A stretch of 64,000 nt of DNA from the sequence record OR062945.1; one strand, written 5' to 3'. The translations under genes were made by a program, and so were the position numbers. Below, in pieces: positions 1 through 64,000 of the stretch. The stretch is from Escherichia phage 308Ecol101PP. The notes under the pieces were generated by a model. That model saw only the letters and a program-made list of their open reading frames with translations, did no database searches and was not told where the DNA came from. Within the stretch, counting starts at the first letter, position 1, and each line of letters starts with the position of its first letter.

Positions 1-427
1 TCGAATAATAACCAGCTTCACCACCTTGGTTTAATACGTTCGTATCACTACCTAAACGTCGCGGATACTGACCTGTCGGATCTGAAAAACCTTCAAGTTT
101 ATTAGGCTTTTCACGTACAATTCCGCCATATGTACCAAGTACAATCCCGTTTGTTTTCCATTTGTCTAAGAAATGACCATATACTCGAGTTCCTTCAACA
201 GGACCTGTAACAGAACCACCAATACCTGACATTGATGCAGACGTAATAGGTTGAATAACAGTCATCCATGGAAGTTTTTCTGTAGGAATACCTTGTACAT
301 CACCTTGTGCTCTCTGTGCCGGATGAAGACCAACGACTCGAACTCGAACTCGCCCTTGTTTTAATGGGTCCATTCTGTCCTCGACAACACCCACGAACCA
401 ATTAAGGCTGCTGCTAATCATTTCCAT
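1..427 (-). CDS. 5: Baseplate hub / tail-associated lysozyme gp5, N-terminal part (gene runs off the left edge)
   Basis: Minus-strand translation from ATG (rc of 425-427) gives MEMISSSLNWFVGVVEDRMDPLKQGRVRVRVVGLH..., the gp5 N-terminal OB-fold region; TAATG overlap with gene 53 stop. Confidence 0.85.
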   Translation of the reverse strand, partial: MEMISSSLNWFVGVVEDRMDPLKQGRVRVRVVGLHPAQRAQGDVQGIPTEKLPWMTVIQPITSASMSGIGGSVTGPVEGTRVYGHFLDKWKTNGIVLGTYGGIVREKPNKLEGFSDPTGQYPRRLGSDTNVLNQGGEAGYYS

Positions 428-1002
428 TATGCGATCTCCATCTCACGAATCAAATCTGTGATAAACGAGTTTATATCTTCTTTTGCAACAATTTTTATTT
501 TACGAAGTTTTTCATTATCTAATACTGCCGCTTCATAAGTATCTACTGCGGCTAAAGGTCCTTTATATTGCGGATACTTACGTGCTTCATCACCTTTATC
601 GTACCACACTAAAGGCTCGTCCGGATATGAAACCAAATTGTAAAATTTCTCACGATTTTCATTAATATGATAAAGAACTTGGTCACCGCCAGCATTAGCA
701 TATTTCTGAATAGAAGCTTGATACGCTGCTTCCTGAGATGTAATCCAACCATAATACGGATCATAGTTGTCATTACACATCAAAAGGACCCAGTATAATT
801 GAGGGTTGCCATAAATTATGTTTGCTAGTTCTTCAGGACGCGGAGAGCCTTTAATATAATAAGAACGTAATCTATAATTGGCAGCAACACGCTTAAAGTA
901 CTCTTTATAGTTACGAAATATGTCTGTCATAGGAATAGTAGGTGCATTCTTATTAACTGTTTTAGCACTATATCCTATTGGGTCGAAGAATGTAAATAAC
1001 AA
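427..1002 (-). CDS. 53: Baseplate wedge protein gp53
   Basis: 191 aa ORF MLFTFFDPIGYSAKTVNKNAPTIPMTDIF... matches T4 gp53 as I recall it; precedes gene 5 on the same strand; apparent TTG start. Confidence 0.85.
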   Translation of the reverse strand: MLFTFFDPIGYSAKTVNKNAPTIPMTDIFRNYKEYFKRVAANYRLRSYYIKGSPRPEELANIIYGNPQLYWVLLMCNDNYDPYYGWITSQEAAYQASIQKYANAGGDQVLYHINENREKFYNLVSYPDEPLVWYDKGDEARKYPQYKGPLAAVDTYEAAVLDNEKLRKIKIVAKEDINSFITDLIREMEIA

Positions 1003-1029
1003 GATAGTCTCCTTCCAATATGAAATTGG

Positions 1030-1037
1030 TATAAATA
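1030..1037 (+). promoter_or_regulatory. T4-type late promoter TATAAATA for gene 4
   Basis: Exact TATAAATA about 27 nt upstream of gene 4 ATG. Confidence 0.55.
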
Positions 1038-1044
1038 ATAATAC

Positions 1045-1052
1045 TATTTATA
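1045..1052 (-). promoter_or_regulatory. T4-type late promoter TATAAATA (minus strand) for genes 53-5
   Basis: TATTTATA on + strand = TATAAATA on - strand, about 43 nt upstream of gene 53 start. Confidence 0.5.
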
Positions 1053-1063
1053 AGGAGGACAAC

Positions 1064-1513
1064 ATGGCCTACTCTGGTAAATGGGTCCCAAAAAATTTAA
1101 AAAAATACCGTGGAGACCATACCAAAATAACGTATCGTTCAAACTGGGAAAAATTCTTTTTCGAATGGTTGGATAAAAATCCAGAAATTATTGCATGGGG
1201 TAGTGAAACGGCAGTAATTCCATATTTTTGTAATGCTGAAGGTAAGAAACGTCGATACTACATGGACATATGGATGAAAGATGCATCAGGTCAAGAGTTC
1301 TTTGTAGAAATAAAACCAAAGAAAGAAACTCAACCACCTATTAAGCCTGCAAATCTTACAACTGCAGCAAAGAAACGTTATATGAATGAAATATATACCT
1401 GGTCTGTGAACTGTGACAAATGGAAAGCCGCCTCAGCTGTTGCTGAAAAGAGAAATATAAAATTTCGAGTTCTAACCGAAGATGGTCTTAGAAAACTCGG
1501 ATACAAGGGGTAA
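1064..1513 (+). CDS. 4: Head completion protein gp4
   Basis: [51 protein letters not shown]...; SD AAGGAGG upstream; ORF-track start at 920 overlaps gene 53 and is rejected. Confidence 0.85.
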
Positions 1514-1515
1514 TT

Positions 1516-2337
1516 ATGAGCATATTCCAAATTATATCTGAAGGCGTACAAGCCCCTAAGATTGCTCAGTCTATGAATGAAAGAAAATGGATTGAGATAG
1601 GATTAGAATACAAGAAAGCTAAAGAGAAAGGAATCACTGCAAAAGCATTTGCAGAATCAAAAGGAATAAAATACTCGTCATTTACATCTGCAATGTCTAG
1701 ATATGCATCATCTATTAAGACTGCACAGAAAATTGAAACGCTTGAATCTAAACCTAAAAATAAACTCAATAAGCAAGAACGTCAACTTCTGATGATAAAC
1801 TCGTTTCGCAGTTCAATACGAGAAAAGATTAGAAATGAAGGCGCAGCAGTAAACAACAAATCATCTAAGTGGTTTGTTGAAACAATTAAGAAAAGTGTAA
1901 AAGGTCATAAAGTAGTCAAGCCTACGCCAGGCAAAATTTATACTTACGTGTATGATGCTAAACATAAAGATACTCTGCCGTATTGGGACCGATATCCTTT
2001 GATTATTTATTTAGGATTAGGTAAACATAATTTGATGTATGGGTTAAACTTGCACTATATCCCACCTAAAGCGCGACAACAGTTTCTTGAAGAATTGCTG
2101 AAGCAATATGCTAGCACAACTACTATTACTAATAACACAAAGTTGAAGATAGACTGGAGCAAGGTGAAAGGATTTCAAGGTGCTGACAAAATGATTAAAG
2201 CATACCTACCAGGCCACATTAGAGGAACAATAACAGAAATCGCTCCTAAAGACTGGGCTAACATAATCATGTTACCTACTCAACAGTTTATGTCAAAAGG
2301 AAAACGTTTCTCTGCGAATACTGTTTGGAAATCTTAA
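1516..2337 (+). CDS. 2: DNA end protector protein gp2
   Basis: 273 aa, same size and position as T4 gp2 (between 4 and 3); ATG 3 nt after gene 4 stop. Confidence 0.75.
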
Positions 2338-2439
2338 TTCTATTCTCTTCCGTTCTTCTGATATTCTGTTGAACCGGATTAATGGAAGAGACCTAAAACC
2401 ATTATACTGCATTTTTATTAAAGCGTTTTTGAGGTGCTT

Positions 2440-3024
2440 ATGACTCGTCCAGCGAGACAGATTTTTAACCAAACAAATATAACAAACTTTGTTGTGGATA
2501 TCCCGGATAGTACACGAACGTCAGGTTTTGTGCTCAATGCCCAAACGGCTCCATTGCCAGGTGTGAGAATTCCTGTTGTTGAAACTGTGACAGGCACAAT
2601 GGGGTTAGGACGTGCAATGCGTGCAGGCACCACATTTGAATACGACCCTTTTGTTGTACGATTTATAGTTGATGAAGACATGACGTCCTGGATGAACATG
2701 TATAAATGGATGCTCAGCACTAATAACTATATAACCGGACATAATACGGCCCACTCCGATGGTCCTGAGTTTGTTACTTTGCACATTTTAAACAACAATA
2801 AGACAGAAGTAGTTTTGACGGCGAATTTCTATAAACCATGGATTTCTGATTTGAGTGAAATCGAATTTAGTTACACCGAAGACTCTGACCCTGCCGTTAC
2901 GTGCGTAGCAACTATTCACTACGCGTATATGACGATAGAAAAGGATGGTGAAGTCATTGTATCTCAACAACCACGTCAAGCGGTCGAATCTAAATCCATT
3001 TCTAGACACCCTTCCTTGCGTTAA
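2440..3024 (+). CDS. 3: Tail completion / sheath stabilizer gp3 (by synteny)
   Basis: Position between gene 2 and gene 1; SD GAGG before ATG 2440; sequence itself not recognised. Confidence 0.5.
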   Translation: MTRPARQIFNQTNITNFVVDIPDSTRTSGFVLNAQTAPLPGVRIPVVETVTGTMGLGRAMRAGTTFEYDPFVVRFIVDEDMTSWMNMYKWMLSTNNYITGHNTAHSDGPEFVTLHILNNNKTEVVLTANFYKPWISDLSEIEFSYTEDSDPAVTCVATIHYAYMTIEKDGEVIVSQQPRQAVESKSISRHPSLR

Positions 3025-3077
3025 TCGCTTCTAGCTCCGTATGTTATAATCACTCATAAATTATATGAGGAAAACCT

Positions 3078-3812
3078 ATGGAGCTAATCTTTTTAAGTGG
3101 CATCAAACGTAGTGGTAAAGACACTACTGCTGATTACATCAATTCAAACTTTAAATCCGTAAAATACCAATTAGCATATCCAATTAAAGACGCTCTAGCA
3201 ATAGCCTGGGGACGTAGGCATGCTGAAAATCCTGATGTATTCACAGAGTTGAAATACGAATACTTTGAAGGCATTGGATACGACCGTGAAACGCCATTAA
3301 ATCTCAATAAGTTGGATGTTATTGAATTATTGGAAGAAGCGCTAATTTATTTACAAAGTCAATATTTACCAATTAATAATGTTAAAGTATTATCATCGTT
3401 AGAAGGTGGATATTCATATCTAGATATTAAACCATACGAAGCCCTGCGTGAAGCTATAAATAATATCAACGACACATGGTCAATCCGCCGTCTTATGCAA
3501 GCCCTCGGTACGGATGTTGTCGTTAATTTATTTGACCGTATGTATTGGGTTAAACTTTTTGCATTAAATTATATGGATTATATTGGAAGTGATTTCGATT
3601 ACTATGTTGTAACCGATACACGCCAAGTCCATGAAATGGAAACCGCTAGAGCGATGGGTGCTACAGTTATTCATGTGGTTCGCTCTGGTACGGAATCCAC
3701 TGATAAACATATTACAGAAGCTGGGTTGCCTATTGAAGAAGGCGATTTAGTTATTACAAACGACGGCTCTTTAGAAGAGCTTTATTCTAAAATTGAAACA
3801 ATCTTAAGGTAA
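3078..3812 (+). CDS. 1: Deoxynucleoside monophosphate kinase gp1
   Basis: MELIFLSGIKRSGKDTTADYI... P-loop; ...RRLMQALGTDVVVNLFDRMYWVKLFAL...ARAMGATVIHVVR...DLVITNDGSLEEL matches T4 gp1. Confidence 0.9.
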   Translation: MELIFLSGIKRSGKDTTADYINSNFKSVKYQLAYPIKDALAIAWGRRHAENPDVFTELKYEYFEGIGYDRETPLNLNKLDVIELLEEALIYLQSQYLPINNVKVLSSLEGGYSYLDIKPYEALREAINNINDTWSIRRLMQALGTDVVVNLFDRMYWVKLFALNYMDYIGSDFDYYVVTDTRQVHEMETARAMGATVIHVVRSGTESTDKHITEAGLPIEEGDLVITNDGSLEELYSKIETILR

Positions 3813-3816
3813 TAAA

Positions 3817-4502
<686 letters not shown>

Positions 4503-4514
4503 TTTAACAAAACA

Positions 4515-4553
4515 GTTTACATAAGGATGATGGCGTGTTACTATCATCCTATC
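4515..4553 (+). promoter_or_regulatory. Early promoter cassette (GTTTAC -35, extended -10 TGTTACTAT) with flanking inverted repeat
   Basis: GTTTAC 4515-4520; IR AGGATGAT / ATCATCCT around the -10. Confidence 0.55.
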
Positions 4554-4578
4554 AAATAAACGACCTCAAGGAAATAAA

Positions 4579-4866
4579 ATGAAAACCTATAAAGAATTTA
4601 TATCACCTGTTGCTAACGTTTCTACTCTGACCGAAGCAACCCTTACTTCCGAAGTTATTAAAGCAAATAAAGGACGTGAGGGTAAACCAATGATTAGTCT
4701 GGTTGACGGCGAAGAAGTAAAAGGTACTGTTTACTTAGGGGATGGATGGTCTGCTAAGAAAGATGGCGCTACTATTGTTATCTCTCCGGCTGAAGAGACT
4801 GCACTGTTTAAAGCTAAGCATATTTCTGTAGCTCAGCTTAAAATTATTGCAAAAACTCTTCTGTAA
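4579..4866 (+). CDS. Internal protein I-like capsid-targeted protein
   Basis: N-terminal MKTYKEFISPV... capsid-targeting leader; 95 aa; position next to 57B as T4 ipI; promoter cassette at 4515. Confidence 0.7.
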   Translation: MKTYKEFISPVANVSTLTEATLTSEVIKANKGREGKPMISLVDGEEVKGTVYLGDGWSAKKDGATIVISPAEETALFKAKHISVAQLKIIAKTLL

Positions 4867-4869
4867 GTA

Positions 4870-4908
4870 GTTTACATGCTGATAGGACTATGTTATAGTA
4901 GTCCTATC
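4870..4908 (+). promoter_or_regulatory. Early promoter stem-loop cassette (PeSL-like)
   Basis: GTTTAC; 10-bp IR GATAGGACTA / TAGTCCTATC flanking TGTTATAG. Confidence 0.6.
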
Positions 4909-4935
4909 AAATCAACAACCAAACGGAAAAAACAA

Positions 4936-5199
4936 ATGAAAACGTATAAAGAATTTATCGCTGAATCTCAATCTTCTACTCTGTCAGAGAACTACGAATC
5001 ATTCTCTTACAACAACGACCATGCAATGTTCTACGACCGAAACATCGGTACTTATGTCCATGTATGGGGTGTTAAAGATGGTAACGTAGTTGTTAAGAAA
5101 AACTCTAAAGAAGGCAATGGTCGTGGCCAGGTAAAAATTACCAGCAAGAAAGCTATCCAAGCTTACGTCGATTATGTTAAACGCGAAGCTGGTATTTAA
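4936..5199 (+). CDS. Capsid-targeted internal-protein-like protein
   Basis: Starts MKTYKEFIAESQ (CTS leader) at internal ATG 4936; promoter cassette at 4870. Confidence 0.65.
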   Translation: MKTYKEFIAESQSSTLSENYESFSYNNDHAMFYDRNIGTYVHVWGVKDGNVVVKKNSKEGNGRGQVKITSKKAIQAYVDYVKREAGI

Positions 5200-5201
5200 T
5201 A

Positions 5202-5241
5202 GTTTACATGATGATAGGACTATGTTATAGTAGTCCTATCA
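5202..5241 (+). promoter_or_regulatory. Early promoter stem-loop cassette (PeSL-like)
   Basis: GTTTAC; identical IR GATAGGACTA / TAGTCCTATC. Confidence 0.6.
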
Positions 5242-5261
5242 AAACATGAGAGGATAATAAA

Positions 5262-5447
5262 ATGAAACGCGCTGAACTGATTCGTAATGTTGCTGTAGTA
5301 ATTGCTTCAATGGCTTTTAGTTTTTCGATGTTTGTAGGATTCATTTGTGGACTACTGACGACAACTGAAAATTCTATCTCATTGGTAGTAGCATTTCTAA
5401 TCGGCTTAATCGCTATCGTTATGGATAAAATTGCAAAAGGTGAGTAA
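5262..5447 (+). CDS. Small membrane protein (61 aa)
   Basis: Hydrophobic 61 aa ORF directly downstream of promoter cassette 5202 with SD GAGAGGA; the overlapping minus-strand ORF is judged a shadow. Confidence 0.55.
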   Translation: MKRAELIRNVAVVIASMAFSFSMFVGFICGLLTTTENSISLVVAFLIGLIAIVMDKIAKGE

Positions 5448-5448
5448 A

Positions 5449-5811
5449 ATGAAATATCACGTATATGCTGATTTTGAAGCAAATCCTTCTAAAGACCCTG
5501 ATTGTCGTTTGATACGCAGACCATTTGATTCAGCAGCTCAAGCATGGGCTTGGATTAAAACTTGTACTCCTTCTTACACTTTCTTTGAAGTGGTAGACGA
5601 TAACGGAGTTCTGCATCCAGAACCTACAGAAACTATTAATTTCCTTCTGTTTGCTGGTTATGACTGTTATCCTCTTGGTGGTATTGACGACCTTGTTGCT
5701 ACAGGAAAAACTGTTGAGGCTCTTCGCGAAATTTATAAAAACGCAGAAGAAAATTTTGACTGGTATCATATTGTTGATGCTCATACCTTTGAAATGGTGG
5801 AACATTCATGA
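5449..5811 (+). CDS. Hypothetical protein
   Basis: SD GGTGAG then ATG 5449 (MKYHVYADFEANPSKDPD...); stop/start overlap with upstream ORF. Confidence 0.6.
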   Translation: MKYHVYADFEANPSKDPDCRLIRRPFDSAAQAWAWIKTCTPSYTFFEVVDDNGVLHPEPTETINFLLFAGYDCYPLGGIDDLVATGKTVEALREIYKNAEENFDWYHIVDAHTFEMVEHS

Positions 5812-6098
5812 TTCTTTATGCTAAAGTATCGTCCATTGAGAATGGATATGAAAGCGATCAACGTGCAGCTAAAGCACTAGTTGATGACTACGGTATTCTG
5901 ACTAACTTTGAGGTTGAAAAGGTTTATATCGACCGTTCATCTTCGCAAGTTAAATTACTCTGTGAAGACGATAAATTTAACACAGTTAACTTTGATTTCT
6001 TTATTGAAACAGAAAAAGGCCCTCTTGAATATGATATTTTCAAGAATCCTTTGAAATTACGTTGCATTGAATATAATTACATTAATATGGTACGGTGA
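5808..6098 (+). CDS. Hypothetical protein
   Basis: ATGA overlap with upstream gene; 96 aa. Confidence 0.6.
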   Translation: MILYAKVSSIENGYESDQRAAKALVDDYGILTNFEVEKVYIDRSSSQVKLLCEDDKFNTVNFDFFIETEKGPLEYDIFKNPLKLRCIEYNYINMVR

Positions 6099-6102
6099 GT
6101 AA

Positions 6103-6618
6103 ATGAATATTTGTTTAGGCAGTACAATTCCTAAGGGTTACGTAATTGATGTCACTACTTGGGAAAATGACGGCGACAACTATAAAACCAAAACATTATT
6201 TGGTGTAGAAGAGCATGAGCTCCAACAGTTTAAATATCTCTTAAAGAAATTTAAGAGCCGTCATTCCAGCACTAAAGCTGAACGTTACTGTGGTAATACA
6301 CTATTCAGTGATTGTTCGCTTTTAATCTATGAATACTTGGTTGAAGGACTGTTCTCAGACCAGCTTTATCCAGAATTCATTAAAAAGGTCTTTGGTATCG
6401 AAGTTGACCTTGGTGACAAATCCGAAGAAGATGAAACACGTGTATTCGACCTATTCTTTGAGAGCGGAGATGAGATATCTCAAGGACTTATTGATATTCT
6501 TGGCTATGCTTCCGAATACTATGATTACGATTTCTTGCGTGTAGTTGAACGTGTTGAATTCGCTTATATTGAAGAAGAAATTGTTTTGCCGACTGTTAAA
6601 ATGATTGATTTGCTTTAA
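6103..6618 (+). CDS. Hypothetical acidic protein
   Basis: SD GGTGAG before ATG; 171 aa. Confidence 0.65.
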   Translation: MNICLGSTIPKGYVIDVTTWENDGDNYKTKTLFGVEEHELQQFKYLLKKFKSRHSSTKAERYCGNTLFSDCSLLIYEYLVEGLFSDQLYPEFIKKVFGIEVDLGDKSEEDETRVFDLFFESGDEISQGLIDILGYASEYYDYDFLRVVERVEFAYIEEEIVLPTVKMIDLL

Positions 6619-6697
6619 GAATTATGTGTTATTATTAATTCATACCCTCTATTACCAAAGGTGCTCTAAAGTGCCTTTCATAATAGAAAGTTATTAA

Positions 6698-6772
6698 GGC
6701 CCTGTAGCTCAATGGGAGAGCTGTCAGCTCATAACTGATAGGTAGCTGGATCGAAACCAGCCAGGGTCACCA
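6698..6772 (+). tRNA. tRNA-Met (anticodon CAT; could be Ile2 if lysidinylated)
   Basis: Hand-folded cloverleaf: acceptor GGCCCTG/CAGGGTC, D stem GCTC/GAGC, anticodon stem GTCAG/CTGAT with loop CTCATAA, T arm GCTGG-ATCGAAA-CCAGC, encoded CCA. Confidence 0.8.
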
Positions 6773-6775
6773 ATT

Positions 6776-6852
<77 letters not shown>

Positions 6853-6870
6853 ACTTCAAGTGAGGAAAAT

Positions 6871-7215
6871 ATGAAAGGCAATATTTATTTGGTAGTTCAT
6901 GATTTAACGTTTTATTTTAACGAACAGGATACAGTTATTTCCGACCGGTTGATTAATTCGTTATATCAACACGCTGATTACGTTTATTTTCAAAATGAAT
7001 TCGGACATTGGAAGTTTCTTAAAAACCGTTCCGGGTTAACTAGTTTTGAATACTTTGACCGTAAAGACCTTTTAAACGAAATTCCATTACAACATCGGTT
7101 CCAGAAACGCGAATCACTATACTATTGTCGCCATATACCAAATGCTGAATGTGTTTATGAAGCGATTAATCTATGGCGTAGACGTAGAGAGCAAATTGAT
7201 GATATGCCAAAATAA
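6871..7215 (+). CDS. Hypothetical protein
   Basis: ATG 6871 after SD GAGGA; the ORF-track start at 6823 would lie inside tRNA-Arg. Confidence 0.55.
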   Translation: MKGNIYLVVHDLTFYFNEQDTVISDRLINSLYQHADYVYFQNEFGHWKFLKNRSGLTSFEYFDRKDLLNEIPLQHRFQKRESLYYCRHIPNAECVYEAINLWRRRREQIDDMPK

Positions 7216-7518
7216 GAAGCCGGGTCGCTACCGGCAAGTCGTCGGACTGATGTTCCCTGAGTAAGGACTGGTCTTAATAAATCTTTATGATTTGTTAATA
7301 TCCCCTTACATCACAGCAGAAACGGCGCAAAGAATTATCGATTCGAGGAAATATCTTTGCCGTAAGCCGAGTAGCGTTTTTGACGGAACGTTCGGATATG
7401 GTCGAGATATGGCCTTTTAAAAATATTGAGTAGCGTCAACTGCTTAATAACCGGGTTCGAATCCCGGCGTTTCGTACAAACACTTGCCTTAGTAGGTGGA
7501 AACCCCGACAAGGTATAT
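7216..7518 (+). ncRNA. Candidate structured stable RNA(s) with tRNA-like 3' T-arm (non-coding gap downstream of tRNAs)
   Basis: 300 nt without ORF, relatively GC-rich; contains CCGGGTTCGAATCCCGG T-arm-like hairpin (7451-7467) and local hairpins; bounded by terminator 7520; T4 has stable RNAs in its tRNA cluster. Confidence 0.3.
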
Positions 7519-7519
7519 A

Positions 7520-7547
7520 GCCCCTTCCGAAAGGTTGGGGCTTTTTT
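7520..7547 (+). terminator. Rho-independent terminator
   Basis: GCCCC-TTCCGAAAGGTT-GGGGC followed by TTTTTT. Confidence 0.7.
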
Positions 7548-7548
7548 G

Positions 7549-7556
7549 TATAAATA
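7549..7556 (+). promoter_or_regulatory. Late promoter motif TATAAATA upstream of CTS-protein gene 7592
   Basis: Exact 8-mer immediately after terminator 7520. Confidence 0.4.
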
Positions 7557-7591
7557 TAGTAAACAATAAACCTACTTTCTAAGGACCATCA

Positions 7592-8218
7592 ATGTATACT
7601 TTTAATGAATTTTTAGCCGAAACGGAAGTAATCACCGAAGCCGGTGTACGTATGACAAAAGAGAAATGGCAAGCTGCTTACGATGCTATTTCTGGTACAA
7701 AAACTAGTACAGAGTTTTTCAAAAACGTTCAAGCCATGTATGGTATCGACACTTCCAGCCAAAAAGAATATTACAGAGCTTCTAAAGCATTCAAAGATAT
7801 TGTTAGTGGCGGTGTTTCTGCTAAATCGGGTTCGCCTAAAGTAAAACCTGCTCCTACCGTTCCTAAACCTGCGACCCCTAAAGCAATAGCAAAACCTGAG
7901 CCTAAGCCGGAAGTAAAAGCAACTCCTAAAGCTCCTGCTCTTAAGTTTGATACTTCTAGCCTGGAAAAAAAATATAAACAACTATCTTCGCTTGTTCGTG
8001 ATATTGAATCCGATACATCTTCACTCGTTCGTGAATTCAACAGTCTTCGTAATGGCCAACATATCAACAACCTTGATACCCCAGACCTTTATCGTCTTTA
8101 TTTGACTATTGAAGGTTTGAAGTACACTCAACCACTTCATGATGAGATTAAAGAAAAACTTCGTCAGGCAGGTCGTTTGGCTGCTGACGCTGCTCAGTAT
8201 GCAAAAACTCGTAAGTAA
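7592..8218 (+). CDS. Capsid-targeted protein with Pro/Lys-rich linker
   Basis: Starts MYTFNEFLAETEV (CTS-like); PKVKPAPTVPKPATPKAIAKPEPKPEVKATPKAP low-complexity linker; TATAAATA late-promoter motif at 7549. Confidence 0.7.
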   Translation: MYTFNEFLAETEVITEAGVRMTKEKWQAAYDAISGTKTSTEFFKNVQAMYGIDTSSQKEYYRASKAFKDIVSGGVSAKSGSPKVKPAPTVPKPATPKAIAKPEPKPEVKATPKAPALKFDTSSLEKKYKQLSSLVRDIESDTSSLVREFNSLRNGQHINNLDTPDLYRLYLTIEGLKYTQPLHDEIKEKLRQAGRLAADAAQYAKTRK

Positions 8219-8223
8219 AGAAT

Positions 8224-8243
8224 GGGGACTTCGGTCCCCTTTA
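8224..8243 (+). terminator. Rho-independent terminator with UUCG tetraloop
   Basis: GGGGAC-TTCG-GTCCCC then TTTA. Confidence 0.6.
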
Positions 8244-8270
8244 GGGGGTCTATAACTTACTGAAAAAGTT

Positions 8271-8299
8271 GTTTACTTCTTCCCTAGATGTGTTACTAT
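8271..8299 (+). promoter_or_regulatory. Early promoter (GTTTAC, 17 nt spacer, TGTTACTAT)
   Basis: -35/-10 spacing as sigma70 consensus; weak IR. Confidence 0.5.
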
Positions 8300-8327
8300 A
8301 GTCCTATTAAAACATGAGGAGAATATT

Positions 8328-8831
8328 ATGAGTCTTTACACTGAACTGAATAAAAAATCTGAAGAATCCGCTGAAACTATTTTTAAAAACGTGCAAAAGC
8401 GTATTTTAGAAAAGATGTATAACACTGCAGCTAAAGGTGAAAAATCTTGCCGGTTTCCGATGAGGTGTTCTTCCGATTTATGCGCAAATACTATTGAATG
8501 GCTGGAAAGTGAAGGTCTTACGGTAGAGAAAAACCCGGCGTCTTCTATTGACAGTGAATCATATATTAGTATTTCTTGGGATAAATCAAGGGTAGAAGAG
8601 AAAGATGGTGATTGGGTTGTAGATGTTAAAACTTCTGATGGCGGACGTTCTGTTGAAGTTTCAGCTGTAGTTAAAGGTACCCACGAACAAAGGACTTGGG
8701 GATGGGGTGGTGAAGAAAAAGAAATTGTTCTTAGTGTGATTGCCAGGTCAACTAGTAATAAAATTGCACAAAGCATCATTGACGCTGCAATTGCTGAAGC
8801 AGAAAAAATTTGCAAAATTAAAAATAAATGA
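8328..8831 (+). CDS. Hypothetical protein
   Basis: Promoter cassette 8271 and SD GAGGAGA upstream; 167 aa. Confidence 0.65.
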   Translation: MSLYTELNKKSEESAETIFKNVQKRILEKMYNTAAKGEKSCRFPMRCSSDLCANTIEWLESEGLTVEKNPASSIDSESYISISWDKSRVEEKDGDWVVDVKTSDGGRSVEVSAVVKGTHEQRTWGWGGEEKEIVLSVIARSTSNKIAQSIIDAAIAEAEKICKIKNK

Positions 8832-8860
8832 TGTACAAACGCCAAGGACGGTGTTACTAT
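8832..8860 (+). promoter_or_regulatory. Early promoter (TGTACA -35, GTGTTACTAT -10)
   Basis: 17 nt spacer. Confidence 0.45.
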
Positions 8861-8889
8861 AGACCTATCAACTACAGAGGAGAAACAAA

Positions 8890-9117
8890 ATGGCTACAGT
8901 TAGTATTGATGTCGTTGATTATGAATACACCGAAGAAGTTATTCGCAGCCGTCACCCTGAAGTTCGTATCGATTCAGTCCAAGATTCCAAGTTTTGGACA
9001 ACCGAGCTTAATCTGAGTGGTCCTTATGAAGCTGTTAAGAAGTTCATGGTTGAAGAATACTGCGAAGGCATGCACCCCGAAGACGCCGAGTTTTATGTCA
9101 ATTTGATTAAAAAATAA
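8890..9117 (+). CDS. Hypothetical acidic protein
   Basis: Promoter 8832, SD GAGGAGA; 75 aa. Confidence 0.6.
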   Translation: MATVSIDVVDYEYTEEVIRSRHPEVRIDSVQDSKFWTTELNLSGPYEAVKKFMVEEYCEGMHPEDAEFYVNLIKK

Positions 9118-9125
9118 TTTACAAA

Positions 9126-9161
9126 CTCTTGAGAGCAGAGTATAATGCTCTCGTTGGATAA
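9126..9161 (+). promoter_or_regulatory. Early promoter cassette with IR GAGAGC / GCTCTC around TATAAT
   Basis: TTTACA -35, TATAAT -10 at 9150-9155; near-identical copy at 39400. Confidence 0.6.
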
Positions 9162-9187
9162 TAAACCACCAATTGAAAGGTAATAAT

Positions 9188-9781
9188 ATGAACACACTGA
9201 AGAAACTTGTTGAATTCATCCGCACTAAACTTGGTACTGCTATGGCTAAAAATCTGACTGTCGAAGAACAGTATAACGCAGCTGCAGATAAGTTGATTAC
9301 CCAAATCAAAGAACTAAAAACGGCTTCTGTTAAATCTATTAATGAAGAAAAACGTATTCGCGAACTTGTTATTGAAAAGAATAAGCAAGCCGCTTCTAAG
9401 GAACGTGAAATTCGTAAGCTCTTGGCTGAAGGACAAGATGTTACCATGCATGCCAAGCTTGGTCTTCTGTATCGTCGAACTGCCGAACAACTTAATACAA
9501 AAGCTGACGGGTACGCTGCTATGCGAATTGAAATTGCTCGTAAGGTGGTTGAACTTGATGATGCTCGTCAGAACCTGGCAATCAAACTCGAATACATTCG
9601 TGAAACTCGAGCAGCCAATGCCCTTGGTATCTCTACGGCTGATGATGTAATTGAAATCGCTGCACTGACTAAGGTTGATATCGAAGACACTCTGACTCGT
9701 GTTGAAACGTTCAATGGCACTCCAGCTGGTGTCGAAACCACTTCTGCTGATGTACAAGAATATATTAACTCTTTGAAATAA
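9188..9781 (+). CDS. Coiled-coil protein (PspA/IM30-like?)
   Basis: Promoter cassette 9126; long heptad-rich helical sequence; terminator hairpin at 9790. Confidence 0.65.
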
Positions 9782-9789
9782 AATAATAC

Positions 9790-9812
9790 GGAGGACTCCG
9801 GTCCTCCTTTTG
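9790..9812 (+). terminator. Rho-independent terminator
   Basis: GGAGGAC-TCCG-GTCCTCC then TTTTGG. Confidence 0.65.
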
Positions 9813-9830
9813 GATAATAAAGGAGTTAAC

Positions 9831-10427
9831 ATGCGAAACCAAAATAATGATATTGACTCAATGTTCGAAGAGTTCCGAGATAAGGTAAATCCACCTACGT
9901 CTTTAGTTGATTCATTACGATATGTTGCAACTGGACGTAAATGGTACTGGTCGTCTTCTTATGAGACAACTGAATATGCAAATAACCGAAAATCTTTATT
10001 AGCCCCAGGTATTATGATTCATGATATCGGAGCTATTGCTAAACTAGTTGCAGACCATGATATTAGATTCACTGATTTCATTGCTCCTACGTGGTCTGTT
10101 TGTTGTTTAAACACTGAATGGGACTACATCAGTGAACGTTCAGATGATTACGTAGGCTTTAGAGATAAGCTCTTAAGGTCTAACATGTTTTATATCGATA
10201 CAGAAGTTCTAGTCGATAATAAAAAATATTACTTTACGTTAATCGTCGATTCTGAAACTATGTATGAAGGCAAGCCTTTGCTTAAAAGAGTTGATGCTTT
10301 AAGTGCTATTGATGCGCTTTATGAAACTATGGTTGTTAGTCCTAATTTCACTAACAATTTAATCCTTGAGCAATTTATTATGGAATGTAGAGAATATGTC
10401 AAAGCCAACCCTATACATGCCAATTAA
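9831..10427 (+). CDS. Hypothetical protein; C-terminus carries QFIMECREY junction motif
   Basis: SD AGGAG then ATG 9831; ends overlapping next gene. Confidence 0.65.
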   Translation: MRNQNNDIDSMFEEFRDKVNPPTSLVDSLRYVATGRKWYWSSSYETTEYANNRKSLLAPGIMIHDIGAIAKLVADHDIRFTDFIAPTWSVCCLNTEWDYISERSDDYVGFRDKLLRSNMFYIDTEVLVDNKKYYFTLIVDSETMYEGKPLLKRVDALSAIDALYETMVVSPNFTNNLILEQFIMECREYVKANPIHAN

Positions 10428-10791
10428 GCCCTGGGCATACGAATACAAACGTAAATTAATTCCTAATGAAGTGTTGTTTGGTCCTATTTTAGCTTTAGCA
10501 TTTTTAATCTTTATGATTATAGGAGCTATTTTAGATTCCAATAAAGTTATATCGTCTGATGCAGCATTTTCATTAATGTTCGTCGCACCACTTATTGTAC
10601 CGTTTTTATTAATGCCTATTAATTGGGTAGGATATTGGCACCAAGGCCGTCATCACAGAGCCCGATTAAGAGAATGGAAAGTTCAGTGCGCAAAAGCCCA
10701 AGCTCAATATGATGAAGCTGTTAAAAAGTATGAATATGAAGAAGCTATGGAATTCGTTAAGGAAATAAGATGCAAAAGCCTCAACTCTTAA
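10396..10791 (+). CDS. Small membrane protein, FIKECR-tail family
   Basis: ATG directly after GAATGTAGAGAAT junction motif; two hydrophobic segments; C-terminal ...MEFVKEIRCK. Confidence 0.55.
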   Translation: MSKPTLYMPIKPWAYEYKRKLIPNEVLFGPILALAFLIFMIIGAILDSNKVISSDAAFSLMFVAPLIVPFLLMPINWVGYWHQGRHHRARLREWKVQCAKAQAQYDEAVKKYEYEEAMEFVKEIRCKSLNS

Positions 10792-11129
10792 CCGTATGGC
10801 CGTCTCTTGGTGAGAACATTCTAATTTTTATTATGAGTATTGGCATGGGATTTGCCTTTGGATTAGTTGGATTTCTTATTGACGGAGTTGTGTTAGGATT
10901 TATAGGGAATACAGGTGGATTCACAGACCAATGGCAGGACCTAAGATACACCCAAGCTTTTGCATCTATCGCATCATTTTGTACTGTAGTCTATTTTTAC
11001 TACGATTTTATAAACCATAACAAGAAAAATAAAAAGGTTTACGCTTCTCAAATGATTAGTTATAATGAACTCCTAGCTAGACGTGAAAATGAAACAATAG
11101 AAAACTTTATTAAGGAATGTAGAAAATGA
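10770..11129 (+). CDS. Small membrane protein, FIKECR-tail family
   Basis: Hydrophobic segments; C-terminal ...ENFIKECRK; ATGA overlap with downstream gene. Confidence 0.65.
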   Translation: MQKPQLLTVWPSLGENILIFIMSIGMGFAFGLVGFLIDGVVLGFIGNTGGFTDQWQDLRYTQAFASIASFCTVVYFYYDFINHNKKNKKVYASQMISYNELLARRENETIENFIKECRK

Positions 11130-11431
11130 GTAAGATTATTGAAATTAAAGTACCAGAGTTTAATGATGCTAAATCCGCTTCAGATGCAATTTATAAACTT
11201 CTGAATCAAGCTGAACGTATCGAAGAAGAAGCAACAAAGATCGCGGACCAATATGCTGTATCATTTTCTGTAGGTGATTATGGTAGCGGTCGTACTTATT
11301 ATCCTAAGGGTGAAATTGTATCCCAGTGGATGAAAGATGAAATTGAAAATAATGGTGGTGATGTTAAACGTGAAGGTAATGGTTACGTTATTACTGAAGG
11401 TGCTTGGGTTTCGTCTTCTGCGATGTGCTAA
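11126..11431 (+). CDS. Small protein, tandem paralog 1 (C-terminal GAWVSSSAMC)
   Basis: First of three adjacent ORFs sharing C-terminal G-W-x-S/A-S-S-x-x-C tail. Confidence 0.65.
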   Translation: MSKIIEIKVPEFNDAKSASDAIYKLLNQAERIEEEATKIADQYAVSFSVGDYGSGRTYYPKGEIVSQWMKDEIENNGGDVKREGNGYVITEGAWVSSSAMC

Positions 11432-11440
11432 GGAATCATT

Positions 11441-11713
11441 ATGTCTAAAGAACAAACCGAACTGGCTGAAGCCGTAGCAAAAATCTATGCAGCTATTGAG
11501 GCTGCCAAAGAAATTGCTGATAAACAAAACACAACATTCAACTTGTATCCAGCTTATGGTATGGGTGGAACCTATCATTCACCCGGACAACTTAAAGCCG
11601 ATCTTGAACGTTGTACAAAAAACGGCTATGCCGAATGGGCTGACGTTTACCAATACGACTACAACCTGAGCCTCGAAACTGGTGGTTGGATTGCATCTTC
11701 TCACACTTGCTAA
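11441..11713 (+). CDS. Small protein, tandem paralog 2 (C-terminal GGWIASSHTC)
   Basis: SD AAGGAA then ATG; shared C-terminal tail. Confidence 0.65.
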   Translation: MSKEQTELAEAVAKIYAAIEAAKEIADKQNTTFNLYPAYGMGGTYHSPGQLKADLERCTKNGYAEWADVYQYDYNLSLETGGWIASSHTC

Positions 11714-11722
11714 GGAAACCAT

Positions 11723-11920
11723 ATGTCTCGTGAATTAGATTGTGCTGTACGTACGGCAGTAGCTGCTCTGGAAAACCTGTTCCAAATTGCAACAGAAGAA
11801 CGCGAAGAAGTTACATTGTGGATTGAAGATAACGCAGGTCTGAATCTCCAGGACGCGATCTCATTATCCAATAATAGCATTACTGTTCAAGGCTGGGTAT
11901 CATCTAGTTATTCTTGCTAA
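11723..11920 (+). CDS. Small protein, tandem paralog 3 (C-terminal QGWVSSSYSC)
   Basis: SD AAGGAA then ATG; shared C-terminal tail. Confidence 0.6.
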   Translation: MSRELDCAVRTAVAALENLFQIATEEREEVTLWIEDNAGLNLQDAISLSNNSITVQGWVSSSYSC

Positions 11921-11924
11921 AACA

Positions 11925-11963
11925 GTTTACAACAAGATAGGGCTATGTTATAGTAGTCCTATC
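11925..11963 (+). promoter_or_regulatory. Early promoter stem-loop cassette (PeSL-like)
   Basis: GTTTAC; IR GATAGGGCTA / TAGTCCTATC. Confidence 0.6.
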
Positions 11964-11982
11964 AAATTAAATGGAGTCCACA

Positions 11983-12222
11983 ATGATTTATTACGAAAGT
12001 ATCGGAACCAAAGTGGTTGGTAAAACCATTACTCGCGAAAAGTTTGCAAAGATATTCGATATGCGTTATAAAAAATCTGAACACAAAGGCATCCGATTCG
12101 AAGATGCGCACTGTACAATTTGTCCTTATAATGAAGACATAAACGGTACAATCGTTCCATTGGTAGAGGCTTCACATGATGACCTCTGGGATGAATATAA
12201 TATCGCATGTCGTGAAATTTAA
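11983..12222 (+). CDS. Hypothetical protein
   Basis: Promoter cassette 11925; SD GGAG before ATG 11983 (alternative start 11971). Confidence 0.6.
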   Translation: MIYYESIGTKVVGKTITREKFAKIFDMRYKKSEHKGIRFEDAHCTICPYNEDINGTIVPLVEASHDDLWDEYNIACREI

Positions 12223-12246
12223 GTTAATTAATCCGAGGAAAATATT

Positions 12247-13203
12247 ATGATGTTAGTTATTGGTTCTCGTGCACTTCACTATCATGGTCTTATTGATTCT
12301 AACGCTATCAAAAATAGTGATTGGGACTTTATTGCAGACCAAGGTTCTTGGAATGCATTCAAAAATCAAATGATGGGTGTATATGTTCATCAAGATAACC
12401 CTGATGTCCAAGTTTTCAAATGCTTCCATAATGGACGCGAAACTCATTTTGAAGCATATATTGTTCCGGCAATCACTAATGTCCGTGAATTAGTCGGTGA
12501 ACTCACTCCTGAAGATTTCACGTCTTCTTATGACCTTTTAAAATACGCCAAGAAAAATTTGACTAAAGACCGTTTGAACGGGTTTTACTGGGCAACTCCT
12601 GAGATATGTCTTGCAATTAAGATGTCTCATCGTTTCAAGAAAAATAATCCATTCTTTTTAAAGACTATGAACCATATTCAGTATCTTCGTGGTAAAGGTG
12701 TTACACTGAACGATGAACTTACTGAAATTATGCTGAAACGCCAGAAAGAAACCTTGAACTATGCTCACCCGATTCTTGACACTTCTAAAAGTGCGTTCTT
12801 TAAAGATGACATCTATACATATGACCATGATACTATTCATGAAGCCATTGCACTAACAGACCGTCCGGCTTATACGTTTTATATGAAAGACGGTTCTGAA
12901 GTAATGACCTCACGCGAGAAGTTTGAATCACTTCCGGAAATGGTCAAATTGGCCGGTGTATATGAAGAAACATGTGTACTAGCGTTAGAACGTTCTCAGA
13001 TTCCTAATGGCTTTGAAATCCATCCTCGTGATAGTTTTATGATGGCATTAGAAAAGGTCTGTACTTCAATCACATCAGGCTGGTTCCGTGAGTATGCCTG
13101 GGAGAACTATGGCAAAGTAGTAAGTATGTATCAAAGCTTAGGACACGACGATTACGTCAAGCGTTTCAAACAAAATTTTCATATGGTAAAACCTTTCAAA
13201 TAA
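12247..13203 (+). CDS. Hypothetical protein (318 aa)
   Basis: Long ORF with SD GAGGAAA; no fold recognised. Confidence 0.7.
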   Translation: MMLVIGSRALHYHGLIDSNAIKNSDWDFIADQGSWNAFKNQMMGVYVHQDNPDVQVFKCFHNGRETHFEAYIVPAITNVRELVGELTPEDFTSSYDLLKYAKKNLTKDRLNGFYWATPEICLAIKMSHRFKKNNPFFLKTMNHIQYLRGKGVTLNDELTEIMLKRQKETLNYAHPILDTSKSAFFKDDIYTYDHDTIHEAIALTDRPAYTFYMKDGSEVMTSREKFESLPEMVKLAGVYEETCVLALERSQIPNGFEIHPRDSFMMALEKVCTSITSGWFREYAWENYGKVVSMYQSLGHDDYVKRFKQNFHMVKPFK

Positions 13204-13215
13204 TTTCACCAAACT

Positions 13216-13253
13216 GTTTACAAGGTCTGTAGTTGTTGATACTATAGACCTAT
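13216..13253 (+). promoter_or_regulatory. Early promoter stem-loop cassette (PeSL-like)
   Basis: GTTTAC; IR GGTCTGTAG / CTATAGACC. Confidence 0.55.
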
Positions 13254-13282
13254 CAAAACAAATGAGTGAATGGAGATACAAA

Positions 13283-13483
13283 ATGACTACTTTGAATAAA
13301 CGTTTCGGTAAAGCTAAACCTGGCTGTGCAGCAGAACGTCGTTACATTTTCGCTCAGTTAGAAGATGTAGAGTATCAGATTAATCAAGTTCACATTACTG
13401 GCATCGAGCCTATGTGTGGCCTTGAAGCTCTTCGTGAAGTTCGTGACGGGTATCGTCGTGATATCGAAGAAATGTCAAAATAA
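13283..13483 (+). CDS. Hypothetical protein
   Basis: Promoter cassette 13216; SD GGAGA before ATG 13283 (alternative start 13262). Confidence 0.55.
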   Translation: MTTLNKRFGKAKPGCAAERRYIFAQLEDVEYQINQVHITGIEPMCGLEALREVRDGYRRDIEEMSK

Positions 13484-13522
13484 GTGTACAAACTGATAGG
13501 GCTATGTTATAGTAGTCCTATT
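13484..13522 (+). promoter_or_regulatory. Early promoter stem-loop cassette (PeSL-like)
   Basis: GTGTAC; IR GATAGGGCTA / TAGTCCTATT. Confidence 0.55.
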
Positions 13523-13541
13523 AAAACATGAGGAGAATAAT

Positions 13542-13847
13542 ATGAAATTAACAGAAACCAACCGAATTGGTCTTTTAACAATACTTGCATCACCTTTTTA
13601 CGCAGCTCTTTCTGTTGCAGTATTACAAAAGGCTTACGATATGGATGGTGTTCCTGGTTTTGTATTCTTATCACCGTTTTTGCTATTCGTTGGAGCATTG
13701 TTATTATACGCCACGACTAGTTTCGACCATAATGTCTGGGTCAATTATAAATGTAAATTGTCTGAAGAAGAACACGCAGAAGCTCGTAAAAAAGCTATTG
13801 AATCTACCAATCTAGAAAATTTCATTAAAGAATGTCGAGGAAAATAA
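13542..13847 (+). CDS. Small membrane protein, FIKECR-tail family
   Basis: Promoter cassette 13484; hydrophobic segments; C-terminal ...ENFIKECRGK. Confidence 0.65.
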   Translation: MKLTETNRIGLLTILASPFYAALSVAVLQKAYDMDGVPGFVFLSPFLLFVGALLLYATTSFDHNVWVNYKCKLSEEEHAEARKKAIESTNLENFIKECRGK

Positions 13848-13848
13848 T

Positions 13849-14535
13849 ATGAATAGTTCTAAAGTGTTTAATAGTCAAGCTCGTGCAGTAGGTGGTTTTG
13901 CTCATGCGATTAAAAACGACCAGATTAAAAACGAGCCTATGTTCTTTAACTGCGATTTGAATTTTGCTTTTGATAATGGCGGCCCGATTACTCGTAGCTT
14001 TATCCAAAATCTTCCTGATGATTGGAAAGACTCGGATGTAGTATTTGATTCACGAGTCCACATGCTGATGCCTGGTTGGTATCCTGCTATTCCTGGATAT
14101 CACCATGATGACGTACCACGCCCAGATATTCCAACAGGACAACATTTTATTACTGCAGGACAACCTGATTATGACAACCCTCGTTACCATTCTGAACATA
14201 TTCTTGGTCTTGTTAACGCTGATGTGTGTCCTACTCATTTTGCAACAGGAACTGCAGAGTTCAGTCAGATTCCTGATGGCGAACTTATCTATCGCCAGTG
14301 GCACAAAGAAGTCCTCGAAAAAATTGAAAAAGGTGAACTAGAGAAATGGGAAGCTCCAGATCGTACTCTTCTTCAGTTTGATTGGCAAACATGGCACACT
14401 GGTTCTCGTGCAATTAGTAATGGATGGCGTTGGTTCGGACGTGTATCTCGTAATACAGACCGAGTTAAAAAGATTACCAATGAAATTCGTGTCAACGCTC
14501 AAGTTTATCTAGAATTCCCTATGGAAGGCTGGTAA
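13849..14535 (+). CDS. Hypothetical protein (228 aa)
   Basis: Starts immediately after FIKECR junction; no fold recognised. Confidence 0.7.
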   Translation: MNSSKVFNSQARAVGGFAHAIKNDQIKNEPMFFNCDLNFAFDNGGPITRSFIQNLPDDWKDSDVVFDSRVHMLMPGWYPAIPGYHHDDVPRPDIPTGQHFITAGQPDYDNPRYHSEHILGLVNADVCPTHFATGTAEFSQIPDGELIYRQWHKEVLEKIEKGELEKWEAPDRTLLQFDWQTWHTGSRAISNGWRWFGRVSRNTDRVKKITNEIRVNAQVYLEFPMEGW

Positions 14536-15026
14536 TGATTAACAAAACATATTGGTCTAATATAGACGATGACAACGAAGGTATTTCATACTATTCAGTA
14601 GATTGGACGGGATGTCCATCCTACTTAGTGAAACATATTTGCCAAGAATTTAAAATCGACCAGCCAGCAGGTATTATTGTGAACAGATACATTAATGGAT
14701 ATCAACCTATCGATGAAGTAATACGAACAACTCAAGCTGATCTTGAAAAGTTTTTCAATAAGTGCCAATGGATAACAGGATGGATTATATTTGTACCGTC
14801 GGTATGGTTTTTTAGTACTAAAGTAAGTGCCTTTGCTGTACTAGATATTATCGCTATCTTATTAGCATCTACTATTGTAAGTATTATTGGTGGTATTATT
14901 GGTGGAGGTACTGTAGGCATCATTATTAATCTTGTTAAAAGTAGTTTACAGGAACGTAAAGACAAGATAAAGGCCAAGAATAATGAAGTTGAACGTTTTA
15001 TTACCGAATGCAGGAATTTGAGATGA
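14535..15026 (+). CDS. Membrane protein, FIKECR-tail family
   Basis: Gly/Ile-rich transmembrane segment; C-terminal ...ERFITECRNLR. Confidence 0.65.
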   Translation: MINKTYWSNIDDDNEGISYYSVDWTGCPSYLVKHICQEFKIDQPAGIIVNRYINGYQPIDEVIRTTQADLEKFFNKCQWITGWIIFVPSVWFFSTKVSAFAVLDIIAILLASTIVSIIGGIIGGGTVGIIINLVKSSLQERKDKIKAKNNEVERFITECRNLR

Positions 15027-15259
15027 GTATAGCAATTTACATTAAATCAGAATCATGTGATAGTTATCTGTACACATACGATAAAGACGTGTCAGAAGAA
15101 AAAATCAAAGACGATCTTAATATGGACCTTGATATGTTCTGTCCTATTGCAGATTACAAACTTGCGGTCTCTAATAGTGAAAGTCCATCTAAAGAAACGC
15201 GCATTGAAGAATTTATGTCCGAATTAATGGCTAAATCATGGGACCGAGATGATGAGTAA
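15023..15259 (+). CDS. Hypothetical acidic protein
   Basis: ATG 15023 after GAATGCAGGAA junction (alternative start 15008). Confidence 0.55.
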   Translation: MSIAIYIKSESCDSYLYTYDKDVSEEKIKDDLNMDLDMFCPIADYKLAVSNSESPSKETRIEEFMSELMAKSWDRDDE

Positions 15260-15707
15260 GAAAAATAAAGTGAAAGAACTATCAGCCGGTATTATTTTCC
15301 TTACCGAAGATAAAGAATTATTCATGGGGCGTGTAACTGGTTCTCGTCCTAAAGGTTCTTTAGCTCATCGGTGGGATATTCCTAAAGGTCGTGTCGAGCC
15401 CGGTGAATCTCCTATCGAAGCCGCTATTCGTGAATGCGAAGAAGAAACTGGGTTTACACAATATGACCCTGCCTTCCTGAAAGACCTAGGTGAACATCAT
15501 TACTCAGACAATAAGAATATTCATCTGTTCCTATATACCATCCCTGTAGAGCACGAGCAATTCAGAAACAGTGTTTGTAATTCCTATCATACGTTCCCAG
15601 ACGGACGACAGATTCCTGAATTTGATGCATTCGCTTTAATTAAACCTTCTCAGTGGGAATATGTAATGGGCAAATCATTATATAAGGTGCTCACTACCAT
15701 CCTATAA
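15249..15707 (+). CDS. nudE: Nudix hydrolase NudE
   Basis: Nudix box GRVEPGESPIEAAIRECEEETG; position immediately upstream of lysozyme as in T4. Confidence 0.85.
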   Translation: MMSKKNKVKELSAGIIFLTEDKELFMGRVTGSRPKGSLAHRWDIPKGRVEPGESPIEAAIRECEEETGFTQYDPAFLKDLGEHHYSDNKNIHLFLYTIPVEHEQFRNSVCNSYHTFPDGRQIPEFDAFALIKPSQWEYVMGKSLYKVLTTIL

Positions 15708-15709
15708 GT

Positions 15710-15739
15710 AATAAATACCTCCTATAAACGTGGGAGGTA
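15710..15739 (+). promoter_or_regulatory. Lysozyme RBS-sequestering hairpin with embedded late-promoter-like AATAAATA
   Basis: TACCTCC (15716-15722) pairs with GGAGGTA (15733-15739), which contains the lysozyme SD GGAGG; 7/8 match to TATAAATA at 15710-15717. Confidence 0.45.
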
Positions 15740-15741
15740 TT

Positions 15742-16230
15742 ATGAATATATTTGAAATGCTTCGTAATGACGAAGGTCTTAGACTGACTTTATACAAAGA
15801 CACTGAAGGCTTTTGGACAATTGGCATAGGTCATTTAGTAACAAAGAACCCGTCTTTAGCTGTAGCTAAAGCTGAACTTGACAGAATGATCGGGCGTAAA
15901 TGCAACGGTACAATTACCCTTGATGAGGCTGAAAAGTTATTTAATGAAGACGTTGATAAAGCTGTTCGCGGAATCTTGGGTAATGTTAAACTTAAACCGG
16001 TATATGATTCTTTAGATGCGGTTCGTCGATGTGCATTGGTCAATATGGTCTTCCAAATGGGTGTAGCAGGCGTCGCTGGTTTTACTAATTCTCTTCGTAT
16101 GCTTCAACAGAAACGTTGGGATGAAGCGGCAGTAAATCTAGCACAATCTAAATGGTATCGTCAGACACCTAATCGCGCGAAACGCGTAATCTCAACATTT
16201 AAAACAGGAACTTGGAAAGCGTATATATGA
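15742..16230 (+). CDS. e: Endolysin (T4 lysozyme e)
   Basis: [32 protein letters not shown]...[27 protein letters not shown]: near-complete match to T4 lysozyme. Confidence 0.95.
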
Positions 16231-16508
16231 AAACATATAGTGAATTTTTATCAGAATCTATTCTTAACGAAGCTACTGACACATTTGCAACTAAGCTAGG
16301 TGCAGCTTTGGTTGAAGCTGAAAGTCTATTAGCACGTATTTCTGAACTTGCTAGTAAGATAGATACTCGCAAATTTGAGCGCACCAGTGATATCGTTAAG
16401 CTTGAAGCCTTGTTGCGTATGTGCGATAAACCGGAAGAAATCGCTAAGAACGGCTCGCTGATGAAACAACGTCTTGAAAAATATATTTCAGGCGCTTCAG
16501 AAAAATAG
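16227..16508 (+). CDS. Capsid-targeted internal-protein-like protein
   Basis: Starts [12 protein letters not shown] (CTS leader); ATGA overlap with lysozyme stop. Confidence 0.65.
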
Positions 16509-16509
16509 T

Positions 16510-16564
16510 GTTTACTTCCTCCAAGGGTTTTGATACTATACATTCATCAACTACTTGGAGGAAA
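16510..16564 (+). promoter_or_regulatory. Early promoter cassette; IR pairs an anti-SD segment with the denV SD
   Basis: GTTTAC; TTCCTCCAAG (16517-16526) complementary to CTTGGAGGAA (16555-16564), which holds the SD; -10 TACTAT inside the loop. Confidence 0.6.
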
Positions 16565-16566
16565 TT

Positions 16567-16980
16567 ATGACTCGTATCAATTTAACACTTGTTTCTGAAC
16601 TGACCGACCAACATCTTATGGCTGAGTATCGTGAATTACCACGCGTATTTGGTGCAGTCCGTAAACATGTTCAAAACGGTAAACGTGTAAAGGATTTTAA
16701 AATCTCTCCAACATTTATCTTAGGCACAGGTCACGTAACATTCTTTTACGACAAACTCGAATTTTTACGTTTACGTCAAATCGAGCTAATCGCCGAATGC
16801 TTGAAACGTGGTTTCAAAATCAAGGACACATCTGTCCAAGATATTTCCGACATCCCTGCCGAATTTCGTAATAATTATGTCCCGTCCGAAGCGTCCATTG
16901 CGATAAGTCAAGCACGCTTAGATGAAAAAATTGCTCAGCGCCCGACTTGGTACAAATACTATGGTAAATCAATTTACTAA
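16567..16980 (+). CDS. denV: Endonuclease V (pyrimidine dimer DNA glycosylase)
   Basis: [35 protein letters not shown]...[10 protein letters not shown] matches T4 DenV. Confidence 0.95.
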
Positions 16981-16986
16981 GGAAAA

Positions 16987-17247
16987 ATGAAAATGTATCA
17001 AGAATTTATCGCTGAAGCAGATGCCAAAGGTCCTAAATTTAAAGTTAAAGCTTTCATTGGTGATGCGGAAGACTTTGGCTCATTAAAACGTAATGGGTAT
17101 TCTTTCTTAGGTGGCGATGGTAAAGAAATCAACACCTATGCAAAACGTAGTGAAATTGCTTATGTTGTAGCAAGCCCTAAAGTAGATGTTGACGATATTG
17201 GATACGATTTTAACAACTTTGGAATTATTTCTGGCGGTAAAGCTTAA
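16987..17247 (+). CDS. Internal protein (ipII/ipIII-like), capsid-targeted
   Basis: Starts MKMYQEFIAEA (CTS leader); adjacent to denV as T4 ipII/ipIII. Confidence 0.65.
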   Translation: MKMYQEFIAEADAKGPKFKVKAFIGDAEDFGSLKRNGYSFLGGDGKEINTYAKRSEIAYVVASPKVDVDDIGYDFNNFGIISGGKA

Positions 17248-17250
17248 ATT

Positions 17251-17280
17251 GTTTACGCTTAAGTATTAATATGGTATAAT
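17251..17280 (+). promoter_or_regulatory. Early promoter (GTTTAC, 18 nt spacer, TATAAT)
   Basis: Consensus hexamers upstream of CTS gene 17311. Confidence 0.55.
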
Positions 17281-17310
17281 TACTCTATCAAAACAAATAA
17301 GGAAACAAAA

Positions 17311-17640
17311 ATGAAAACGTATCAAGAGTTTATCACTGAAGTTACATTATCTGCGGAACAGAAAGCTGCTATCGAAGAAGGTAAAAATCCCAAAGTAACA
17401 TATAAAGTAAATGGTAAAGGCGTTTTTGATGGCTTGGTTCAAGACCCTGAATTGAAAAAAGCTCTTTCTAAAACTAATGCGTACTTTGCTCCTAAATTTA
17501 ACGCAGCCGGTGTACTTATTGGATTGGATGTATTCAACTCTAAAGGTGTTCTATCTAATGCCTTTGGTTATGCCGCTAACAAAATTACCAAAGCCGAATG
17601 GGAATCCAATACCAAACAAGCTCAAAAGCCTAGAGTATAA
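17311..17640 (+). CDS. Internal protein (ipII/ipIII-like), capsid-targeted
   Basis: Starts MKTYQEFITEV (CTS leader); promoter 17251. Confidence 0.65.
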   Translation: MKTYQEFITEVTLSAEQKAAIEEGKNPKVTYKVNGKGVFDGLVQDPELKKALSKTNAYFAPKFNAAGVLIGLDVFNSKGVLSNAFGYAANKITKAEWESNTKQAQKPRV

Positions 17641-17812
17641 TTCTTGCCTAATAAAGGGAAACGCAACCTCTCCTTATGAACGTCGAGTCCTCTAAGTGAT
17701 GTACCTTTTCCAACCTGTAATAAGGTCGAGCGCAATGCGGTAATGGGTTTACATAGCGAGTCGAAGGACCTAACATGTGCCACGGAACGGCCCAAACCTT
17801 AAGAGAAATAAT

Positions 17813-18352
17813 ATGAGAACATTTTTAACTGGACCTTATCTATCCCTGATGAATGCTTTTACACACCATTCTGATGCTAGAGTAGAAGAAATTTGTAAGA
17901 ACGGTTATGTCCCACCATTTGAAGACGTACTCAAGCAGTACTGTACACTTCGTTTAGACGGTGGTAGACAATCAGGTAAATCGACCGCAGTAACTAATTT
18001 TGCTGTTAATTGGCTGTATGACGGTGGAACAGTTATTGTTCTTTCTAATACTTCAGCTTACGCTAAAATTTCTGCTGGCAACATTGAAAAAGAATTTTCT
18101 CGTTATTCTAGCGACGATATTCGATTCCGTTTATTTACTGATTCTGTCCGTAGTTTTATTGGCAATGAAGGTTCTAAATTCCGTGGATTAACGCTTTCTC
18201 GTATTCTGTATATAATTGACGAGCCTATTAAAGCTCCTGATATGGATAAGATTTACAACATACATATTAAAACAGTCCAACACTGTTGCAAAAGCAAATA
18301 TTGCATCAGTGGTATTGCTCGTCCTCAATTTTTTGTGATTGGAATGCAATGA
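17813..18352 (+). CDS. P-loop NTPase-like protein
   Basis: Walker A-like GGRQSGKST; ATG 17813 after SD AGAGAAA. Confidence 0.6.
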   Translation: MRTFLTGPYLSLMNAFTHHSDARVEEICKNGYVPPFEDVLKQYCTLRLDGGRQSGKSTAVTNFAVNWLYDGGTVIVLSNTSAYAKISAGNIEKEFSRYSSDDIRFRLFTDSVRSFIGNEGSKFRGLTLSRILYIIDEPIKAPDMDKIYNIHIKTVQHCCKSKYCISGIARPQFFVIGMQ

Positions 18353-18657
18353 TGACCACTATTGAAGTTTTTGAGTATTGTTATAACAGCCCAGTATGCA
18401 ATAAAAGGGCTCTTGTAGAAAATTACGAGATTTACCATTTTAAACCTAAACGATATCGTTTGACTAAAGGTCCGTTCGCAGGGCAGCAGGTTCTTTGTAC
18501 TGCTCCTAATGCACGGTTGATGACTAGTATTCCGCATTTCAAAATGGAATTTATTGATGGGCCATTTAAGGGATTAATCACTCAAAGTTTAATGGCGTTT
18601 AATTCCGACCCATTTTTGATTAAAGAAAAATCTTGGATAAATTTATTTTCTAATTGA
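18349..18657 (+). CDS. Hypothetical protein
   Basis: ATGATGA overlap with upstream gene; 103 aa. Confidence 0.55.
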   Translation: MMTTIEVFEYCYNSPVCNKRALVENYEIYHFKPKRYRLTKGPFAGQQVLCTAPNARLMTSIPHFKMEFIDGPFKGLITQSLMAFNSDPFLIKEKSWINLFSN

Positions 18658-18663
18658 GGTTAT

Positions 18664-19026
18664 ATGAAAGCATATCAAATTCTTGAAGGCACACACAAAG
18701 GCACTATTTATTTTGAAGACGGTACTCAAGCCCGGATTATTGTCTCTAAGACTTTTAAAGAAGACGCTATTGTAGACCCGGAAATTTTCTACGGTTTGAA
18801 TGCCCGTGAAATTGAAATTGAACATCAACCTAAAGTTAAAATTGAAGGTGGTCAACACCTGAACGTTAACGTTCTGCGTCGTGAAACTCTGGAAGATGCA
18901 GTTAAGCATCCGGAAAAATATCCGCAGCTGACCATCCGTGTATCTGGTTATGCAGTTCGCTTTAACTCTCTTACTCCAGAACAGCAGCGCGACGTTATCG
19001 CTCGTACCTTTACTGAGAGTCTATAA
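18664..19026 (+). CDS. grcA: Autonomous glycyl radical cofactor (GrcA/YfiD; T4 Y06I-like)
   Basis: C-terminal ...[60 protein letters not shown] with RVSGY glycyl-radical motif; matches E. coli GrcA as I recall it. Confidence 0.85.
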
Positions 19027-19229
19027 TGGCTAAATTGATTATAGAAGGGACTGAAGATGTTTTAAAATGTTTTGCCGCCTGGTTTAGTTGCTCAGGCGAG
19101 CAATCATTCATTGAAGCATTTAGAATGGGTGATATTACTGGAAAATATCCGTCAACCGATATCACTGTACGCGGATATGGTATTAATGAGCCTATCCAAT
19201 TGGTCGAATATGACCCTTGCCACCGATGA
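19026..19229 (+). CDS. Hypothetical protein
   Basis: TAATG overlap with grcA-like gene; 67 aa. Confidence 0.5.
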   Translation: MAKLIIEGTEDVLKCFAAWFSCSGEQSFIEAFRMGDITGKYPSTDITVRGYGINEPIQLVEYDPCHR

Positions 19230-19240
19230 GGAAATTCCTT

Positions 19241-19507
19241 ATGTCGATTGAAGACATCAAAGGCTACAAGCCACATACCAATGATAAAATCAGTAAAGTG
19301 AACGCTATTAAAGACGCAGAAGTCCGTCTTGGATTGATGTTTGATGCTCTGATTGAAGAAGCATATATCTTGAAAGAAAATGAATCAGAGCAACAAACCA
19401 AAGAAGATATGGATGCAGTGCAGGCTCTTAAGTATGCTAAGCAACATCTAAAAGAAGCCAGCATGTGGGCATGTCGTGCAGTATTTCGACCTGAGGAAAA
19501 ATACTAA
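19241..19507 (+). CDS. Hypothetical protein
   Basis: SD GAGGAAA then ATG 19241. Confidence 0.55.
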   Translation: MSIEDIKGYKPHTNDKISKVNAIKDAEVRLGLMFDALIEEAYILKENESEQQTKEDMDAVQALKYAKQHLKEASMWACRAVFRPEEKY

Positions 19508-19722
19508 TGGCTTCTACTATTACTGGGTTATTGGACTTTCAAGAAAAGGTCAACAAAATTTGTAGTGAATACTTAAAGTATCTTGAAGAAGACCTTGAAG
19601 ATTGTAAGGAAGAAGGCGAAGAAGACTATGCTGACCAGCGTCGTCGCCAAATCGAAGAGATGAGGCATTTCGCCGATATGGTATCTAAAGAATCTTGGGC
19701 TTTAACTCCATTTTATCAATAA
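19507..19722 (+). CDS. Hypothetical acidic protein
   Basis: TAATG overlap; 71 aa. Confidence 0.55.
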   Translation: MASTITGLLDFQEKVNKICSEYLKYLEEDLEDCKEEGEEDYADQRRRQIEEMRHFADMVSKESWALTPFYQ

Positions 19723-19726
19723 AGTA

Positions 19727-19777
19727 GTTTACTTCTCCTCTAGTTGTGTTACTATAGACCTGTCAACTAGAGGAGAA
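19727..19777 (+). promoter_or_regulatory. Early promoter stem-loop cassette; 14-bp perfect IR pairing anti-SD with SD
   Basis: GTTTAC; TTCTCCTCTAGTTG / CAACTAGAGGAGAA flanking TGTTACTATAGACCTGT. Confidence 0.65.
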
Positions 19778-19783
19778 ATCAAA

Positions 19784-20242
19784 ATGACTATCAATTCAGA
19801 CGTTTTTATCCGCCGCAATAAACTCCGTCGAATCTTTGAAACGGAGTTCCGCAAAATAAATGCCGGTATAAAAGATGCTGCAAAGTCTCTTGGACTACCA
19901 GGCTTTCATATCAAGTATTCTCAACATCTCTTAGATCGTGCCATCCAGAGAGAAATAGATGAGAACTACGTTTTTGAATTATTTCGTAAAGTAAAAAATC
20001 ATGTTAAAGAAGTTGCAGAATTTTTATCAATGCCGGCACGTCCAGATGTTGATGAAGATTTTGTCGAAGGTGTCGAATACCGTCCAGGCCGTTTAGAAAT
20101 AACTGACGGAAATCTTTGGTTAGGACTTACAGTTTGTCGCGAAAATCCAGCATTCAAAATGAAGACTCTTCAATGCAGAATGGCTATTATTAACAGTAAA
20201 CGACTACCAGGAAAAGCTTCTAAAGCAGTGATTAAAATCTAG
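19784..20242 (+). CDS. regB: RegB-like endoribonuclease (tentative)
   Basis: 152 aa (T4 RegB is 153 aa); lies between denV and tk as regB does in T4; promoter cassette 19727; call rests on size, position and partial recall of the sequence. Confidence 0.55.
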   Translation: MTINSDVFIRRNKLRRIFETEFRKINAGIKDAAKSLGLPGFHIKYSQHLLDRAIQREIDENYVFELFRKVKNHVKEVAEFLSMPARPDVDEDFVEGVEYRPGRLEITDGNLWLGLTVCRENPAFKMKTLQCRMAIINSKRLPGKASKAVIKI

Positions 20243-20250
20243 AGGTAAAC

Positions 20251-20793
20251 ATGAGAAAAGCACTACTCGCTGGTCTATTTGCTCTTTCATTATCAGCACA
20301 TAGCTCCGAGCATACTTTTAGTAATGTCCAACTCGATAACTTGAATTATGCTTATCAGTTTGGGGAACAGTTTTCTAAGGACGGAAAATTTAAAACGCAT
20401 GAAAATATGCATAAGAAAGGACTTGGATACATAATGGCCGCAATACTATGGCAGGAATCATCTGCCGGTATTAATCTTAAAGATAAGAAAGGTCACCATG
20501 CGTATGGAATGTTCCAAAATTATCTACCAACAATGAGGGCAAGAATTAACCAGCTTGGTTATAATATGACTGATGCCCAAATTAAGAAAATGCTATCTAA
20601 GCGGTCTAATTCAGCCAGATGGGCTTATATCGAATTTTCTTATTGGTTAAATATACATAATGGGGATATAAGAAAAGCTATATCCTCATATAATGCGGGA
20701 TGGAAGACAAGTGCTGGAAGTAAATATGCTTCTGAAGTCCTAGAAAAGGCTAATTACCTTAAATCAAACAAACTACTGGAAATAAAAGAATGA
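20251..20793 (+). CDS. Secreted lytic-transglycosylase-like (SLT-domain) protein
   Basis: N-terminal signal peptide MRKALLAGLFALSLSAHS; ...AILWQESSAG...AYGMFQ resembles the SLT catalytic E-S ... G-x-x-Q motif. Confidence 0.6.
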   Translation: MRKALLAGLFALSLSAHSSEHTFSNVQLDNLNYAYQFGEQFSKDGKFKTHENMHKKGLGYIMAAILWQESSAGINLKDKKGHHAYGMFQNYLPTMRARINQLGYNMTDAQIKKMLSKRSNSARWAYIEFSYWLNIHNGDIRKAISSYNAGWKTSAGSKYASEVLEKANYLKSNKLLEIKE

Positions 20794-21137
20794 CCAAAAT
20801 GTTGGCTTTAATAGTTGGCTTGGTTTCATTTAACGCTCTTGCTAATACTACATATACTGATGTAACGGAGTATACAAACAGAACAGCGTCTGATTATTGT
20901 GGTAAAAGTCAAGAGTGTAAAGTAGATTTTTCACAAAAATTGTTATATGCGTATAAAGACGGAGAAAAAGATGGGGCGTCTAGTAGGTTCAAGGCGTCTA
21001 CCTTAATTAAAAGATACTATAAAAAATGGCAAATATTAGAATGCTCGGTGGCGGAACCTAAAGATAAGGCAGCATGCAATTCTATGGTGGACCGTCTAGT
21101 TGACTCTTATACTAGAGGACTTGCAGCAAGTGATTAA
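20790..21137 (+). CDS. Secreted small protein
   Basis: Signal peptide MTKMLALIVGLVSFNALA; ATGA overlap. Confidence 0.6.
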   Translation: MTKMLALIVGLVSFNALANTTYTDVTEYTNRTASDYCGKSQECKVDFSQKLLYAYKDGEKDGASSRFKASTLIKRYYKKWQILECSVAEPKDKAACNSMVDRLVDSYTRGLAASD

Positions 21138-21597
21138 AAACTATATCAAGGGCGATATTGTCGCCCTGTTTTCTAAAGGTAATAATATCGCTCATGGGTG
21201 TAATTGTTTTCATACAATGGGCGCCGGCGTGGCAGGACAATTAGCAAAGGCTTATCCAAAAATTCTGGAAGCCGATAAACTTCAAACCGAATTTGGAGAC
21301 GAGTCTAAACTCGGGACTTATTCGGTTTATGAAAAATATTTTAAGACCCATAAAGCTTATTGCTTTAATCTTTATACACAGTTTGAGCCTGGACCTAATT
21401 TTGAGTACTATGCTTTAATGAATTGTATAATAGAATTAAATGAATTCGGAAAGAATAAGATAACAAAGCCTGTACTTTATATGCCAAGAATTGGTGCAGG
21501 TATCGGTGGCGGAAACTGGGATGTCATCGAAGAGATTTTAGATACGTATTCCACTAAACTAGAAATTGTGATTGTTGATTGGGAACCATTATTATGA
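21100..21597 (+). CDS. Macro-domain protein (ADP-ribose binding / hydrolase candidate)
   Basis: GDIVALFSKGNNIAHGCNCFHTMGAGVAGQL and YMPRIGAGIGGGNW resemble macro-domain Gly-rich loops; start uncertain (ATG 21100 overlaps upstream gene; GTG 21130 possible). Confidence 0.6.
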   Translation: MTLILEDLQQVIKNYIKGDIVALFSKGNNIAHGCNCFHTMGAGVAGQLAKAYPKILEADKLQTEFGDESKLGTYSVYEKYFKTHKAYCFNLYTQFEPGPNFEYYALMNCIIELNEFGKNKITKPVLYMPRIGAGIGGGNWDVIEEILDTYSTKLEIVIVDWEPLL

Positions 21598-21806
21598 ATA
21601 TACATTATCCACATCCATATGACCCAAAGAATAAGGCAGTAATTATTCGTCAATGGGAACGCATTTGTCGTACCAAATGTCCAATTAATAGTCCACATGA
21701 TGTAGATAAAGACTACATCGGAACATTCGTTGAATATACCTTTATTGATAAGAAAGGCCGTAAACAACATGTAGAAGAATATTGCTTAAAGGTGTCATGG
21801 CTATGA
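21594..21806 (+). CDS. Hypothetical protein
   Basis: ATGA overlap at 21594. Confidence 0.5.
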   Translation: MNIHYPHPYDPKNKAVIIRQWERICRTKCPINSPHDVDKDYIGTFVEYTFIDKKGRKQHVEEYCLKVSWL

Positions 21807-22009
21807 GTCAAACAAAAATTCTTACAGGTGCTAAATGCGAAAAATGCGAATGGCCTGTAGTTTTTGCTTTATGCAATAACGAAATGGCTTGTGATTTTGA
21901 TTATTGGTGTTACTGTTCGAACAAAGGTTGTAGCAATCATAAAGGTGAAGGGTTTTACTCAGGATTTTACCCTTACCCGGATTTCGTTAAAGAAGGTGAA
22001 CCTAAATGA
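21797..22009 (+). CDS. Cys-rich small protein (possible Zn-binding)
   Basis: CEKCEW...CNNEMACDFDYWCYCSNKGCSNHKG. Confidence 0.5.
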   Translation: MAMSQTKILTGAKCEKCEWPVVFALCNNEMACDFDYWCYCSNKGCSNHKGEGFYSGFYPYPDFVKEGEPK

Positions 22010-22188
22010 AATTAACTAAAGAAGAGAAAGCTAAACTGTTCGAACTTATCCATGACCTATTGGATGAACAAGCAGCCACCAATGCGTATGATGAATATGC
22101 TCCTTTAACAGATGAAGAATATCAAGCATTGTTGGAATCATTTGACAGGAAAGAACAAGAACTTATTGACTACGTGAATTCACTATAA
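22006..22188 (+). CDS. Hypothetical acidic protein
   Basis: ATGA overlap; 60 aa. Confidence 0.5.
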   Translation: MKLTKEEKAKLFELIHDLLDEQAATNAYDEYAPLTDEEYQALLESFDRKEQELIDYVNSL

Positions 22189-22197
22189 GGGACTCTT

Positions 22198-22779
22198 ATG
22201 GCTAGTTTAATTTTTACATATGCCGCTATGAACGCTGGTAAGTCTGCTTCATTACTTACTGCCGCACATAACTATAAAGAACGTGGCATGGGTGTATTAG
22301 TTCTTAAACCGGCTATTGATACTCGCGATTCAAAAGGTGAAATAGTCTCTCGTATTGGTATTCGTCAGGACGCCAATATAATTACAAAAGACATGGATAT
22401 CTTTGAATTCTATAAATGGGCTGCAGCACAAAAGGATATTCATTGTGTATTTGTTGACGAAGCTCAGTTCTTAACTACTGAAAAGGTGTATCAACTTAGT
22501 CGTATTGTTGACGTATACAATGTGCCGGTAATGGCATATGGACTACGAACAGATTTTAAAGGTAATCTATTTGAAGGTTCTCAAGCATTAATGGCTATTG
22601 CCGATAAGCTTGTTGAACTTAAAGGTGTCTGTCATTGTGGTAAAAAGGCCACAATGGTAGCTAGAGTCACGGAAGACGGACTTCCAATTACGGATGGCAG
22701 TCAAATTGAAATTGGTGATACCGATAGATATGTGTCATTATGCCGGAAGCATTGGAATGATTTGACAGGGTTGTTATAA
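22198..22779 (+). CDS. tk: Thymidine kinase
   Basis: MASLIFTYAAMNAGKSASLL P-loop; ...VDEAQFL...CHCGKKATM... typical TK. Confidence 0.95.
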   Translation: MASLIFTYAAMNAGKSASLLTAAHNYKERGMGVLVLKPAIDTRDSKGEIVSRIGIRQDANIITKDMDIFEFYKWAAAQKDIHCVFVDEAQFLTTEKVYQLSRIVDVYNVPVMAYGLRTDFKGNLFEGSQALMAIADKLVELKGVCHCGKKATMVARVTEDGLPITDGSQIEIGDTDRYVSLCRKHWNDLTGLL

Positions 22780-22782
22780 ATA
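22775..22782 (+). promoter_or_regulatory. TATAAATA motif overlapping tk stop (possible late promoter)
   Basis: Exact 8-mer 25 nt upstream of ATG 22807; could be chance in AT-rich DNA. Confidence 0.25.
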
Positions 22783-22806
22783 CTAATATCTAACCAAGAG
22801 GTATAT

Positions 22807-23019
22807 ATGCAGCAATTAAACGAAAGACAACTTCGTAATCTTACTGTAACCCAATTGGATGAAATCCGAAGAGAATTAGGACATTCTATTTCTCATTTAA
22901 ACGAGGATATCCGTCAAACTGGTTCTAAAGCTGATTATACACGCAAGCGCAAGCTGGAAAAATACCTCACAGATGTTAAGGCCGTCCAAAGGCGAAAAAT
23001 AAATACTGGCCAAAATTAA
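22807..23019 (+). CDS. Hypothetical protein
   Basis: SD GAGG; TATAAATA motif at 22775. Confidence 0.55.
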
Positions 23020-23031
23020 CAGGAGGCCTAT

Positions 23032-23334
23032 ATGGCCTTAAGAGCGATAGCTGTCATGGCGATGCTGGGGTTTTTTGCAGCAACAACTCCTATCGTTGGT
23101 ACTGCGTACACTGACCCATATTTTGATAACTTTATGGAATCAGGGATTAAAAACGTATATACTTTGTTTGAAATTCAAAATGTCGAGAATTCTGAAAAAT
23201 TCTATAAGTATATGGCAAAGCATTACAAAAATAGCCCCTGTGATGATGCATTTGAATGTCATGAACAAGGCATAAAAACTGCCAGACAATTTGCCGAGTT
23301 CATGAAAATAAAATTAGAGCCTACATCTATCTAA
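23032..23334 (+). CDS. Secreted/periplasmic small protein
   Basis: Signal-peptide-like MALRAIAVMAMLGFFAATTPIVGTA; followed by terminator 23341. Confidence 0.6.
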   Translation: MALRAIAVMAMLGFFAATTPIVGTAYTDPYFDNFMESGIKNVYTLFEIQNVENSEKFYKYMAKHYKNSPCDDAFECHEQGIKTARQFAEFMKIKLEPTSI

Positions 23335-23340
23335 TTTAAT

Positions 23341-23369
23341 AGCCCCTTCCTTATGGTTGGGGCTTTTTT
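23341..23369 (+). terminator. Rho-independent terminator
   Basis: AGCCCC-TTCCTTATGGTT-GGGGCT then TTTTTG; near-copy of the 7520 terminator. Confidence 0.7.
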
Positions 23370-23379
23370 GCATTTAGCA

Positions 23380-23431
23380 GTTTACTTCTCCTCAGGTTGT
23401 GTTATAGTAGACCTTACTTACTAGAGGAGAA
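23380..23431 (+). promoter_or_regulatory. Early promoter stem-loop cassette
   Basis: GTTTAC; TTCTCCTC / GAGGAGAA IR; -10 TGTTATAGT. Confidence 0.55.
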
Positions 23432-23435
23432 CGTT

Positions 23436-23615
23436 ATGTCACGTAAAGAAAAAATTTCTAAGTTAATGTTTTTGATTGAAGAGTACGCTAATGCGGTATC
23501 TGATTGGGAAAATGCTCATGGTTGCGAAGATGGAGACATCGACATTAACAGAGCTATGAAAAAGATGGCAGATGCCCACACCGAATTGCAAATGTATGTT
23601 AACGAGATTATGTGA
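23436..23615 (+). CDS. Hypothetical protein
   Basis: Promoter cassette 23380, SD GGAGA then ATG 23436. Confidence 0.55.
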   Translation: MSRKEKISKLMFLIEEYANAVSDWENAHGCEDGDIDINRAMKKMADAHTELQMYVNEIM

Positions 23616-23622
23616 GGATATT

Positions 23623-23790
23623 ATGCTTTACGATTATACTGGAAAATCTGAAGACGGTGTACTTGAACTTTTACCTGAAAGCGCTGAAGATGATGATATG
23701 GTGGTGATATATTGTGTTGGTTGTCAATCAATGCATGATGAAATTTTTAAACGTGAACCAAGAAACTGTTGGCACAGGAGCATGAGATGA
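23623..23790 (+). CDS. Small protein, MLYD paralog 1
   Basis: MLYDYTGKSEDGVLELLPE...C..C; SD GAGGA. Confidence 0.5.
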   Translation: MLYDYTGKSEDGVLELLPESAEDDDMVVIYCVGCQSMHDEIFKREPRNCWHRSMR

Positions 23791-23881
23791 TTTATTATCT
23801 TGAACCTTGGGCTTGGTTAACAATGGCTGTAGGACCTGTTTTAATTGGTTTATTCTTTTCATGGTTGGCGAGGAAACTGTA

Positions 23882-24097
23882 ATGTTATATGACCCAAGCG
23901 GTTGTTCTGAAGATGGTGTGATTGTTCTGGAGCCTGAGCATCCAGTTGGTGATGTATATCGCACCGTTGAAGTATGTGAATGTAATTTCGTTGAAGGTAA
24001 TACTGGCGGAATTTCCATTGAGCAAGAAGATGATGTTATTTACCTGGATGCAAGCCAAGTAGAAGCTCTTTATAGCATTTTAAAACATAATCGGTAG
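23882..24097 (+). CDS. Small protein, MLYD paralog 2
   Basis: MLYDPSGCSEDGVIVLEPE...C.C; SD GAGGAAA. Confidence 0.5.
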   Translation: MLYDPSGCSEDGVIVLEPEHPVGDVYRTVEVCECNFVEGNTGGISIEQEDDVIYLDASQVEALYSILKHNR

Positions 24098-24137
24098 TTT
24101 ACGTCTTGGTAGGACTATGTTATAGTAGTCCTACCAA
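24097..24137 (+). promoter_or_regulatory. Early promoter stem-loop cassette (PeSL-like)
   Basis: GTTTAC; IR TTGGTAGGACTA / TAGTCCTACCAA. Confidence 0.6.
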
Positions 24138-24154
24138 AACAAATGGAGAACAAA

Positions 24155-24265
24155 ATGAAACTTTTGCTTATCGCTTATGTTGTAGTACAATACAATTATC
24201 CGATGTTTACTTATAACATGGTAAACGGCATAGTGAATCTTATTGAAACGAGTATGGTAAAATGA
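24155..24265 (+). CDS. Very small hydrophobic ORF (36 aa)
   Basis: Directly downstream of promoter cassette 24097 with SD GGAGAA; ATGA coupling to next ORF; below ORF-track threshold. Confidence 0.3.
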   Translation: MKLLLIAYVVVQYNYPMFTYNMVNGIVNLIETSMVK

Positions 24266-24441
24266 CCCGTGAACAAGCTAATAAATTGATGGACCTTATT
24301 CGTGACTTGCGCGAAGCTGATTCAGATTTGAATGATGTAGCTTATCATGCGGTAAATGATAATGTAGACTTTTATGAAAATCAGGTTGATGCTTGTCAGA
24401 ATGCTTTGGTGAATTTTGTTGAAACTTTAATTGGTGAATAA
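24262..24441 (+). CDS. Small acidic ORF (59 aa)
   Basis: MTREQANKLMDLIRDLREADSDL...; fills the gap between 24265 and 24443; below ORF-track threshold. Confidence 0.4.
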   Translation: MTREQANKLMDLIRDLREADSDLNDVAYHAVNDNVDFYENQVDACQNALVNFVETLIGE

Positions 24442-24442
24442 T

Positions 24443-24973
24443 ATGAAAACTGTAATTGAAACAACCGAGTTGTTTGGTGATTTATGTATCGAAAAACGTG
24501 GTTATGTGTATGTTCTGACACAAGAAGATGATGCTGCTACTATTCTTCCTATGGAACTGGACAAGATTTTGAAACTCAATCCACCGGGTCATGCATCTGT
24601 AATTAACATTAATGAAGACCTTCAAGTTCGTTTTTATCATGGACTTTATAGTGGGGTTAATATCGAAACTGAAGACGAATGTTTTTCTATTAATAATTGG
24701 AAAACATTCGTCACTAAGGTGAAAGAATTCGTGGAATCTGAAACAGCCAAAAAGGCCAAACTTCAATGGGCTAAATGCCGTAATGCTTTTATTACAAATC
24801 AGGACCGCCCTGACTATACAACAGTCCTAGGCGTTAATCCTTCTTATGAAGATGGTGATGTCGTAGTTATTCGTCAAATTGATGACCTTCGACAACATAT
24901 CATTACATTAGACAAAGATGAAGCAGTTGCTCTTAAAGCTTATCTTGATTCTATTATCCCGACTTTGAAATAA
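24443..24973 (+). CDS. Hypothetical protein
   Basis: ATG 24443 two nt after upstream stop; 176 aa. Confidence 0.65.
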   Translation: MKTVIETTELFGDLCIEKRGYVYVLTQEDDAATILPMELDKILKLNPPGHASVININEDLQVRFYHGLYSGVNIETEDECFSINNWKTFVTKVKEFVESETAKKAKLQWAKCRNAFITNQDRPDYTTVLGVNPSYEDGDVVVIRQIDDLRQHIITLDKDEAVALKAYLDSIIPTLK

Positions 24974-24982
24974 GGAATTATT

Positions 24983-25456
24983 ATGATTATCAATGAAAAC
25001 TCTTGGCACTTTAAAATTTATGCCGCGTTCAATAGTACATGGAATCGCCCGAAAACATTATGTGCTTATTTTTGGAAAACGTTAATCCCGGTATTGTCTG
25101 TTTCAATTATTGGATTTGCGATTTTAGCAGCAGTCGTAATCATTGGCCAGGAAATTTTAACTAAATTCTTTGTTTTTAGCAGTCTATGGACATTAGTTCC
25201 AGCCTCAATTGGTGTAGGCATTTTAATTGTAGCAGTCATGGCTTTTATTGCTACCGGGTTGGTAATTGGTCCGTCTTGGTTGTTAGACAAATATAACGAC
25301 AGAAAATATTATAAAGAAATTGAGCTCATTGCACAAAACCAAGAACGAATTAAAAATGGACTTGCGCCTATTGAACGTAAGAAATCATTAATAGGCGAAT
25401 ACCTTAAAGCTCGTAAAGAAAAAGTCTGTCCTACTCTTGAATATAAGGCTAAATGA
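24983..25456 (+). CDS. Membrane protein
   Basis: Multiple hydrophobic segments followed by a basic C-terminal helix. Confidence 0.65.
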   Translation: MIINENSWHFKIYAAFNSTWNRPKTLCAYFWKTLIPVLSVSIIGFAILAAVVIIGQEILTKFFVFSSLWTLVPASIGVGILIVAVMAFIATGLVIGPSWLLDKYNDRKYYKEIELIAQNQERIKNGLAPIERKKSLIGEYLKARKEKVCPTLEYKAK

Positions 25457-26442
25457 TGAAAACAATTATGAAAGGCTACTTTGGTAGTCACCTTTATGGA
25501 ACGTCTACTCCTGAATCTGACGTCGATTTTAAAGAAATTTATGTCCCTCATGCTCGTGATATCTTGACCGGTAACGTTAAAGAACACATGAGCAAGAACA
25601 CGAATAACACATCTTCTAAGAACACAAAAGACGACGTGGACCATGAGTTGTATAGTCTCAAATATTTCTTTAAACTAGCTGCGGACGGTGAAACTGTCGC
25701 ATTAGATATGCTTCACACTCCACAAAGTTTAGTAGTTAAATCTGATTTGCCTGATGTATGGAAGTATATTCAAGATAACAGGTCTCGTTTCTATACCACT
25801 AACATGAAATCTTATTTAGGGTACGTCCGTAAGCAAGCTTCTAAATATGGTGTCAAGGGTTCTCGACTGGCTGTTCTTCGTCAAGCCCTTAAACGTTCTA
25901 ATGAATGGGGACAATACTTTGATAATGGTGCAGTAATTCGTTTATCACATATGAAGAATGTTCTGCCTGTAGGTGAATTTGCTTCATGGGTTGAAACCGA
26001 AAACGAGAAAACAGGTAAGCAAACATTCTATAATCTGTTAGACCGTAAATTCCAAGACACGTTAACCAATAAAGAGTTCAATGCCATCCTTGTTAAACTA
26101 GAAGAGAACTATGGCGAACGTGCTCGTAAAGCAGAAGCTAACGAAGGTATTGACTGGAAAGCATTGAGTCATGCATGCCGTGGTGGACTTCAATTATTGG
26201 AAATTTACAAAACAGGCGACCTGGTTTACCCACTTCAGGATGCTCCATTTATTCTCGATGTTAAGCTTGGTAAACATACTTTTAAAACTGTACAAGAATT
26301 CCTAGAAGATATCGTTGACCAAGTTGAACATGCGTCAGAACAAGCTGCCAAGAACGGTATGCAACAAAAAGTAGATATGAGTTTCTGGGATGACTTCCTT
26401 GAACAGGTCTATCTCGAAAATCATAATTCTTACTATAAATAA
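25453..26442 (+). CDS. Pol-beta-superfamily nucleotidyltransferase-fold protein (candidate)
   Basis: N-terminal GSHLYGTSTPESDVDF fits the G-S-x(9-13)-D-x-D NTase signature; 329 aa. Confidence 0.6.
   Translation: MMKTIMKGYFGSHLYGTSTPESDVDFKEIYVPHARDILTGNVKEHMSKNTNNTSSKNTKDDVDHELYSLKYFFKLAADGETVALDMLHTPQSLVVKSDLPDVWKYIQDNRSRFYTTNMKSYLGYVRKQASKYGVKGSRLAVLRQALKRSNEWGQYFDNGAVIRLSHMKNVLPVGEFASWVETENEKTGKQTFYNLLDRKFQDTLTNKEFNAILVKLEENYGERARKAEANEGIDWKALSHACRGGLQLLEIYKTGDLVYPLQDAPFILDVKLGKHTFKTVQEFLEDIVDQVEHASEQAAKNGMQQKVDMSFWDDFLEQVYLENHNSYYK
26434..26441 (+). promoter_or_regulatory. TATAAATA motif (possible late promoter)
   Basis: Exact 8-mer 33 nt upstream of ATG 26474; could be chance. Confidence 0.25.
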
Positions 26443-26473
26443 GTAGATAAATAACCATTAACTTGAGGTAAAT

Positions 26474-26737
26474 ATGAAAAAATTGGTAATTGGTTTATTC
26501 GCAGTAATGATGGCATTCTCTGTTGGTGCTACCACGGGTGCAGCCGGCGGTAACCAGTCTTCTGGGCCTTCTAATGGTTCGGTAAATGCATCACATTCTC
26601 AGGGTATTGAGAACATTAAATCAAGCTATATTAATAGCACGGCCGGACAAGCAACTGAAGCATGGTCAAAGGGACGAGTAGTTACTCGCTCCGTATTCTG
26701 TGATATGCCTAATTATGTTGCTAAGTGCGATAAGTAA
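26474..26737 (+). CDS. Secreted small protein
   Basis: Signal peptide MKKLVIGLFAVMMAFSVGA; terminator at 26742. Confidence 0.6.
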   Translation: MKKLVIGLFAVMMAFSVGATTGAAGGNQSSGPSNGSVNASHSQGIENIKSSYINSTAGQATEAWSKGRVVTRSVFCDMPNYVAKCDK

Positions 26738-26741
26738 ATGT

Positions 26742-26762
26742 GGGGACCTTCGGGTCCCTTTA
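26742..26762 (+). terminator. Rho-independent terminator with UUCG tetraloop
   Basis: GGGGACC-TTCG-GGTCCC then TTTA; near-copy of the 8224 terminator. Confidence 0.6.
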
Positions 26763-26789
26763 GGGGGTTAAAATATTTTTAAAAAAGTA

Positions 26790-26818
26790 GTGTACATGCT
26801 TTTAGGATATGTTATTAT
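26790..26818 (+). promoter_or_regulatory. Early promoter (GTGTAC, 17 nt spacer, TATTAT)
   Basis: Follows terminator 26742. Confidence 0.5.
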
Positions 26819-26856
26819 AGACCTATCAAAACGAAATGAGTAAATTGGAGAATAAA

Positions 26857-27837
26857 ATGTTCAACGTTCAAATCAAAAAAGGTATCTATCGTAATAACGA
26901 AATCTCTGGTTCTTATGTTGCCACAAAGACCTGGTTCCCAGCAAAGCTTAATCCTGAATGTTCCCACTTAGGTGATGGTAAAATTTTCGTTATGATTGAT
27001 GGTTCTGAACGCGGAGTATGGGTCTTCAAATCAGACATCGTAATGGAAGGAGTTGAGACGTCACCAGTTGCAGTTGTTGAAAGCACTGAAGATATGAAAA
27101 CTCGTATCAACAAACGCTTTAAAGTAATGAACATGATGACGAATGGCATTATCGATGGCAAAATTCGTTCACTCATTATTTCAGGTGCAGCTGGTATTGG
27201 TAAGACGTATTCTCTGGATAAAGCACTTAATAATGCTAATGATAACGGTTTCATCAAATACAAAAGCATTAATGGTAAAATCTCTGGTATTGGCCTTTAC
27301 GAACAACTTTGGCTCAACCGTGATGCGGACAGCGTTCTCTTAATCGACGACGTTGACGTATTCTCAGATATGGACATCTTGAACCTTCTTAAAGCAGCAT
27401 TAGATACTGGAGATAAACGCAAAGTTTGCTGGAGCACTGCGTCATCTTATCTCGATGATAAGGGTATTGATAAAGAATTTGAGTTTGAAGGTACTATCGT
27501 TTTCATTACAAACGTTGATATCGATAAAGAGTTAGAACGCGGTTCGAAACTTGCCCCACACCTTCAAGCTTTAGTATCTCGTTCAGTGTATCTCGACCTT
27601 GGAGTACACTCTAATGAAGAGATTATGGTTCGAGTTGAAGATGTAATATTATCTACTGACATGATGCAGAAACGTGGTCTGACAGATGCAGAAACGTATA
27701 AAGCATTGTCCTGGATGAAGGCTAACGTATCTCGTCTTCGCAATGTATCATTACGTACGGCTCTTTACGTAGCAGATTTTATTTCAACTGATAAAGATGG
27801 TTGGGAAGAAATCTCGGAAGTTACTTTACTGAAATAA
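26857..27837 (+). CDS. AAA+/P-loop ATPase
   Basis: Walker A ISGAAGIGKTY and Walker B VLLIDDVD; promoter 26790 (alternative start 26836). Confidence 0.75.
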   Translation: MFNVQIKKGIYRNNEISGSYVATKTWFPAKLNPECSHLGDGKIFVMIDGSERGVWVFKSDIVMEGVETSPVAVVESTEDMKTRINKRFKVMNMMTNGIIDGKIRSLIISGAAGIGKTYSLDKALNNANDNGFIKYKSINGKISGIGLYEQLWLNRDADSVLLIDDVDVFSDMDILNLLKAALDTGDKRKVCWSTASSYLDDKGIDKEFEFEGTIVFITNVDIDKELERGSKLAPHLQALVSRSVYLDLGVHSNEEIMVRVEDVILSTDMMQKRGLTDAETYKALSWMKANVSRLRNVSLRTALYVADFISTDKDGWEEISEVTLLK

Positions 27838-27975
27838 GCTTATAGGAAGTTCTGAGGTAACAAAAGCCATAAAGATGAATAATCATATGGCTTACCTCAA
27901 AGAAGGACACCAGGAACCTACTGAGGGCATAGAAATATTTAAAAATAATGATGTACAAATCAAAGAGGATATGTT

Positions 27976-28263
27976 ATGGATTTTATGCAAAAAATTAAAG
28001 CCGCAGTAGAACTCTATGCTCATCGTATGGTTAGTTCTACAATGCAATATAGCGAGGAGGTTCGCCAGGACTCTTCCTTGAAAGGAAAAACTAAAGCCTT
28101 AATTACCTTAGATCGTTTGCAAAAGAATGCCATAGAGATGCTCCAGTACGACAAGGCTGTATATAAGAAAGAACAGGAAGAGAAACTTAAATCTGAAAAA
28201 TTACAGAAAATTCCGAAATCGGTTTGGTTCAGTGGAAAAAATACCGAAAAAAGTTTCTTTTAG
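27976..28263 (+). CDS. Hypothetical protein
   Basis: SD AAGAGGA; 95 aa. Confidence 0.55.
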   Translation: MDFMQKIKAAVELYAHRMVSSTMQYSEEVRQDSSLKGKTKALITLDRLQKNAIEMLQYDKAVYKKEQEEKLKSEKLQKIPKSVWFSGKNTEKSFF

Positions 28264-28265
28264 TT

Positions 28266-28300
28266 GTTTACAAGGTCTATAGTTATGTTATTATAGACCT
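28266..28300 (+). promoter_or_regulatory. Early promoter stem-loop cassette
   Basis: GTTTAC; IR AGGTCTATA / TATAGACCT. Confidence 0.6.
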
Positions 28301-28321
28301 ATCAACTACTGGAGGTAAAAC

Positions 28322-28849
28322 ATGAACGCTAAAGATATTTTCAACCTGGTAAATTATAACGACGGTAAATTTAAATCTGAAGCACAAAGCAAGTTCTTTA
28401 ATGACGTTGCTTATGGTAACGAGATTACCGTGGACGGAGGTCAGATTTTCAAATCTCGCTGGAATTGGATTGCTATCATCGATTCAGTTGGAATTGTGGA
28501 AGTCTACAAAAACACTAACAAAAAACGTACATTATTCTGGTCTCGTGAAACTAACGAGCAGTACAAAAAGGATAAAGCATCTCGTTTATCCAAAGTAACC
28601 CAGGAAGATATCGAGTTTATCAAGAAAGATATCGAGATGTACGAAAATTTAATCGCTGAAGACCAGGCAGTACTCGATAAGTTTGATGAAATTAAAGCTT
28701 CTCGTGAAATCCCTGACTTCATGAAAGAAACAGTAAACGAACGATACGCTCTCACTTCAGAACGTATTGCAAACTATACAAAACAGAAAGCAGAACGTAT
28801 TAGTACTCTTCGGAAATTTGAAGAACGTTTAAAGACGGTTCACGCATAA
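28322..28849 (+). CDS. Coiled-coil protein
   Basis: Promoter cassette 28266, SD GGAGG; 175 aa. Confidence 0.65.
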   Translation: MNAKDIFNLVNYNDGKFKSEAQSKFFNDVAYGNEITVDGGQIFKSRWNWIAIIDSVGIVEVYKNTNKKRTLFWSRETNEQYKKDKASRLSKVTQEDIEFIKKDIEMYENLIAEDQAVLDKFDEIKASREIPDFMKETVNERYALTSERIANYTKQKAERISTLRKFEERLKTVHA

Positions 28850-28911
28850 ACGCTTTACCCAAGGACGGGTTATAATGGTTTTGAGTTCCAATTCAATCTG
28901 AGGAAATAGAT

Positions 28912-29907
28912 ATGAGCATTACATCTGATGCGGTAAAACATGAAATTAACGGTTTATGTGCTTCACAGATTAAAGTGTGGTTTAAAGACCATAATGATCG
29001 CAGAGCACTTAATTATGAGCAAATTGCTATCCAAGTTCATCAATTACTGACTAGTAAATTTGATTTTCATATGCCGTCTGAAATTTATACTAATCTACCG
29101 CGAGCGCTTATTAAAGCGTGTAAAGGTTACGGAAAATCAATGGCTGATGGAATCTTCAGCGCGCTGAATAAACTTAACGTTCTGTCGATGATTAACTCTA
29201 ACAACATTCTGCGTAATCTAGGACGTACTGATTTGTTCGGTCGTGAACAGTGTAAAATGCCTTTGAAATGGATTGTTGCTCATCTTAACGAGAACCAAAC
29301 ACGTTTTATGGCCGTATCAGCACGCTTACAAATGGGCCTAGATCGTCAGATGAACTTTAAAACTCATCCACGGTATTCAGGTTCAACAGACTTTTATAAA
29401 TGTGAGCTTCAAAAGGTTGCAGGTAAAACTGTCTTAGTAGTTCGTGTAACGTTTGAAGGACGACGTCAAGGATATTTTGACCTAATCGGCTCTGGTCTTA
29501 AACATTGTGGATTTATTGACGAAGTTGATATTAAGCGAGACGGCATTGGATACCGTATTGGATATGTTTGTACTCTTAAAGAAGAGATTTCAGGACCAGC
29601 ACCAGGACTAAAAGACGTTAGATATAAAGACGAGCTTGTTGAAGAAATAAAAGAAGTTGAATATGATATCAACCAAGAAGATGCTCTTAAAGACCTTATT
29701 GATGAACTAAACCAAGACATTATTCCGGTTCAGAAATTTGAATCAAAACATGCTGAGCAAATCAAATACTTTGAAGCTTTGATTAACGAACTTAATGTAA
29801 CTATTCAACAGACTGATGATGAAATCTCACGATTAGCAGGCTTAAATGGTAAAAATAAAACGGAACGAGCTAATCTTATTCAAGTAGTAAAACTTCTTAA
29901 GGAATGA
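28912..29907 (+). CDS. Hypothetical protein with C-terminal coiled coil (331 aa)
   Basis: SD GAGGAAA; first of three similarly sized genes. Confidence 0.7.
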   Translation: MSITSDAVKHEINGLCASQIKVWFKDHNDRRALNYEQIAIQVHQLLTSKFDFHMPSEIYTNLPRALIKACKGYGKSMADGIFSALNKLNVLSMINSNNILRNLGRTDLFGREQCKMPLKWIVAHLNENQTRFMAVSARLQMGLDRQMNFKTHPRYSGSTDFYKCELQKVAGKTVLVVRVTFEGRRQGYFDLIGSGLKHCGFIDEVDIKRDGIGYRIGYVCTLKEEISGPAPGLKDVRYKDELVEEIKEVEYDINQEDALKDLIDELNQDIIPVQKFESKHAEQIKYFEALINELNVTIQQTDDEISRLAGLNGKNKTERANLIQVVKLLKE

Positions 29908-29936
29908 TGTACAACCAGGGATGGTTGGAGTATAAT
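29908..29936 (+). promoter_or_regulatory. Early promoter (TGTACA, 17 nt spacer with CAACCA/TGGTTG hairpin, TATAAT)
   Basis: Near-identical to promoter at 30903. Confidence 0.55.
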
Positions 29937-29962
29937 AAATTTTTCAACATGAGGAATATAAA

Positions 29963-30898
29963 ATGGCTTCTATTACACGTAGAGAACTTATCAAAGAATT
30001 TACCTCGAACGCATATACCCCAGGTCCTAATCCTATCCGTATGCCTGTAAAGACTCCTGAAGAGATTGAGGAAATCTGTTCATATTATGGGATTACTTCT
30101 CGTAAGTTTACTCAATTTGAATGCGTTACTAACACACCAGTTAAAGAGTTCATTAAAAATGGCGAGTTCAGTCGTTTATTAGCCAAACAGAAACTTCGTA
30201 ATTTTTGTATTGGCGGTGAAGGACAATATTTTGCTAAACAGTTCAGAAATAACCTTAACAATCTGATGGCCATTGCTTCTCGTATTCGTCCTCAAGCAAT
30301 TAACATGAAACATTTGAAATATACTTACGATAAGTTAGAAATCATGGTTATCAGTGAGAACGAGTTCACTCTTACGTATAAACCTAAGAATGATAACGTT
30401 GCTCGTGTATTCCACCAAGCGTTGGAAGTGTTAGGTGATAATATTTACCAGATTAAAGCAATTTATTCTCGTGAGCTTAATATTATCAACCCTATCAAGA
30501 ATAAGGGCCATATCGCTATCCAGGCTCGTGTATCTATTGGTAAAAAGGTTCCTGCGCCATGGTGGCACAAAGACTCTGAATACTATCAAAATCTTAAAAA
30601 GGAAAATGCAACGTTCGAAGCGTCAATTACTGCAACCCCAATTGGCAACGCTGAAGTTCTAGGTGCATATTCTACTGCTCCATCTATATACACTTCACCG
30701 TCGACTAAACTGGAAATCTCTAACGGTCTTCTTCCTGCCGAAGATTACTATTATAATCAAATCAAAGCCACTGTGGACCAACTGTCTGTTGAACTTGACA
30801 AAGCACAAGCTAAGCTTCGTGATGCTCAACAAGTAGTTACCAAGCTCCAGTTGCAGTACTCTAAACTTTTTAACGCAATGAATGCATTAAAATCATAA
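29963..30898 (+). CDS. Hypothetical protein with C-terminal coiled coil (311 aa)
   Basis: Promoter 29908; SD GAGGAA. Confidence 0.7.
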   Translation: MASITRRELIKEFTSNAYTPGPNPIRMPVKTPEEIEEICSYYGITSRKFTQFECVTNTPVKEFIKNGEFSRLLAKQKLRNFCIGGEGQYFAKQFRNNLNNLMAIASRIRPQAINMKHLKYTYDKLEIMVISENEFTLTYKPKNDNVARVFHQALEVLGDNIYQIKAIYSRELNIINPIKNKGHIAIQARVSIGKKVPAPWWHKDSEYYQNLKKENATFEASITATPIGNAEVLGAYSTAPSIYTSPSTKLEISNGLLPAEDYYYNQIKATVDQLSVELDKAQAKLRDAQQVVTKLQLQYSKLFNAMNALKS

Positions 30899-30902
30899 AT
30901 CA

Positions 30903-30932
30903 GTTTACAACCAAGGATGGTTGGAGTATAAT
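30903..30932 (+). promoter_or_regulatory. Early promoter (GTTTAC, spacer hairpin, TATAAT)
   Basis: Near-identical to promoter at 29908. Confidence 0.55.
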
Positions 30933-30960
30933 CTTTCTATCTTAACGAGAGGAAAATATT

Positions 30961-31905
30961 ATGACACGTTCACATTACATTGATTATTTTGCAGGTCTTA
31001 TCGCTAACGTTCATGCCCAACGTGCTTCTGGTTCATTAGGATTTGATGTTCCACACCGAGTTGTAGTAAGTGGTATTCTTCGCGATTTTGGTACATACAC
31101 AGGCCAAGAAAATCATATCTGTAAAGATACTCAGAATGCATATTCTCATTCATTAGGGACACTGCTTCAATGGTTCAAACGTTCTCGTTTATTATCTTCT
31201 ACTGTAGCTCGCGATAACATTAAAAACTTTATGAAGCCGAGCTTTATTAAATCTGTGACATCTAAAACCGATTTGGTTGAATTCACTATTGTTAATGATG
31301 TTAAAAAGACTCATTTGGCTGATTGGTTATCTACCATTCCTGAAACTAAATTTGCTGATAAATTTGCTTGTGAATTCAATAACCAAGTGAATATGCTTTT
31401 TAAACATTCACGTAAATTATTCACAGGTGGCGATGATCGTACAAATACAGTTCATGCTAAAGATTGGGTTACTGCAGTGTTCAAACCAACAGGTAATGGT
31501 ACCGCATCATTATCAATTGATATCCAGGTTCCTTATTACTACTCACGTAATCTCGGTACCATGAAAGCCGAAGAAATTAATAAGCACAACAAAACCATTC
31601 GTTCGCTGTCTTATAAACTTCGCATGATGTTAAGAATCATGGACGTGGTAGAAATGTATGATGAAACCGAAGATAATGGTTCAATGTTATACAGTTCTCG
31701 CATTCAAATTAAGTTGAAGAACCCTAACGAGTATAAGCCTATTAAAGAGCCTAAAGCAGAAAAAGTTGATAACTTAAGAGAAGAACGCGAATATCTCAAA
31801 TCTCGCCTGAAAGAAGTCGAAGCCCAGATTGCAGAACAAACTAAATCATTAAAAGCTCTGAATGCAAAAGCTGATGGTTTACGAAATGCCATTGAGGTTT
31901 TATAA
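30961..31905 (+). CDS. Hypothetical protein with C-terminal coiled coil (314 aa)
   Basis: Promoter 30903; SD GAGAGGAAA. Confidence 0.7.
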   Translation: MTRSHYIDYFAGLIANVHAQRASGSLGFDVPHRVVVSGILRDFGTYTGQENHICKDTQNAYSHSLGTLLQWFKRSRLLSSTVARDNIKNFMKPSFIKSVTSKTDLVEFTIVNDVKKTHLADWLSTIPETKFADKFACEFNNQVNMLFKHSRKLFTGGDDRTNTVHAKDWVTAVFKPTGNGTASLSIDIQVPYYYSRNLGTMKAEEINKHNKTIRSLSYKLRMMLRIMDVVEMYDETEDNGSMLYSSRIQIKLKNPNEYKPIKEPKAEKVDNLREEREYLKSRLKEVEAQIAEQTKSLKALNAKADGLRNAIEVL

Positions 31906-32210
31906 TGAAACTACGTCTTTTAGAGGATATTGATATGAGCACTAATCACGGCTTGGTTAAGTTTATTGACGATAGTTCAAAGATTGAATTTGTTCAGCGA
32001 GATAAAATCCACGGTGAAGAAGAGTTCGTTCCTCCGGCATGGAACGAAATAATGAAAATGGTTGAACGACGTGAAAATGCTGCCAAATCGGCAGCAAAAC
32101 ATCCGTGCCCGGAATGTGGAACTATCCAAGTCCAACTGGTTAACTGGACCACTAATAACTTGAAATTGAAATGCCGTAAATGCTTCCACAAATTTGAGAG
32201 AACATTATAA
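31905..32210 (+). CDS. Small Zn-ribbon-like protein
   Basis: CPECG...CRKC pair of CxxC motifs; TAATG overlap. Confidence 0.55.
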   Translation: MKLRLLEDIDMSTNHGLVKFIDDSSKIEFVQRDKIHGEEEFVPPAWNEIMKMVERRENAAKSAAKHPCPECGTIQVQLVNWTTNNLKLKCRKCFHKFERTL

Positions 32211-32623
32211 TGAGATATAGCCTTCGTTGTTTTATCGCAGCTTTAGTTTTTGCTATTATTCCATTCATTTGGAACAGCCAGAATACTTACATGGAAACTA
32301 AAGTAATTCCTGTGGAGGTAGTGGAATTAATCTCAGGCCAATCTACAGGAAAATATTCTAAATTAGAATTTATTGCAGTCTATAAAGATGAGCAAGGACG
32401 AGTTTTTGACAGGCGTGTATCGCCATCGTTTTATACGCTTCTGAATAAAGGTGATACGATAGCTATAGAAATTCGTGAGATGGATATCAAACAAACTACT
32501 AAAGATAACTTGATTTGGTTCTTTGGTACAGTGTTGTTGGTTTCTATCTGTATCACAGGTTTTATTACATGTATTGTATTTGGCATTGCATATTTAATCG
32601 ATGAAAGGAAAAATAATGTTTAA
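32210..32623 (+). CDS. Membrane protein
   Basis: N- and C-terminal hydrophobic segments. Confidence 0.6.
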   Translation: MRYSLRCFIAALVFAIIPFIWNSQNTYMETKVIPVEVVELISGQSTGKYSKLEFIAVYKDEQGRVFDRRVSPSFYTLLNKGDTIAIEIREMDIKQTTKDNLIWFFGTVLLVSICITGFITCIVFGIAYLIDERKNNV

Positions 32624-32879
32624 AGTGTACGGGTATGACTCTACTATTCATAAATGCATTTATTGCGATAATGCGAAACGATTGCTGACTGTTAAGAAAC
32701 AACCATTCGAATTCATTAATGTTATGCCAGAAAAAGGTGTGTTCGATGATGAGAAAATTGCTGAGCTTCTGGTTAAGCTTGGTCGTGAATCACAAGTTGG
32801 ATTGACTATGCCTCAAGTGTTTGCTCCTGATGGAACTTCGATCGGTGGCTTTGACCAACTACGAGAATATTTTAAATGA
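32616..32879 (+). CDS. nrdC: Glutaredoxin (T4 thioredoxin NrdC)
   Basis: MFKVYGYDSTIHKCIYCDNAKRLLTVKKQPFEFINVMPEKGVFDDEKIAELL...GGFDQLREYFK with CxYC active site. Confidence 0.9.
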   Translation: MFKVYGYDSTIHKCIYCDNAKRLLTVKKQPFEFINVMPEKGVFDDEKIAELLVKLGRESQVGLTMPQVFAPDGTSIGGFDQLREYFK

Positions 32880-33232
32880 CATATTCATTAAATCTTAAAG
32901 ATTTCCAAGATGTATACGAAGTTTGTGCCAATGAACTTGGTCCTGATGCTCCAACTATTATTGAAGTTTTAAATGTGCTCCCTTCATCATTAGCTTACGA
33001 AGCCAAATCATGTGGTTGGAACGACACTGTCGTTCGTGATGACCTTTACGTCCTGATGAACGATATGATGGTTAAAAAGGCAGAACCGGTTGCACCAATG
33101 GTTACCATTACCGTTGAAGAATATAATCGCCTGCAAGCCATTGAAGAGCTTCTGTGGAACATTGAATGTGACCTGCCATCCGGACTAGAATCCTGGATTG
33201 ATTATGAAGAGCTCAATAAACTCCGGGGTTAA
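32876..33232 (+). CDS. Hypothetical protein
   Basis: ATGA overlap with nrdC. Confidence 0.6.
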   Translation: MTYSLNLKDFQDVYEVCANELGPDAPTIIEVLNVLPSSLAYEAKSCGWNDTVVRDDLYVLMNDMMVKKAEPVAPMVTITVEEYNRLQAIEELLWNIECDLPSGLESWIDYEELNKLRG

Positions 33233-33281
33233 ACCGTGGTATTCGGCTCGATGGGAGACAGTCGAGCCAGACGTCGAAACA

Positions 33282-33312
33282 GTTTACAATGACGAAGAAA
33301 CGTGTTATGATG
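33282..33312 (+). promoter_or_regulatory. Possible early promoter (GTTTAC ... GTTATGAT)
   Basis: -35 consensus only; weak -10. Confidence 0.3.
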
Positions 33313-33360
33313 AACCTTCAATAAATGAATTAATTGATATGGAAATGGGAAGAGATTATT

Positions 33361-33531
33361 ATGCAAGTTAAATTATTGTACCGTTTATTAAAAAATGGCA
33401 AGCATGATTGGTATTTGCTTATTAAAACCGATCCGAATTTTTTCTCTGGACAACCATTTACAGTTCGTCCTACTAAACGTCAGCTTCGCAAAGCTAAACG
33501 TTCCCATCGTAACTTTTATAGAGAATATTGA
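33361..33531 (+). CDS. Small basic protein, VRPTKRQ-tail family
   Basis: C-terminal ...FTVRPTKRQLRKAKRSHRNFYREY. Confidence 0.5.
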   Translation: MQVKLLYRLLKNGKHDWYLLIKTDPNFFSGQPFTVRPTKRQLRKAKRSHRNFYREY

Positions 33532-33532
33532 T

Positions 33533-33946
33533 ATGAATATTTCTGAAACTCGCGGTAAATGGTTCAAGATTGTTAAAGAAGACGAAGAACTCCAAGATAA
33601 GTTTCCTGAATTAAAGAAAGATACGATCATCAAGGTAATTGGTACTACTACCGAAGATGGTTATGGCGACCATGGCATTATCGAAGTGATGTTGAACACA
33701 GGTGAGAAACTTTGCATCTATGACCGTGATACTTCTCTTTGGTGCTTCTGGGAATCCCATTCAATAGATGAACTCGAAGAAATTGACCAAGTAGTTTGTG
33801 ATGGTGGACTTGGCGAATTCGAAGGTGAACGTATTTCTTATGCTTTAGCTAAATTAGCCGCCCAAGAAAATAATGACGGTTATGAAGGTAATCTGATGCA
33901 AGCCGCAGCGGAATACATTGAATATTTAGAAAGACGTTTAAGTTAA
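33533..33946 (+). CDS. Hypothetical acidic protein
   Basis: ATG 33533 right after upstream stop; flanked by two VRPTKRQ-family ORFs. Confidence 0.65.
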   Translation: MNISETRGKWFKIVKEDEELQDKFPELKKDTIIKVIGTTTEDGYGDHGIIEVMLNTGEKLCIYDRDTSLWCFWESHSIDELEEIDQVVCDGGLGEFEGERISYALAKLAAQENNDGYEGNLMQAAAEYIEYLERRLS

Positions 33947-33955
33947 GGGCTTATT

Positions 33956-34135
33956 ATGAAAACTGCATTATTTTTTGGCGAAAGAACAAACGGTCAAAAA
34001 TCTTGGAAATTTGTTATAATTGGTGCTCCAAACAATCCGAACATGAGGACTTCAATCATTTCGGTAACACGTCCTACTAAAAGAATGATTCGCCAATACA
34101 AACGTTTCCATCGTGACTTTTATAACATTTATTAA
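33956..34135 (+). CDS. Small basic protein, VRPTKRQ-tail family (59 aa)
   Basis: MKTALFFGERTNGQKSWKFVIIG...SVTRPTKRMIRQYKRFHRDFYNIY; paralog of 33361 ORF; below ORF-track threshold. Confidence 0.45.
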   Translation: MKTALFFGERTNGQKSWKFVIIGAPNNPNMRTSIISVTRPTKRMIRQYKRFHRDFYNIY

Positions 34136-34137
34136 AT

Positions 34138-34168
34138 TATAAATACCCTTATCTAATATGGTAAGGGT
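34138..34168 (+). promoter_or_regulatory. Gene 49 late promoter TATAAATA plus hairpin sequestering the gene 49 ribosome-binding site
   Basis: TATAAATA 34138-34145; inverted repeat ACCCTTA (34145-34151) / TAAGGGT (34162-34168) whose 3' half contains the SD AAGGG. Confidence 0.5.
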
Positions 34169-34173
34169 TTATT

Positions 34174-34647
34174 ATGTTATTATCTGGCAAATTATACAAA
34201 GAAGAAAAACAAAAATTTTATGATGCACAGAATGGTAAGTGTCCTATTTGCCACCGTGAATTAGACCCTGATGTTCAAGGTAACCATCTTGACCACGACC
34301 ACGAATTAAACGGGCCAAAAGCAGGTAGAGTTCGTGGGTTACTCTGTAATCTGTGCAACGCAGCAGAAGGCCAAATGAAGCATAAGTTCAACCGTTCCGG
34401 TCTTAAAGGACGTGATGTCGACTACCTCGAATGGCTTGAAGCTCTTCTTGCTTATTTGAAACAAGATTATTCTGATAATAATATCCATCCTAATTTTGTT
34501 CCAGACAAAACTAAAGAGTTCTCAAGACTAGGTAAAGAGGAAATGATGGCTGAGATGCTTCAAAGAGGATTTGAATATAATGAATCTGATACCAAAACAC
34601 AATTAATAGCTTCATTCAAAAAGCAGCTTAGAAAGAGTTTAAAATGA
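34174..34647 (+). CDS. 49: Endonuclease VII (Holliday junction resolvase) gp49
   Basis: MLLSGKLYKEEKQKFYDAQNGKCPICHRELDPDVQGNHLDHDHELNGPKAG...; near-identical to T4 gp49. Confidence 0.95.
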   Translation: MLLSGKLYKEEKQKFYDAQNGKCPICHRELDPDVQGNHLDHDHELNGPKAGRVRGLLCNLCNAAEGQMKHKFNRSGLKGRDVDYLEWLEALLAYLKQDYSDNNIHPNFVPDKTKEFSRLGKEEMMAEMLQRGFEYNESDTKTQLIASFKKQLRKSLK

Positions 34648-36461
34648 AAATTGAAAAAGAAATTGAAGGATTAATTCATAAAACTAATAAAGATCTTTTG
34701 AACGAGAATGCTAATAAAGATTCTCGTGTTTTTCCAACTCAACGGGACCTTATGGCTGGTATTGTGTCTAAGCACATTGCCAAAAATATGGTCCCGTCTT
34801 TTATTATGAAAGCACATGAAAGCGGAATTATCCATTTCCATGATATTGATTATTCCCCTGCTCTTCCATTTACTAATTGCTGTTTAGTAGATTTAAAAGG
34901 AATGCTTGAAAACGGGTTTAAGCTAGGTAATGCTCAAATTGAAACGCCTAAATCGATTGGTGTTGCTACTGCAATTATGGCACAAATTACCGCACAGGTT
35001 GCTTCACATCAGTACGGCGGAACGACTTTTGCTAATGTAGATAAAGTACTTTCTCCTTATGTTAAACGCACCTATGCAAAACATATTGAGGATGCAGAAA
35101 AATGGCAAATCGCTGATGCGTTGAATTATGCCCAATCTAAAACAGAAAAAGACGTATACGATGCATTTCAAGCTTATGAGTATGAAGTAAATACTCTTTT
35201 TAGCTCAAACGGTCAAACGCCTTTTGTAACAATTACATTTGGTACTGGAACTGACTGGACTGAACGAATTATTCAGAAAGCAATTCTTAAAAACCGCATT
35301 AAAGGCCTTGGTCGTGATGGAATAACTCCTATTTTCCCTAAACTTGTTATGTTCATTGAAGAGGGTGTCAATCTTTATAAAGACGACCCGAACTATGATA
35401 TTAAGCAGCTTGCTCTAGAGTGTGCAAGCAAAAGAATGTATCCTGATATTATTTCAGTTAAGAACAATAAAGCTATCACTGGTTCATCTATTCCTGTTTC
35501 TCCAATGGGTTGTCGTAGTTTCTTGAGTGTATGGAAAGATTCGACTGGAAATGAAATTCTTGATGGACGTAATAATCTTGGTGTTGTAACACTGAATCTT
35601 CCTCGTATTGCGTTAGATTCTTATATTGGAACACAATTCAATGAACAGAAATTTGTTGAGCTATTTAATGAACGAATGGATCTGTGTTTTGAAGCCTTGA
35701 TGTGTAGAATTAGTTCTTTAAAGGGTGTTAAAGCAACTGTTGCTCCTATTCTTTACCAAGAAGGTGCATTCGGGGTTCGTCTTAAACCTGATGACGATAT
35801 AATTGAGTTATTTAAAAACGGTAGAAGTTCAGTGTCCTTAGGATACATTGGTATTCACGAATTGAATATTCTTGTCGGTCGTGATATTGGACAAGAAATT
35901 TTAACTAAAATGAATGCTCGTCTTAAGCAGTGGACTGAAAGAACCGGTTTTGCTTTTAGCTTGTATTCTACTCCTGCTGAAAACCTGTGCTATCGCTTCT
36001 GTAAACTTGATACCGAGAAATATGGAAGTGTAAAAGATGTTACTGATAAAGGCTGGTACACTAATAGTTTCCATGTTTCAGTAGAAGAAAATATCACTCC
36101 GTTTGAAAAGATTTCTCGCGAAGCCCCATATCATTTCATTGCGACTGGCGGACATATTTCTTATGTTGAACTTCCTGATATGAAAAATAACCTAAAAGGT
36201 CTTGAGGCTGTATGGGATTATGCTGCACAACATTTAGATTATTTTGGTGTTAATATGCCAGTAGATAAATGTTTTACATGTGGAAGTACTCATGAAATGA
36301 CTCCTACTGAAACCGGATTTGTTTGTTCTATTTGTGGAGAAACTGACCCTAAAAAGATGAACACCATAAGAAGAACATGCGGTTATCTTGGAAATCCTAA
36401 CGAACGCGGATTTAATCTCGGCAAAAATAAAGAAATCATGCATAGGGTTAAACACCAATGA
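34644..36461 (+). CDS. nrdD: Anaerobic ribonucleoside-triphosphate reductase NrdD (no intron)
   Basis: 605 aa continuous ORF; C-terminal Zn ribbon CFTCG...CSICG and glycyl radical motif RRTCGYLG. Confidence 0.95.
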   Translation: MKIEKEIEGLIHKTNKDLLNENANKDSRVFPTQRDLMAGIVSKHIAKNMVPSFIMKAHESGIIHFHDIDYSPALPFTNCCLVDLKGMLENGFKLGNAQIETPKSIGVATAIMAQITAQVASHQYGGTTFANVDKVLSPYVKRTYAKHIEDAEKWQIADALNYAQSKTEKDVYDAFQAYEYEVNTLFSSNGQTPFVTITFGTGTDWTERIIQKAILKNRIKGLGRDGITPIFPKLVMFIEEGVNLYKDDPNYDIKQLALECASKRMYPDIISVKNNKAITGSSIPVSPMGCRSFLSVWKDSTGNEILDGRNNLGVVTLNLPRIALDSYIGTQFNEQKFVELFNERMDLCFEALMCRISSLKGVKATVAPILYQEGAFGVRLKPDDDIIELFKNGRSSVSLGYIGIHELNILVGRDIGQEILTKMNARLKQWTERTGFAFSLYSTPAENLCYRFCKLDTEKYGSVKDVTDKGWYTNSFHVSVEENITPFEKISREAPYHFIATGGHISYVELPDMKNNLKGLEAVWDYAAQHLDYFGVNMPVDKCFTCGSTHEMTPTETGFVCSICGETDPKKMNTIRRTCGYLGNPNERGFNLGKNKEIMHRVKHQ

Positions 36462-36928
36462 ATTATGATAGATTTTATCCTTGCGATTTTGTGAATGGCC
36501 CTGGTTGCAGGGTCGTTCTTTTCGTTACAGGTTGTTTGCATAAATGCGAAGGGTGTTATAATAAATCAACATGGAACGCTAGAAATGGTATTCCATTCAC
36601 GGGTGAAACACTAGAGCAATTAATTGAATGTTTGAATAATGATTATATAGAAGGATTAACTATAACTGGAGGAGACCCTCTCTATCCCGATAACAGAGAT
36701 GTTGTTCATTGCATTGCTCAAACAGTAAAAAATCTTTATCCCAATAAAAGCATTTGGTTGTGGACAGGATATAAGTTTGAAGATATTAAACAACTAGAAA
36801 TGCTTAAATATGTTGATGTTATTATTGATGGGAAGTATGAGAAAAATCTTCCGACTAAAAAGATGTGGCGAGGATCAGATAATCAGCGACTTTGGTCAAA
36901 TACCGATGGGGTGTGGAAACATGATTAA
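36458..36928 (+). CDS. nrdG: Anaerobic RNR activating enzyme NrdG (radical SAM)
   Basis: CLHKCEGCYN Cys cluster near N-terminus; ATGA overlap with nrdD. Confidence 0.9.
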   Translation: MNYDRFYPCDFVNGPGCRVVLFVTGCLHKCEGCYNKSTWNARNGIPFTGETLEQLIECLNNDYIEGLTITGGDPLYPDNRDVVHCIAQTVKNLYPNKSIWLWTGYKFEDIKQLEMLKYVDVIIDGKYEKNLPTKKMWRGSDNQRLWSNTDGVWKHD

Positions 36929-37038
36929 ATTGAATTACATTATGGATACTATAAATGATATGATTTTTCGTTTTGGTCCAGAATTTTATTCGCAGTATAG
37001 TTTGGTGTTTATCAATGCTTAGTTAATTAAGGGTAAAT

Positions 37039-37254
37039 ATGTACAAATTTCGTAAAGGTTTAGCTGATTTTCTTACAACTGTAACGTTCTTTTTGTTTAT
37101 GGCAGTTGGAGCTATTTTTCTTATTCCTTTTACTGTTGTATTTTTCTTGATTAGTTTAATTTCTCCGGAAAAGGGTTTATCCTCCAGCGAATTCAATGAA
37201 CGTTTGGACAAAATTACTAATAAACTGAATTCTGTTCTTGATAAAAAGGCTTAA
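37039..37254 (+). CDS. Small membrane protein
   Basis: Two hydrophobic segments; 71 aa. Confidence 0.55.
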   Translation: MYKFRKGLADFLTTVTFFLFMAVGAIFLIPFTVVFFLISLISPEKGLSSSEFNERLDKITNKLNSVLDKKA

Positions 37255-37256
37255 TT

Positions 37257-37574
37257 ATGATTAGTTTTGAGCGGTATGTGGTAGAGAGTTGGAAAGGTTT
37301 TGATATGTTCGGTAATGACTATTATTTTTACGAATGTAATCTAAATCCTAGTTTTTGGGCTGGACGTGAACGAGATCTCGAAGAAATTAATGCTCGTGCC
37401 GAATTGTTAGGTGAACTGCCTACGGTTTATTTTACCTTTGATGAATCTGGATTTGTTATCCAGGTTTATTTTCCTGAAGAAAACTCTGGTGAGGATTCTG
37501 TTAATCCTCCTTATTGGGCTTACCAAGGAATTATTTCTCGTGGAACAAAACTCGAACTTAAAGAACAAGATTGA
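37257..37574 (+). CDS. Hypothetical acidic protein
   Basis: 105 aa; ATG 2 nt after upstream stop. Confidence 0.6.
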   Translation: MISFERYVVESWKGFDMFGNDYYFYECNLNPSFWAGRERDLEEINARAELLGELPTVYFTFDESGFVIQVYFPEENSGEDSVNPPYWAYQGIISRGTKLELKEQD

Positions 37575-37863
37575 AATTTATGGCATCCCTGAAGAAGTAG
37601 GACGTTGTCCAGGATGTTATACTGTTACAAAACTTTTAAAGGAGCTCAATGCTCCTTATACATTTTATAAAGTCCTCACTAATAATGGTAAGATTGAATA
37701 CGACCGTCCTTTAATCGTATCTCTTGCTAAACGTGCAGGATTCACTTCACTTAATATTCGTTATCCTGTCATATTTTTAAATGATAAGAAACAAAAGAAT
37801 ATTGCAGAGTTTAAAAAGTCCTTGATTTCATTAGGATACGACTCTGATATCATAGAAGATTGA
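37540..37863 (+). CDS. Glutaredoxin-like protein (NrdH-like, CPGC motif); start codon uncertain
   Basis: ...IEIYGIPEEVGRCPGCYTVTKLL...; no ATG in frame near the domain start, GTG 37540 proposed; terminator hairpin at 37862. Confidence 0.5.
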   Translation: MEQNSNLKNKIEIYGIPEEVGRCPGCYTVTKLLKELNAPYTFYKVLTNNGKIEYDRPLIVSLAKRAGFTSLNIRYPVIFLNDKKQKNIAEFKKSLISLGYDSDIIED

Positions 37864-37888
37864 CCAGGTGCCGCCTGGTCTTCTTTAT
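37862..37888 (+). terminator. Rho-independent terminator
   Basis: GACCAGG-TGCCG-CCTGGTC then TTCTTTAT. Confidence 0.6.
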
Positions 37889-37971
37889 CTCATTTCTAAT
37901 ATAATCCATTGGAATCTTCACTTCACTATCTCCTTGTGCCCCTCTCAAATCGAAAATATTTTCATAAAACA

Positions 37972-38012
37972 GTTTACATCCTCAATAGATGTGTTAAGAT
38001 TAAACCATCTAC
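37972..38012 (+). promoter_or_regulatory. Early promoter cassette with IR TAGATG / CATCTA
   Basis: GTTTAC; -10 GTTAAGAT. Confidence 0.5.
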
Positions 38013-38028
38013 TATAGAGGAAAATAAA

Positions 38029-38211
38029 ATGACAATTGAAGATAAAGAAATTAAGGTCGACCAGTACTATTCTGTCAATGGTAATGCAGTACAGATAACC
38101 AGAGTTTCAAGCCTGGATGTTTGGTACCGTTCAATCAAATATCCAGAAATTGGTGAAATGCTTTGTGACCGTGGTATCTTCTGTTCAATTGCAAAGGAAA
38201 TTAAGCCATGA
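38029..38211 (+). CDS. Hypothetical protein
   Basis: Promoter cassette 37972; SD AGAGGAAA then ATG 38029. Confidence 0.5.
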   Translation: MTIEDKEIKVDQYYSVNGNAVQITRVSSLDVWYRSIKYPEIGEMLCDRGIFCSIAKEIKP

Positions 38212-38456
38212 TTAGTTTAGATTCAAAGAAAGTTGTTCTAACTCTTAATGTAAACAACGAACGTCTGGTGTTCATTACCATTTCTGATTTGAACGTTGAA
38301 ATTGCTAATGGCGTCCGTACTTATCAAACGTATAAAACACATTGGGACTATATCCCAATGTTGACGCTTACTCAGCGTTTAGAATCAATTGGTCTTAAAG
38401 ACCTTTCAGTAAGTGAAGTGAATTTTATCAAACGCATTGTATCAATCAACCTCTGA
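38208..38456 (+). CDS. Hypothetical protein
   Basis: ATGA overlap; 82 aa. Confidence 0.55.
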   Translation: MISLDSKKVVLTLNVNNERLVFITISDLNVEIANGVRTYQTYKTHWDYIPMLTLTQRLESIGLKDLSVSEVNFIKRIVSINL

Positions 38457-38463
38457 GGTACTT

Positions 38464-38757
38464 ATGGGTAAAACGTATCGTCGTAAAGATTTGAAAGTTC
38501 GCGATTACGACTATTTTGGTAAGCGTAAAGCTCCTGACGGTGTTAGTCACAAAGACATGGTTGAAAACATTTTCCGCTCAGATAAATGGAAACGTATGAA
38601 AGGCGTTGATTCCGAAGTCAAGAACGAAATGAATCGACAACTCCGCAAAGAAGTTCGTAAGTTGAAAAAAGATGTTTACAGTAAAGAAGATTATGATTAT
38701 AATACTTCTCATACTGAAGCCAAACGTAAAGCTAACGAATGTTATCGTTACAGTTGA
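38464..38757 (+). CDS. Hypothetical basic protein
   Basis: SD GAGGT then ATG 38464. Confidence 0.55.
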   Translation: MGKTYRRKDLKVRDYDYFGKRKAPDGVSHKDMVENIFRSDKWKRMKGVDSEVKNEMNRQLRKEVRKLKKDVYSKEDYDYNTSHTEAKRKANECYRYS

Positions 38758-38764
38758 GGAAATT

Positions 38765-38899
38765 ATGAATATCAAACGAATGCTTTTTAAGCAGGGATTA
38801 TATACTTTAAATGTTAATCCAAAGGGTGATACAACTAAATGGTCCGTAAATGACTGGATTAAGTTCATCGATGAAAATGGGGCGTGGAACACAAAATGA
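38765..38899 (+). CDS. Small ORF (44 aa)
   Basis: SD GAGGAAA then ATG 38765; ATGA overlap with next gene. Confidence 0.4.
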   Translation: MNIKRMLFKQGLYTLNVNPKGDTTKWSVNDWIKFIDENGAWNTK

Positions 38900-39096
38900 A
38901 TCCTGAAAATATTGTGTCATGGCAACTTCGTGAAGAACGTGCCGAATTCTTTGCCAATATGAAACTCAACGGCGTTGAGGACGAAGACTTTTTACGTTGG
39001 TTCTGGATTTACAAATACAAAGAATGCCAGCACGCTGTACTACTGACTTGTGCAGCTATGTATGAAGGCTGGAAAGGCGCTAAAAAGTTCGGTTAA
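38896..39096 (+). CDS. Hypothetical protein
   Basis: 66 aa, ATGA-coupled. Confidence 0.5.
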   Translation: MNPENIVSWQLREERAEFFANMKLNGVEDEDFLRWFWIYKYKECQHAVLLTCAAMYEGWKGAKKFG

Positions 39097-39099
39097 TAA

Positions 39100-39138
39100 T
39101 GTACAACGATAGGAAGACGTGTTATTATCTTCCTATCG
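39100..39138 (+). promoter_or_regulatory. Early promoter stem-loop cassette
   Basis: TGTACA; IR CGATAGGAAGA / TCTTCCTATCG flanking GTGTTATTAT. Confidence 0.6.
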
Positions 39139-39159
39139 TCTTAAAATGAGGAAAATATC

Positions 39160-39399
39160 ATGGAACAAGAATTAGACGTTATTACATCGAAAAAACGTCT
39201 TGAAGTCGTAGTGAATGGCTCAACTATTAAGTTTGTATATGACACTTTAACTGATGCTATTACCGTTAGTTGTGGTGGAAAGGCTTTTAGTCTAGATTCT
39301 ACTGAAAACAAATACCCGTTCTATAAAGGTATCTTTGATATGGGTGTTGATATCAGTGTTCGTCAAGCAAACTATTTACATTATCTTATCACGGAATAA
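39160..39399 (+). CDS. Hypothetical protein
   Basis: Promoter cassette 39100; SD GAGGAAAA. Confidence 0.55.
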   Translation: MEQELDVITSKKRLEVVVNGSTIKFVYDTLTDAITVSCGGKAFSLDSTENKYPFYKGIFDMGVDISVRQANYLHYLITE

Positions 39400-39434
39400 T
39401 GCACAAACTCTTGAGAGCAGAGTATAATGCTCTC
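39400..39434 (+). promoter_or_regulatory. Early promoter cassette, duplicate of the 9126 cassette
   Basis: AATGCACAAACTCTTGAGAGCAGAGTATAATGCTCTC, nearly identical over about 40 nt to 9124-9161. Confidence 0.6.
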
Positions 39435-39467
39435 TCATTGGATAATAAAATAACCGAGGAAAATAAT

Positions 39468-39800
39468 ATGTCTACTAAAATCAAAAACGTAGTTAATTCT
39501 TTCGCTTTCGATAAAGTTGTTGCTCTTCTGGAATCCGGCAATATTGTTACTCCTCAAGTCCTTGACGCGTGGGAATTCCGTCTTTATGAAATCATGCAAA
39601 AACACGACCAGAAAATTGGACGTAATTCTATTCGTGAAATTCTAGTACAATATATTCTTTCTGAATTTGACGTTGCTGCATTTGGTGTTGAATCTAAAGC
39701 TTATCAGAAACATGAAATCTCTGAAAAGACTATCCGTCGTATGAAAAATCAACGTAAGAAAAAATTCGTTGACCTGAAAATTGTTAAGGCGGTAAAATGA
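39468..39800 (+). CDS. Hypothetical protein
   Basis: Promoter cassette 39400; SD GAGGAAAA then ATG 39468. Confidence 0.6.
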   Translation: MSTKIKNVVNSFAFDKVVALLESGNIVTPQVLDAWEFRLYEIMQKHDQKIGRNSIREILVQYILSEFDVAAFGVESKAYQKHEISEKTIRRMKNQRKKKFVDLKIVKAVK

Positions 39801-40024
39801 GCGTATTAACAGAATCTTTGATTAATGACCTGCGTCTAGCTGGTTACGAAGTTGGTACAAATAGCCTAGGTCTTTCTCAGATTGAAGGGCTTGGATTTAT
39901 CCTAGAATATGAATTCAAACAATGGTGGCTATATGCTACGGCTGACGATGCGTTGAATATCGATTTCGTTGACCAATTTGATTCGTTGGATGATGCTCTT
40001 GAAGCAGCAAAGGAACTAGAATGA
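39797..40024 (+). CDS. Hypothetical acidic protein
   Basis: ATGA overlap. Confidence 0.55.
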   Translation: MSVLTESLINDLRLAGYEVGTNSLGLSQIEGLGFILEYEFKQWWLYATADDALNIDFVDQFDSLDDALEAAKELE

Positions 40025-40290
40025 AATTAACTCGAATCAGTATAACTGAAGAAAAGCTGGGCGAATTTTATGTTGACGAATATATGAAAGTCACGTATTT
40101 TCCATTCGTTAAAGGTGTTGGTTTTTGGGAAACTCATGTATCTCAATTAAACGAAGGCGACTATAACGAAACACATGAGAACTTTTTAGATTTTCTTTAT
40201 AATGCCGGTCTTACTGAGCTTTATATCGATATCCATGAGTTCAAACGTTTAATGGAAAAAGTGTTTCAGGCTTATTGTTTGCTCCGATAG
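40021..40290 (+). CDS. Hypothetical protein
   Basis: ATGA overlap. Confidence 0.55.
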   Translation: MKLTRISITEEKLGEFYVDEYMKVTYFPFVKGVGFWETHVSQLNEGDYNETHENFLDFLYNAGLTELYIDIHEFKRLMEKVFQAYCLLR

Positions 40291-40296
40291 TATCTC

Positions 40297-40345
40297 GTGC
40301 TTTAAGATAGGTCTCTAAATATTATGATATAATAGACCTATGAAT
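40297..40345 (+). promoter_or_regulatory. Possible MotA-type middle promoter (TGCTTTA box) with IR, upstream of gene 55
   Basis: GTGCTTTA box, TAAATA/TATAAT-like -10 candidates, IR ATAGGTCT / AGACCTAT. Confidence 0.3.
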
Positions 40346-40362
40346 TGAGCTAAGAGGTACTT

Positions 40363-40920
40363 ATGACTGAACAAAAACCTAAAAATAACTATGTGAATAA
40401 TAAAGAGCTTCTCGCCGCTATAATCGAGTGGAAAAAGGAGCTCTTAAATAATAAAGACCCAAACAAAATTATTCGTCAGAATGATACCATCGGTTTAGCA
40501 ATTATGCTTATCGCCGAAGGCCTGTCCAAACGTTTCAACTTTTCAGGATATACCCAGTCTTGGAAGCAGGAGATGATTGCAGATGGGATTGAAGCCTCTA
40601 TTAAGGGACTTCATAATTTCGACGAAACTAAGTACAATAACCCACATGCATACATAACTCGAGCTTGTTTTAATGCTTTTGTCCAACGTATCAAAAAAGA
40701 ACGTAAGGAAGTTGCAAAGAAATATAGTTACTTCGTTCATAATGTCTACGACAGTCATGACGATGATATGGTAGCGTTGGTAGATGAAACGTTTATTCAA
40801 GACATCTACGATAAAATGACGCATTATGAAGAATCCGCTTATAAAGCTCCTGGGGCTGAAAAGAAGGAAGTTGTTAGCGATTCGCCTAGTTTGGATTTTT
40901 TATATGAGGATGACAATTGA
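40363..40920 (+). CDS. 55: Late-transcription sigma factor gp55
   Basis: [117 protein letters not shown]...: near-identical to T4 gp55. Confidence 0.95.
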
Positions 40921-41119
40921 CATCTCTAACTACTTAGAAGAACCTTTTGACGAAGCAATCCCTTATTTGGTAAAACTGTTGGGTCGTGAATTTAAGATTA
41001 ATTTTGACATCGACCCTTTGAACCCACATGACGTGTCATTTTCGATAAATGGGACTCCGGTTGAGTATGAGTTCTGTATTGAAGAGGATGGACGTTTTTA
41101 TTTTAATTTAATGAGATAA
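40910..41119 (+). CDS. Hypothetical protein
   Basis: Start overlaps gp55 stop (ATG 40904 or 40910). Confidence 0.5.
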
Positions 41120-41120
41120 T

Positions 41121-41444
41121 ATGACTACCGAGATTATTGAAAATAAAGAAGCAGAAGATGCAGTAGCTAAAATGCTACAAGAAATCCAAAAGAAAAATGA
41201 AGCTGAAGCACGTAAAAAATCCGAAAAGATTCTTAAAAAGAATCGTTTTGAACTAAACCGTCTTTATGCTCATGCTCAAGAAGCAGCAATTCAAAACAAC
41301 TTCGAAGCTTACGAATATGCTATTAAGAAATCTCGGGATATTCTACGACAACCATATAATGACAAGTTAATTAAAATCCAGTGGGTTACTACTCGTCAGG
41401 CTATTGAGGACATCATTAACGGCGCTAGTTCAAACAAAGTTTAA
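41121..41444 (+). CDS. Hypothetical coiled-coil protein
   Basis: ATG 41121 right after upstream stop. Confidence 0.6.
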   Translation: MTTEIIENKEAEDAVAKMLQEIQKKNEAEARKKSEKILKKNRFELNRLYAHAQEAAIQNNFEAYEYAIKKSRDILRQPYNDKLIKIQWVTTRQAIEDIINGASSNKV

Positions 41445-41664
41445 ACGTCTGAAGCTGAACGCAGGGTTCACTCTTAAATTGGGAGGTCCTCTTTGTGTTA
41501 AAATCTCTGAAAAGGAATATCACGACGGTTCTATTACAGAAATTTGTCCGCCTATTGTAAAGGCAGACCCAAAACAACTCGTGTGGGTCGATTCATTTCA
41601 AGTTAAGAAATGGTGGAAACGATGAGAGAAATCGATTTAGGTATTTTCTGAGAGGTGATTATGC

Positions 41665-41838
41665 ATGACGAACGACCTGACCTCTGAAAATTTCGATAAA
41701 ATCCGTAAAGGCAAAGCAGAAAGAATGAGACGTTTTAAAGAGTCTTATGATAAAGCTAAAGCCGAAGGAACTATTACATACAAGCCCATTCGATTTAAAA
41801 GTTCAAATGAGCCTCTGTACGGTGTACTATGTGGATAG
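41665..41838 (+). CDS. Small basic ORF (57 aa)
   Basis: SD AGAGGTGA then ATG; ends exactly at terminator hairpin 41838; below ORF-track threshold. Confidence 0.4.
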   Translation: MTNDLTSENFDKIRKGKAERMRRFKESYDKAKAEGTITYKPIRFKSSNEPLYGVLCG

Positions 41839-41861
41839 GAACTCTTCGGAGTTCCTTTTTT
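41838..41861 (+). terminator. Rho-independent terminator with UUCG tetraloop
   Basis: GGAACTC-TTCG-GAGTTCC then TTTTTT. Confidence 0.7.
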
Positions 41862-41907
41862 GCTTTATAAACGGATGATAGAATGAATTAACTAATGAGG
41901 AAATAAT

Positions 41908-42927
41908 ATGAAAATTTTGCACTTAGGCGACTTCCATATCGGAGTCAAACAAGATGACCCATGGGTTCAAGATATTCAACGTGATGGTATTCGTCAAGCA
42001 ATTGAATACTCTAAGAAACACGGGATTAAAACTTGGATTCAGTACGGTGATTGGTTTGACGTCCGTAAAGCAATAACACATCGTACAATGGAATTCAATC
42101 GTGAAATCGTTGATATGATTTCTAAAGCAGGCATTCACGTTCATGTCACGATAGGAAACCACGACATGGCGTTTAAGAATACAATAACACCTAACACTGT
42201 TTCTGAATTGTTAACTCAATTTGAAAACTTTACTATTTATGAGCATCCAACTACTGTAGATTTTGACGGATGTCTGATTGATATCGTTCCATGGATGTGT
42301 GAAGAAAATACGGGTGAAATCTTAGAGCACATCAAGACTTCTTCTGCTGCGTATTGTGTTGGGCACTGGGAACTGAATGGCTTTTATTTCTATAAAGGAA
42401 TGAAGTCTCATGGGCTTGAACCTGATTTCTTAAAGACCTATAAACAAGTCTGGTCCGGCCACTTCCACACAATCTCTGAAGCTGCTAACGTCAAATATAT
42501 TGGGACACCATGGACCCTTACTGCAGGTGATGAGAACGACCCGCGCGGATTCTGGGTATTTGACACTGATGTTGAACGTATGGAATTTATTCCTAATGAA
42601 ACAACATGGCATCGACGAATCACTTATCCATTTAAAGGCAAAATCAATTATTCTGATTATACTAATCTAGCCGTACGTGTTATAGTATCAGAAATTGATT
42701 CAGAGTTGACTAAGTTTGAATCTGAACTTGAAAAAGTAGTTCACTCTCTTCGTATGGTTTCTAAAGTTGATAACAGTGTTGAATCTGATGACGACCAGGA
42801 AATCGAGATTAAATCACTTCAAGATATCATTAAAGAATATATTGACGCGATTCCAGATATCTCAGACGAAGACAGAGAAGCGCTGGTCAAATATTCCAAC
42901 GAACTTTATATTGAGGCAACACAATGA
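41908..42927 (+). CDS. 47: Recombination nuclease gp47 (Mre11-like)
   Basis: MKILHLGDFHIGV... calcineurin-like phosphoesterase motifs (GDxHxG, GNHD); precedes gp46 as in T4. Confidence 0.9.
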   Translation: MKILHLGDFHIGVKQDDPWVQDIQRDGIRQAIEYSKKHGIKTWIQYGDWFDVRKAITHRTMEFNREIVDMISKAGIHVHVTIGNHDMAFKNTITPNTVSELLTQFENFTIYEHPTTVDFDGCLIDIVPWMCEENTGEILEHIKTSSAAYCVGHWELNGFYFYKGMKSHGLEPDFLKTYKQVWSGHFHTISEAANVKYIGTPWTLTAGDENDPRGFWVFDTDVERMEFIPNETTWHRRITYPFKGKINYSDYTNLAVRVIVSEIDSELTKFESELEKVVHSLRMVSKVDNSVESDDDQEIEIKSLQDIIKEYIDAIPDISDEDREALVKYSNELYIEATQ

Positions 42928-43181
42928 CTTTAGATGAATTTAACAATGCTGGACTCGGGCTTGAAGTTGAAATAGACGTTAAAGATGATGATGGATTCGA
43001 GAACACTATCAAGTATTGGATTGAGCCATTACGCGTTGAAGGCAATGAAGTTAAAGCAGTTCATGTCTGCACAGACTGGGCTATTGAATTTAGCTTTAAT
43101 ATAATGGACAACGATACTCCTGGCTCTATTCTTAAAATGGCTGAAGCGTGTATTGAGGACGCGTATAATGACGAAGACTGA
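42924..43181 (+). CDS. Hypothetical acidic protein
   Basis: ATGA overlap with gene 47. Confidence 0.55.
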   Translation: MTLDEFNNAGLGLEVEIDVKDDDGFENTIKYWIEPLRVEGNEVKAVHVCTDWAIEFSFNIMDNDTPGSILKMAEACIEDAYNDED

Positions 43182-43407
43182 TTATGAAATCCATCGTCAT
43201 GAATTTAGTATTGGTGACGGTTATATTGGTGTCGTTGAATGGACTGAGAATTACGAGGAATCAACTCCTCGTTTCTTTGGAACAATGTATGTTACCTGTG
43301 AGTACGCGCCAGGTGTTGTTATTTATGCAGAACTAGATGAATATTTTGCTGATAGAGATGACATGTTAAAATATGTAGAGGACTTCATTCGAAGAGAATA
43401 CATATGA
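43168..43407 (+). CDS. Hypothetical protein
   Basis: ATG 43168 overlaps upstream gene end. Confidence 0.5.
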   Translation: MTKTDYEIHRHEFSIGDGYIGVVEWTENYEESTPRFFGTMYVTCEYAPGVVIYAELDEYFADRDDMLKYVEDFIRREYI

Positions 43408-45092
43408 AATCATTTAAATTAAATCGTGTTCGTTATCAAAACATCATGTCGGTAGGTGGGAATCCTATTGACATCCAATTAGATAAAGTCCAAAAGACAT
43501 TAATCACTGGTAAAAATGGCGGTGGTAAATCTACGATGTTAGAAGCCATTACTTTCGGACTTTTCGGTAAACCATTTCGTGATGTTAAGAAAGGGCAAAT
43601 CATTAATAGCACGAACAAGAAAGAGCTCTTAGTTGAGCTTTGGATGGAATTCGATGGTAAAAAATACTTCATTAAACGTGGCCAAAAGCCCAATATTTTC
43701 GAAATCTCCGTTGACGGTGTTCGTCTCGATGAATCTGCCAGCAGTCGTGACTTCCAAGAAGAATTTGAACGTAGCATCGGAATGTCATACGCGTCTTTTA
43801 AACAAATCGTTGTGCTTGGGACGGCAGGGTATACCCCTTTCATGGCTCTTAGCACCCCTGCTCGTAGAAAACTTGTCGAAGACCTTTTAGAAGTCGGCAC
43901 ACTCGCCGAAATGGATAAAATCAATAAGTCTCAAGTTCGAGAACTTAATTCTCAGGGACAAGTTCTTGATGCCAAGAAAGATGGTATTATCCAACAAATT
44001 AAGATTTATAATGAGAATATCGAACGTCAAAAGAAATTATCTGGTGATAATGTAGCGCGTCTACAGAATATGTATGACGACCTAGCCAAAGAAGCTCGTT
44101 CATTAAAAGCAGAAATCGAAGAAGCTAATGAGCGACTACTTAATATCGTTCTTGATGAAGACCCTACTGAGGCATTCAACAAGATCGGACAAGAAGCATT
44201 CTTGATTAAATCTAAAATCGACTCATATAACAAAGTTATTAAGATGTATCATGACGGTGGTACATGTCCTACTTGTGCATCGCAGTTGCACCAGGGTGAT
44301 CCTATTGTCTCTAAGATTACCGATAAGCTTCACGAATGTAATCACTCATTCGAGCAACTTACATGTCACAGAGATAATCTGAGTGTCCTAGTGGACGAAT
44401 ATAGAGCTAATGTTAAGACTAAACAGGACCTTGCATCTGATATTCGTACCAAGAAACAAGCAATGATTGCCACTATTGATAAAGCTAAGAAAGTTAAAGC
44501 TGCAATAGAGCAAGCCTCAGCAGAATTTATCGACCATGCCGATGAGATAGCTTTGCTTCAAAAAGAACTTGATAAAATCATTAAAACAAAATCAGATATC
44601 GTTCTTGAAAAATACCATCGTGGTATTATCACAGATATGTTAAAAGATTCTGGTATTAAAGGTGCTATCATTAAAAAATATGTGCCTCTGTTCAACAAGC
44701 AGATTAACCATTATCTTAAAATCATGGAAGCTGATTACGTGTTTTCTATTGATGAAGAATTCAATGAATCTATAAAATCACGTGGCCGTGAAGAGTTCAG
44801 TTATGCTTCATTTAGTCAAGGCGAAAAAGCGCGTATCGATATCGCATTGTTGTTTACATGGCGAGATATTGCTGAAAAGGTCTCTGGTGTTAGAATCAAT
44901 ACATTAATTATGGACGAAGTCATGGATTCCGCGACTGATTCTGAAGGTATTAAAGCTATTTCAACAATTCTTAACTCTCTAACCGATGCAAACGTGTTTA
45001 TAATTAGTCACAGAGACCATGACCCACAAGCTTATGGACAACATCTTCAAATGAGCAAAGTTGGACGATTTACTGTAATGACTGTTTCATAA
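43404..45092 (+). CDS. 46: Recombination ATPase gp46 (Rad50/SbcC-like)
   Basis: Walker A GKNGGGKST at N-terminus, long coiled coil with central CPTC zinc hook, C-terminal signature/Walker B LIMDEV. Confidence 0.9.
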   Translation: MKSFKLNRVRYQNIMSVGGNPIDIQLDKVQKTLITGKNGGGKSTMLEAITFGLFGKPFRDVKKGQIINSTNKKELLVELWMEFDGKKYFIKRGQKPNIFEISVDGVRLDESASSRDFQEEFERSIGMSYASFKQIVVLGTAGYTPFMALSTPARRKLVEDLLEVGTLAEMDKINKSQVRELNSQGQVLDAKKDGIIQQIKIYNENIERQKKLSGDNVARLQNMYDDLAKEARSLKAEIEEANERLLNIVLDEDPTEAFNKIGQEAFLIKSKIDSYNKVIKMYHDGGTCPTCASQLHQGDPIVSKITDKLHECNHSFEQLTCHRDNLSVLVDEYRANVKTKQDLASDIRTKKQAMIATIDKAKKVKAAIEQASAEFIDHADEIALLQKELDKIIKTKSDIVLEKYHRGIITDMLKDSGIKGAIIKKYVPLFNKQINHYLKIMEADYVFSIDEEFNESIKSRGREEFSYASFSQGEKARIDIALLFTWRDIAEKVSGVRINTLIMDEVMDSATDSEGIKAISTILNSLTDANVFIISHRDHDPQAYGQHLQMSKVGRFTVMTVS

Positions 45093-45146
45093 ACGCTTTA
45101 ACACGATGTGGTTATAATGACCACATCAAATTAAATGGAGAACAAC

Positions 45147-45335
45147 ATGGAGTATTCAACTGGCCAACATCTTCTCGTTGTCCCTGAAATTAAAAAATAT
45201 GTTTTGACCAATACGTTTTCAGGTGAAGAACATATTGTTACTGAACAAATGCTCAAATCTGCTTTTAAAGATGAGTATAATAAAATAATGTCTAATCGCA
45301 ATTCCGCATGGACAGTTACCGACTTCTACGAATAA
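45147..45335 (+). CDS. Hypothetical protein (45.2-position)
   Basis: SD GGAGAA then ATG 45147. Confidence 0.5.
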   Translation: MEYSTGQHLLVVPEIKKYVLTNTFSGEEHIVTEQMLKSAFKDEYNKIMSNRNSAWTVTDFYE

Positions 45336-45347
45336 GAGAGAAATAAT

Positions 45348-45764
45348 ATGTTTACTACTGCTAAAGGTTTCACTGCTGCTGATCTGAAAGTTACTTCTAT
45401 CCGTACTGACGCTAACCCACATAACCATAATCGTGTTCGTAAAGCATGGGTCCTGCATTGTGATGACGCAAGTGCTAAAAAACTCCAATCTTTGCCACAA
45501 GAAACTCGTTTTATGATTTATGGTTTTATTGATAACGATGTATCTGATATGTGGATTCATCTGATGCGTAAGCACTATAAAGATTCTATTGAAGCCGGCG
45601 GAAAAATCGTTCTTGATAAAGATGGTTCTGAGCGTCTGGAAGATCTCTACTGTGTTGATGCCGACGAACAACTAATTGCAGCTGGTGAAATTGTTGCTTC
45701 TAAAATTCCAGAATATATTGAATCACTGCCTGAAGCTATTAAAAAGCAGATGGTTGCTGCATAA
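45348..45764 (+). CDS. RNA polymerase-binding protein RpbA-like (by position)
   Basis: 138 aa ORF between genes 46 and 45, where T4 has rpbA. Confidence 0.5.
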   Translation: MFTTAKGFTAADLKVTSIRTDANPHNHNRVRKAWVLHCDDASAKKLQSLPQETRFMIYGFIDNDVSDMWIHLMRKHYKDSIEAGGKIVLDKDGSERLEDLYCVDADEQLIAAGEIVASKIPEYIESLPEAIKKQMVAA

Positions 45765-45806
45765 TAAATTTGTTATAAACTTTGAATTGTCTTGAAAGGA
45801 AATAAA

Positions 45807-46493
45807 ATGAAACTGTCTAAAGATACTATCGCTATTCTGAAAAACTTTGCCTCTATTAACTCCGGCATTCTGCTGAGTCAAGGTAAATTTATTATGACTC
45901 GTGCAGTTAATGGCACCACTTATGCGGAAGCAAATATCTCTGATGAAATTGATTTTGACGTAGCACTTTATGATTTGAATAGCTTCTTAAGCATTTTGAG
46001 TCTAGTGTCTGATGATGCTGAAATTTCGATGCACACCGATGGCAATATTAAAATTGCAGATACACGTTCCACGGTTTATTGGCCTGCCGCTGACAAGAGC
46101 ACCATTGTTTTTCCTAATAAGCCAATTCAATTCCCAGTGGCTTCTGTGATTACTGAAATTAAAGCCGAAGACCTTCAACAATTGCTTCGAGTTTCACGTG
46201 GTCTTCAGATTGATACAATTGCTATTACAAATAAAGATGGTAAAATTGTTATCAACGGCTATAATAAAGTTGAAGATTCTGGACTAACTCGTCCTAAGTA
46301 TTCTTTGACTCTTACCGATTATGATGGTTCTAACAATTTTAACTTCGTAATCAATATGGCTAATATGAAAATCCAGCCAGGTAACTATAAAGTAATGTTG
46401 TGGGGAGCTGGTGATAAAGTTGCAGCCAAGTTTGAAAGCTCTCAAGTAAGTTATGTTATTGCGATGGAAGCCGATTCTACTCACGACTTCTAA
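45807..46493 (+). CDS. 45: Sliding clamp gp45
   Basis: MKLSKDTIAILKNFASINSGILLSQGKFIMTRAVNGTTYAEANISDEIDFDVALYDLNSFL... matches T4 gp45. Confidence 0.95.
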   Translation: MKLSKDTIAILKNFASINSGILLSQGKFIMTRAVNGTTYAEANISDEIDFDVALYDLNSFLSILSLVSDDAEISMHTDGNIKIADTRSTVYWPAADKSTIVFPNKPIQFPVASVITEIKAEDLQQLLRVSRGLQIDTIAITNKDGKIVINGYNKVEDSGLTRPKYSLTLTDYDGSNNFNFVINMANMKIQPGNYKVMLWGAGDKVAAKFESSQVSYVIAMEADSTHDF

Positions 46494-46568
46494 GTCAAAG
46501 CTTTACGTTTATTGTGATACGATTATGGAGGAGAAATCCTCCGGTTTAATGATAATGAGGAAAATTAC

Positions 46569-47531
46569 ATGATTACTATCAATTCCAAAGAACACATTCT
46601 AGAACAGAAATATCGTCCTTCTTCCATTGACGAATGTATTCTGCCTGCGTATGACCATGAAACATTCAAGTCTTTAGTATCTAAAGGAAAACTTCCTCAT
46701 ATTATTTTGCACTCTCCTTCTCCTGGTACAGGTAAAACAACCGTAGCAAAAGCATTATGTAATGATATCAATGCCGAAATGATGTTCGTCAACGGTTCTG
46801 ATTGTAAGATTGATTTTGTACGGGGACCGTTAACCGCATTCGCTCGTTCAGTCTCAATGGAAGGCAAGCCTAAAGTTATTGTTATTGATGAATTTGACCG
46901 TAGTGGCCTCGCCGAATCACAACGTCACCTTCGTACGTTTATGGAAGAATTCTCTAGTAACTGCTCTATTATTATTACTGCTAACAACATCGATGGAATT
47001 ATTGAACCATTACGTAGTCGTTGTCGAGTTATCGAATTCGGACGTCCAACCGAAGAAGATAAAATCTCGATGATGAAGAAAATGATTCATCGTATGGTTG
47101 AAATCTGTAAGAACGAAAATATCGAAATCGCTGATATGAAAGTTGTTGCAGCTCTGGTTAAAAAGAACTTCCCAGACTTTCGTCGAACAATTGGCCAATT
47201 AGACCAGTACTCGTCTAAAGGTGTTCTTGATGCGGGTATTTTGTCTATCGTAACTAATGACCGTGGCACAGTCTCTGATGTTATCGAAGCAATGAAGAAC
47301 AAAGATATCAAACAGCTTCGTGCATTAGCTCCAAAATATGCCGCAGATTATTCATGGTTCATCGATAAATTAGTTTCAGAATGTTATGACCAAGTTGCAC
47401 CTGGTAAAAGTATTATTTCGCTTTATGAAATTGCAGGCGAAAACAATAAGTTTCATGGATTAGCAAGTAATATTGAATTACATGTTATGTATATGCTTCT
47501 TCAACTGACCTGCGAACTGACTTGGAAATAA
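46569..47531 (+). CDS. 44: Clamp loader large subunit gp44
   Basis: [27 protein letters not shown]...[15 protein letters not shown]...VIVIDEFD... AAA+ motifs; matches T4 gp44. Confidence 0.95.
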
Positions 47532-47532
47532 T

Positions 47533-48096
47533 ATGAACTTATTCGATGATGACGTCCAGCTTAACGAGCACCAAATTGCATGGAAGTCTAATGACGCTGA
47601 TGCGATTCAAAAATGTGCTGATATGTTTAAAGAAAAACCTGAGAATGAATTCTTTAAAATCATTAATGCTATTAATGAAAAGAAATCTATGTCAATTGCT
47701 CAGGTCGACTACTCAAAATTTATGGTTGAGAACTCATTATCCCAGTTCCCAGAATGTATGCCAGCTGTTTACATGATGAACTTAGTCGGTTCTGAATTAA
47801 GTGATGAAGCGCACTTCAACTATATGATGGCGGCAATTCCGCGTGGTCGTCGATTCTCTAAATGGGCTAAACTAGTCGAAGACACTTCAGAGTTACTAGT
47901 TATCAAACTGTTGATGAAACATTACACAATCAACATGAATGATGCTACTGAGTATAAGCGGCTCCTTGAAAAAAATAACAAGTTGCCAATAGTCCTTAAA
48001 GAACTGAAGGCCATGGTCACTGATGAGTTTCTCAAAGAAGTTACAAAAAATGTGAAAGAACAAAAACAATTTAAAAAATTAGCATTGGAATGGTAA
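47533..48096 (+). CDS. 62: Clamp loader small subunit gp62
   Basis: 187 aa ORF immediately after gene 44 (stop/start 1 nt apart), as in T4. Confidence 0.9.
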
Positions 48097-48098
48097 AA

Positions 48099-48467
48099 AT
48101 GATTGAAATTAAATTGAAGAACCCTGAAGATTTTCTGAAAGTCAAAGAGACTTTGACCCGTATGGGCATCGCTAATAACAAGGATAAAGTCCTTTACCAG
48201 TCTTGTCATATCCTCCAAAAGCAAGGTAAGTACTATATCGTCCACTTTAAAGAAATGCTGCGTATGGACGGACGTCAGGTTGATATTGACGGTGAAGACT
48301 ATCAGCGACGTGATTCGATTGCTCAGTTGCTTGAAGACTGGGGATTGATTGTTATTGAAGACTCTGCTCGTGAAGATCTGTTTGGCCTGACTAATAACTT
48401 CCGTGTTATCTCTTTTAAACAGAAAGATGACTGGACTTTGAAAGCAAAATATACAATTGGTAATTAA
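48099..48467 (+). CDS. regA: Translational repressor RegA
   Basis: MIEIKLKNPEDFLKVKETLTRMGIANNKDKVLYQSCHILQKQGKYYIVHFKEMLRMDGRQV...NFRVISFKQK matches T4 RegA. Confidence 0.9.
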   Translation: MIEIKLKNPEDFLKVKETLTRMGIANNKDKVLYQSCHILQKQGKYYIVHFKEMLRMDGRQVDIDGEDYQRRDSIAQLLEDWGLIVIEDSAREDLFGLTNNFRVISFKQKDDWTLKAKYTIGN

Positions 48468-48474
48468 AGCAATG

Positions 48475-48494
48475 GGACTTCGGTCCCATTTGGA
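48475..48494 (+). terminator. Terminator-like hairpin after regA
   Basis: GGGAC-TTCG-GTCCC then ATTTGG. Confidence 0.5.
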
Positions 48495-48548
48495 GTATAA
48501 TAAGTTCATCAACAAACAAAAGACAATAACTCGTCTAAAGGAAATTAA

Positions 48549-51260
48549 ATGAAAGAATTTTACTTAACGGTTGAACAGATTGGTGATTCAATTTTTGAAC
48601 GTTACATCGATTCTAACGGCCGTGAACGTACTCGTGAAGTAGAATATAAACCATCACTGTTTGCTCATTGTCCAGAAAGTCAGGCTACGAAATATTTCGA
48701 TATCTACGGTAAGCCGTGTACTCGTAAGTTGTTCGCCAATATGCGTGATGCCTCCCAATGGATTAAACGCATGGAAGATATCGGACTTGAAGCACTTGGC
48801 ATGGATGATTTCAAATTGGCGTATTTGTCTGACACTTATAACTATGAAATCAAATACGACCATACAAAAATTCGTGTGGCTAACTTCGACATCGAAGTAA
48901 CATCTCCGGACGGGTTCCCTGAGCCGTCACAAGCAAAACATCCGATTGATGCTATCACTCATTATGACTCAATTGATGACAGGTTTTATGTATTTGACCT
49001 TTTGAATTCTCCATATGGTAATGTAGAAGAATGGTCTATTGAAATCGCTGCTAAGCTTCAAGAACAAGGCGGTGATGAAGTTCCATCTGAAATTATCGAT
49101 AAAATCATTTATATGCCGTTCGATAACGAAAAAGAATTGTTGATGGAATATCTCAACTTCTGGCAACAGAAAACTCCTGTCATTTTGACTGGATGGAACG
49201 TTGAGTCATTTGATATTCCATATGTGTATAACCGAATCAAGAATATTTTTGGCGAATCTACTGCGAAACGTTTATCACCACATCGTAAAACTCGTGTTAA
49301 AGTTATCGAAAACATGTATGGTTCTCGTGAAATCATTACATTGTTCGGTATCTCTGTTCTTGATTACATTGACCTTTACAAAAAATTCTCTTTTACCAAT
49401 CAACCATCATATTCTCTGGATTACATTTCAGAATTTGAATTGAACGTTGGTAAACTGAAATATGACGGCCCTATTTCTAAGCTTCGTGAAAGCAATCACC
49501 AACGATATATTTCTTATAACATTATCGACGTGTATCGTGTATTGCAAATTGATGCTAAACGTCAGTTCATCAACTTGAGTTTGGACATGGGTTATTATGC
49601 TAAGATACAGATTCAATCTGTGTTTAGCCCAATTAAAACATGGGATGCTATTATTTTTAATAGCCTTAAAGAGCAGAACAAGGTGATTCCACAAGGTCGT
49701 TCTCACCCGGTTCAACCTTATCCCGGCGCTTTTGTTAAGGAACCTATTCCAAATCGATACAAATATGTAATGAGTTTCGACCTTACATCTCTGTATCCAA
49801 GTATTATTCGCCAAGTGAATATTAGCCCAGAAACAATAGCAGGAACGTTTAAAGTAGCTCCACTACATGATTATATTAACGCAATCGCTGAACGTCCTTC
49901 TGATGTGTACAGTTGTTCTCCTAACGGCATGATGTATTATAAAGACCGTGACGGTGTTGTTCCAACTGAAATCACTAAAGTCTTTAATCAACGTAAAGAA
50001 CATAAAGGTTACATGCTTGCAGCTCAACGTAATGGCGAAATAATTAAAGAGGCATTGCATAATCCTAATCTTTCTGTTGACGAACCATTAGATGTTGATT
50101 ATCGTTTCGACTTCAGTGATGAGATTAAAGAAAAGATTAAAAAGTTGTCTGCTAAATCTCTTAATGAAATGTTGTTTAGAGCTCAACGTACTGAAGTTGC
50201 AGGTATGACTGCCCAAATTAACCGTAAATTGCTTATCAACTCACTTTATGGTGCACTTGGCAACGTTTGGTTCCGTTATTATGATTTGCGTAATGCTACT
50301 GCAATCACAACATTCGGGCAAATGGCTTTACAGTGGATTGAACGTAAAGTTAATGAATATCTGAATGAAGTTTGTGGCACAGAAGGTGAAGCTTTCGTTC
50401 TTTATGGTGATACAGACTCTATTTACGTATCTGCTGATAAAATTATCGATAAGGTTGGTGAATCTAAATTCCGTGATACCAACCATTGGGTAGACTTCTT
50501 AGATAAGTTTGCACGTGAACGTATGGAACCAGCTATTGATAGAGGTTTCCGTGAAATGTGTGAATACATGAACAATAAACAACACTTAATGTTCATGGAC
50601 CGAGAAGCTATCGCTGGGCCTCCACTCGGTTCTAAAGGTATTGGTGGATTCTGGACTGGTAAGAAACGTTATGCATTAAACGTGTGGGATATGGAAGGAA
50701 CCAGATACGCTGAGCCTAAACTCAAAATCATGGGTCTAGAGACTCAGAAATCTTCGACTCCTAAAGCAGTACAGAAAGCTCTTAAAGAATGTATTCGTCG
50801 TATGCTTCAAGAAGGTGAAGAATCATTACAAGAATATTTTAAAGAGTTTGAAAAAGAATTCCGTCAATTGAATTATATTAGCATCGCGTCGGTATCTTCT
50901 GCGAATAACATTGCTAAATATGATGTAGGTGGATTCCCTGGTCCTAAATGCCCGTTCCATATTCGTGGAATTCTGACGTATAACCGGGCTATCAAAGGTA
51001 ATATCGATGCACCGCAAGTTGTAGAAGGTGAAAAAGTATATGTTCTGCCTTTACGTGAAGGAAACCCATTCGGTGATAAATGTATCGCATGGCCTTCTGG
51101 TACTGAAATCACAGATTTAATTAAAGACGATGTACTTCATTGGATGGACTACACTGTTCTCCTTGAGAAGACATTTATTAAACCACTTGAAGGATTCACA
51201 TCAGCAGCGAAACTCGATTACGAGAAGAAAGCATCTCTGTTCGATATGTTCGATTTTTGA
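48549..51260 (+). CDS. 43: DNA polymerase gp43 (family B), uninterrupted
   Basis: 903 aa; exo motifs FDIE and YNIIDV, pol motifs DLTSLYPSII, KILINSLYGALG, YGDTDS; sequence matches my recollection of RB69 gp43. Confidence 0.97.
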   Translation: MKEFYLTVEQIGDSIFERYIDSNGRERTREVEYKPSLFAHCPESQATKYFDIYGKPCTRKLFANMRDASQWIKRMEDIGLEALGMDDFKLAYLSDTYNYEIKYDHTKIRVANFDIEVTSPDGFPEPSQAKHPIDAITHYDSIDDRFYVFDLLNSPYGNVEEWSIEIAAKLQEQGGDEVPSEIIDKIIYMPFDNEKELLMEYLNFWQQKTPVILTGWNVESFDIPYVYNRIKNIFGESTAKRLSPHRKTRVKVIENMYGSREIITLFGISVLDYIDLYKKFSFTNQPSYSLDYISEFELNVGKLKYDGPISKLRESNHQRYISYNIIDVYRVLQIDAKRQFINLSLDMGYYAKIQIQSVFSPIKTWDAIIFNSLKEQNKVIPQGRSHPVQPYPGAFVKEPIPNRYKYVMSFDLTSLYPSIIRQVNISPETIAGTFKVAPLHDYINAIAERPSDVYSCSPNGMMYYKDRDGVVPTEITKVFNQRKEHKGYMLAAQRNGEIIKEALHNPNLSVDEPLDVDYRFDFSDEIKEKIKKLSAKSLNEMLFRAQRTEVAGMTAQINRKLLINSLYGALGNVWFRYYDLRNATAITTFGQMALQWIERKVNEYLNEVCGTEGEAFVLYGDTDSIYVSADKIIDKVGESKFRDTNHWVDFLDKFARERMEPAIDRGFREMCEYMNNKQHLMFMDREAIAGPPLGSKGIGGFWTGKKRYALNVWDMEGTRYAEPKLKIMGLETQKSSTPKAVQKALKECIRRMLQEGEESLQEYFKEFEKEFRQLNYISIASVSSANNIAKYDVGGFPGPKCPFHIRGILTYNRAIKGNIDAPQVVEGEKVYVLPLREGNPFGDKCIAWPSGTEITDLIKDDVLHWMDYTVLLEKTFIKPLEGFTSAAKLDYEKKASLFDMFDF

Positions 51261-51300
51261 TATAATGACATGGACGGTAAACTAATTAAATGAGAGAAAT

Positions 51301-51936
51301 ATGAAAACTACTCCTATTACTATCGCTATTGACGCAATCATAAAACAAGCTTCTTCTTTGGCCGCTATGGCCAAAGTAATTAGTCAAAACCCTGCTCGTT
51401 ATAATGCTATTCTAGAAACTCTTCGACGCCCAGGACTTAGTAATTATGAAAGCCGAGTAATTATTACAGGTGTTGGTAAGAATGCTAATATTGCAACTAA
51501 AGCTTCTGAGACATTTGCTTCACTTGGTATCCCGAGTATGTACTTGAACACTGGGCATTATTCTCACGGTGATGCAGGATTCATTGCGCCTAATGATGTG
51601 TTGATTCATATTAGTCGTTCTGGTAAAACTGAAGAAATGATAGGCGTGGCTAAGCATCTTAAAATGATTCGTCCGAACGTCAAACAGATTCTGTTGCATT
51701 GTAACCCGGACATTCCACAAGAATACGAAGCTCTTTTTGATTATACGTTCTGTACAGGCATCGCAGTAGAGGTTGATGAGAATTCTCTGGCTCCGACCAT
51801 GTCCACTACATTGTTGTTAGCGCTTATCGATACGTTTGCTATCAACCTTTCGTCTGAACGTGGATTTACCTCTAATGACTTCCTTAAGTTCCACCCTGGT
51901 GGTGCACTAGGTGCCATGTTACGAGGCGAACAATGA
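51301..51936 (+). CDS. SIS-domain sugar-phosphate isomerase (KdsD/GmhA-like)
   Basis: VIITGVGKNANIATKASETFASLGIP...VLIHISRSGKTEEM: SIS-domain Gly-rich loop plus S-x-S-G-x-T-E motif. Confidence 0.7.
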   Translation: MKTTPITIAIDAIIKQASSLAAMAKVISQNPARYNAILETLRRPGLSNYESRVIITGVGKNANIATKASETFASLGIPSMYLNTGHYSHGDAGFIAPNDVLIHISRSGKTEEMIGVAKHLKMIRPNVKQILLHCNPDIPQEYEALFDYTFCTGIAVEVDENSLAPTMSTTLLLALIDTFAINLSSERGFTSNDFLKFHPGGALGAMLRGEQ

Positions 51937-52076
51937 AAGCAATAACAATAGGACTTTTACTATTGATGCTTGTCATGACTATCTACTGGAGCTTAACGGC
52001 TCCAGTAATGATTCCGACTCTTATAATCGGATGGATTATGATTGGACTACAAGCAAAGTATGAATGCTTTAACTAG
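51933..52076 (+). CDS. Small membrane ORF (47 aa)
   Basis: MKAITIGLLLLMLVMTIYWSL...; ATGA-coupled to SIS gene; below ORF-track threshold. Confidence 0.4.
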   Translation: MKAITIGLLLLMLVMTIYWSLTAPVMIPTLIIGWIMIGLQAKYECFN

Positions 52077-52117
52077 AATAGTGTACAATACTCCTACTTA
52101 CCAATGAGGACCACAAC

Positions 52118-53803
52118 ATGAAAAAAGCTGTTATTCTTGGTGCTGGACTGGCAACTCGTTTGTATCCAATAACGCATCATATTCCTAAGGTGCTTGTTAA
52201 CTATAAACAAGACACTATTCTGAGCAATTTGTATACAATTTATTCTGACCTTGGCGCAGATGAAATTATTGTAGTAGTTCATTCAAAATTTGCTGAAACT
52301 GTTCGAGCTTATTGTGAGCAAGAAGGGTTCAATGTGACTATTCGTACAGTTGATGAAGCGTATGGTTCTGCTTATGCTCTTGCTAAATTGCACAAAGATT
52401 TAGACGGCCATAATGTAATTGTTAACTGGTGTGATATTATTCCTGATTTTGGTTCGTGGTCTTGGAATGTTAACGCAATCTATGTTAAGGGTGACGAATG
52501 TCGATATAATTTCGACGGTGAAAATATCACTAATGTAGGTTCAACAGGTGGTAATGTTGTAGGAATTTATCAGTTCAAAGACTGGGAATTCTATATGGGT
52601 TCTACTGATGAGGAAATTCATGAATACTGCAAAGGACGTGATTTCGTAGAATTCCTTTACGGCAGCGCATTCAATAAATCAGAGCTTATGAATCTAATTG
52701 ATTTAGGTGATATGCCTAAACTTGAAAAAGCTCATGAAGTTCGTGAACTTAATCGTAGTTTTAATGCAGTTGAAATTGGTGAAGAAACTGTAACTAAATT
52801 CGCATTAACCGAACAGGGCCGAGCTCTTCAGAAAGATGAGATTTCATGGTATCTTAAAGTGAAATCAGATTCAGTTCCTCAGTTAGTTTCTGTTAATGAA
52901 AATAACTTTGAAATGGAACGCATTAAAGGTAAGCCGGCATTTGAATATATTAAATCCAAATCAAGTCTTGCTCGTCCACAAATTGTTGATGCAATTTTAG
53001 ATGCACTGAAATTCAGCACAGACACTTATTTTGTAAGTCCTGAAACTGTTCGTCGTGATTTCACTAAAGAATTCTATACTAAAGTTATTGATCGTTGTGA
53101 AAGTATTCAACCATTGATTGATTCATTTGGTAAAATCACACATGTGAACTACACTAAGATTGGGCGTCTGAAGCCAATGTTGAAACAAGCTTTAGAACAC
53201 CTTATTCGTTATCATAACCGTTCTCAGGGACAGTACTCTGTTATTCATGGTGACCCGAACTTCAGTAATACTATGATTACTGATAATGGTGAAGTCAAGT
53301 TTATCGACCCTCGTGGATATTTTGGTGAAACCAAGATTTATGGGCCAAAATTGTATGATGAAGCTAAAGTGCTTTACGCTGTTTCAGGTTATGATGAATT
53401 CAACGCTAATCCGACTTGGGGACAGTTTACTATTGATGAAACAACTTGTAATGTGACTATTAACATCAATCCGTTAGTTTACAAATATGGAAAGATGAGT
53501 TCGTTTAACGAGTATCATCATTTGGCAGTGGCAATTATCTGGATTGCATTAGGTGGTTATTTCAAGAATAATCCACTTAAAGCGGTAGCCGCATATTATA
53601 AAGGTATGGAACTTCTGACTAAGCAATTACGTAATATGGGCCGTGTACTTCAGGACGGCACTATTAGTTATGATGTAGCAGAACCTGTAACGGCTACTCT
53701 GATTACAAAAAATCCTGGTAAATGGGTACTAACTGATAAAGAAACTGGTGTTTCTTATCGTCCAATCGGTGGCGATATCACTCATCAATGGGAACGAATC
53801 TAA
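52118..53803 (+). CDS. Bifunctional sugar-1-phosphate nucleotidyltransferase (N-terminal) / kinase-like (C-terminal) protein
   Basis: N-terminal MKKAVILGAGLATRLYPIT resembles RmlA/LicC G-x-G-x-R-L motif; C-terminal ...VIHGDPNFSNTMITDNGEVKFIDPRGYFG... resembles choline/aminoglycoside kinase-fold catalytic loop. Confidence 0.7.
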   Translation: MKKAVILGAGLATRLYPITHHIPKVLVNYKQDTILSNLYTIYSDLGADEIIVVVHSKFAETVRAYCEQEGFNVTIRTVDEAYGSAYALAKLHKDLDGHNVIVNWCDIIPDFGSWSWNVNAIYVKGDECRYNFDGENITNVGSTGGNVVGIYQFKDWEFYMGSTDEEIHEYCKGRDFVEFLYGSAFNKSELMNLIDLGDMPKLEKAHEVRELNRSFNAVEIGEETVTKFALTEQGRALQKDEISWYLKVKSDSVPQLVSVNENNFEMERIKGKPAFEYIKSKSSLARPQIVDAILDALKFSTDTYFVSPETVRRDFTKEFYTKVIDRCESIQPLIDSFGKITHVNYTKIGRLKPMLKQALEHLIRYHNRSQGQYSVIHGDPNFSNTMITDNGEVKFIDPRGYFGETKIYGPKLYDEAKVLYAVSGYDEFNANPTWGQFTIDETTCNVTININPLVYKYGKMSSFNEYHHLAVAIIWIALGGYFKNNPLKAVAAYYKGMELLTKQLRNMGRVLQDGTISYDVAEPVTATLITKNPGKWVLTDKETGVSYRPIGGDITHQWERI

Positions 53804-54189
53804 TGCACCGTGTAAAAAACATGCTTAATCTTTGTTTTGATGTCGATGATTGTATAACAGAGTGGAATAACAATCGTGATTACGTGAACTTCAAACCAGA
53901 CGTCGAAATGGTGTCTGCCATTAATGCCCTGTATGATGCAGGGCATACCATAACGCTTTACACTGCTCGCGGTATGAAGTCAGTAGGTCCTGGTCGTATA
54001 GCAATTGACATTCTCCCAAGTCTGATTCAGAACTTGGCAAACATTGGATTGAAGTACCATAATTTGCTAACACATAAACCAGTATATGATTGGATTATCG
54101 ACGACAAAGCTATGCGTCCTGACGAATTCAAAGCTCTTATGAATAAAGGCGAATTCGAAACATTTAAATCATATAAACCGAATCTATAA
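53803..54189 (+). CDS. HAD-superfamily phosphatase-like protein (tentative)
   Basis: N-terminal LNLCFDVDDCIT resembles HAD motif I (D-x-D); TAATG overlap with upstream gene. Confidence 0.5.
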   Translation: MHRVKNMLNLCFDVDDCITEWNNNRDYVNFKPDVEMVSAINALYDAGHTITLYTARGMKSVGPGRIAIDILPSLIQNLANIGLKYHNLLTHKPVYDWIIDDKAMRPDEFKALMNKGEFETFKSYKPNL

Positions 54190-54235
54190 TAATTTAAGTA
54201 AGACCTGCAAAAACCATCGCATCAATTAACGTGGG

Positions 54236-55411
54236 ATGCAAAAAAAAAAAATGAATACTTTTAAAATCGGAACGAATTTTGATTTAGCTCTTCTTGATAA
54301 AATCGTAGAGCTCAATAAAACTTATCCTAATAGCTTGATAAACGAAGTATACGGCTCTACAAGAGAAATGGCTTTTGTAGCAGCCAGACCTGATTTTAGG
54401 CTTCCTGACGTTGACAAAAAGATGTTAGAAGATTACGTTAAACGTTGTAACGAATTAGGTATTTGCTTTAACTATACACTCAACACGATAAATCCTGGTT
54501 CAAAAAGAGAACTAGTTGAGTGGAAGAAGAAAGCTATTCAGGATTATGTTCAGTATCTTTGGTCAATAGGCGTATGGCGTATTACTATCGCTAACCCTGT
54601 TGTTATGGAAATTGTTCGTGAAGTCAATAAAGACATTGAGATTGAAGTTTCAACAATTCTACATGTCGATGCTGTAACTCAAATCAAATACTTGCATGAC
54701 CAATATAATATCAAAAAGGTCTGCTGTGGAATTCATAAGAACCGTTCAGTTTCTTTCCTGAAACGTGCAGCAGAGTTTTGTAATAAGAACAATATAATAT
54801 TTGAAGTTCTTGTAAATGAGTTCTGTTCTAATGCTGGTAAAGGGTACACAACACATTGTAGCTATCGTGACTCTTGCTATATTTTCCATAGCACCGATGT
54901 TACAGTAGATGATGCCAAATCCTTAAATGGATATCCAATGCAACACTGTATTAAAGCTCGTGATACAGATCCATTTAACTGGTTGAGAACTCGTTTTGTT
55001 CGTCCTCAAGATTTGAAACTTTATAATGATATTGGTATCACTCAATTTAAAGTTTCAGGACGTACAGGTAGCACCGACTACATTTTAAAAGTTCTTGAAG
55101 CTTACGCTTCTGAAAAGTTTGAAGGTAATTTGTTGGAATTGTGGAAGCCTTTAGAGACCATTTTCACTCTTGAAAATGAGACTGAGTTTTCACATACGGT
55201 AAATATTGAAACCTCTTTGTTAGACGGCTTTTTAGAAAAAAGGTGGTTCAAACATCCAGATTTCGATTGTGCTAATGAAATCTGCGGGACGACGTGTACA
55301 TATTGTGAAAGATATTATAAACGTCAGTTATCTAAAAATGGGTTATCAGAAAACTCTATATCTATTATTGATATAACTAACTCTGATGACGCTTTGAGGT
55401 ACCCAGAATGA
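54236..55411 (+). CDS. Hypothetical protein with Cys-rich C-terminus (candidate modification enzyme; fold not recognised)
   Basis: 391 aa; C-terminal CANEICGTTCTYCERYY; A12 homopolymer at 54240-54251 between two candidate start codons (54236 and 54251). Confidence 0.65.
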   Translation: MQKKKMNTFKIGTNFDLALLDKIVELNKTYPNSLINEVYGSTREMAFVAARPDFRLPDVDKKMLEDYVKRCNELGICFNYTLNTINPGSKRELVEWKKKAIQDYVQYLWSIGVWRITIANPVVMEIVREVNKDIEIEVSTILHVDAVTQIKYLHDQYNIKKVCCGIHKNRSVSFLKRAAEFCNKNNIIFEVLVNEFCSNAGKGYTTHCSYRDSCYIFHSTDVTVDDAKSLNGYPMQHCIKARDTDPFNWLRTRFVRPQDLKLYNDIGITQFKVSGRTGSTDYILKVLEAYASEKFEGNLLELWKPLETIFTLENETEFSHTVNIETSLLDGFLEKRWFKHPDFDCANEICGTTCTYCERYYKRQLSKNGLSENSISIIDITNSDDALRYPE

Positions 55412-55569
55412 TTTCTAGAAAAACTTTTAACCACCAACTTAACGAAGAGATTTTGACTATTAAAATTAACAGCAACGAACAAATTCTTAAAAAGGCCCTT
55501 ATGGGCCTGTTTGAAACTAAAGCGGCTAAAGTGATTAAAGAAACCTGTTCAACTAGAATACTACGCTGA
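55408..55569 (+). CDS. Small ORF (53 aa), doubtful
   Basis: ATGA overlap with upstream gene, but contains a GGCCC-TTAT-GGGCC hairpin that may instead be a terminator. Confidence 0.25.
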   Translation: MISRKTFNHQLNEEILTIKINSNEQILKKALMGLFETKAAKVIKETCSTRILR

Positions 55570-55689
55570 TGCATTTCTTCATAGTGTTCTTGGAAATATC
55601 GATGCTGAAGCTTTACGTTATATCAACATCGCTAAGAAATTCAAATAAGCTTTATGAATTGAGTATATAATAACTGTATTGAGGTAAAC

Positions 55690-56406
55690 ATGGGAAAACA
55701 TAACACAATGAAATATATTAAAGCCGCAGATTTTCAATCCGCATTTAAAGCTGTCAATCGTGAAATTTTAGAAAATCCACAGTTCGTTACTGATTCTCGT
55801 ATTGGACGTTGTAATGAAATTGGGTCTATGACAGTAGTTGTTGATACCCCTTCATCATTCAAAATGACCGACCCACGTATTAATCGCATCTCTTATGAAT
55901 ATGCTGAAGATTTCTGGAAATTTATGATTTCTGGTGGTACTGATGCAAAAGAAGCATTTAAGGCATATCCTAACGTTGCTAAATTTATTTCTAAACCTAA
56001 ATCAGACGCTTTGCCTGCAAACTTCAACACTTTCTATGGTCCACGAATTGCGGCCCAGTTACCAGCTCTTCTCAAAGAACTTAAAGAGAAACCTAATTCA
56101 CGAAGAGTTGTGTTTCAAATTCTTGAAAGTTCAGATCAGGCTTTGCTTGATTCGGATGAAACGCTTGAATATCCATGTACTGACTCAGTGACTTATTATA
56201 TTCGTGATGGTAAGCTTTATACCCACTGTCATATGCGTTCTCAGAACTGTGCTGTTGTTATGCAGTTGGATTTTTATCTCCAAGGAAAATTACTTCATTA
56301 TATCGCTAACGAATGTGGTGTAGAAGTTGGTGATTATACTCATACCATGGTAAGTGCCCATGTGTTTGAACGTGATTTTGATTATGTTAAAGGATTCCTT
56401 GACTAA
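55690..56406 (+). CDS. 42: Thymidylate-synthase-fold pyrimidine hydroxymethylase (gene 42-like, divergent)
   Basis: ...KPNSRRVVF...YPCTDSVTYYIRDGKLYTHCHMRSQNCAV...SAHVFERDF parallels T4 gp42 NPDSRRG...CTNTVQYLIRDKKINAVVNMRSNDVV...SLHVYSRHF; N-terminal half diverges. Confidence 0.7.
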   Translation: MGKHNTMKYIKAADFQSAFKAVNREILENPQFVTDSRIGRCNEIGSMTVVVDTPSSFKMTDPRINRISYEYAEDFWKFMISGGTDAKEAFKAYPNVAKFISKPKSDALPANFNTFYGPRIAAQLPALLKELKEKPNSRRVVFQILESSDQALLDSDETLEYPCTDSVTYYIRDGKLYTHCHMRSQNCAVVMQLDFYLQGKLLHYIANECGVEVGDYTHTMVSAHVFERDFDYVKGFLD

Positions 56407-57305
56407 TGGCTATTTTCCGCGTACCTATCTTGAGTATGCGGTCTTATGAAACTGGACAGTATGCTATCCTTAAGGATGGCAACTTCCAACTTCATTTGCA
56501 CCGTGCTAATCCGGGTGATGTGATTACATATCCACGTAATGCATCTGATATTAAAGAATGCGAACGTCTTTTTCCAGAATTTAAGTTTGTTCCATTATGG
56601 TATAAAGATAACGCGTATAACACTCGTAAATATTTCTGGTCTGAAAATGAATTTGTGGTTGATTCATTAATTGCTTATTATGATTGTGATTTTCTAATCA
56701 CAGATATCACTGGATATGACGGCGCTTTTGATGTGGAATTCAATTTCAATATCACTGCAGACCCTAATAAACCACGTTTTTATATTGACGAATTCTTAAA
56801 AACCGACATGTTGTCGGTTAATCGTTCACTTCAAACTACTGTGTTGAATGAACGTCAAAAAGAAGTGCTGGTTAACGCAGGTGCAGATGGTAATAAGATT
56901 ATCGTAACCCAGAAAGTTATACGTCCTTCCATCATGCAGCGTCTTGTAGGTGATTTGGCTCCTATTCATCTAGATGGTATTTTTCATCCATTTCGAATTA
57001 GTGACCCGTGCTATCGTTTTGAACAAGTGGTTGAATGTGCAATTCAATTAGGTCAACCGCTTTATATAACTGATCCAAATAATAGTTTCGACAGAAATAA
57101 GTATCCTGAAGAAGCGCTGATTCGAATTTTTAATCCAACTAAAACTGAGTACTATCAAATTCTTAAAGGACGTCCGAAGATTCAATATTTCGAAAATCCT
57201 GAAGAAGTATTCCATCCAGGTCTTGGTGAGTTCATCTACTTTAATGCTTTAATTTCTTCGCCGTATAATATACCTAAATACGAAGATGTCGTAATCGAGG
57301 AATAA
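56406..57305 (+). CDS. Hypothetical protein at the beta-gt position (candidate glycosyltransferase; fold not recognised)
   Basis: 299 aa; TAATG overlap with gene 42-like; occupies the slot where T4 has beta-glucosyltransferase. Confidence 0.6.
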   Translation: MAIFRVPILSMRSYETGQYAILKDGNFQLHLHRANPGDVITYPRNASDIKECERLFPEFKFVPLWYKDNAYNTRKYFWSENEFVVDSLIAYYDCDFLITDITGYDGAFDVEFNFNITADPNKPRFYIDEFLKTDMLSVNRSLQTTVLNERQKEVLVNAGADGNKIIVTQKVIRPSIMQRLVGDLAPIHLDGIFHPFRISDPCYRFEQVVECAIQLGQPLYITDPNNSFDRNKYPEEALIRIFNPTKTEYYQILKGRPKIQYFENPEEVFHPGLGEFIYFNALISSPYNIPKYEDVVIEE

Positions 57306-57306
57306 A

Positions 57307-57855
57307 ATGGTTAAAATTATTTTAGTAGATGGCCCGGATAATGCCGGTAAAACAACTTTCATTAATGACATAATGGAAATTAGTGAAAGATATGTAAAGA
57401 TTGATTTCCCTAAACGAACAGTTGATGGACGTTTCGATGTTAAGTCTCGAAATGAAGTTGGCTGTTTCGAAACGATGTTGAATTATTTAGACCCTACTAA
57501 GATTTATCTGTTAGACCGTGGATATATTAGTAACTGGGTTTATGGACGTATTCGACAAGATGCGGACTCGGTTCTTGACGTTTATGAACAGGATTATGTT
57601 CGTCTTTGCCAAAACCATGATGTGTTCACAATTATTTTAACACGTAACGAAATGACTGAAAGTTTTGAAGACGACCTTATTACTTTGTCTTCATTCGGTT
57701 TTAATACAGTCATTTCATATTTTGAAGAGTTTGCAATTCATAACAAAATCCAAACGTATCAATTACTTAATCATGACGGTGCTAACAAAGTTATAGGATT
57801 TAATGCAAGCGAACGTAATTATTTGATTACAGAAATTATCAAATGGGCTCGTTAA
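57307..57855 (+). CDS. P-loop nucleoside/nucleotide kinase-like protein
   Basis: MVKIILVDGPDNAGKTTF Walker A; LLDRGYISNWVYG resembles the thymidylate-kinase DR(Y/H) region. Confidence 0.65.
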   Translation: MVKIILVDGPDNAGKTTFINDIMEISERYVKIDFPKRTVDGRFDVKSRNEVGCFETMLNYLDPTKIYLLDRGYISNWVYGRIRQDADSVLDVYEQDYVRLCQNHDVFTIILTRNEMTESFEDDLITLSSFGFNTVISYFEEFAIHNKIQTYQLLNHDGANKVIGFNASERNYLITEIIKWAR

Positions 57856-57954
57856 GAGCCTGTTTAAAGTTTTAAATGCTGTATAACCCTTAGTATATAA
57901 TCGTCTTATCTTTTAAACATGAGTAAAATATAATGATGCCTATGGAAAAATACA

Positions 57955-59127
57955 ATGTCTGATTTAAAATCTCGTCTGATTAAAGCTTCTACTTCTAAAA
58001 TGACTGCAGACTTGACTAAGTCTAAGCTGTTTAATAATCGTGATGAAGTCCCTACTCGTATTCCGATGTTGAATATTGCATTAGGTGGTGCACTGAATGC
58101 CGGGTTGCAATCAGGCTTAACTATTTTTGCTGCTCCTTCTAAACACTTTAAAACGTTGTTTGGGCTGACCATGGTTGCAGCATATATGAAGAAATATAAA
58201 GATGCAATTTGTTTGTTCTATGATTCAGAATTTGGTGCTTCAGAATCTTATTTTCGTTCAATGGGTGTTGATTTAGACCGTGTAGTTCATACTCCTATTC
58301 AATCTGTCGAACAACTTAAAGTTGATATGACTAATCAGCTTGACGCGATTGAACGTGGTGATAAAGTTATTATCTTTATCGATTCAATCGGTAATACTGC
58401 ATCTAAGAAAGAAACCGAAGATGCGTTGAACGAGAAAGTCGTAGGTGATATGTCTCGTGCTAAGGCACTTAAATCTCTTTTCCGTATTGTGACCCCGTAT
58501 CTGACTATTAAAGATATTCCGTGTGTTGCAATTAACCATACAGCAATGGAAATCGGCGGATTGTATCCTAAAGAGATTATGGGCGGTGGTACAGGTATTC
58601 TTTATTCTGCCAACACGGTATTTTTTATCTCTAAACGTCAGGTTAAAGAAGGCACAGAATTGACCGGTTATGACTTCACGTTGAAAGCAGAAAAATCTCG
58701 AACCGTTAAAGAAAAATCTACTTTCCCAATCACGGTTAATTTTGATGGTGGTATCGACCCATTCAGTGGCTTGTTAGAAATGGCAACTGAAATTGGTTTT
58801 GTAGTTAAGCCTAAAGCCGGGTGGTATGCTCGAGAATTCCTTGACGAAGAAACAGGCGAAATGATTCGTGAAGAAAAATCATGGCGTGCTAAAGCTACTG
58901 ATTGTGTAGAATTCTGGGGACCGTTGTTTAAACACAAACCTTTCCGAGACGCAATTGAAACTAAATATAAACTAGGTGCTATCTCTTCTATTAAAGAAGT
59001 TGATGACGCTGTTAATGACCTTATTAATTGCAAAGCAACAACTAAAGTTCCGGTTAAAACTTCTGATGCACCGTCTGCAGCAGATATAGAAAACGACCTT
59101 GACGAAATGGAAGATTTCGATGAATAA
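57955..59127 (+). CDS. uvsX: Recombinase UvsX (RecA-like)
   Basis: MSDLKSRLIKASTSKMTADLT...; matches T4 UvsX throughout. Confidence 0.95.
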   Translation: MSDLKSRLIKASTSKMTADLTKSKLFNNRDEVPTRIPMLNIALGGALNAGLQSGLTIFAAPSKHFKTLFGLTMVAAYMKKYKDAICLFYDSEFGASESYFRSMGVDLDRVVHTPIQSVEQLKVDMTNQLDAIERGDKVIIFIDSIGNTASKKETEDALNEKVVGDMSRAKALKSLFRIVTPYLTIKDIPCVAINHTAMEIGGLYPKEIMGGGTGILYSANTVFFISKRQVKEGTELTGYDFTLKAEKSRTVKEKSTFPITVNFDGGIDPFSGLLEMATEIGFVVKPKAGWYAREFLDEETGEMIREEKSWRAKATDCVEFWGPLFKHKPFRDAIETKYKLGAISSIKEVDDAVNDLINCKATTKVPVKTSDAPSAADIENDLDEMEDFDE

Positions 59128-59461
59128 TCTCGATGATTTAAATCTAGAAATCGTTGATGAATCCCCTTCTTCGGAAGGGGAAGACATTCGCAAAGAACGA
59201 GTGTTTAATGAATCTCTTAAAATTATCCGTTCAGCAATGGAAAATGTCATTCAAGAGATTCTGATTACACTTGAAGACGGTTCTCATCATATAGTCTATA
59301 TTACAAAACTAGACTGGGTTGATGGTAAAATCGTAATGGACTTTGCAGTTCTTGACCAGGATAGAAAAGCAGAACTTGCACCACATGTTGAAAAATGTGT
59401 TACAATGCAAGTACAACAAGCTTTTAATGAACGGACCAAGAAAAAATTTAAATTCTTTTAA
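59120..59461 (+). CDS. 40: gp40-position protein (head vertex assembly chaperone in T4)
   Basis: 113 aa ORF overlapping uvsX stop, upstream of gene 41, as T4 gene 40. Confidence 0.6.
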   Translation: MNNLDDLNLEIVDESPSSEGEDIRKERVFNESLKIIRSAMENVIQEILITLEDGSHHIVYITKLDWVDGKIVMDFAVLDQDRKAELAPHVEKCVTMQVQQAFNERTKKKFKFF

Positions 59462-59470
59462 GGAGTTATC

Positions 59471-60913
59471 GTGGTAGAAATTATTTTGTCTCATCTAGTA
59501 TATGACCAGGCTTATTTTTCTAAGGTCTGGCCTTATATGGATTCTGAGTATTTTGAGCGTGGACCGGCAAAAAATGTCTTTAAAATTATAAAGAGCCACG
59601 TTAACGAATATAATGCAATGCCATCTATCAATGCGTTAAAGGTGGCTTTAGATAACAGTTCTTTAACTGAAGCCGAATATAAAGGAACTTCAGACCTAAT
59701 TGAAAAATTGGCTGATACTCCTGAAGACCATGAATGGTTGGTTAAAGAAACTGAGAAATATGTCCAGCAAAAAGCGATGTATAATGCTACGTCCAAAATC
59801 ATTGAGATTCAGTCTAATGCTGAATTACCTCCAGAACAACGTAACAAGAAAATGCCTGATGTAGGAGCTATTCCTGATATTATGCGTCAAGCACTTTCAA
59901 TTTCGTTTGATAGTTATGTTGGGCATGACTGGATGGAAGACTATGAAGCACGCTGGCTTTCTTATCTAAACAAAGCACGTAAGGTCCCGTTCAAATTAAA
60001 CATTCTGAATAAAATCACTAAAGGTGGTGCTGAAACCGGTACACTGAATGTTTTAATGGCTGGTGTTAACGTTGGTAAATCTTTAGGCCTTTGTTCACTT
60101 GCTGCAGATTATCTTCAAACAGGTCATAACGTTCTTTATATTTCTATGGAAATGGCTGAAGAAGTTTGCGCTAAGCGTATAGATGCAAACATGCTTGACG
60201 TATCACTTGATGATATTGATGATGGTAACGTATCTTATGCTGAATATAAAGCCAAGATGGAAAAATGGCGTTCAAAATCCACATTAGGACGTTTAGTAGT
60301 TAAACAGTATCCTACTGGCGGAGCTAATGCTAATACATTCCGTGCATTGCTTAATGAATTGAAACTCAAGAAGAACTTTGTGCCATCTGTAATCATGGTT
60401 GATTACTTAGGTATTTGTGGGTCTTGTCGTATCAGAGTTTACACTGAAAATAGTTACACATTAGTTAAAGCTATCGCAGAAGAACTTCGTGCATTAGCAG
60501 TAGAATCTGAAACAGTTCTATGGACTGCAGCTCAAGTAGGACGTGCAGCATGGGATGCTTCGGATATGAACATGAGCGATATTGCAGAATCAGCAGGTTT
60601 ACCAGCAACGGCAGATTTCATGTTGGCCGTAATTGAAACCGAAGAACTTGCACAAGCCGAACAACAACTTATCAAACAAATCAAATCACGATACGGCGAT
60701 AAGAATAAGTGGAATAAATTCCTGATGGGTGTACGTAAAGGCAACCAGAAATGGATTGAGATTGAGCAAGAAGGCATGAACACATCTAACACAGTAAATG
60801 AAAACGCAGGTGCTCAGATGCGTCAGGCAGAGGTGAATCGTACGGAACGCGTAGGTAAAGCCAAAGCAACACGTGCTGACCTAGATAGCTTAGCCAATGA
60901 GTTAAAATTTTAA
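59471..60913 (+). CDS. 41: Replicative DNA helicase gp41 (DnaB-like)
   Basis: GTG start; MVEIILSHLVYDQAYFSKVWPYMDSEYFERGPAKN...; Walker A AGVNVGKS; matches T4 gp41. Confidence 0.95.
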   Translation: MVEIILSHLVYDQAYFSKVWPYMDSEYFERGPAKNVFKIIKSHVNEYNAMPSINALKVALDNSSLTEAEYKGTSDLIEKLADTPEDHEWLVKETEKYVQQKAMYNATSKIIEIQSNAELPPEQRNKKMPDVGAIPDIMRQALSISFDSYVGHDWMEDYEARWLSYLNKARKVPFKLNILNKITKGGAETGTLNVLMAGVNVGKSLGLCSLAADYLQTGHNVLYISMEMAEEVCAKRIDANMLDVSLDDIDDGNVSYAEYKAKMEKWRSKSTLGRLVVKQYPTGGANANTFRALLNELKLKKNFVPSVIMVDYLGICGSCRIRVYTENSYTLVKAIAEELRALAVESETVLWTAAQVGRAAWDASDMNMSDIAESAGLPATADFMLAVIETEELAQAEQQLIKQIKSRYGDKNKWNKFLMGVRKGNQKWIEIEQEGMNTSNTVNENAGAQMRQAEVNRTERVGKAKATRADLDSLANELKF

Positions 60914-60918
60914 TAAAA

Positions 60919-60938
60919 AGGAGACTTCGGTCTCCTTT
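60919..60938 (+). terminator. Terminator-like hairpin after gene 41
   Basis: GGAGAC-TTCG-GTCTCC then TTTCGGGG. Confidence 0.55.
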
Positions 60939-60942
60939 CGGG

Positions 60943-60996
60943 GTTTACATCTTCCTCTAGGCATGATACGATGTACTTACACCAACCAAGAGGAAA
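60943..60996 (+). promoter_or_regulatory. Early promoter cassette with anti-SD/SD inverted repeat
   Basis: GTTTAC; TTCCTCT ... AGAGGAA. Confidence 0.5.
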
Positions 60997-61001
60997 ACAT
61001 T

Positions 61002-61376
61002 ATGAATATGTCTCAAGCAATTTTTACTGCAATCACCGAAAACACAACTGTTGAAGTAGTTTCTCCACTGGCAACCTACGTTATTCTTGCTCCTAAAACT
61101 ATTGTATCTCGTATGGAAAACATGGGCAAACGTATCGTACAAATTGTTGGAGCCGGAAATCAAAAACTTGATTATCTGCGAACCATCAAAGCTTATGAAC
61201 ATTTCCAACTCGAAAAAGGTTCTCCTATCCAGGTAGAACTCGTAAATGGTGATATCGTTCGAGCAATGTTCCATCATTTCTATGCATTGAATGACCCATC
61301 TAAAGCAGTTCGTTTAATTGCATACGACGCAAACCAAACCGAAATCAACGCAGATGTATCTAAATTACGTTTTTAA
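61002..61376 (+). CDS. Hypothetical protein
   Basis: Promoter cassette 60943; SD AGAGGAAAA then ATG 61002. Confidence 0.6.
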   Translation: MNMSQAIFTAITENTTVEVVSPLATYVILAPKTIVSRMENMGKRIVQIVGAGNQKLDYLRTIKAYEHFQLEKGSPIQVELVNGDIVRAMFHHFYALNDPSKAVRLIAYDANQTEINADVSKLRF

Positions 61377-61427
61377 GTTTACTTCTCCAGTAGTTGTGTT
61401 ATTATAGACCTATCAACTACTGGAGAA
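61377..61427 (+). promoter_or_regulatory. Early promoter stem-loop cassette; 14-bp perfect IR
   Basis: GTTTAC; TTCTCCAGTAGTTG / CAACTACTGGAGAA; differs from the 19727 copy by compensatory changes. Confidence 0.65.
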
Positions 61428-61431
61428 CAAA

Positions 61432-61749
61432 ATGAAAACCATCGATTGTAAAGCAGAATTTAAGATTTTTTATCACGGTTCAAGTAGTTCAGCTAACATC
61501 GAAAACATGCTTTGTCCTCCTGAGGAAACAGGAGTTCTGTCTGAAACCGGACGTAAGAAAAACTTGGATCGTGTATTCTTTACTGAAGATATCGGTTTAG
61601 CAAAGATTTATGCAGGACGAGCAGCACGCTCTTATGGAGGTGAACCACGTCTCTATCGAGTAATTTCTCCGGTAGACGTAGTTCAAATGAATGATACTAA
61701 AGGTGCTACAGTTTATCACGCTGAATGGGCATTTTGTGAGGAAATATGA
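61432..61749 (+). CDS. Hypothetical protein
   Basis: Promoter cassette 61377; SD GGAGAA. Confidence 0.6.
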   Translation: MKTIDCKAEFKIFYHGSSSSANIENMLCPPEETGVLSETGRKKNLDRVFFTEDIGLAKIYAGRAARSYGGEPRLYRVISPVDVVQMNDTKGATVYHAEWAFCEEI

Positions 61750-61937
61750 GCAAATTAACTAAAGTTACTTTTATAGGTTGGTTTAAAAGCGGTGAGATGT
61801 TCACTAAAGATATCATGTTATCAGGTGATCGCGAAGAAATCGAGTGGGTTACGGTACAACTTGCTGAAGTGAACAACGCATTAGTTAAAGCATTTGTTAA
61901 TGACGAGAAAGTTTTTGAAGCTGATTTCAGAGGATAA
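61746..61937 (+). CDS. Hypothetical protein
   Basis: ATGA overlap; 63 aa. Confidence 0.5.
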   Translation: MSKLTKVTFIGWFKSGEMFTKDIMLSGDREEIEWVTVQLAEVNNALVKAFVNDEKVFEADFRG

Positions 61938-61938
61938 T

Positions 61939-62151
61939 ATGTATTCAACTGTGTTTAAACCATCAACATACGAATTTGCATCAACTACACAATGGAAAGC
62001 TCTTATTCTGGAAGGATGGGAACTAATGATGGACTGTGAAGCATCTGAAAAGTTTCCGCACGGCAAAGTGGACTTCGTTAAATTTGCTGTACGTCCGACT
62101 AAACGACAGATTCGTCAAGAAAAACGCAAATTTCGCAAAAGTTTAAAATAA
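61939..62151 (+). CDS. Small basic protein, VRPTKRQ-tail family
   Basis: C-terminal ...FAVRPTKRQIRQEKRKFRKSLK; SD GAGGATAA then ATG 61939. Confidence 0.5.
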   Translation: MYSTVFKPSTYEFASTTQWKALILEGWELMMDCEASEKFPHGKVDFVKFAVRPTKRQIRQEKRKFRKSLK

Positions 62152-62153
62152 CT

Positions 62154-62183
62154 GTTTACAAGCACCACATACTGTGTTACTAT
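62154..62183 (+). promoter_or_regulatory. Early promoter (GTTTAC ... TGTTACTAT)
   Basis: Consensus hexamers upstream of lipoprotein gene. Confidence 0.5.
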
Positions 62184-62211
62184 CTTTTTATCAACTACAG
62201 AGGAAATTAAA

Positions 62212-62580
62212 ATGAAAAAATTAATCGCTTTAGCAATGGTATTTGGATTAACCGGATGTGGTGCCCATGGCTTTATCCCTAATAACGTTGGCCAATTGAT
62301 TTACAATCCGAATGTTAAACAATATGAACAACCTAAAGTTGAAGTGGAAGACCCGGTTACTGTAGGTAATCGAATGATTCAAGCTGATGCCCATGCTCAA
62401 CGTTATCGTGACTCTGATACTGTAGCTGTGTCAAAGGAACAGCGCGTTAAAGAACATTGCTTACAGGCTACTGAAATCGCATTCATTCGCTATGTTGAAA
62501 CAACCGGTAAAGAGCCTACCCAGAAACAAATCGCGAATAACTACGTCCAGTGTATTGAACGTTTAAACAAATTTAATTAA
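62212..62580 (+). CDS. Lipoprotein
   Basis: MKKLIALAMVFGLTGC signal peptide with lipobox; promoter 62154. Confidence 0.6.
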   Translation: MKKLIALAMVFGLTGCGAHGFIPNNVGQLIYNPNVKQYEQPKVEVEDPVTVGNRMIQADAHAQRYRDSDTVAVSKEQRVKEHCLQATEIAFIRYVETTGKEPTQKQIANNYVQCIERLNKFN

Positions 62581-62641
62581 TTGGTTTACGCCAAAGTTAA
62601 AACAAGATGCTATAAACATAACAAATCAAGAGGAAATTAAC

Positions 62642-62890
62642 ATGGAATTATTCGTGGCTAGTTCAGTAGCAGTTTTAATCGCAGGTATTGGTTCAATCAT
62701 CATTTACATGTTGCCTTGGGTAATCGCACTTATTCGTGGCACAAAAAGCACAACAGCAATCTTCTTTGTATCTTTACTCTTTAACTGGACGATGATTGGT
62801 TGGATTGGAACTTTAATTTGGTCTATTGTTGCCGAAAAGAAATCTGCTCAGCAGCCTCAACAAGTAATTATTATTCGCGAAAAAGAATAA
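62642..62890 (+). CDS. Small membrane protein
   Basis: Two hydrophobic segments; 82 aa. Confidence 0.55.
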   Translation: MELFVASSVAVLIAGIGSIIIYMLPWVIALIRGTKSTTAIFFVSLLFNWTMIGWIGTLIWSIVAEKKSAQQPQQVIIIREKE

Positions 62891-62894
62891 ACTT

Positions 62895-62933
62895 GTTTAC
62901 ATTATAGATGGACTATAGTATAGTAGTCCTATC
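62895..62933 (+). promoter_or_regulatory. Early promoter stem-loop cassette (PeSL-like)
   Basis: GTTTAC; IR GATGGACTA / TAGTCCTATC. Confidence 0.55.
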
Positions 62934-62953
62934 AAATCAACTAAGGAGTTAAA

Positions 62954-63247
62954 ATGAAAAAGTTATCATTGGCAGCAATCTTACTCGCAGTATCATGTGC
63001 ACCAGCTCCAGTTACGGCAGGTTATGATAAAGACCTCTGTGAGTGGTCAATGACTGCAAATCAAGAAGATGTTGAACAACAAATCTTCTCTGATATCATG
63101 AACATCACTAAACGAGACCGTCCTAATATGGTTAATAAAGTTGTTGAACAACTTAAGTCCGGTGGTATCATGCAGTACAATTATGTTTTGTATTGTGACC
63201 CTAATTTCGATAACAAAGATATCGTAACCGAAATCACAGGTGAATAA
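62954..63247 (+). CDS. Lipoprotein
   Basis: MKKLSLAAILLAVSC signal peptide with lipobox; promoter cassette 62895. Confidence 0.6.
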   Translation: MKKLSLAAILLAVSCAPAPVTAGYDKDLCEWSMTANQEDVEQQIFSDIMNITKRDRPNMVNKVVEQLKSGGIMQYNYVLYCDPNFDNKDIVTEITGE

Positions 63248-63248
63248 T

Positions 63249-63899
63249 ATGATTTATTACATGCACAAAAACGCGCCATTTAAATATGGTAAATTTCCTA
63301 ATGCACAATGTTATAATATAACGCCGAATGAAAATAATAACGGTTATCATATTGGTGTAATTTTTGTAATTGTTAAAGATAACGAAATCGTTGCCTGGGC
63401 TGATTTTAAAGGTACAACGTATGATGTTAATCCGGTGCCTTTCACATATTACAATATAATGGATTTGGCATATGATTATAATTGGTTTAATCATGACGCG
63501 TTGGCTCATATTGAAGGTGTAGGATTTGACATCTCTTATTCTAGCTATTCATTATGTCCTATGAGCCGAGCTCACGGTAAAGATGCATCATATCTTTCAT
63601 TTCGGAAACGTGTAAACTTCAAACGTAGTACAGAGTATGTCGGTGGACTCTTTGTTAAAGATAATAAAATAACCCGTATTAGTTATCCTTTAAGTGTAGG
63701 TCAAAAAGATGTTGATGTTGATTTAGACTTAACTGAAAATAACATTAATCATATTGCTTCTGTATATTTTGATATCGATGAAAAAATTGTAGTGTGTGGA
63801 TACGAATTACCACCTGAAGAAAAGGCTGAAGCAATTGAAGTCGAATTAGAAATTTCTGTTGATGACCAAATATTTAATGCATTTATGAATCGAGGTTAA
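63249..63899 (+). CDS. Hypothetical protein (216 aa)
   Basis: ATG 63249 two nt after upstream stop. Confidence 0.65.
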   Translation: MIYYMHKNAPFKYGKFPNAQCYNITPNENNNGYHIGVIFVIVKDNEIVAWADFKGTTYDVNPVPFTYYNIMDLAYDYNWFNHDALAHIEGVGFDISYSSYSLCPMSRAHGKDASYLSFRKRVNFKRSTEYVGGLFVKDNKITRISYPLSVGQKDVDVDLDLTENNINHIASVYFDIDEKIVVCGYELPPEEKAEAIEVELEISVDDQIFNAFMNRG

Positions 63900-63900
63900 A

Positions 63901-64000
63901 ATGACTACTGCAATTTGCACTGGTTCTAAAATTAGTGTTTTTACAAGTTTTGAAGATTATGAAGTTGTTTCAAAACACCAATACCATATTAGCGTAAAAG
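63901..64000 (+). CDS. Hypothetical protein, 5' part only (runs off right edge)
   Basis: ATG 63901 two nt after upstream stop; open to window end. Confidence 0.4.
   Translation, partial: MTTAICTGSKISVFTSFEDYEVVSKHQYHISVK

Follow-up and report, generated by a model that had tools for sequence, protein, structure and literature searches.

A hairpin with an embedded late-promoter motif at the lysozyme start of a Mosigvirus, and its likeness to the gene e initiation region of T4

Results

Gene content of the lysozyme locus

We analyzed the start region of a T4-type lysozyme gene within a 64,000-nt stretch of DNA from Escherichia phage 308Ecol101PP, referred to throughout as the window. Over 1 kb the region shares 99.8% identity with Escherichia phage ST0 (Mosigvirus, Tevenvirinae), and 135 phage records match a 61-nt region at 99% identity or more. 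The lysozyme gene e follows nudE, an order common to the window, T4 and RB69, and the window also encodes two components of the late transcription machinery, gp55 and gp45:

15249..15707, + strand: nudE (e.1), Nudix hydrolase gene (Pfam NUDIX, 2e-16; nudix hydrolase in the ST0 and RB69 annotation)
15742..16230, + strand: gene e, T4-type lysozyme (endolysin), 162 aa (Pfam Phage_lysozyme)
15742-15744, + strand: ATG of the lysozyme gene (read from the sequence)
40363..40920, + strand: gp55 homologue, late sigma factor for the TATAAATA-type motif (PHROG 234, 3.7e-68)
45792..46493, + strand: gp45 sliding clamp, late transcription activator (Pfam gp45-slide_C, 2.3e-44, and DNA_PPF)

Residues 1-161 of the gene e product align to residues 1-161 of T4 lysozyme (E = 9e-89), and because this alignment begins at residue 1, the ATG at 15742 is the homologous start. 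The nudE stop codon (15705-15707) lies 6 nt before the first paired base of the hairpin described below, and on gene order and protein alignment the nudE-e intergenic region that holds this hairpin is orthologous by position to the initiation region of T4 gene e. In RB69, the RefSeq record (NC_004928) begins gene e at Met6, giving a product of 157 aa (positions 7674 vs. 7689, record 65673 vs. 65688), while an SD-preceded, conserved ATG that aligns to Met1 of T4 lysozyme is found 15 nt upstream of that start; the RefSeq start of RB69 gene e is therefore probably mis-annotated.

A predicted stable hairpin covers the lysozyme ribosome binding site

From 15701 onward the window reads ...CCTATAAGTAATAAATACCTCCTATAAACGTGGGAGGTATTATGAATATA..., and the following elements were located in it, the two heptamers by sequence and the rest by folding:

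15716-15722, + strand: TACCTCC
15733-15739, + strand: GGAGGTA
15714-15725, + strand: 5' arm of the hairpin, holding the anti-SD CCUCC (15718-15722)
15726-15729, + strand: tetraloop AAAC
15730-15741, + strand: 3' arm of the hairpin, holding the SD GGAGG (15733-15737) and the spacer to the AUG

The first-pass annotation had described TACCTCC as complementary to a GGAGGTA that includes the lysozyme SD, and both strings are found at exactly the positions it gave. The predicted stem extends beyond the one it described, comprising 12 pairs (15714-15725 with 15730-15741), two of them G-U. The hairpin has a free energy of -16.3 kcal/mol and a z-score of -6.35 as a 37-nt segment, with 0 of 200 dinucleotide shuffles as stable, and in an 81-nt context (z = -2.92) the minimum free energy and centroid structures both return the same 12-bp hairpin. 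The fold is predicted to bury everything from the SD GGAGG through the base just before the AUG at 15742. Rfam 15 covariance models assigned the hairpin to no family, the only match being a chance hit to SNORD86 on the other strand (E = 7).

To place this hairpin among the other genes of the window, we calculated an opening cost, defined as the free energy needed to make the SD and AUG single-stranded, for 100 heuristically called genes. The lysozyme gene ranks second, at 16.8 kcal/mol compared with a median of 4.7 (sd 3.4).

Late-promoter-like elements and the number of working promoters

The closest known system is the initiation region of T4 gene e, where late promoters lie within a translation-initiation hairpin (McPheeters et al. 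1986, summarised in PMC3014915). The longer early transcripts of T4 form the structure and lysozyme synthesis from them is about 100-fold lower, whereas late transcripts begin without the 5' strand, and transcripts from either of the two late promoters are well translated (PMC3014915). Similar leaders are described in the same 2010 review for close T4-type relatives, in which the DNA that encodes the 5' strand contains a late promoter (PMC3014915). In the window, we find the following late-promoter-like elements:

15710..15717, + strand: AATAAATA, predicted gp55-type late promoter, an A(-13) variant of TATAAATA (by motif, which is invariant in relatives)
15723..15724, + strand: predicted late transcription start (by motif spacing, with the motif at -13 to -6; PMC1524935)
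15723..15730, + strand: TATAAACG, degenerate copy at the place of T4's loop late promoter (deviations at -7 and -6)
15723-15729, + strand: TATAAAC (by sequence)
15704..15711, + strand: TATAAGTA, octamer resembling a late promoter, with G at -8 and an overlap with the nudE stop codon (by sequence)

Both AATAAATA and TATAAAC had initially been assigned to the loop plus the 5' arm. This is correct for TATAAAC, which covers the upper end of the 5' arm together with the loop, but AATAAATA lies mostly upstream of the stem, with its last 4 nt only falling within the 5' arm, where they form its base.

Among 50 T4 late sites listed by Geiduschek and Kassavetis (PMC2988020), 32 carry the exact TATAAATA and 9 have A at -13, with nearly all of the rest showing a single deviation, and in RB69 and other relatives the -13 base is A or T (Nolan et al., PMC1524935). 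On these frequencies AATAAATA represents the commonest accepted variant. We placed +1 six bases past the box, in keeping with a motif at -13 to -6 (PMC1524935), and with this spacing the accepted, single-deviation box AATAAATA is predicted to start transcription at ~15723, at or beyond the anti-SD arm. The shared heptamer is also strongly associated with gene starts across the window: on the + strand, an SD, ATG and open reading frame follow 20-35 nt after 8 of 9 ATAAATA heptamers (background 4.2%, p = 8e-11), compared with 0 of 6 on the other strand.

Several features suggest that this promoter may score weakly or be weak, namely the A at -13, the lack of any entry upstream of e in the published HMM list of RB69 late promoters (31 sites, 2006), and a C-rich segment at -5 to -1, a stretch that is usually AT-rich in late promoters (PMC2988020). 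Searching the literature for AATAAATA returned poxvirus and baculovirus papers only, and one for modern T4 start-site maps returned nothing usable for gene e.

We also considered TATAAGTA as a working promoter and set it aside: a start at ~15717 would leave the anti-SD arm in the RNA, for which the opening cost is 13.9 kcal/mol, and the octamer is not conserved outside Mosigvirus. It is probably non-functional.

The remaining element, TATAAACG, raises the possibility that two late promoters are active as in T4, with starts at ~15723 (from AATAAATA) and ~15736 (from TATAAACG). In T4 both corresponding positions are occupied by exact TATAAATA boxes whose transcripts are well translated (PMC3014915), and TATAAAC retains 6 of the 8 motif positions. 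However, its two deviations, at -7 and -6, fall in the invariant part of the motif, and more than one deviation is seen in just two of the 50 T4 sites (PMC2988020). A start at 15736 would moreover lie inside the GGAGG of the SD and leave a 6-nt leader without an SD, and no box was found at the TATAAACG position in any of the non-Tequatrovirus versions compared. We therefore rejected TATAAACG as a working promoter and consider use of both elements improbable; TATAAACG is probably the inactive counterpart of T4's second promoter, and AATAAATA alone is likely to be the working promoter here.

Beyond gene e, the rI antiholin homologue (22998-23334, + strand; Pfam Antiholin) carries AATAAATA 26 nt upstream of its start codon, so that a second lysis-timing gene uses the A(-13) box, and a 70-aa, rI.1-like open reading frame preceding rI (22775, + strand) has TATAAATA 24 nt before its ATG.

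Box and stem persist together across Tevenvirinae

For comparative analysis, we took leaders from 54 IMG/VR loci and from named phages, of which the Tevenvirinae ones reduce to 18-19 distinct versions. These cover at least five named genera (Tequatrovirus, Mosigvirus, Dhakavirus, Gaprivervirus and Kanagawavirus), the rest coming from unnamed relatives. In a plain alignment of 18 distinct versions, ATAAATAC, the SD's G residues and the ATG are the only blocks without variation; ATAAATAC itself has an upstream flank that is not conserved, and the -13 base can be T, A or G. In every version the SD is predicted to fold into a local hairpin. Kanagawavirus-type and similar versions use a shifted stem register (CTCCTATC/GATAGGAG) in which ATAAATA is unpaired, yet the heptamer remains invariant, indicating that its conservation is not a by-product of the stem. 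This joint conservation of box and stem through a register shift is the strongest argument that the comparison offers.

Because of these register shifts between genera, aligning the leaders with MAFFT alone leaves the arms unmatched by structure. We therefore counted pairs in SD-anchored pseudo-sequences with arms of equal length, an alignment fitted to the helix whose counts are descriptive only. In it, the core of SD and anti-SD is paired in 14 of 14 distinct rows, with one two-sided change, U-A to C-G, in Gaprivervirus (SD GGGGG with anti-SD CCCC). The covariation score in this helix-fitted alignment is 0.158, compared with at most 0.085 in slid controls, and was reached by 4 of 500 shuffles; covariation is modest because SD and anti-SD are both constrained and hardly vary. 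The two-sided change is carried by Gaprivervirus VR26 (L022, ~1470-1500; L061, ~220-250), where GGGGG stands in place of GGAGG, and represents the family's only clear compensatory change.

These comparisons also bear on whether the complementarity might be a chance match without function. The genome is AT-rich with many TATA-like strings, and TACCTCC is not enriched as a word (6 found overall vs. 3.5 expected, and 2 occurrences on the + strand in 64 kb). Against this stand the stability z-score of -6.35 and the opening-cost rank of 2 among 100 genes, and conservation between genera, with its register shift and compensatory change, effectively refutes a chance origin, to which we assign next to no weight. 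The complementarity at the lysozyme start is real and not a chance match.

Kanagawavirus-type leaders (L011, L012 and L020, ~1455-1509; IME523, L060) contain an additional outer helix, GUCUGUAGG ... CCUAUGGAC, predicted to join the region around the AUG of e to sequence lying 5' of the late promoter. As modeled, this helix would form a second lock that would be absent from late transcripts.

Among more distant lysozyme homologues, from Stephanstirmvirinae and Aeromonas phage Ah1, the arrangement is absent, in agreement with the list of phages lacking the structure in the 2010 review (PMC3014915). A phiAS4 match taken up as gene e proved to be the baseplate gp5 lysozyme and was dropped. Other distant homologues (L039, ~1440-1503; L026-L036, ~1460-1500) have SD-containing stems of their own, ACGCCTCTT...AAGAGGGCGT and TTCCTT AAATAA AAGGAA, which lack a recognisable TATAAATA box and possibly represent independent use of SD sequestration.

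Predicted accessibility of the ribosome binding site in early and late RNA

We next compared predicted opening costs between RNA that reads through from upstream and RNA that starts at the predicted late start. An RNA starting at ~15723 would have lost the anti-SD arm and carry a 19-nt leader. Across 19 versions, opening costs are 10-19 kcal/mol for read-through RNA (about 16.4-17.1 in the window) and 2-7.6 kcal/mol for late RNA (about 5.9-6.1 in the window), and the early-minus-late difference is 7-13 kcal/mol in all 19, with 11.3 for the window, from costs of 17.1 and 5.9, and 11.0 for T4. In the predicted late RNA, the SD still pairs weakly with codons 8-11 (~6 kcal/mol).

A switch of this kind presupposes that early or middle transcripts reach gene e. 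Of the 100 called genes in the window, 97 are on the + strand, and a candidate promoter lies upstream:

13485..13513, + strand: sigma-70-type early promoter-like site (9/12 in a consensus scan, with TG; maps onto RB69 Pe:67959)

This is the nearest upstream sigma-70-type site matching a published RB69 early promoter, and by its sequence and position it is a likely source of read-through RNA; further sigma-70-like sites are found at 13217-13245 and 11926-11954. Published RB69 predictions place early promoters at 67959 and 69254, the former corresponding to ~13471-13521 of the window, and call no terminator on the gene strand between 71382 and 59923. Our own scan of the window found no + strand terminator-like site between 9807 and 18000. 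Together, the promoter and terminator predictions make early or middle read-through into e plausible.

The sole + strand terminator-like site in the 9-18 kb interval is a perfect hairpin, GGAGGACTCCGGTCCTCC, followed by a T-run (9790-9807, both strands), which from its position would be the published RB69 terminator between e.6 and e.5. Elsewhere in the window, a conserved -10 block of early promoters, GTGTTAYTATAGACC, has 8 copies on the + strand (8290, 8851, 13236, 19746, 23399, 26809, 28285 and 61396) vs. 0.23 expected. At least at 61396 and 19746, and probably at 23399, it is part of a predicted hairpin in which the 3' arm borders on or contains the following gene's SD, with opening costs of 18.6, 13.8 and 10.2 kcal/mol, respectively, which suggests that the logic of a proximal promoter unlocking a ribosome binding site extends to early genes too.

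Another reading is one in which the hairpin acts mainly on RNA fate, as a terminator, a protector of the nudE RNA 3' end or a barrier to processing. A stable, G+C-rich stem directly after the end of a gene would suit such a role, but the stem is followed by no U-run (its tail is AUGAAUAUAUUU), the site is absent from the terminator-like list of the window and is not called a terminator in RB69, and in every relative, including those with shifted register, the 3' arm is the SD itself. We regard a role of this kind as highly improbable, and sequestration of the SD in read-through RNA as the preferred reading.

Likeness to T4 and RB69

The base sequence between the nudE stop and the AUG is identical in RB69 and the window. 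At the corresponding junction T4 reads TATAAATACCTTCTATAAATACTTAGGAGGTATTATG and the window AATAAATACCTCCTATAAACGTGGGAGGTATTATG. The two share the nudE-e gene pair and the SD-spacer-AUG segment GGAGGTATTATG, being identical from there onward, and in both the anti-SD arm sits directly downstream of the ATAAATA box, so that RNA from the predicted late start would lack the 5' arm. The spacing from stop codon to stem is nearly equal, and the predicted switches are comparable in size. In contrast, the stem of the window has 12 bp and a tetraloop and is slightly more stable, compared with ~10 bp and a loop of 8-10 nt in T4; the upstream box has A rather than T at -13; the window has one base fewer between boxes and SD; and in place of the second, loop-borne TATAAATA of T4 the window has the degenerate TATAAACG.

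A ribosome that terminates occupies about a dozen nucleotides beyond the stop codon. The closeness of the nudE stop codon to the stem, with 6 nt before the first paired base, would therefore allow the footprint of a ribosome ending there to reach past the stop and unwind the base of the stem, in which case the hairpin could be leaky, with some lysozyme made from read-through RNA and the promoter motif secondary. The nearly equal spacing in T4, where early RNA nonetheless gives ~100-fold less lysozyme (PMC3014915), argues against this reading, which would also leave the invariant ATAAATAC unexplained, and we consider it quite improbable.

Discussion

Together, the sequence, fold and comparative results make it likely that this site is the gene e initiation region of a Mosigvirus and that it operates as the T4 orthologue does. 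Early and middle RNA from upstream sigma-70-type promoters would run through nudE into e, and in this read-through RNA the 12-bp hairpin would pair CCUCC with the SD GGAGG and close the spacer to the AUG, blocking 30S binding so that no lysozyme would be made from early RNA. After the onset of replication, RNA polymerase modified by gp55, gp33 and gp45 would read AATAAATA and start at ~15723, producing a late RNA whose 19-nt leader is without the anti-SD arm, whose SD would be free, and from which lysozyme would be translated late.

It had been proposed at the outset that the locus mirrors the T4 gene e arrangement and that temporal lysis control is probably conserved. Orthology, the co-conservation of motif and stem, and the predicted switch bear out the likeness, although the two promoters of T4 are not mirrored, and the comparative data support the conservation of temporal lysis control as in T4 gene e. 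The timing device itself is an ordinary one, long known from T4, and published predictions extend it to T4 relatives; the gene e leaders of RB69 and other Mosigvirus phages are in principle covered by Figure 5 of the 2010 review (PMC3014915).

A second example of this logic is found within the window. The initiation regions of T4 gene 49, soc and I-TevI belong to the same class, in which a late promoter lies in the hairpin. The gene 49 (endonuclease VII) homologue of the window (34174-34647, + strand) has an exact TATAAATA at 34138-34145, directly followed by an SD-sequestering hairpin, CCCTTATC...GGTAAGGG, with an opening cost of 13.6 kcal/mol. Gene 49 and gene e thus share the logic, whereas the genes and stem sequences differ and gene 49 keeps the exact consensus box.

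The departures from consensus at gene e invite a further, tentative idea, which we think possible but doubtful. The -13 base is A or G in 14 of the 19 versions, and the segment at -5 to -1 is C-rich because the anti-SD forces it to be. Outside Tequatrovirus, the switch might rest on a single, systematically sub-consensus late promoter, selected to be weak and strongly clamp-dependent so as to set the dose and timing of lysozyme, with the second box of T4 being a lineage-specific reinforcement and the Kanagawavirus-type outer helix an independent tightening.

In practical terms, the analysis gives a predicted late start at ~15723 and the correct lysozyme start codon at 15742. Many Mosigvirus phages are in use or considered for therapy, and where lysis timing or payloads are engineered beside gene e, 15710-15741 should be kept intact. 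Beyond annotation the finding matters little: a textbook device against endolysin translation from early read-through RNA appears intact in Mosigvirus, and among its promoter boxes only the upstream one is the conserved part.

Follow-up and report, generated by a model that had tools for sequence, protein, structure and literature searches.

The gene vs.6 of Escherichia phage 308Ecol101PP (18664..19026, + strand) is the Mosigvirus ortholog of T4 vs.6, which encodes the pyruvate formate-lyase (PFL) spare part Y06I, and its radical half appears to have been overwritten recently, and more than once, by host grcA. Judged from nucleotide comparisons, the gene as such is an old phage gene, and E. 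coli was the recent source of this half only. The same kind of sharply bounded, host-species-specific tract inside an old phage gene occurs independently in phages of E. coli and of Klebsiella.

The gene itself is already known. It is a spare part of the T4 Y06I type, and hundreds of phage records already name it GrcA. What is apparently undescribed is an evolutionary detail, namely conversion tracts that are sharply bounded and specific to the host. No description of the nucleotide-level mosaic of vs.6 was found in the searchable literature; an earlier mention may exist in the T4 genome review (PMC150520).

Identity and setting of the gene

The window, i.e. the whole 64-kb stretch of DNA that was analysed, contains at 18664..19026 an open reading frame of 120 amino acids from ATG to TAA on the + strand. 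A Shine-Dalgarno-like GAGG (18656..18659, +), read from the sequence, lies 4 nt 5' of the ATG and shares bases with the stop codon of the vs.7-like ORF that precedes vs.6. At the other end, the ATG of a vs.5-like gene (19026..19229) begins within the TAA. With 120 residues and bounded by neighbouring genes, the product has the size of a stand-alone GrcA.

Assignment as a GrcA-type, spare-part autonomous glycyl-radical cofactor is based on the reading frame, Pfam, PHROG and PDB matches and on T4 vs.6. Residues 59–101 match the Pfam family Gly_radical (PF01228, E=2e-18), and the full-length protein matches phrog_1209 (positions 1–120 of 121, E=6e-63). The GrcA structure 6OWR is matched with E=2e-42 and residues 696–759 of PFL with E=3e-26. 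A motif of 13 residues is the same in E. coli GrcA. The predicted radical site is Gly95 (codon GGT, 18946..18948, +). It is located within RVSGYAV and aligned to Gly102 of GrcA and Gly734 of PFL.

BLASTP against E. coli GrcA (NZ_CP023386, locus L002) gives 74 identities in 100 positions (E=7e-53). No difference is seen in the last 60 residues (EGGQH...TESL; 60/60 identical). An earlier note on this DNA, made from the sequence alone, had taken the C-terminal 70 residues to be essentially E. coli GrcA; this was slightly generous, as 63 of these 70 are identical.

The NCBIfam equivalog model of GrcA (TIGR04365) scores vs.6 at 159.1 bits, below the cut-off of 170, and E. coli GrcA itself at 233.9 bits. 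The match covers residues 18–120 only, and the score falls short because the N-terminus is divergent. With the model of full-size PFL (TIGR01255) only profile positions 679–744 of 744 are matched (89.6 bits, cut-off 994). The protein has no catalytic barrel of ~760 residues with the Cys418/Cys419 active site and was thus rejected as a full-size PFL. Several phage records carry the label 'pyruvate formate-lyase', which is an over-annotation.

The source phage is a Mosigvirus (RB69-like T-even phage; Straboviridae, Tevenvirinae). The DNA of vs.6 is 98–99% identical to that of the Escherichia phages phiE142, moskry and Av-05 (all Mosigvirus). Homologs were detected in 755 phage records by megablast and in 1,588 by tblastn. 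The latter belong to the genera Tequatro-, Mosig-, Jiaoda-, Slopek-, Karam-, Pseudoteven-, Krisch-, Biquarta- and Schizotequatrovirus and to T5-like Demerecviridae. The order of the genes, vs.8, vs.7, vs.6, vs.5, vs.4, vs.3, regB and vs.1, is that of T4, as derived from the ORFs of the window and the annotations of moskry and T4. Nolan et al. 2006 (PMC1524935) count vs.6 as one of a small number of T4 ORFs without known function that are kept in all T4-like genomes they compared.

T4 Y06I (NP_049730, named 'autonomous glycyl radical cofactor GrcA' in RefSeq) is the ortholog. It also has 120 residues, shares 94% of them, lies in the same neighbourhood and has the same mosaic structure, its 3' tract being of the E. 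coli type. The two proteins differ at seven residues, six in the N-terminal part and one, R73H of T4, in the radical domain. Unlike Y06I, the 308Ecol101PP protein retains the exact radical-domain sequence of E. coli. Over its whole length it is 99–100% identical to the proteins of phiE142 and Av-05. Together with the 94% shared with T4 vs.6, this exceeds the 74% over 100 residues for host GrcA, and the expectation of the earlier note that the protein would be closer to the host than to phage homologs does not hold.

Downstream, nrdD (34644..36461, +; Pfam NRDD PF13597, E=5e-171) and nrdG (36458..36928, +; Fer4_12, E=8e-48; Radical_SAM) form an intact phage class III ribonucleotide reductase with its activase. 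The earlier note had placed GrcA alongside this pair. The pair is indeed complete, but it is located 15.6 kb downstream of vs.6 and is not adjacent. No nucleotide-level similarity of nrdD/nrdG to E. coli was found. A promoter and terminator scan of 17000–20500 gave counts equal to the shuffled expectation and no specific signal 5' of vs.6. When the whole window was scanned with Rfam and for tRNAs, just two tRNAs (6698–6852) were found and nothing near vs.6.

Mosaic structure and age of the tract

A maximum chi-square scan of the codon alignment with E. coli grcA places a breakpoint at 18841|18842. The observed value was reached in none of 5,000 permutations. On the left side 89 of 178 positions differ (50% identity), on the right side only 6 of 182 (96.7%). 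The gene is accordingly divided into a 5' part of phage lineage (18664..18841, +; codons 1–59 plus 1 nt, GC3 0.27) and a host-derived conversion tract (18842..19026, +; Glu61 to Leu120 plus stop). The tract starts with the first codon of EGGQH and comprises exactly the glycyl-radical domain. All six differences to E. coli grcA are synonymous, and the longest perfect run is 103 nt.

When the window was compared by megablast with 5,426 complete E. coli genomes, the tract alone matched. The match spans 18842 to 19031 or 19034 in grcA; pflB is also matched, at 80.5%. A DNA identity of about 80% to pflB identifies grcA, not pflB, as the donor.

The N-terminal part (60 residues) is only 28% identical to host GrcA. 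Its identity to T4 is 90%, to Jiaodavirus 72%, to Karamvirus 68%, to RB16 50%, to Phi1 41% and to T5-like phages 34%. Phage N-terminal parts follow phage taxonomy and cluster across Straboviridae and Demerecviridae, apart from the bacterial ones, to which they are 16–35% identical. Bacterial GrcA N-terminal parts from Escherichia to Haemophilus are 72–90% identical to each other. Recent capture of the whole gene from E. coli would account for the C-terminal 60 residues of E. coli GrcA and for tract DNA of 96.7% identity. It is refuted by the breakpoint analysis, since the 5' 178 nt are just 50% identical to grcA, and it conflicts with the grouping of the N-terminal part, with the conserved T4-type neighbourhood and with the occurrence in 1,588 phage records. 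This alternative is hardly credible.

Profile–profile alignment (hhalign) of phage and bacterial N-terminal parts yields a probability of 94% (E=1.2e-7, 61 columns, 28% identity). The two are thus homologous end to end, and the phage gene is a full-length, anciently diverged homolog of grcA. For the same reason, a fusion of the radical domain with an unrelated N-terminal domain was rejected.

If the breakpoint test is restricted to third positions, the break is found about 14 codons further 5'. Within these 14 codons, which immediately precede the tract, most third positions are E. coli-like (3 of 13 differ), whereas first and second positions are not. The E. coli-like third positions may be left over from an older tract that reached further, or they may be A/T-ending codons that agree by chance.

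The dS values of the 60-codon tract relative to E. coli are 0.146 for 308Ecol101PP, 0.046 for T4 and 0.022 for phage OES_C-2. Between E. coli and Citrobacter, K. pneumoniae and Salmonella, dS of the same segment is 0.36, 0.56 and 1.02, respectively. The tract is short, with ~45 synonymous sites, and dating by dS is therefore coarse. The relevance of nucleotides is illustrated by RB16. Its 60 residues are all identical to E. coli (dN=0), yet synonymous differences amount to 31 at 44.5 sites (dS~2). Thus, amino acid identity to the host is uninformative on age and only the nucleotide comparison is informative. In general, the age of a transfer is poorly judged from how similar the proteins of phage and host are. 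The earlier note had read the high similarity of the proteins as a sign of recent acquisition, and RB16 invalidates this argument. Its conclusion survives for the last ~185 nt (96.7% identity to E. coli grcA, dS 0.15), but the whole gene is not a recent acquisition.

Similarity to the host might also result from purifying selection on the radical domain of an ancient vs.6, with no recent exchange. The protein sequence of this domain is extremely conserved, and RB16, 05F and Miller keep 57–61 of 62 residues without nucleotide similarity. Selection on the protein does not explain why synonymous changes number 0–6 of ~45 in T-even phages and are saturated in RB16, Slopekvirus and Karamvirus. In phages that have no host-like tract (RB16, Miller, 05F and Karamvirus), dS of the tract is at least as high as dS of the N-terminal part, so the segment has no intrinsic synonymous constraint. 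Furthermore, the tracts are specific for the host species at 21 mostly synonymous sites (see below). Selection alone is therefore a very improbable explanation.

Compared with T4, the flanking genes of 308Ecol101PP have dS values of 1.28 (vs.7), 1.67 (vs.4), 1.90 (regB) and 0.94 (vs.1), the range being 0.94 to saturated. Within vs.6, dS is 0.39 in the N-terminal part and 0.08–0.15 in the tract. Between phiE142 (locus L100) and T4 there are no synonymous differences at 42 sites of the tract body and 11.5 at 37.7 sites of the N-terminal part (Fisher p=4.5e-5). By these distances the tract is younger than the remaining vs.6 and the flanking genes.

The edges of the tract differ in their variability. 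In all 638 T-even records, the alignment with E. coli grcA begins at one common base, with 95–99.5% identity. At the 3' edge of the 308Ecol101PP tract, the last three codons and the stop (GAG AGT CTA TAA; 19015..19026, +) are of a phage-type synonymous form, as found by codon comparison. AGT in the third-last codon is common to many T-even records, OES_C-2 retains the AGC CTG of the host, and 3'-edge variants vary among phages. Three private synonymous changes are present in the tract (18945..18978, +): 18945 C>T, 18972 G>T and 18978 G>A relative to E. coli, all from G/C to A/T. They are additional to T4 as well and are absent from the closest relative phiE142, in which the tract body equals E. 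coli. Most departures from the E. coli sequence are confined to one phage each, which gives a star-like pattern with the host sequence at its centre.

A host-identical stretch of 185 nt could in principle recruit host reads during assembly of a phage genome. That the mosaic is such an artefact is next to impossible. About 640 independent T-even records, the T4 reference among them, have the same in-frame junction, the tract has private SNPs and phage-type terminal codons, and its stop overlaps the ATG of the next phage gene. The stretch is the one place where reads of E. coli and T4-like phages may be mis-assigned during mapping, in either direction.

Composition is a poor guide within this phage. 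GC3 is 0.37 in the tract, 0.27 in the N-terminal part and 0.30±0.04 in the genes of the window, and the window GC profile has only a mild bump (18860–19040). The GC3 and codon-usage comparison proposed in the earlier note does find the tract above the gene mean, but is not decisive: 17% of 60-codon windows in phage ORFs reach the same GC3, and the codon-probability score of the tract is at the 18th percentile.

Host specificity and direction of transfer

A second host is represented by the Klebsiella phages of the genus Jiaodavirus (KMI12, RCIP0102 and the IMG/VR locus L124). Their N-terminal part is of the phage type found in other vs.6 genes. Their tracts, however, are 94–96% identical to K. 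pneumoniae grcA, 92% to K. aerogenes and about 85–88% to E. coli. This K. pneumoniae-type tract begins at the same codon as the E. coli-type tract. Between L124 and K. pneumoniae grcA there is one difference in ~155 nt, and the final ~25 nt are phage-specific. The K. pneumoniae reference was taken from a chromosome misfiled in PLSDB, and the K. aerogenes record LR134122.1 was left out owing to a frameshift in the record.

Twenty-one sites of the tract, mostly synonymous, separate E. coli from K. pneumoniae. 308Ecol101PP is of the E. coli type at all 21, whereas L124 and KMI12 are of the K. pneumoniae type at 19 and 16 of them, respectively. At the protein level, Jiaodavirus has LLDAVEH as in K. 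pneumoniae, and E. coli and its phages have LEDAVKH. When 80 IMG/VR loci were compared with 82 grcA genes of Enterobacteria and Pasteurellaceae, only the E. coli-type and K. pneumoniae-type clades exceeded 90% identity; the rest are at 70–84%. A recent tract was not seen in the E. coli phages RB16 and Phi1, which belong to other genera. Conversion is thus not universal among E. coli phages.

Sequence identity alone gives no direction, and the 3' halves of E. coli and K. pneumoniae grcA might conversely have been copied from phages. Composition and bacterial phylogeny leave this reverse transfer with scarcely any probability. GC3 of the tract is host-like (E. coli 0.43, K. pneumoniae 0.67) as opposed to 0.18–0.27 and 0.22, respectively, in the phage N-terminal parts. 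Within Jiaodavirus, GC3 is 0.58–0.60 in the tract and 0.22–0.27 in the N-terminal part. The GC3 of E. coli grcA is itself low, also in its own N-terminal part (0.39). Moreover, the host tracts diverge from each other roughly like related enterobacterial species, and GrcA is uniform from Escherichia to Haemophilus. The host-like composition of the tract, the species-typical divergence of the hosts and the uniformity of bacterial GrcA together favour transfer from host to phage. These patterns indicate repeated host-to-phage gene conversion of the glycyl-radical domain.

The donors would be E. coli for Tequatrovirus and Mosigvirus and K. pneumoniae for Jiaodavirus. The simplest mechanism would be patch-type homologous recombination between vs.6 and host grcA during infection. 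The 5' limit of the tract would be set where phage–host homology begins (a stretch opening with ten residues), which is the domain boundary, and the 3' limit would fall within the last 10–30 nt. Recombination is very active in T-even phages, which also break host DNA into fragments, and both properties may have contributed at vs.6.

Conversion by E. coli might also have happened a single time, followed by spread through Tequatrovirus and Mosigvirus by recombination between phages; only the event in the Klebsiella phages would then be independent. The N-terminal dS of 0.39 between the genera, compared with at least 0.94 in the flanks, suggests that the locus was exchanged between genera, and the common 5' edge in all T-even records and the frequent AGT point the same way. 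However, the tract is significantly younger than the N-terminal part, which requires at least a second, tract-only event. The mostly private, star-like differences and the 3'-edge variants, including the host AGC CTG in OES_C-2, are also difficult to reconcile with a single conversion. Such a history is conceivable, though rather unlikely.

If conversion is recurrent, the radical half of vs.6 may be in concerted evolution with the grcA of the current host. We give this extension of the preferred reading an even chance. The ~170–185 nt of near-perfect homology, the sole such stretch in 64 kb, would let host fragments recombine repeatedly. The spare part would then always fit the PflA and PFL of the host species being exploited, and a strictly lytic phage that degrades host DNA would re-import a segment of a host gene again and again. 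No description of such repeated re-import of a grcA segment by a lytic phage was found in the searchable literature.

Proposed function and relation to known systems

The functional assignment of vs.6 rests on the T4 ortholog. According to PMC8683613, T4 Y06I and E. coli YfiD/GrcA are the only two biochemically validated spare-part proteins. Both are radicalised by the PFL-activating enzyme and rescue PFL cleaved by oxygen (Wagner et al. 2001, as cited in PMC8683613). The earlier note's identification of the gene product as a GrcA-type protein related to Y06I, which repairs oxygen-cleaved PFL, agrees with this. In 308Ecol101PP, rescue of PFL is likely from the 94% identity to Y06I and the 100% identity of the domain to GrcA.

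The radical SAM enzyme PflA of the host, which activates PFL, would generate the radical on Gly95. The activated vs.6 protein would dock on PFL that oxygen has cleaved at Gly734 and substitute for the lost C-terminal domain. Conversion of pyruvate to acetyl-CoA and formate would thereby be restored. Since T-even phages shut off host expression, GrcA would not be resupplied after infection, and because the spare part is consumed stoichiometrically, a phage copy may be useful. It would presumably sustain the production of ATP and formate under microaerobic or anaerobic conditions, to the benefit of infection. Formate is reportedly the hydrogen donor of class III ribonucleotide reductases. PFL kept alive by vs.6 may thus supply formate to the phage NrdD/NrdG, which would lend concrete form to the earlier note's idea of an investment in glycyl-radical metabolism.

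The phage NrdD is another oxygen-sensitive glycyl-radical enzyme, and the authors of an earlier genome study (PMC1524935) guessed that the gene acts in nucleotide metabolism. The vs.6 protein might therefore repair oxygen-cleaved NrdD of the phage itself, or it might serve as a decoy, titrating PflA or blocking PFL. The domain, however, is of the GrcA/PFL type (identical to GrcA, E=3e-26 to PFL residues 696–759) and not of the NrdD type, which makes direct repair of NrdD unlikely. Furthermore, T4 Y06I restored cleaved PFL in vitro according to PMC8683613. We regard these other functions as improbable and prefer the rescue of host PFL.

The pattern of the tracts suggests either that it matters how exactly the radical domain fits the host's PflA and PFL or that homology alone drives homogenisation. 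The vs.6 tract would be a clean natural example of homologous recombination from host to phage in T-even phages.

The closest bacterial counterpart is E. coli GrcA (YfiD, P68066; NMR structure 6OWR), likewise a stand-alone glycyl-radical domain protein of roughly 14 kDa. Relative to GrcA, the N-terminal 60 residues of the phage protein are 28% identical and seven residues shorter. Unlike GrcA, vs.6 belongs to a lytic phage, whose signals drive its expression. The spare part mimics the C-terminal glycyl-radical domain of PflB (PDB entry 1H16, residues 696–759) and takes its place; 64 residues are matched (E=3e-26). In contrast to PflB, the phage protein has no catalytic barrel.

Intragenic recombination between host and phage has reportedly been described for psbA and psbD of cyanophages. 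These are likewise host-derived metabolic genes in T4-like phages, with patches exchanged between host and phage. In the case of vs.6, by comparison, the phage degrades the DNA of its host and the patch is one precisely bounded domain of ~185 nt. Compared with psbA, the part of vs.6 outside the tract is far more diverged from the host gene.

Boundaries of the host-like tract in vs.6

The 14 codons directly upstream of the host-identical tract (window 18796-18841) differ from E. coli grcA at 3 of 13 third positions, and 11 differences are found at first or second codon positions. When the breakpoint test is confined to third positions, the break lies ~14 codons 5' of the all-site breakpoint (18841|18842). 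The E. coli-like third positions of this segment may have survived from an earlier conversion tract that was longer, or they may match by chance via common A/T-ending codons.

At window 19024-19034 the sequence following the vs.6 stop codon reads TAATGGCTAAA, and its counterparts are TAAGGCTTAAG in E. coli and TAAGGCTAACG in K. pneumoniae. GGCT(A)A is common to these sequences after the stop, in a stretch too short for a firm call. This shared motif hints that the tract formerly extended a few bases beyond vs.6 and that the ATG of the next gene arose through a 1-nt insertion.

The most host-like tract seen is that of the Tequatrovirus phage OES_C-2 (vs.6 at 429-785 of locus L095), with 1 of 185 nt different from E. 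coli and the host terminal codons AGC CTG still in place. The N-terminal part of this vs.6 is shorter by a two-codon deletion (REIETQP vs REIEIEPQP).

Host similarity and other features of the window

A megablast comparison of the whole 64-kb window with 5,426 complete E. coli genomes revealed no similarity outside the vs.6 tract. The class III ribonucleotide reductase and activase genes nrdD and nrdG (34644..36928) are likewise without megablast-level similarity to these genomes.

A gap of ~135 nt without a long ORF (17641-17776) separates the ORF at 17311..17640 from the vs.8-like ORF at 17777..18352. Its local GC content is raised (maximum 47%), and conservation amounts to 95–99% in Mosigvirus, against 86–88% in two other phages, S16 of Salmonella and one of Klebsiella. 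Shuffled sequence folds at least as well as the gap (z=+2.1), and Rfam gives no hit to it. Elsewhere in the window, tRNA-Met(CAT) (6698-6772) is adjoined by tRNA-Arg(TCT) (6776-6852).

Labels and annotation of the compared records

The PLSDB entry 'plasmid unnamed2' (L097, CP125156.1) is a 5.37-Mb K. pneumoniae chromosome. In the K. aerogenes NCTC10006 record (L098, LR134122.1) grcA is frameshifted, either by a sequencing error or as a pseudogene. An enterobacterial-type grcA with 91% amino acid identity to E. coli GrcA lies on a contig of 253 kb that bears the label Vagococcus sp. WN89Y (L043, NZ_JBQPOM010000029.1), probably due to contamination or a mislabelled assembly.

Homologs of vs.8, vs.7 and vs.1 in phage moskry (L001, 3150-3994 and 5580-6122) are annotated 'endoribonuclease RegB'. 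This looks like annotation spill-over, since the regB ortholog is only the moskry ORF matching window 19784..20242. The label 'pyruvate formate-lyase' given to vs.6 in several phage records is an overstatement for a 120-aa protein.

GrcA homologs in other phages

The host-like DNA tract is absent from the homologs of T5-like Demerecviridae, a T4-like Aeromonas phage, Schizotequatrovirus and jumbo phages, which have 70–84% identity to any sampled grcA. Those of Schizotequatrovirus stem from Vibrio phages, and the jumbo-phage homologs are found on contigs of 345–357 kb (L123, L125 and L126). A tRNA-Met gene lies directly upstream of the GrcA homolog in the T5-like Demerecviridae, as in phage FFH1 (L010, tRNA-Met at 51-126 and GrcA homolog at 401-769), and also in the T4-like Aeromonas phage, 31.2 (L009, 201-272 and 392-760).

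Follow-up and report, generated by a model that had tools for sequence, protein, structure and literature searches.

Organization of the regB promoter region and of a second cassette

The window analysed here, a stretch of 64,000 nucleotides from Escherichia phage 308Ecol101PP (OR062945.1), belongs to an RB69-like (Mosigvirus) T4-type coliphage, and a 4-kb piece of it around the regB cassette is 98% identical to phages of that group such as JS09, APCEc01 and SA79RD. It contains regB directly behind an early promoter of the T4 type. Synthesis of RegB, an endoribonuclease, is tightly limited. A second promoter of the same layout precedes the 105-aa gene at 61432, which overlaps the start of an ORF at 61746-61937; the SA79RD counterpart of that ORF is annotated as similar to RB69 Dmd. 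The coordinates of both cassettes and of related features are listed in Table 1.

At both 19727 and 61377 the early promoter pattern GTTTAC-N17-TAnnnT is embedded in a perfect 14-bp inverted repeat. The shared layout, read directly from the sequence, is GTTTAC, a 14-nt arm, TGT, a TAnnnT -10 box, 8 nt, the complementary 14-nt arm, 4-6 nt and ATG. Since the spacer from -35 to -10 is taken up by the 5' arm, this arm lies upstream of the predicted start of transcription, which the usual geometry of sigma-70 promoters places in the loop, some 7 nt past the -10. The 3' arm makes up nearly the entire leader, including the Shine-Dalgarno sequence (SD). The stop codon of the upstream gene is 4 nt ahead of the cassette -35, and an AT-rich stretch lies upstream of the promoter.

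These two are the sole perfect inverted repeats of at least 14 bp with a loop of at most 30 nt in the 64-kb window, and none was obtained in 60 first-order Markov simulations. For perfect stems of at least 12 bp, five were observed against 0.2 expected from simulations of the window. Other inverted repeats in the window include perfect 12-bp arms at 39106/39128 (39106-39139) and 24674/24701 (24674-24712), as well as a 16-nt, 94% repeat at 19339-19398, within ORF 19217-19507 and just upstream of the 19727 cassette. No Rfam family matched the cassettes at gathering score; over the whole window, only two adjacent tRNA genes on the + strand were returned (6698-6769 and 6776-6849; RF00005, 59 and 71 bits).

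Table 1. Cassettes, neighbouring genes and promoter hairpins of the window, with regB stems of other T4-like lineages.
Feature	Position	Strand	Sequence or stem	Remarks
regB cassette, -35 hexamer	19727..19732	+	GTTTAC	T4-type early promoter, from sequence
regB cassette, 5' arm	19733..19746	+	TTCTCCTCTAGTTG	within promoter spacer; holds anti-SD TCTCC
regB cassette, 17-nt loop	19747..19763	+		extended -10 TGT TACTAT, hexamer 19750-19755; predicted start ~19762
regB cassette, 3' arm	19764..19777	+	CAACTAGAGGAGAA	regB mRNA leader; SD / RegB target GGAG at 19772-19775
regB, endoribonuclease RegB (GGAG-specific)	19784..20242	+		Pfam PF10715 (8.8e-69); PHROG 1323; annotation of relatives
61377 cassette, -35 hexamer	61377..61382	+	GTTTAC	
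61377 cassette, 5' arm	61383..61396	+	TTCTCCAGTAGTTG	AG at 61389-61390 unlike cassette 19727
61377 cassette, loop	61397..61413	+		-10 TATTAT at 61400-61405; predicted start ~61412
61377 cassette, 3' arm	61414..61427	+	CAACTACTGGAGAA	SD GGAG; CT at 61420-61421 compensates AG of 5' arm
105-aa gene, RB69ORF040c-like	61432..61749	+		PHROG 2110; ATG at 61432
denV cassette	16510..16566	+	TTCCTCCAAG (16516-16525) / CTTGGAGGAA (16554-16563)	same design, other stem; -19.1 kcal/mol, z -3.8
Degraded 19727 paralogue	23380..23435	+	TTCTCCTC/GAGGAGAA	8-bp core kept, distal stem broken; -15.1 kcal/mol, z -0.75
Degraded paralogue	8271..8327	+		no significant hairpin; -5.9 kcal/mol, z +1.5
Weaker cassette, same design	60943..61001	+	TTCCTCT.GG / CC.AGAGGAA	
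Weaker cassette, same design	37972..38028	+	TCCTC..TAGATG / CATCTA..GAGGA	-12 kcal/mol, z -2.1
Second-class hairpins	4870-4905, 5202-5240, 11925-11965, 24097-24140, 62895-62930; also 13217, 28267			
regB stem, RB69 type			TTCTCCTCTAGTTG/CAACTAGAGGAGAA	
regB stem, T4			UUUUCCUCUUGACUG/CAGUUAAGAGGAGAA (also given as TTTTCCTCTTGACTG/CAGTTAAGAGGAGAA)	15 pairs, two of them G-U; -23.1 kcal/mol, z -4.5
regB stem, Salmonella STML-198-like			TTTCTCCTCTTTATG/CATAAAGAGGAGAAA	z -6.4
regB stem, Citrobacter CF1-like			TCTCCTGTAAGT/ACTTACAGGAGA	
regB stem, L077			TCTCCTGTAG/CTACAGGAGA	
regB stem, L078			ATCCTCTCTG/CAGAGAGGAT	
regB, Klebsiella Mineola-like			GGGCCAT/ATGGCCC (inner hairpin)	enclosed by an outer SD-masking helix
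regB, SP18-like				without spacer arm; -10 region pairs with SD plus AUG; -17.3 kcal/mol

Differences between the two copies

Over 51 nt, the 19727 and 61377 cassettes differ at six positions, of which four form two adjacent stem pairs and two lie in the loop. From the first copy to the second, T19739-A19771 becomes A-T and C19740-G19770 becomes G-C. A preliminary sequence-only reading of the window had described the change as CTC to CAG on the 5' arm and GAG to CTG on the 3' arm; its reciprocal nature holds, but the substitutions are really TC to AG and GA to CT. That the differences leave a perfect 14-bp helix in both cassettes, with a nearly identical -35 and loop, was confirmed from the sequence (both -35 hexamers are GTTTAC, with two differences in the loop).

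The odds that two random substitutions in the 3' arm hit the partner positions with complementary bases are about 1/819, or about 1/117 if they are counted as a single dinucleotide event. Both stem changes are transversion flips, for which G-U intermediates are impossible. Amounting to one or two events, this pair of copies makes by itself a weak case for selected pairing and could equally reflect whole-cassette exchange or hairpin-templated mutation.

The hairpin at regB and denV in other phages

Regions upstream of regB were gathered from IMG/VR, metagenomes and T4. A regB hairpin with different stem sequences is found in T4 and in at least five other lineages (Table 1). In T4 and in the STML-198-like, CF1-like, Mineola-like and metagenomic lineages, the predicted helix between spacer and SD has an energy of -18 to -23 kcal/mol and a z score of about -4 to -6. 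All lineages with a significant hairpin, including the SP18-like one, where the 5' arm has moved, have the SD within the helix. No significant hairpin was found upstream of regB in the distant lineages L017 and L083.

Similarly, the T4 denV stem (TCTCCTGTAG/CTACAGGAGA) has the same design as the denV cassette of the window. Orthologues of the 61432 gene were also checked for covariation; the long stem is present in the closest relatives only, and more distant phages keep only TCTCC/GGAGA.

Covariation of the arms and pairing in cis

IMG/VR was scanned for GTTTAC-N-TCTCC...GGAGA (GTTTACNTCTCC..GGAGA), and the matches were filtered by the presence of a -10 box and a start codon; unfiltered matches included chance hits on unrelated contigs. 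The filtered scan gave at least 46 distinct cassettes. The pattern forces pairing of a 5-bp core, so that only the extension of the stem is tested: at least four further contiguous pairs past the forced core are found in 26 of the 46 listed cassettes, against 4.5% for arms crossed between cassettes. Among the matches listed, about 17 different extension sequences are placed identically with respect to -35 and SD.

A wider cassette alignment with covariation statistics was the check that the sequence-only reading had proposed for its claim that pairing itself is selected. When it was run on 42 rows anchored only on TCTCC/GGAGA (an arms-only pseudo-alignment with an artificial linker), the covariation score was 0.280, compared with 0.138 +/- 0.015 for shuffles (0/500 reaching it) and 0.06-0.14 for slid-partner controls. 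In the same alignment, 123 cells were changed on both sides, against 78.6 +/- 6.1. Substitutions in the arms were not mostly non-compensatory in this larger comparison, although degraded copies exist. A sequence-only MAFFT alignment of 14 cassettes submitted to RNAalifold also recovered the helix, with double changes in 8/9 pairs. A first MAFFT alignment of the regB upstream regions was left out of the pair counts, as it was not in structural register.

Within the window, 21 early promoters were scored and several more were seen; most of the scored ones pair in cis. The spacers of these 21 pair with their own leader at a mean of -11.2 kcal/mol and with other leaders at -7.4 kcal/mol (permutation p<5e-5). 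Since the rows of these samples share phylogeny, the statistics are to be read as consistency and not as exact probabilities. Taken from the regB orthologues, the covariation of the anchored arms, RNAalifold and the comparison of cis with trans pairing, the earlier claim that the pairing is under selection is well supported.

Recombination at the cassettes

Several observations point to exchange of cassettes or of their parts. The 3' half of the 61377 cassette (61397-61424) shares 28 identical nt (GTTATTATAGACCTATCAACTACTGGAG) with positions 28287-28314 in the 28267 cassette, and its 5' half resembles cassette 19727, which suggests that the 61377 cassette is a chimera. The stem CTCCAGTAG/CTACTGGAG is also present at another gene in L158, a JS98-like phage. 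In view of the transversion flips, the 28-nt identity and the L158 stem, two independent point compensations are no more likely than either hairpin-templated mutation or a swap of cassette halves after which the arms were matched.

Close relatives also differ at the borders of the cassette. In L069, whose RegB is 99% identical (L069:1-404 compared with window 19463-19790), a different gene lies upstream of regB; homology with the window stops at 19512 and restarts at 19723, 4 nt before the -35, which indicates a gene replacement bounded by the cassette. In L011, about 256 nt are missing in comparison with L010 (L010:277-560, L011:530-560), and the deletion ends 10 nt before the regB -35. The regB 5' arm of L011 carries two uncompensated changes (GG for TT), and the cassette resembles a chimera, as would arise if the DNA between two cassettes were deleted. 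Part of the apparent compensation may therefore come from the exchange of whole cassettes and not from point mutation in place.

Taken further, these observations would make the complementarity a functionless by-product of quasi-palindrome correction, gene conversion or cassette shuffling: flips without a wobble intermediate suggest a concerted event, the 61377 cassette looks chimeric, one stem recurs at another gene in L158, and the indels of L069 and L011 end exactly at the cassette. We consider this very improbable. Templated correction only perfects a pre-existing palindrome, and it leaves unexplained both the excess of cis over trans pairing and the roughly 17 unrelated stems, among the matches listed, at one position relative to -35 and SD. 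Moreover, the presumed recombinant L011 is the mismatched one, while established lineages are perfect.

Folding of read-through and own-promoter transcripts

The predicted fold of a read-through RNA covering 19727-19795 has an energy of -21.6 kcal/mol (z -4.3), whereas that of RNA from the cassette's own promoter (19762-19830) has -6.5 kcal/mol (z +0.45). For the 61377 cassette, the corresponding values are -21.7 kcal/mol (z -5.3) and -4.0 kcal/mol (z +1.2). RNA from the predicted starts of both cassettes folds no better than shuffled sequence. The helix is still predicted within a 301-nt context. A + strand scan from the promoter at 17252 to the 19727 cassette found no canonical terminator, and read-through from that promoter into the cassette is therefore expected.

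With its 5' arm upstream of the start, the hairpin can form only in read-through RNA or in single-stranded DNA. The sequence-only reading had left open whether RNA or DNA is the relevant molecule. The geometry favours read-through RNA, since the 3' arm is the SD and the 5' arm lies upstream of the start site. Alternatively, the inverted repeat could work at the DNA level, either by modulating promoter activity in the form of a cruciform or single-strand hairpin, or as a site of recombination. Extrusion of a cruciform is disfavoured by a 17-nt spacer, such as the one found here. An action in DNA would fit two findings of the PeSL papers, namely that cassettes recombine with one another and that a hairpin forms on the single-stranded template during sequencing (PMC2839356, PMC4122927).

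Non-Watson-Crick pairs bear on the same question. Isolated internal ones in the anchored set are 4 G-U against 0 A-C. The broader scan gave 8 G-U against 6 A-C raw, or about 6 against 2 once stem-end artefacts at the -35 C are subtracted; these counts, few as they are, are only suggestive of a constraint on RNA, and the raw figures are compatible with a DNA-level constraint. The T4 regB stem, however, needs two G-U pairs, which are mismatches in DNA, and the regular use of the SD as 3' arm would be meaningless in DNA. An action in DNA thus appears highly unlikely to us.

Other cassettes and a second class of promoter hairpin

The 19727-type cassette has four copies in the window (8271, 19727, 23380 and 61377), and the arms of the copies at 8271 and 23380 carry uncompensated changes. 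The cassette at 8833-8892 has the family leader TACTATAGACCTATCAACTACAGAGGAGAA, an atypical -35 (ATGTAC) and a spacer without complementarity, and is a family member without the hairpin. In IMG/VR, 12-13-bp stems between spacer and SD (GTTTACATCTCCACCAAGG...TTGGTGGAGAT) were seen in L088, L121, L133 and L145, contigs of 10-15 kb, before a gene starting MNIF, with a G-U pair in one variant. The design may, judging from these cassettes, extend beyond the T4-like genomes examined.

In addition, early promoters commonly carry hairpins of a second class, in which the spacer again supplies the 5' arm, the loop contains the -10, and the 3' arm follows directly on the -10. One example is ATAGGACTA / TAGTCCTAT, and the stem is a perfect 12 bp at 24106-24137. 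The SD is free in these hairpins, so that masking of the ribosome-binding site is impossible for them. About half of the window's hairpin-bearing early promoters have a 3' arm that adjoins the -10 and a free SD (4870, 5202, 11925, 24097 and 28267).

The arm can also shift at a single gene. Upstream of gene 28322 (MNAKDIF...), the spacer at window 28267-28321 pairs next to the -10 (AGGTCTATA/TATAGACCT), and at the same gene in L158 (10644-10700), with nearly the same leader, it pairs with the portion of the leader that holds the SD (CTCCAGTAG/CTACTGGAG). Masking of the SD is consequently not the sole selected function of promoter-spanning hairpins. The spacer-anchored hairpin is thus the general theme, and SD masking is one form of it, the consistent one at regB.

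These SD-free hairpins, and the shift of the arm between two positions at one gene, are what would be expected if the stem-loop were mainly an attenuator or terminator, or a 3'-end stabiliser, for the upstream RNA. Masking of the SD would then be a side effect of a very short intergenic space in which only spacer and leader are free to vary. For one RB49 PeSL stem-loop, the reported drop in lacZ expression was as large as that caused by rrnB T1 (Arbiol et al. 2010, PMC2839356), and WebGeSTer calls a terminator at the orthologous site in SA79RD. At 19727-19790, on the other hand, the canonical terminator scan gives no call, no U-tract follows the stem (tail AUCAAAAUG, also given as ATCAAAATG) and the loop is 17 nt long, and the regB SD keeps its place within the helix in every lineage with a significant hairpin, even the SP18-like one. 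We regard attenuation as an unlikely main function of the regB-type hairpin. Both attenuation or stabilisation and protection from RegB are compatible with SD masking, and the terminator or attenuator idea of the PeSL authors may apply to the SD-free hairpins.

Comparison with known systems

The cassettes resemble the PeSL (promoter-early stem-loop) cassettes of T4-like phages (Arbiol et al. 2010, PMC2839356; Comeau et al. 2014, PMC4122927), intergenic composites with a small early gene downstream. The likeness extends to a sigma-70-type early promoter with an AT-rich upstream stretch, followed by an SD and an ATG in a short intergenic space; to a stable stem-loop in the promoter module (14-bp helices, with the energies given above for the read-through RNAs); to repetition through the early regions; and to a location at the borders of replacements and deletions between close relatives (L069, L011). 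No part of the stem-loop extends downstream of the start in the five published subclasses, and in the T4/PST PeSL it is drawn just upstream of the promoter. Here, in contrast, the helix spans the promoter, with one arm in the spacer and the other in the transcribed leader over the SD. The PeSL papers propose termination and recombination as functions (PMC2839356, PMC4122927); the word "translation" has no occurrence in PMC4122927, nor "covari" or "compensat" in PMC2839356.

Hairpins that sequester the ribosome-binding site and contain an internal promoter are known in T4 for e, soc, 49, I-TevI/II/III and segB, and in Aeh1 for mobE (PMC3014915, section 29; PMC2988022). At T4 e, soc, 49 and I-TevI, long transcripts mask the site and the internal promoter gives a translatable RNA (PMC3014915, PMC2988022). 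The cassettes share with these genes an SD held, here by prediction, in a stable helix of upstream-initiated RNA, and an internal promoter whose transcript, from the start site predicted here, lacks the 5' strand of that helix. The known examples use late promoters (TATAAATA), which delays translation to late times. In the present case the internal promoter is immediate-early and of the sigma-70 type and regB is an early gene, so that translation would be restricted to the earliest period. Edgell et al. state that the known cases "are all late genes" (PMC2988022). For this device the 2010 reviews consulted list late genes only, and an older description of a regB hairpin may exist in the primary literature.

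Like intrinsic (Rho-independent) terminators, the cassettes place a stable RNA hairpin between genes, where an upstream cistron ends. They differ in their AT-rich stem and long loop, and the identification as an intrinsic terminator was rejected, given the absence of a U-tract and of a canonical scan call. By analogy, cassettes that fit most of the PeSL description would work like the hairpins of T4 e, soc, 49 and I-TevI, with early promoters in place of late ones.

A probable role in transcript-origin-dependent translation

Masking of the SD that depends on the origin of the transcript is, in our estimation, the most likely role of these early-promoter hairpins, and a probable one. RNA from the cassette's own promoter would start about 2 nt before the 3' arm and, without the 5' arm, would present an open ribosome-binding site. 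Read-through RNA from upstream early promoters would contain both arms and sequester the SD in a helix of about -21 kcal/mol. Binding of the 30S subunit would then be blocked, and probably RegB cleavage at GGAG as well. Translation of regB and of the gene pair beginning at 61432 would be tied to the immediate-early promoter of each and insulated from upstream transcription, and the arms would covary because the pairing that buries the SD is selected. For regB, whose promoter is described in a review as shut off within 2-3 min, the nuclease would then be made only during the first minutes of infection.

RegB itself requires GGAG in single-stranded form, secondary structure readily inhibits the enzyme, and one of its targets is the SD of its own mRNA (PMC3014915, PMC1702504). 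Given this requirement, the helix should also protect GGAG in long RNAs. It could even be the chief purpose of the hairpin to hide GGAG from RegB in long polycistronic RNAs, so that delayed-early and middle transcripts are kept intact while the short early mRNA stays cleavable. The known properties of the enzyme agree with such a purpose, as does the presence of GGAG in all the strong SD-masking cassettes of the window. On sequence alone it is inseparable from translational masking, and we think it distinctly less likely than attenuation as the principal function.

If SD masking that depends on transcript origin is correct, it would extend a classic device of T4 late genes, a promoter inside a hairpin that masks the ribosome-binding site, to immediate-early genes, and would add an extra layer to the control of RegB. 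PeSL cassettes, hitherto regarded as terminators or recombination sites, would gain a defined translational role, backed by covariation across several T4-like groups. As the regB and denV promoters of T4 share the design, the idea is testable in T4 itself.

It is also conceivable, though doubtful, that promoter-spanning hairpins form a general "transcript-origin filter" of T-even early regions. With the 5' arm placed in the untranscribed spacer, an early module would yield protein, and lie open to RegB, only if its RNA came from the module's own promoter. Such a filter would set a sharp end to early protein synthesis once the early promoters are off and would protect long delayed-early RNAs. 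It would also allow PeSL cassettes to shuffle among genomic contexts without mis-expression.

Follow-up and report, generated by a model that had tools for sequence, protein, structure and literature searches.

Two overlapping early genes of a T-even phage, the orthologs of T4 vs.1 and vs, appear to make up an exported module in which Vs.1 would act as a transglycosylase on host murein and Vs would serve as its periplasmic partner in the same pathway. To this reading as a whole, which begins with Sec-dependent export of both proteins, we give a little more belief than doubt. Its new point is that the predicted export of Vs conflicts with the universal annotation of this protein as a cytoplasmic valyl-tRNA synthetase modifier. 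The DNA analysed, hereafter the window, is a stretch of 64,000 nucleotides from Escherichia phage 308Ecol101PP (OR062945.1); the features discussed below are collected in Table 1.

Table 1. Features of the vs.1-vs region of the window, and Vs.1-like genes of three other phages
Feature	Sequence	Position	Strand	Remarks
Endolysin e	window	about 15742-16230		separate from vs.1-vs; without signal peptide
vs.6 ortholog	window	18664-19026	+	120 aa; stand-alone glycyl-radical domain, RVSGY motif; Pfam Gly_radical 2e-18
vs.4 ortholog	window	19217-19507	+	Acb2/Tad1 hairpin domain, 4e-17
regB (endoribonuclease)	window	19784..20242	+	Pfam REGB_T4 8.8e-69; directly upstream of vs.1
Shine-Dalgarno AGAGG of vs.1	window	20241..20245	+	5 nt upstream of ATG; direct sequence reading
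vs.1 ortholog	window	20251..20793	+	180-aa precursor; predicted exported SLT/GH23-like lytic transglycosylase
Vs.1 Sec signal peptide (predicted)	window	20251..20304	+	aa 1-18; cleavage after A16 or S18 (LSAHS then SEH)
E69-S70 codons (E-S motif)	window	20455..20460	+	predicted catalytic Glu; E69 invariant, aligned to T7 gp16 E37
G86-M-F-Q-N90 codons (motif II, GLMQ-like)	window	20506..20520	+	G86, Q89, N90 invariant
S146-Y-N-A-G150 codons (motif III, AYNAG-like)	window	20686..20700	+	Y147, N148, G150 invariant
ATGA overlap, vs start / vs.1 stop	window	20790..20793	+	translational coupling, from sequence
vs ortholog	window	20790..21137	+	115-aa precursor; annotated 'valyl-tRNA synthetase modifier'; predicted exported, four-helix, four conserved Cys
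Vs Sec signal peptide (predicted)	window	20790..20843	+	aa 1-18; cleavage NALA then NTT
Mature Vs (predicted)	window	20844..21134	+	97 aa, 11.0 kDa, pI 8.3
tk.4 macro-domain gene	window	21130..21597	+	Pfam Macro 1.5e-5; PHROG 335
tk (thymidine kinase)	window	22198-22779	+	Pfam TK 7.3e-57
Vs.1-like gene	Salmonella phage GEC_vB_NS7	2408-2956		no Vs homolog nearby
Vs.1-like gene	Klebsiella phage Menlow	2408-3025		no Vs homolog nearby
Vs.1-like gene	Vibrio phage 1.244.A	2429-2944		no Vs homolog nearby

The vs.1 and vs genes in their early region

The window comes from an RB69-like (Mosigvirus) T-even phage: between positions 19700 and 21700 it shares 99% identity with Escherichia phage vB_VIPECOMC06, and many Mosigvirus genomes match there at about 98.5%. 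An earlier note on this DNA had described two + strand ORFs here, and both are intact. The product of the first is 83% identical to T4 Vs.1 (P13311; PHROG 600, 3.7e-67) and that of the second 67% identical to T4 Vs (P13310; PHROG 1256, 5e-35), with a precomputed Pfam family, PF26829, listed for Vs homologs. These identities make the pair the named T4 genes vs.1-vs, and the ORFs are real, overlapping + strand orthologs of them; the order regB-vs.1-vs-tk.4-tk is also that of T4 (NC_000866). Start and stop overlap in both phages, by 8 nt in T4 and by 4 nt in the RB69/Mosigvirus version of the window, and there is no substantive difference between the two arrangements. At the level of sequence, the overlap shows vs.1 and vs to be translationally coupled.

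Both genes had long been catalogued in T4, so that finding them again, although correct, adds little in itself. In fact, the SLT likeness of vs.1 has been in print since 2006, so the novelty of that part is low: Nolan et al. (PMC1524935) reported a marginal SLT match of vs.1 orthologs, cited earlier PSI-BLAST results and guessed that vs.1 has 'some role in cell lysis', and some Vs.1 homologs are already labelled 'transglycosylase SLT domain-containing protein' in public records. The earlier note's picture of an SLT-like, apparently exported, early product stands, but the T4 names of the genes and the published likeness had escaped it. As to timing, early transcription runs along the + strand of the window, and for both T4 genes the RNA is early and the protein is detected in the middle period (PMC9697503 supplement).

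Several neighbours carry recognisable domains. The vs.6 ortholog resembles the GrcA/YfiD 'spare part' proteins and, superficially, a detached NrdD C-terminus, and the Acb2/Tad1 domain of the vs.4 ortholog belongs to a cyclic-nucleotide sponge family that counters CBASS/Thoeris. On the other side of the pair, T4 tk.4 is AdfM, an anti-DarTG2 factor (HIDEN-SEQ preprint, 10.1101/2025.11.20.689424). For the window we place the tk.4 start at a T4-like GTG (21130) that overlaps the vs stop and has GAGGA upstream; a mechanical ORF list gave a TTG at 21100. A GC-rich, terminator-like hairpin with a T-run lies at 21149-21167 (+), directly after vs and just within the tk.4 start, but it may be there by chance, because such sites are as numerous in the region as in shuffled sequence. 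A promoter and terminator scan of the region gave counts no higher than those of shuffled sequence.

Transposon insertion counts set the pair apart from this neighbourhood. In T4 grown in LB, the mean HIDEN-SEQ count was 26.6 for vs and 22.6 for vs.1 against 179-652 for the neighbours, and in Bas37 it was 23.5 and 73.8, respectively, against 324-619; insertions in the two genes are rarer than in the neighbours by about 7- to 29-fold (T4, LB) and 4- to 26-fold (Bas37). Thus, vs.1-vs is the only fitness-relevant spot in an otherwise dispensable block. In M9-glucose, vs is the most depleted of all T4 genes (log2 fold change -2.19, padj 0), vs.1 is at -0.87 (p 0.0055, padj 0.16), vs.3-vs.8 and tk.4 remain at about 0 and regB reaches +1.17, and a T4 vs deletion plates poorly on this medium (10.1101/2025.11.20.689424). 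The vs.1 transposon phenotype could arise through polarity on vs. Lower phage fitness, more marked in minimal medium, is the only phenotype on record, and our literature search found no enzymatic or localisation experiment for Vs.1 or Vs.

Vs.1 and the family-1 transglycosylases

Vs.1 has the motifs and the predicted fold of a family-1 (SLT/GH23) lytic transglycosylase, and from these we infer enzymatic activity. The window member itself matches Pfam SLT (PF01464) at 18.8 bits (E 1.3e-3), below the gathering cut-off of 21.3 bits; within the family, the domain is detected in 43 of 49 members at E<=0.01 (best E 1.3e-7), and several homologs carry precomputed PF01464 matches. Residues E69, S71, G86, Q89, N90, Y147, N148, G150 and Y159 are invariant in the 49 sequences. 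The motif order of family-1 transglycosylases, E-S, then G-x-x-Q, then Y-N-x-G, is present: the E-S ... G-x-x-Q motif pointed out in the earlier note corresponds to E69-S70(-S71) and G86-M-F-Q89-N90, and Y147-N-A-G150 can be added to it.

An hhalign comparison with the N-terminal domain of T7 gp16 pairs WQES with WTES, GMFQ with GMMQ and SYNAG with AYNQG (26% identity, 88 columns). It places E69 on E37 of the gp16 WTES motif, which we take to be the catalytic residue of the T7 protein. The Vs.1 HMM gave no alignment when run against the single T7 gp16 sequence. The AF2 model of Vs.1 (pLDDT 88, pTM 0.81) adopts a helical lysozyme-like fold, and its meaningful Foldseek matches in the PDB are confined to GH23 and lysozyme-like structures, among them a Ralstonia GH23 chitinase, MltD and Slt of P. 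aeruginosa, phi6 P5 and T7 gp16. The statistics are modest among the best 24 PDB matches (E 0.015-0.9, TM 0.4-0.56), and these 24 consist of 22 GH23/SLT-type enzymes and 2 fungal muramidases. By sequence, the Vs.1 profile retrieved nothing significant from the PDB: EtgA is a weak match at E 0.9 and goose lysozyme follows at E 0.94. The metacaspase rows that top this search are chance matches. A plasmid search with Vs.1 gave no match; therefore, Vs.1 is not close to the transglycosylases of conjugative systems.

The motif order and the predicted helical lysozyme-like fold are shared with the family-1/GH23 enzymes Slt70 of E. coli and Slt and MltD of P. aeruginosa (PF01464). Unlike these, Vs.1 consists of one small domain, with a pair of N-terminal helices peculiar to its family (F23, Q27, N30, A34 and G38 conserved) and without a superhelical, LysM or lipoprotein module; it is phage-encoded and early, and the Pfam similarity of the window member is near or below threshold. 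The N-terminal domain of T7 gp16 and phi6 P5, both recovered in the fold search, have SLT-type catalytic motifs in common with Vs.1, but they are particle components for entry and have no signal peptide (phi6 P5 also acts at lysis), whereas Vs.1 is non-structural, early and predicted to be Sec-exported.

Proteins of this type are found beyond the T4-like phages. Vs.1-like SLT proteins with about 30% identity, the same motifs and predicted export occur in Felixounavirus, Ackermannviridae and a Vibrio phage; they have extra N- and C-terminal Cys, and the Vibrio phage protein is, as predicted from its sequence, a lipoprotein. In Felixounavirus the gene, annotated 'lysin', comes directly behind rIIA/rIIB, with pnk and the spanin genes close by.

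Predicted export and the location of Vs

Signal peptides were judged by our own hydrophobicity and -3/-1 rule. The N-terminus of Vs.1, MRKALLAGLFALSLSAHS followed by SEH, has a positive n-region, then a core of about 13 hydrophobic residues, and carries small side chains at -3/-1; that of Vs, MTKMLALIVGLVSFNALA followed by NT, is likewise basic at its start, with about 11-13 hydrophobic core residues and again small ones at the two positions before the cleavage site. When loosened, the rule picks out 15 of the window's 210 ORFs that start with ATG and encode 50 aa or more, and only about 6 of these look classically exported or like lipoproteins. Further classical export signals are seen in small + strand ORFs at 26474-26737, 62212-62580 and 62954-63247, one of them with MKKLVIGLFAVMMAFSVGA followed by TT and two with lipobox-like sites (LTGC, VSC).

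Conservation of the predicted signals is a stronger argument for export than a rule applied to single sequences. Across 49 Vs.1 and 47 distinct Vs homologs, taken from phages of Escherichia, Klebsiella, Serratia, Proteus, Acinetobacter and others, the export signal is kept in character and not in sequence, and a signal peptide is predicted in every one of the 47 Vs proteins. The signal peptides that the earlier note had seen on both products are thus a property of the two families. In four CC31-like loci, Vs, encoded just downstream of vs.1, carries a lipobox, LSGC (ALSGC then K), and the 'valyl-tRNA synthetase modifier' of these phages is therefore predicted to be a membrane-anchored lipoprotein.

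The AF2 model of mature Vs (pLDDT 89) is a four-helix bundle. Its Cys, at precursor positions 37, 43, 85 and 96 with the conserved spacing CX5C … CX9-10C, sit at helix ends in the model, flanking loops 1 and 3, a pattern expected of a disulfide-stabilised secreted protein; alternatively, they may form a zinc site. Compared with Pfam, NCBIfam and the PDB, by sequence and by fold, Vs has no informative relative, and it shows no sequence or fold similarity to the known lysozyme/transglycosylase inhibitors Spackle, Ivy, MliC/PliC, PliG and LprI/DUF1311. A lead towards the lysozyme inhibitors DUF1311/LprI (3gi7) did not rise above chance and was dropped. An exhaustive phmmer search of 1.8 billion representatives returned 7 matches, phage Vs fragments or relatives with the exception of a marginal one to a 378-aa protein (E 2.6e-4 over 32 residues), and no bacterial family related to Vs; 795 phage records match it. 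Among its neighbours Vs is the fastest-evolving, with a mean pairwise distance of 0.59 against 0.32 for Vs.1.

We followed the linkage of the two genes in 72 loci, 70 viral loci retrieved through Vs.1 together with T4 and SA79RD. A Vs homolog is adjacent to vs.1 or within about 1.2 kb downstream of it in 66 of the 72 T4-like loci, and the vs start usually falls -7 to +8 nt from the vs.1 stop. In eight RB43/RB16-like loci, one or two unrelated ORFs lie between the genes; in these phages an additional N-terminal stretch of about 40 residues comes behind the Vs.1 signal peptide, and vs has a small transmembrane ORF after it. In the Aeromonas T4-like phages and in two contigs of about 306-310 kb, Vs.1 is present with no Vs homolog nearby, and none was found near the Vs.1-like gene of Felix-O1-like (Felixounavirus) and Vi1-like (Ackermannviridae) phages. 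Because Vs.1-like genes occur without a nearby Vs, Vs is not obligatory for Vs.1. In a distance-matrix (mirror-tree) comparison, Vs.1 and Vs correlate with r 0.74, which is not above the 0.84 of Vs.1 and RegB, so there is no specific signal of Vs.1-Vs co-evolution.

Where, then, does Vs act? As a tentative proposal, the vs ORF may encode not, or not only, a ValRS modifier but a disulfide-bonded periplasmic protein that would form a functional pair with Vs.1, for instance by holding it back or guiding it, and that would be a lipoprotein in some phages. The classical position is that Vs is a cytoplasmic tau factor that binds host ValRS, its N-terminus being used for no export or for partial export, that only Vs.1 belongs to the envelope and that the adjacency of the genes is mere conserved gene order. 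It draws on the missing co-evolution signal, on an annotation, 'valyl-tRNA synthetase modifier', that is universal, and on the 11-13 kDa of mature and precursor Vs, close to the size of about 10 kDa that the ValRS-modifying factor is said to have had in 1977. Depletion of vs in minimal medium would fit it as well, since amino-acid supply and translation become limiting there, and Vs is classically defined by ValRS binding, the function given for it in PMC8076793 with reference to Muller & Marchin 1975/1977. In that same paper, however, the His-tagged T4 protein, made at full length, was not soluble in the cytoplasm of E. coli, and a cytoplasmic residence sits poorly with an n-h-c signal architecture kept in 47 of 47 distinct homologs despite sequence drift, with the lipobox Cys of the CC31-like homologs and with four invariant Cys whose place at helix ends is that seen in secreted proteins stabilised by disulfides. 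The tight translational coupling of vs to the gene of a predicted exported enzyme speaks against it too, and primary evidence tying vs mutations to this ORF was not found in a search that the original papers lay outside. We regard the classical position as rather unlikely: the predicted export, lipobox orthologs and four Cys included, argues against cytoplasmic residence, and Vs is probably not a cytoplasmic factor.

If Vs is periplasmic, the minimal-medium defect of vs mutants would be an envelope phenotype, and a different gene for the true tau factor, or some route from Vs to ValRS, would have to exist. In the literature covered, short of the first papers on vs and of Miller's 2003 review, we found no discussion of the predicted export of Vs against its cytoplasmic ValRS target.

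A proposed role before lysis

To explain these observations together we propose that Vs.1 is exported by the Sec pathway and cleaved by signal peptidase, and that the mature protein (18.7 kDa, calculated for the predicted processed form) would cut MurNAc-GlcNAc bonds of the host murein from the periplasmic side, before lysis. The effect would be limited remodelling of the wall rather than lysis, because lysis still requires the holin t and the endolysin e. Vs (11 kDa, probably with two disulfides) would enter the same compartment and pathway, where it would most likely modulate or restrain Vs.1 or share its envelope target. The concept of a periplasmic muralytic enzyme with a small exported controller is shared with EtgA-EscI of type III secretion, T4 Spackle and gp5 lysozyme, and Ivy-MltB. 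Superinfection exclusion, wall remodelling and periplasmic anti-defence, the functions floated in the earlier note, were guesses, and neither exclusion nor anti-defence is specifically favoured here.

Could Vs.1 instead assist or back up lysis, as an endolysin exported through Sec, with Vs as its lysis-timing regulator? A muralytic-type domain behind an export signal invites this thought, as do the rI lysis-inhibition genes 2 kb downstream of vs.1-vs in the window and the 'lysin' label of the Felixounavirus homolog near pnk and spanin genes. Signal-peptide/SAR endolysins such as P1 Lyz are Sec-exported muralytic enzymes whose export is holin-independent; they are products of late lysis genes and have a T4-lysozyme-like fold. 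Vs.1 would be like them in being a Sec-exported muralytic enzyme, but it is early, SLT-type and encoded beside a complete t/e/spanin set. Nor does its N-terminus behave as a SAR sequence: the core of about 13 residues is followed by cleavage-type sites, AHS/LSA, of the AxS/AxA kind and looks cleavable, unlike a SAR anchor. The HIDEN-SEQ libraries of T4 contain hardly any insertions in e and t (means 2.5 and 0), and Vs.1 therefore cannot replace e, which the earlier note had correctly set apart as a separate endolysin gene. Because the genes are early, not late, and e and t are still required, a back-up endolysin is very unlikely; the lysis role in Nolan et al. (PMC1524935) was itself a guess. 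Least probable of all is a catalytically dead Vs.1, a murein-binding module or scaffold with a vestigial SLT likeness, for although the SLT sequence similarity is marginal in many members, the residues invariant in the 49 sequences, whose identity falls to about 40%, are exactly those of the catalytic-groove motifs, Y159 included, and the motifs persist where identity is only about 30%, in the homologs from Felixounavirus and Ackermannviridae.

The proposal of an exported module acting before lysis reaches beyond this one phage. Vs.1-type transglycosylases, with predicted export, are conserved among the early genes of phages like T4, Felix-O1 and Vi1, and their disruption costs fitness. The label 'valyl-tRNA synthetase modifier' has meanwhile spread to many hundreds of genomes on the basis of 1970s biochemistry, and once the location of Vs is settled, either a widely copied annotation would be put right or a protein with an uncommon dual localisation would come to light. 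If the proposal is true, the host murein is modified by the phage long before lysis, which would add a new piece to the biology of host takeover.
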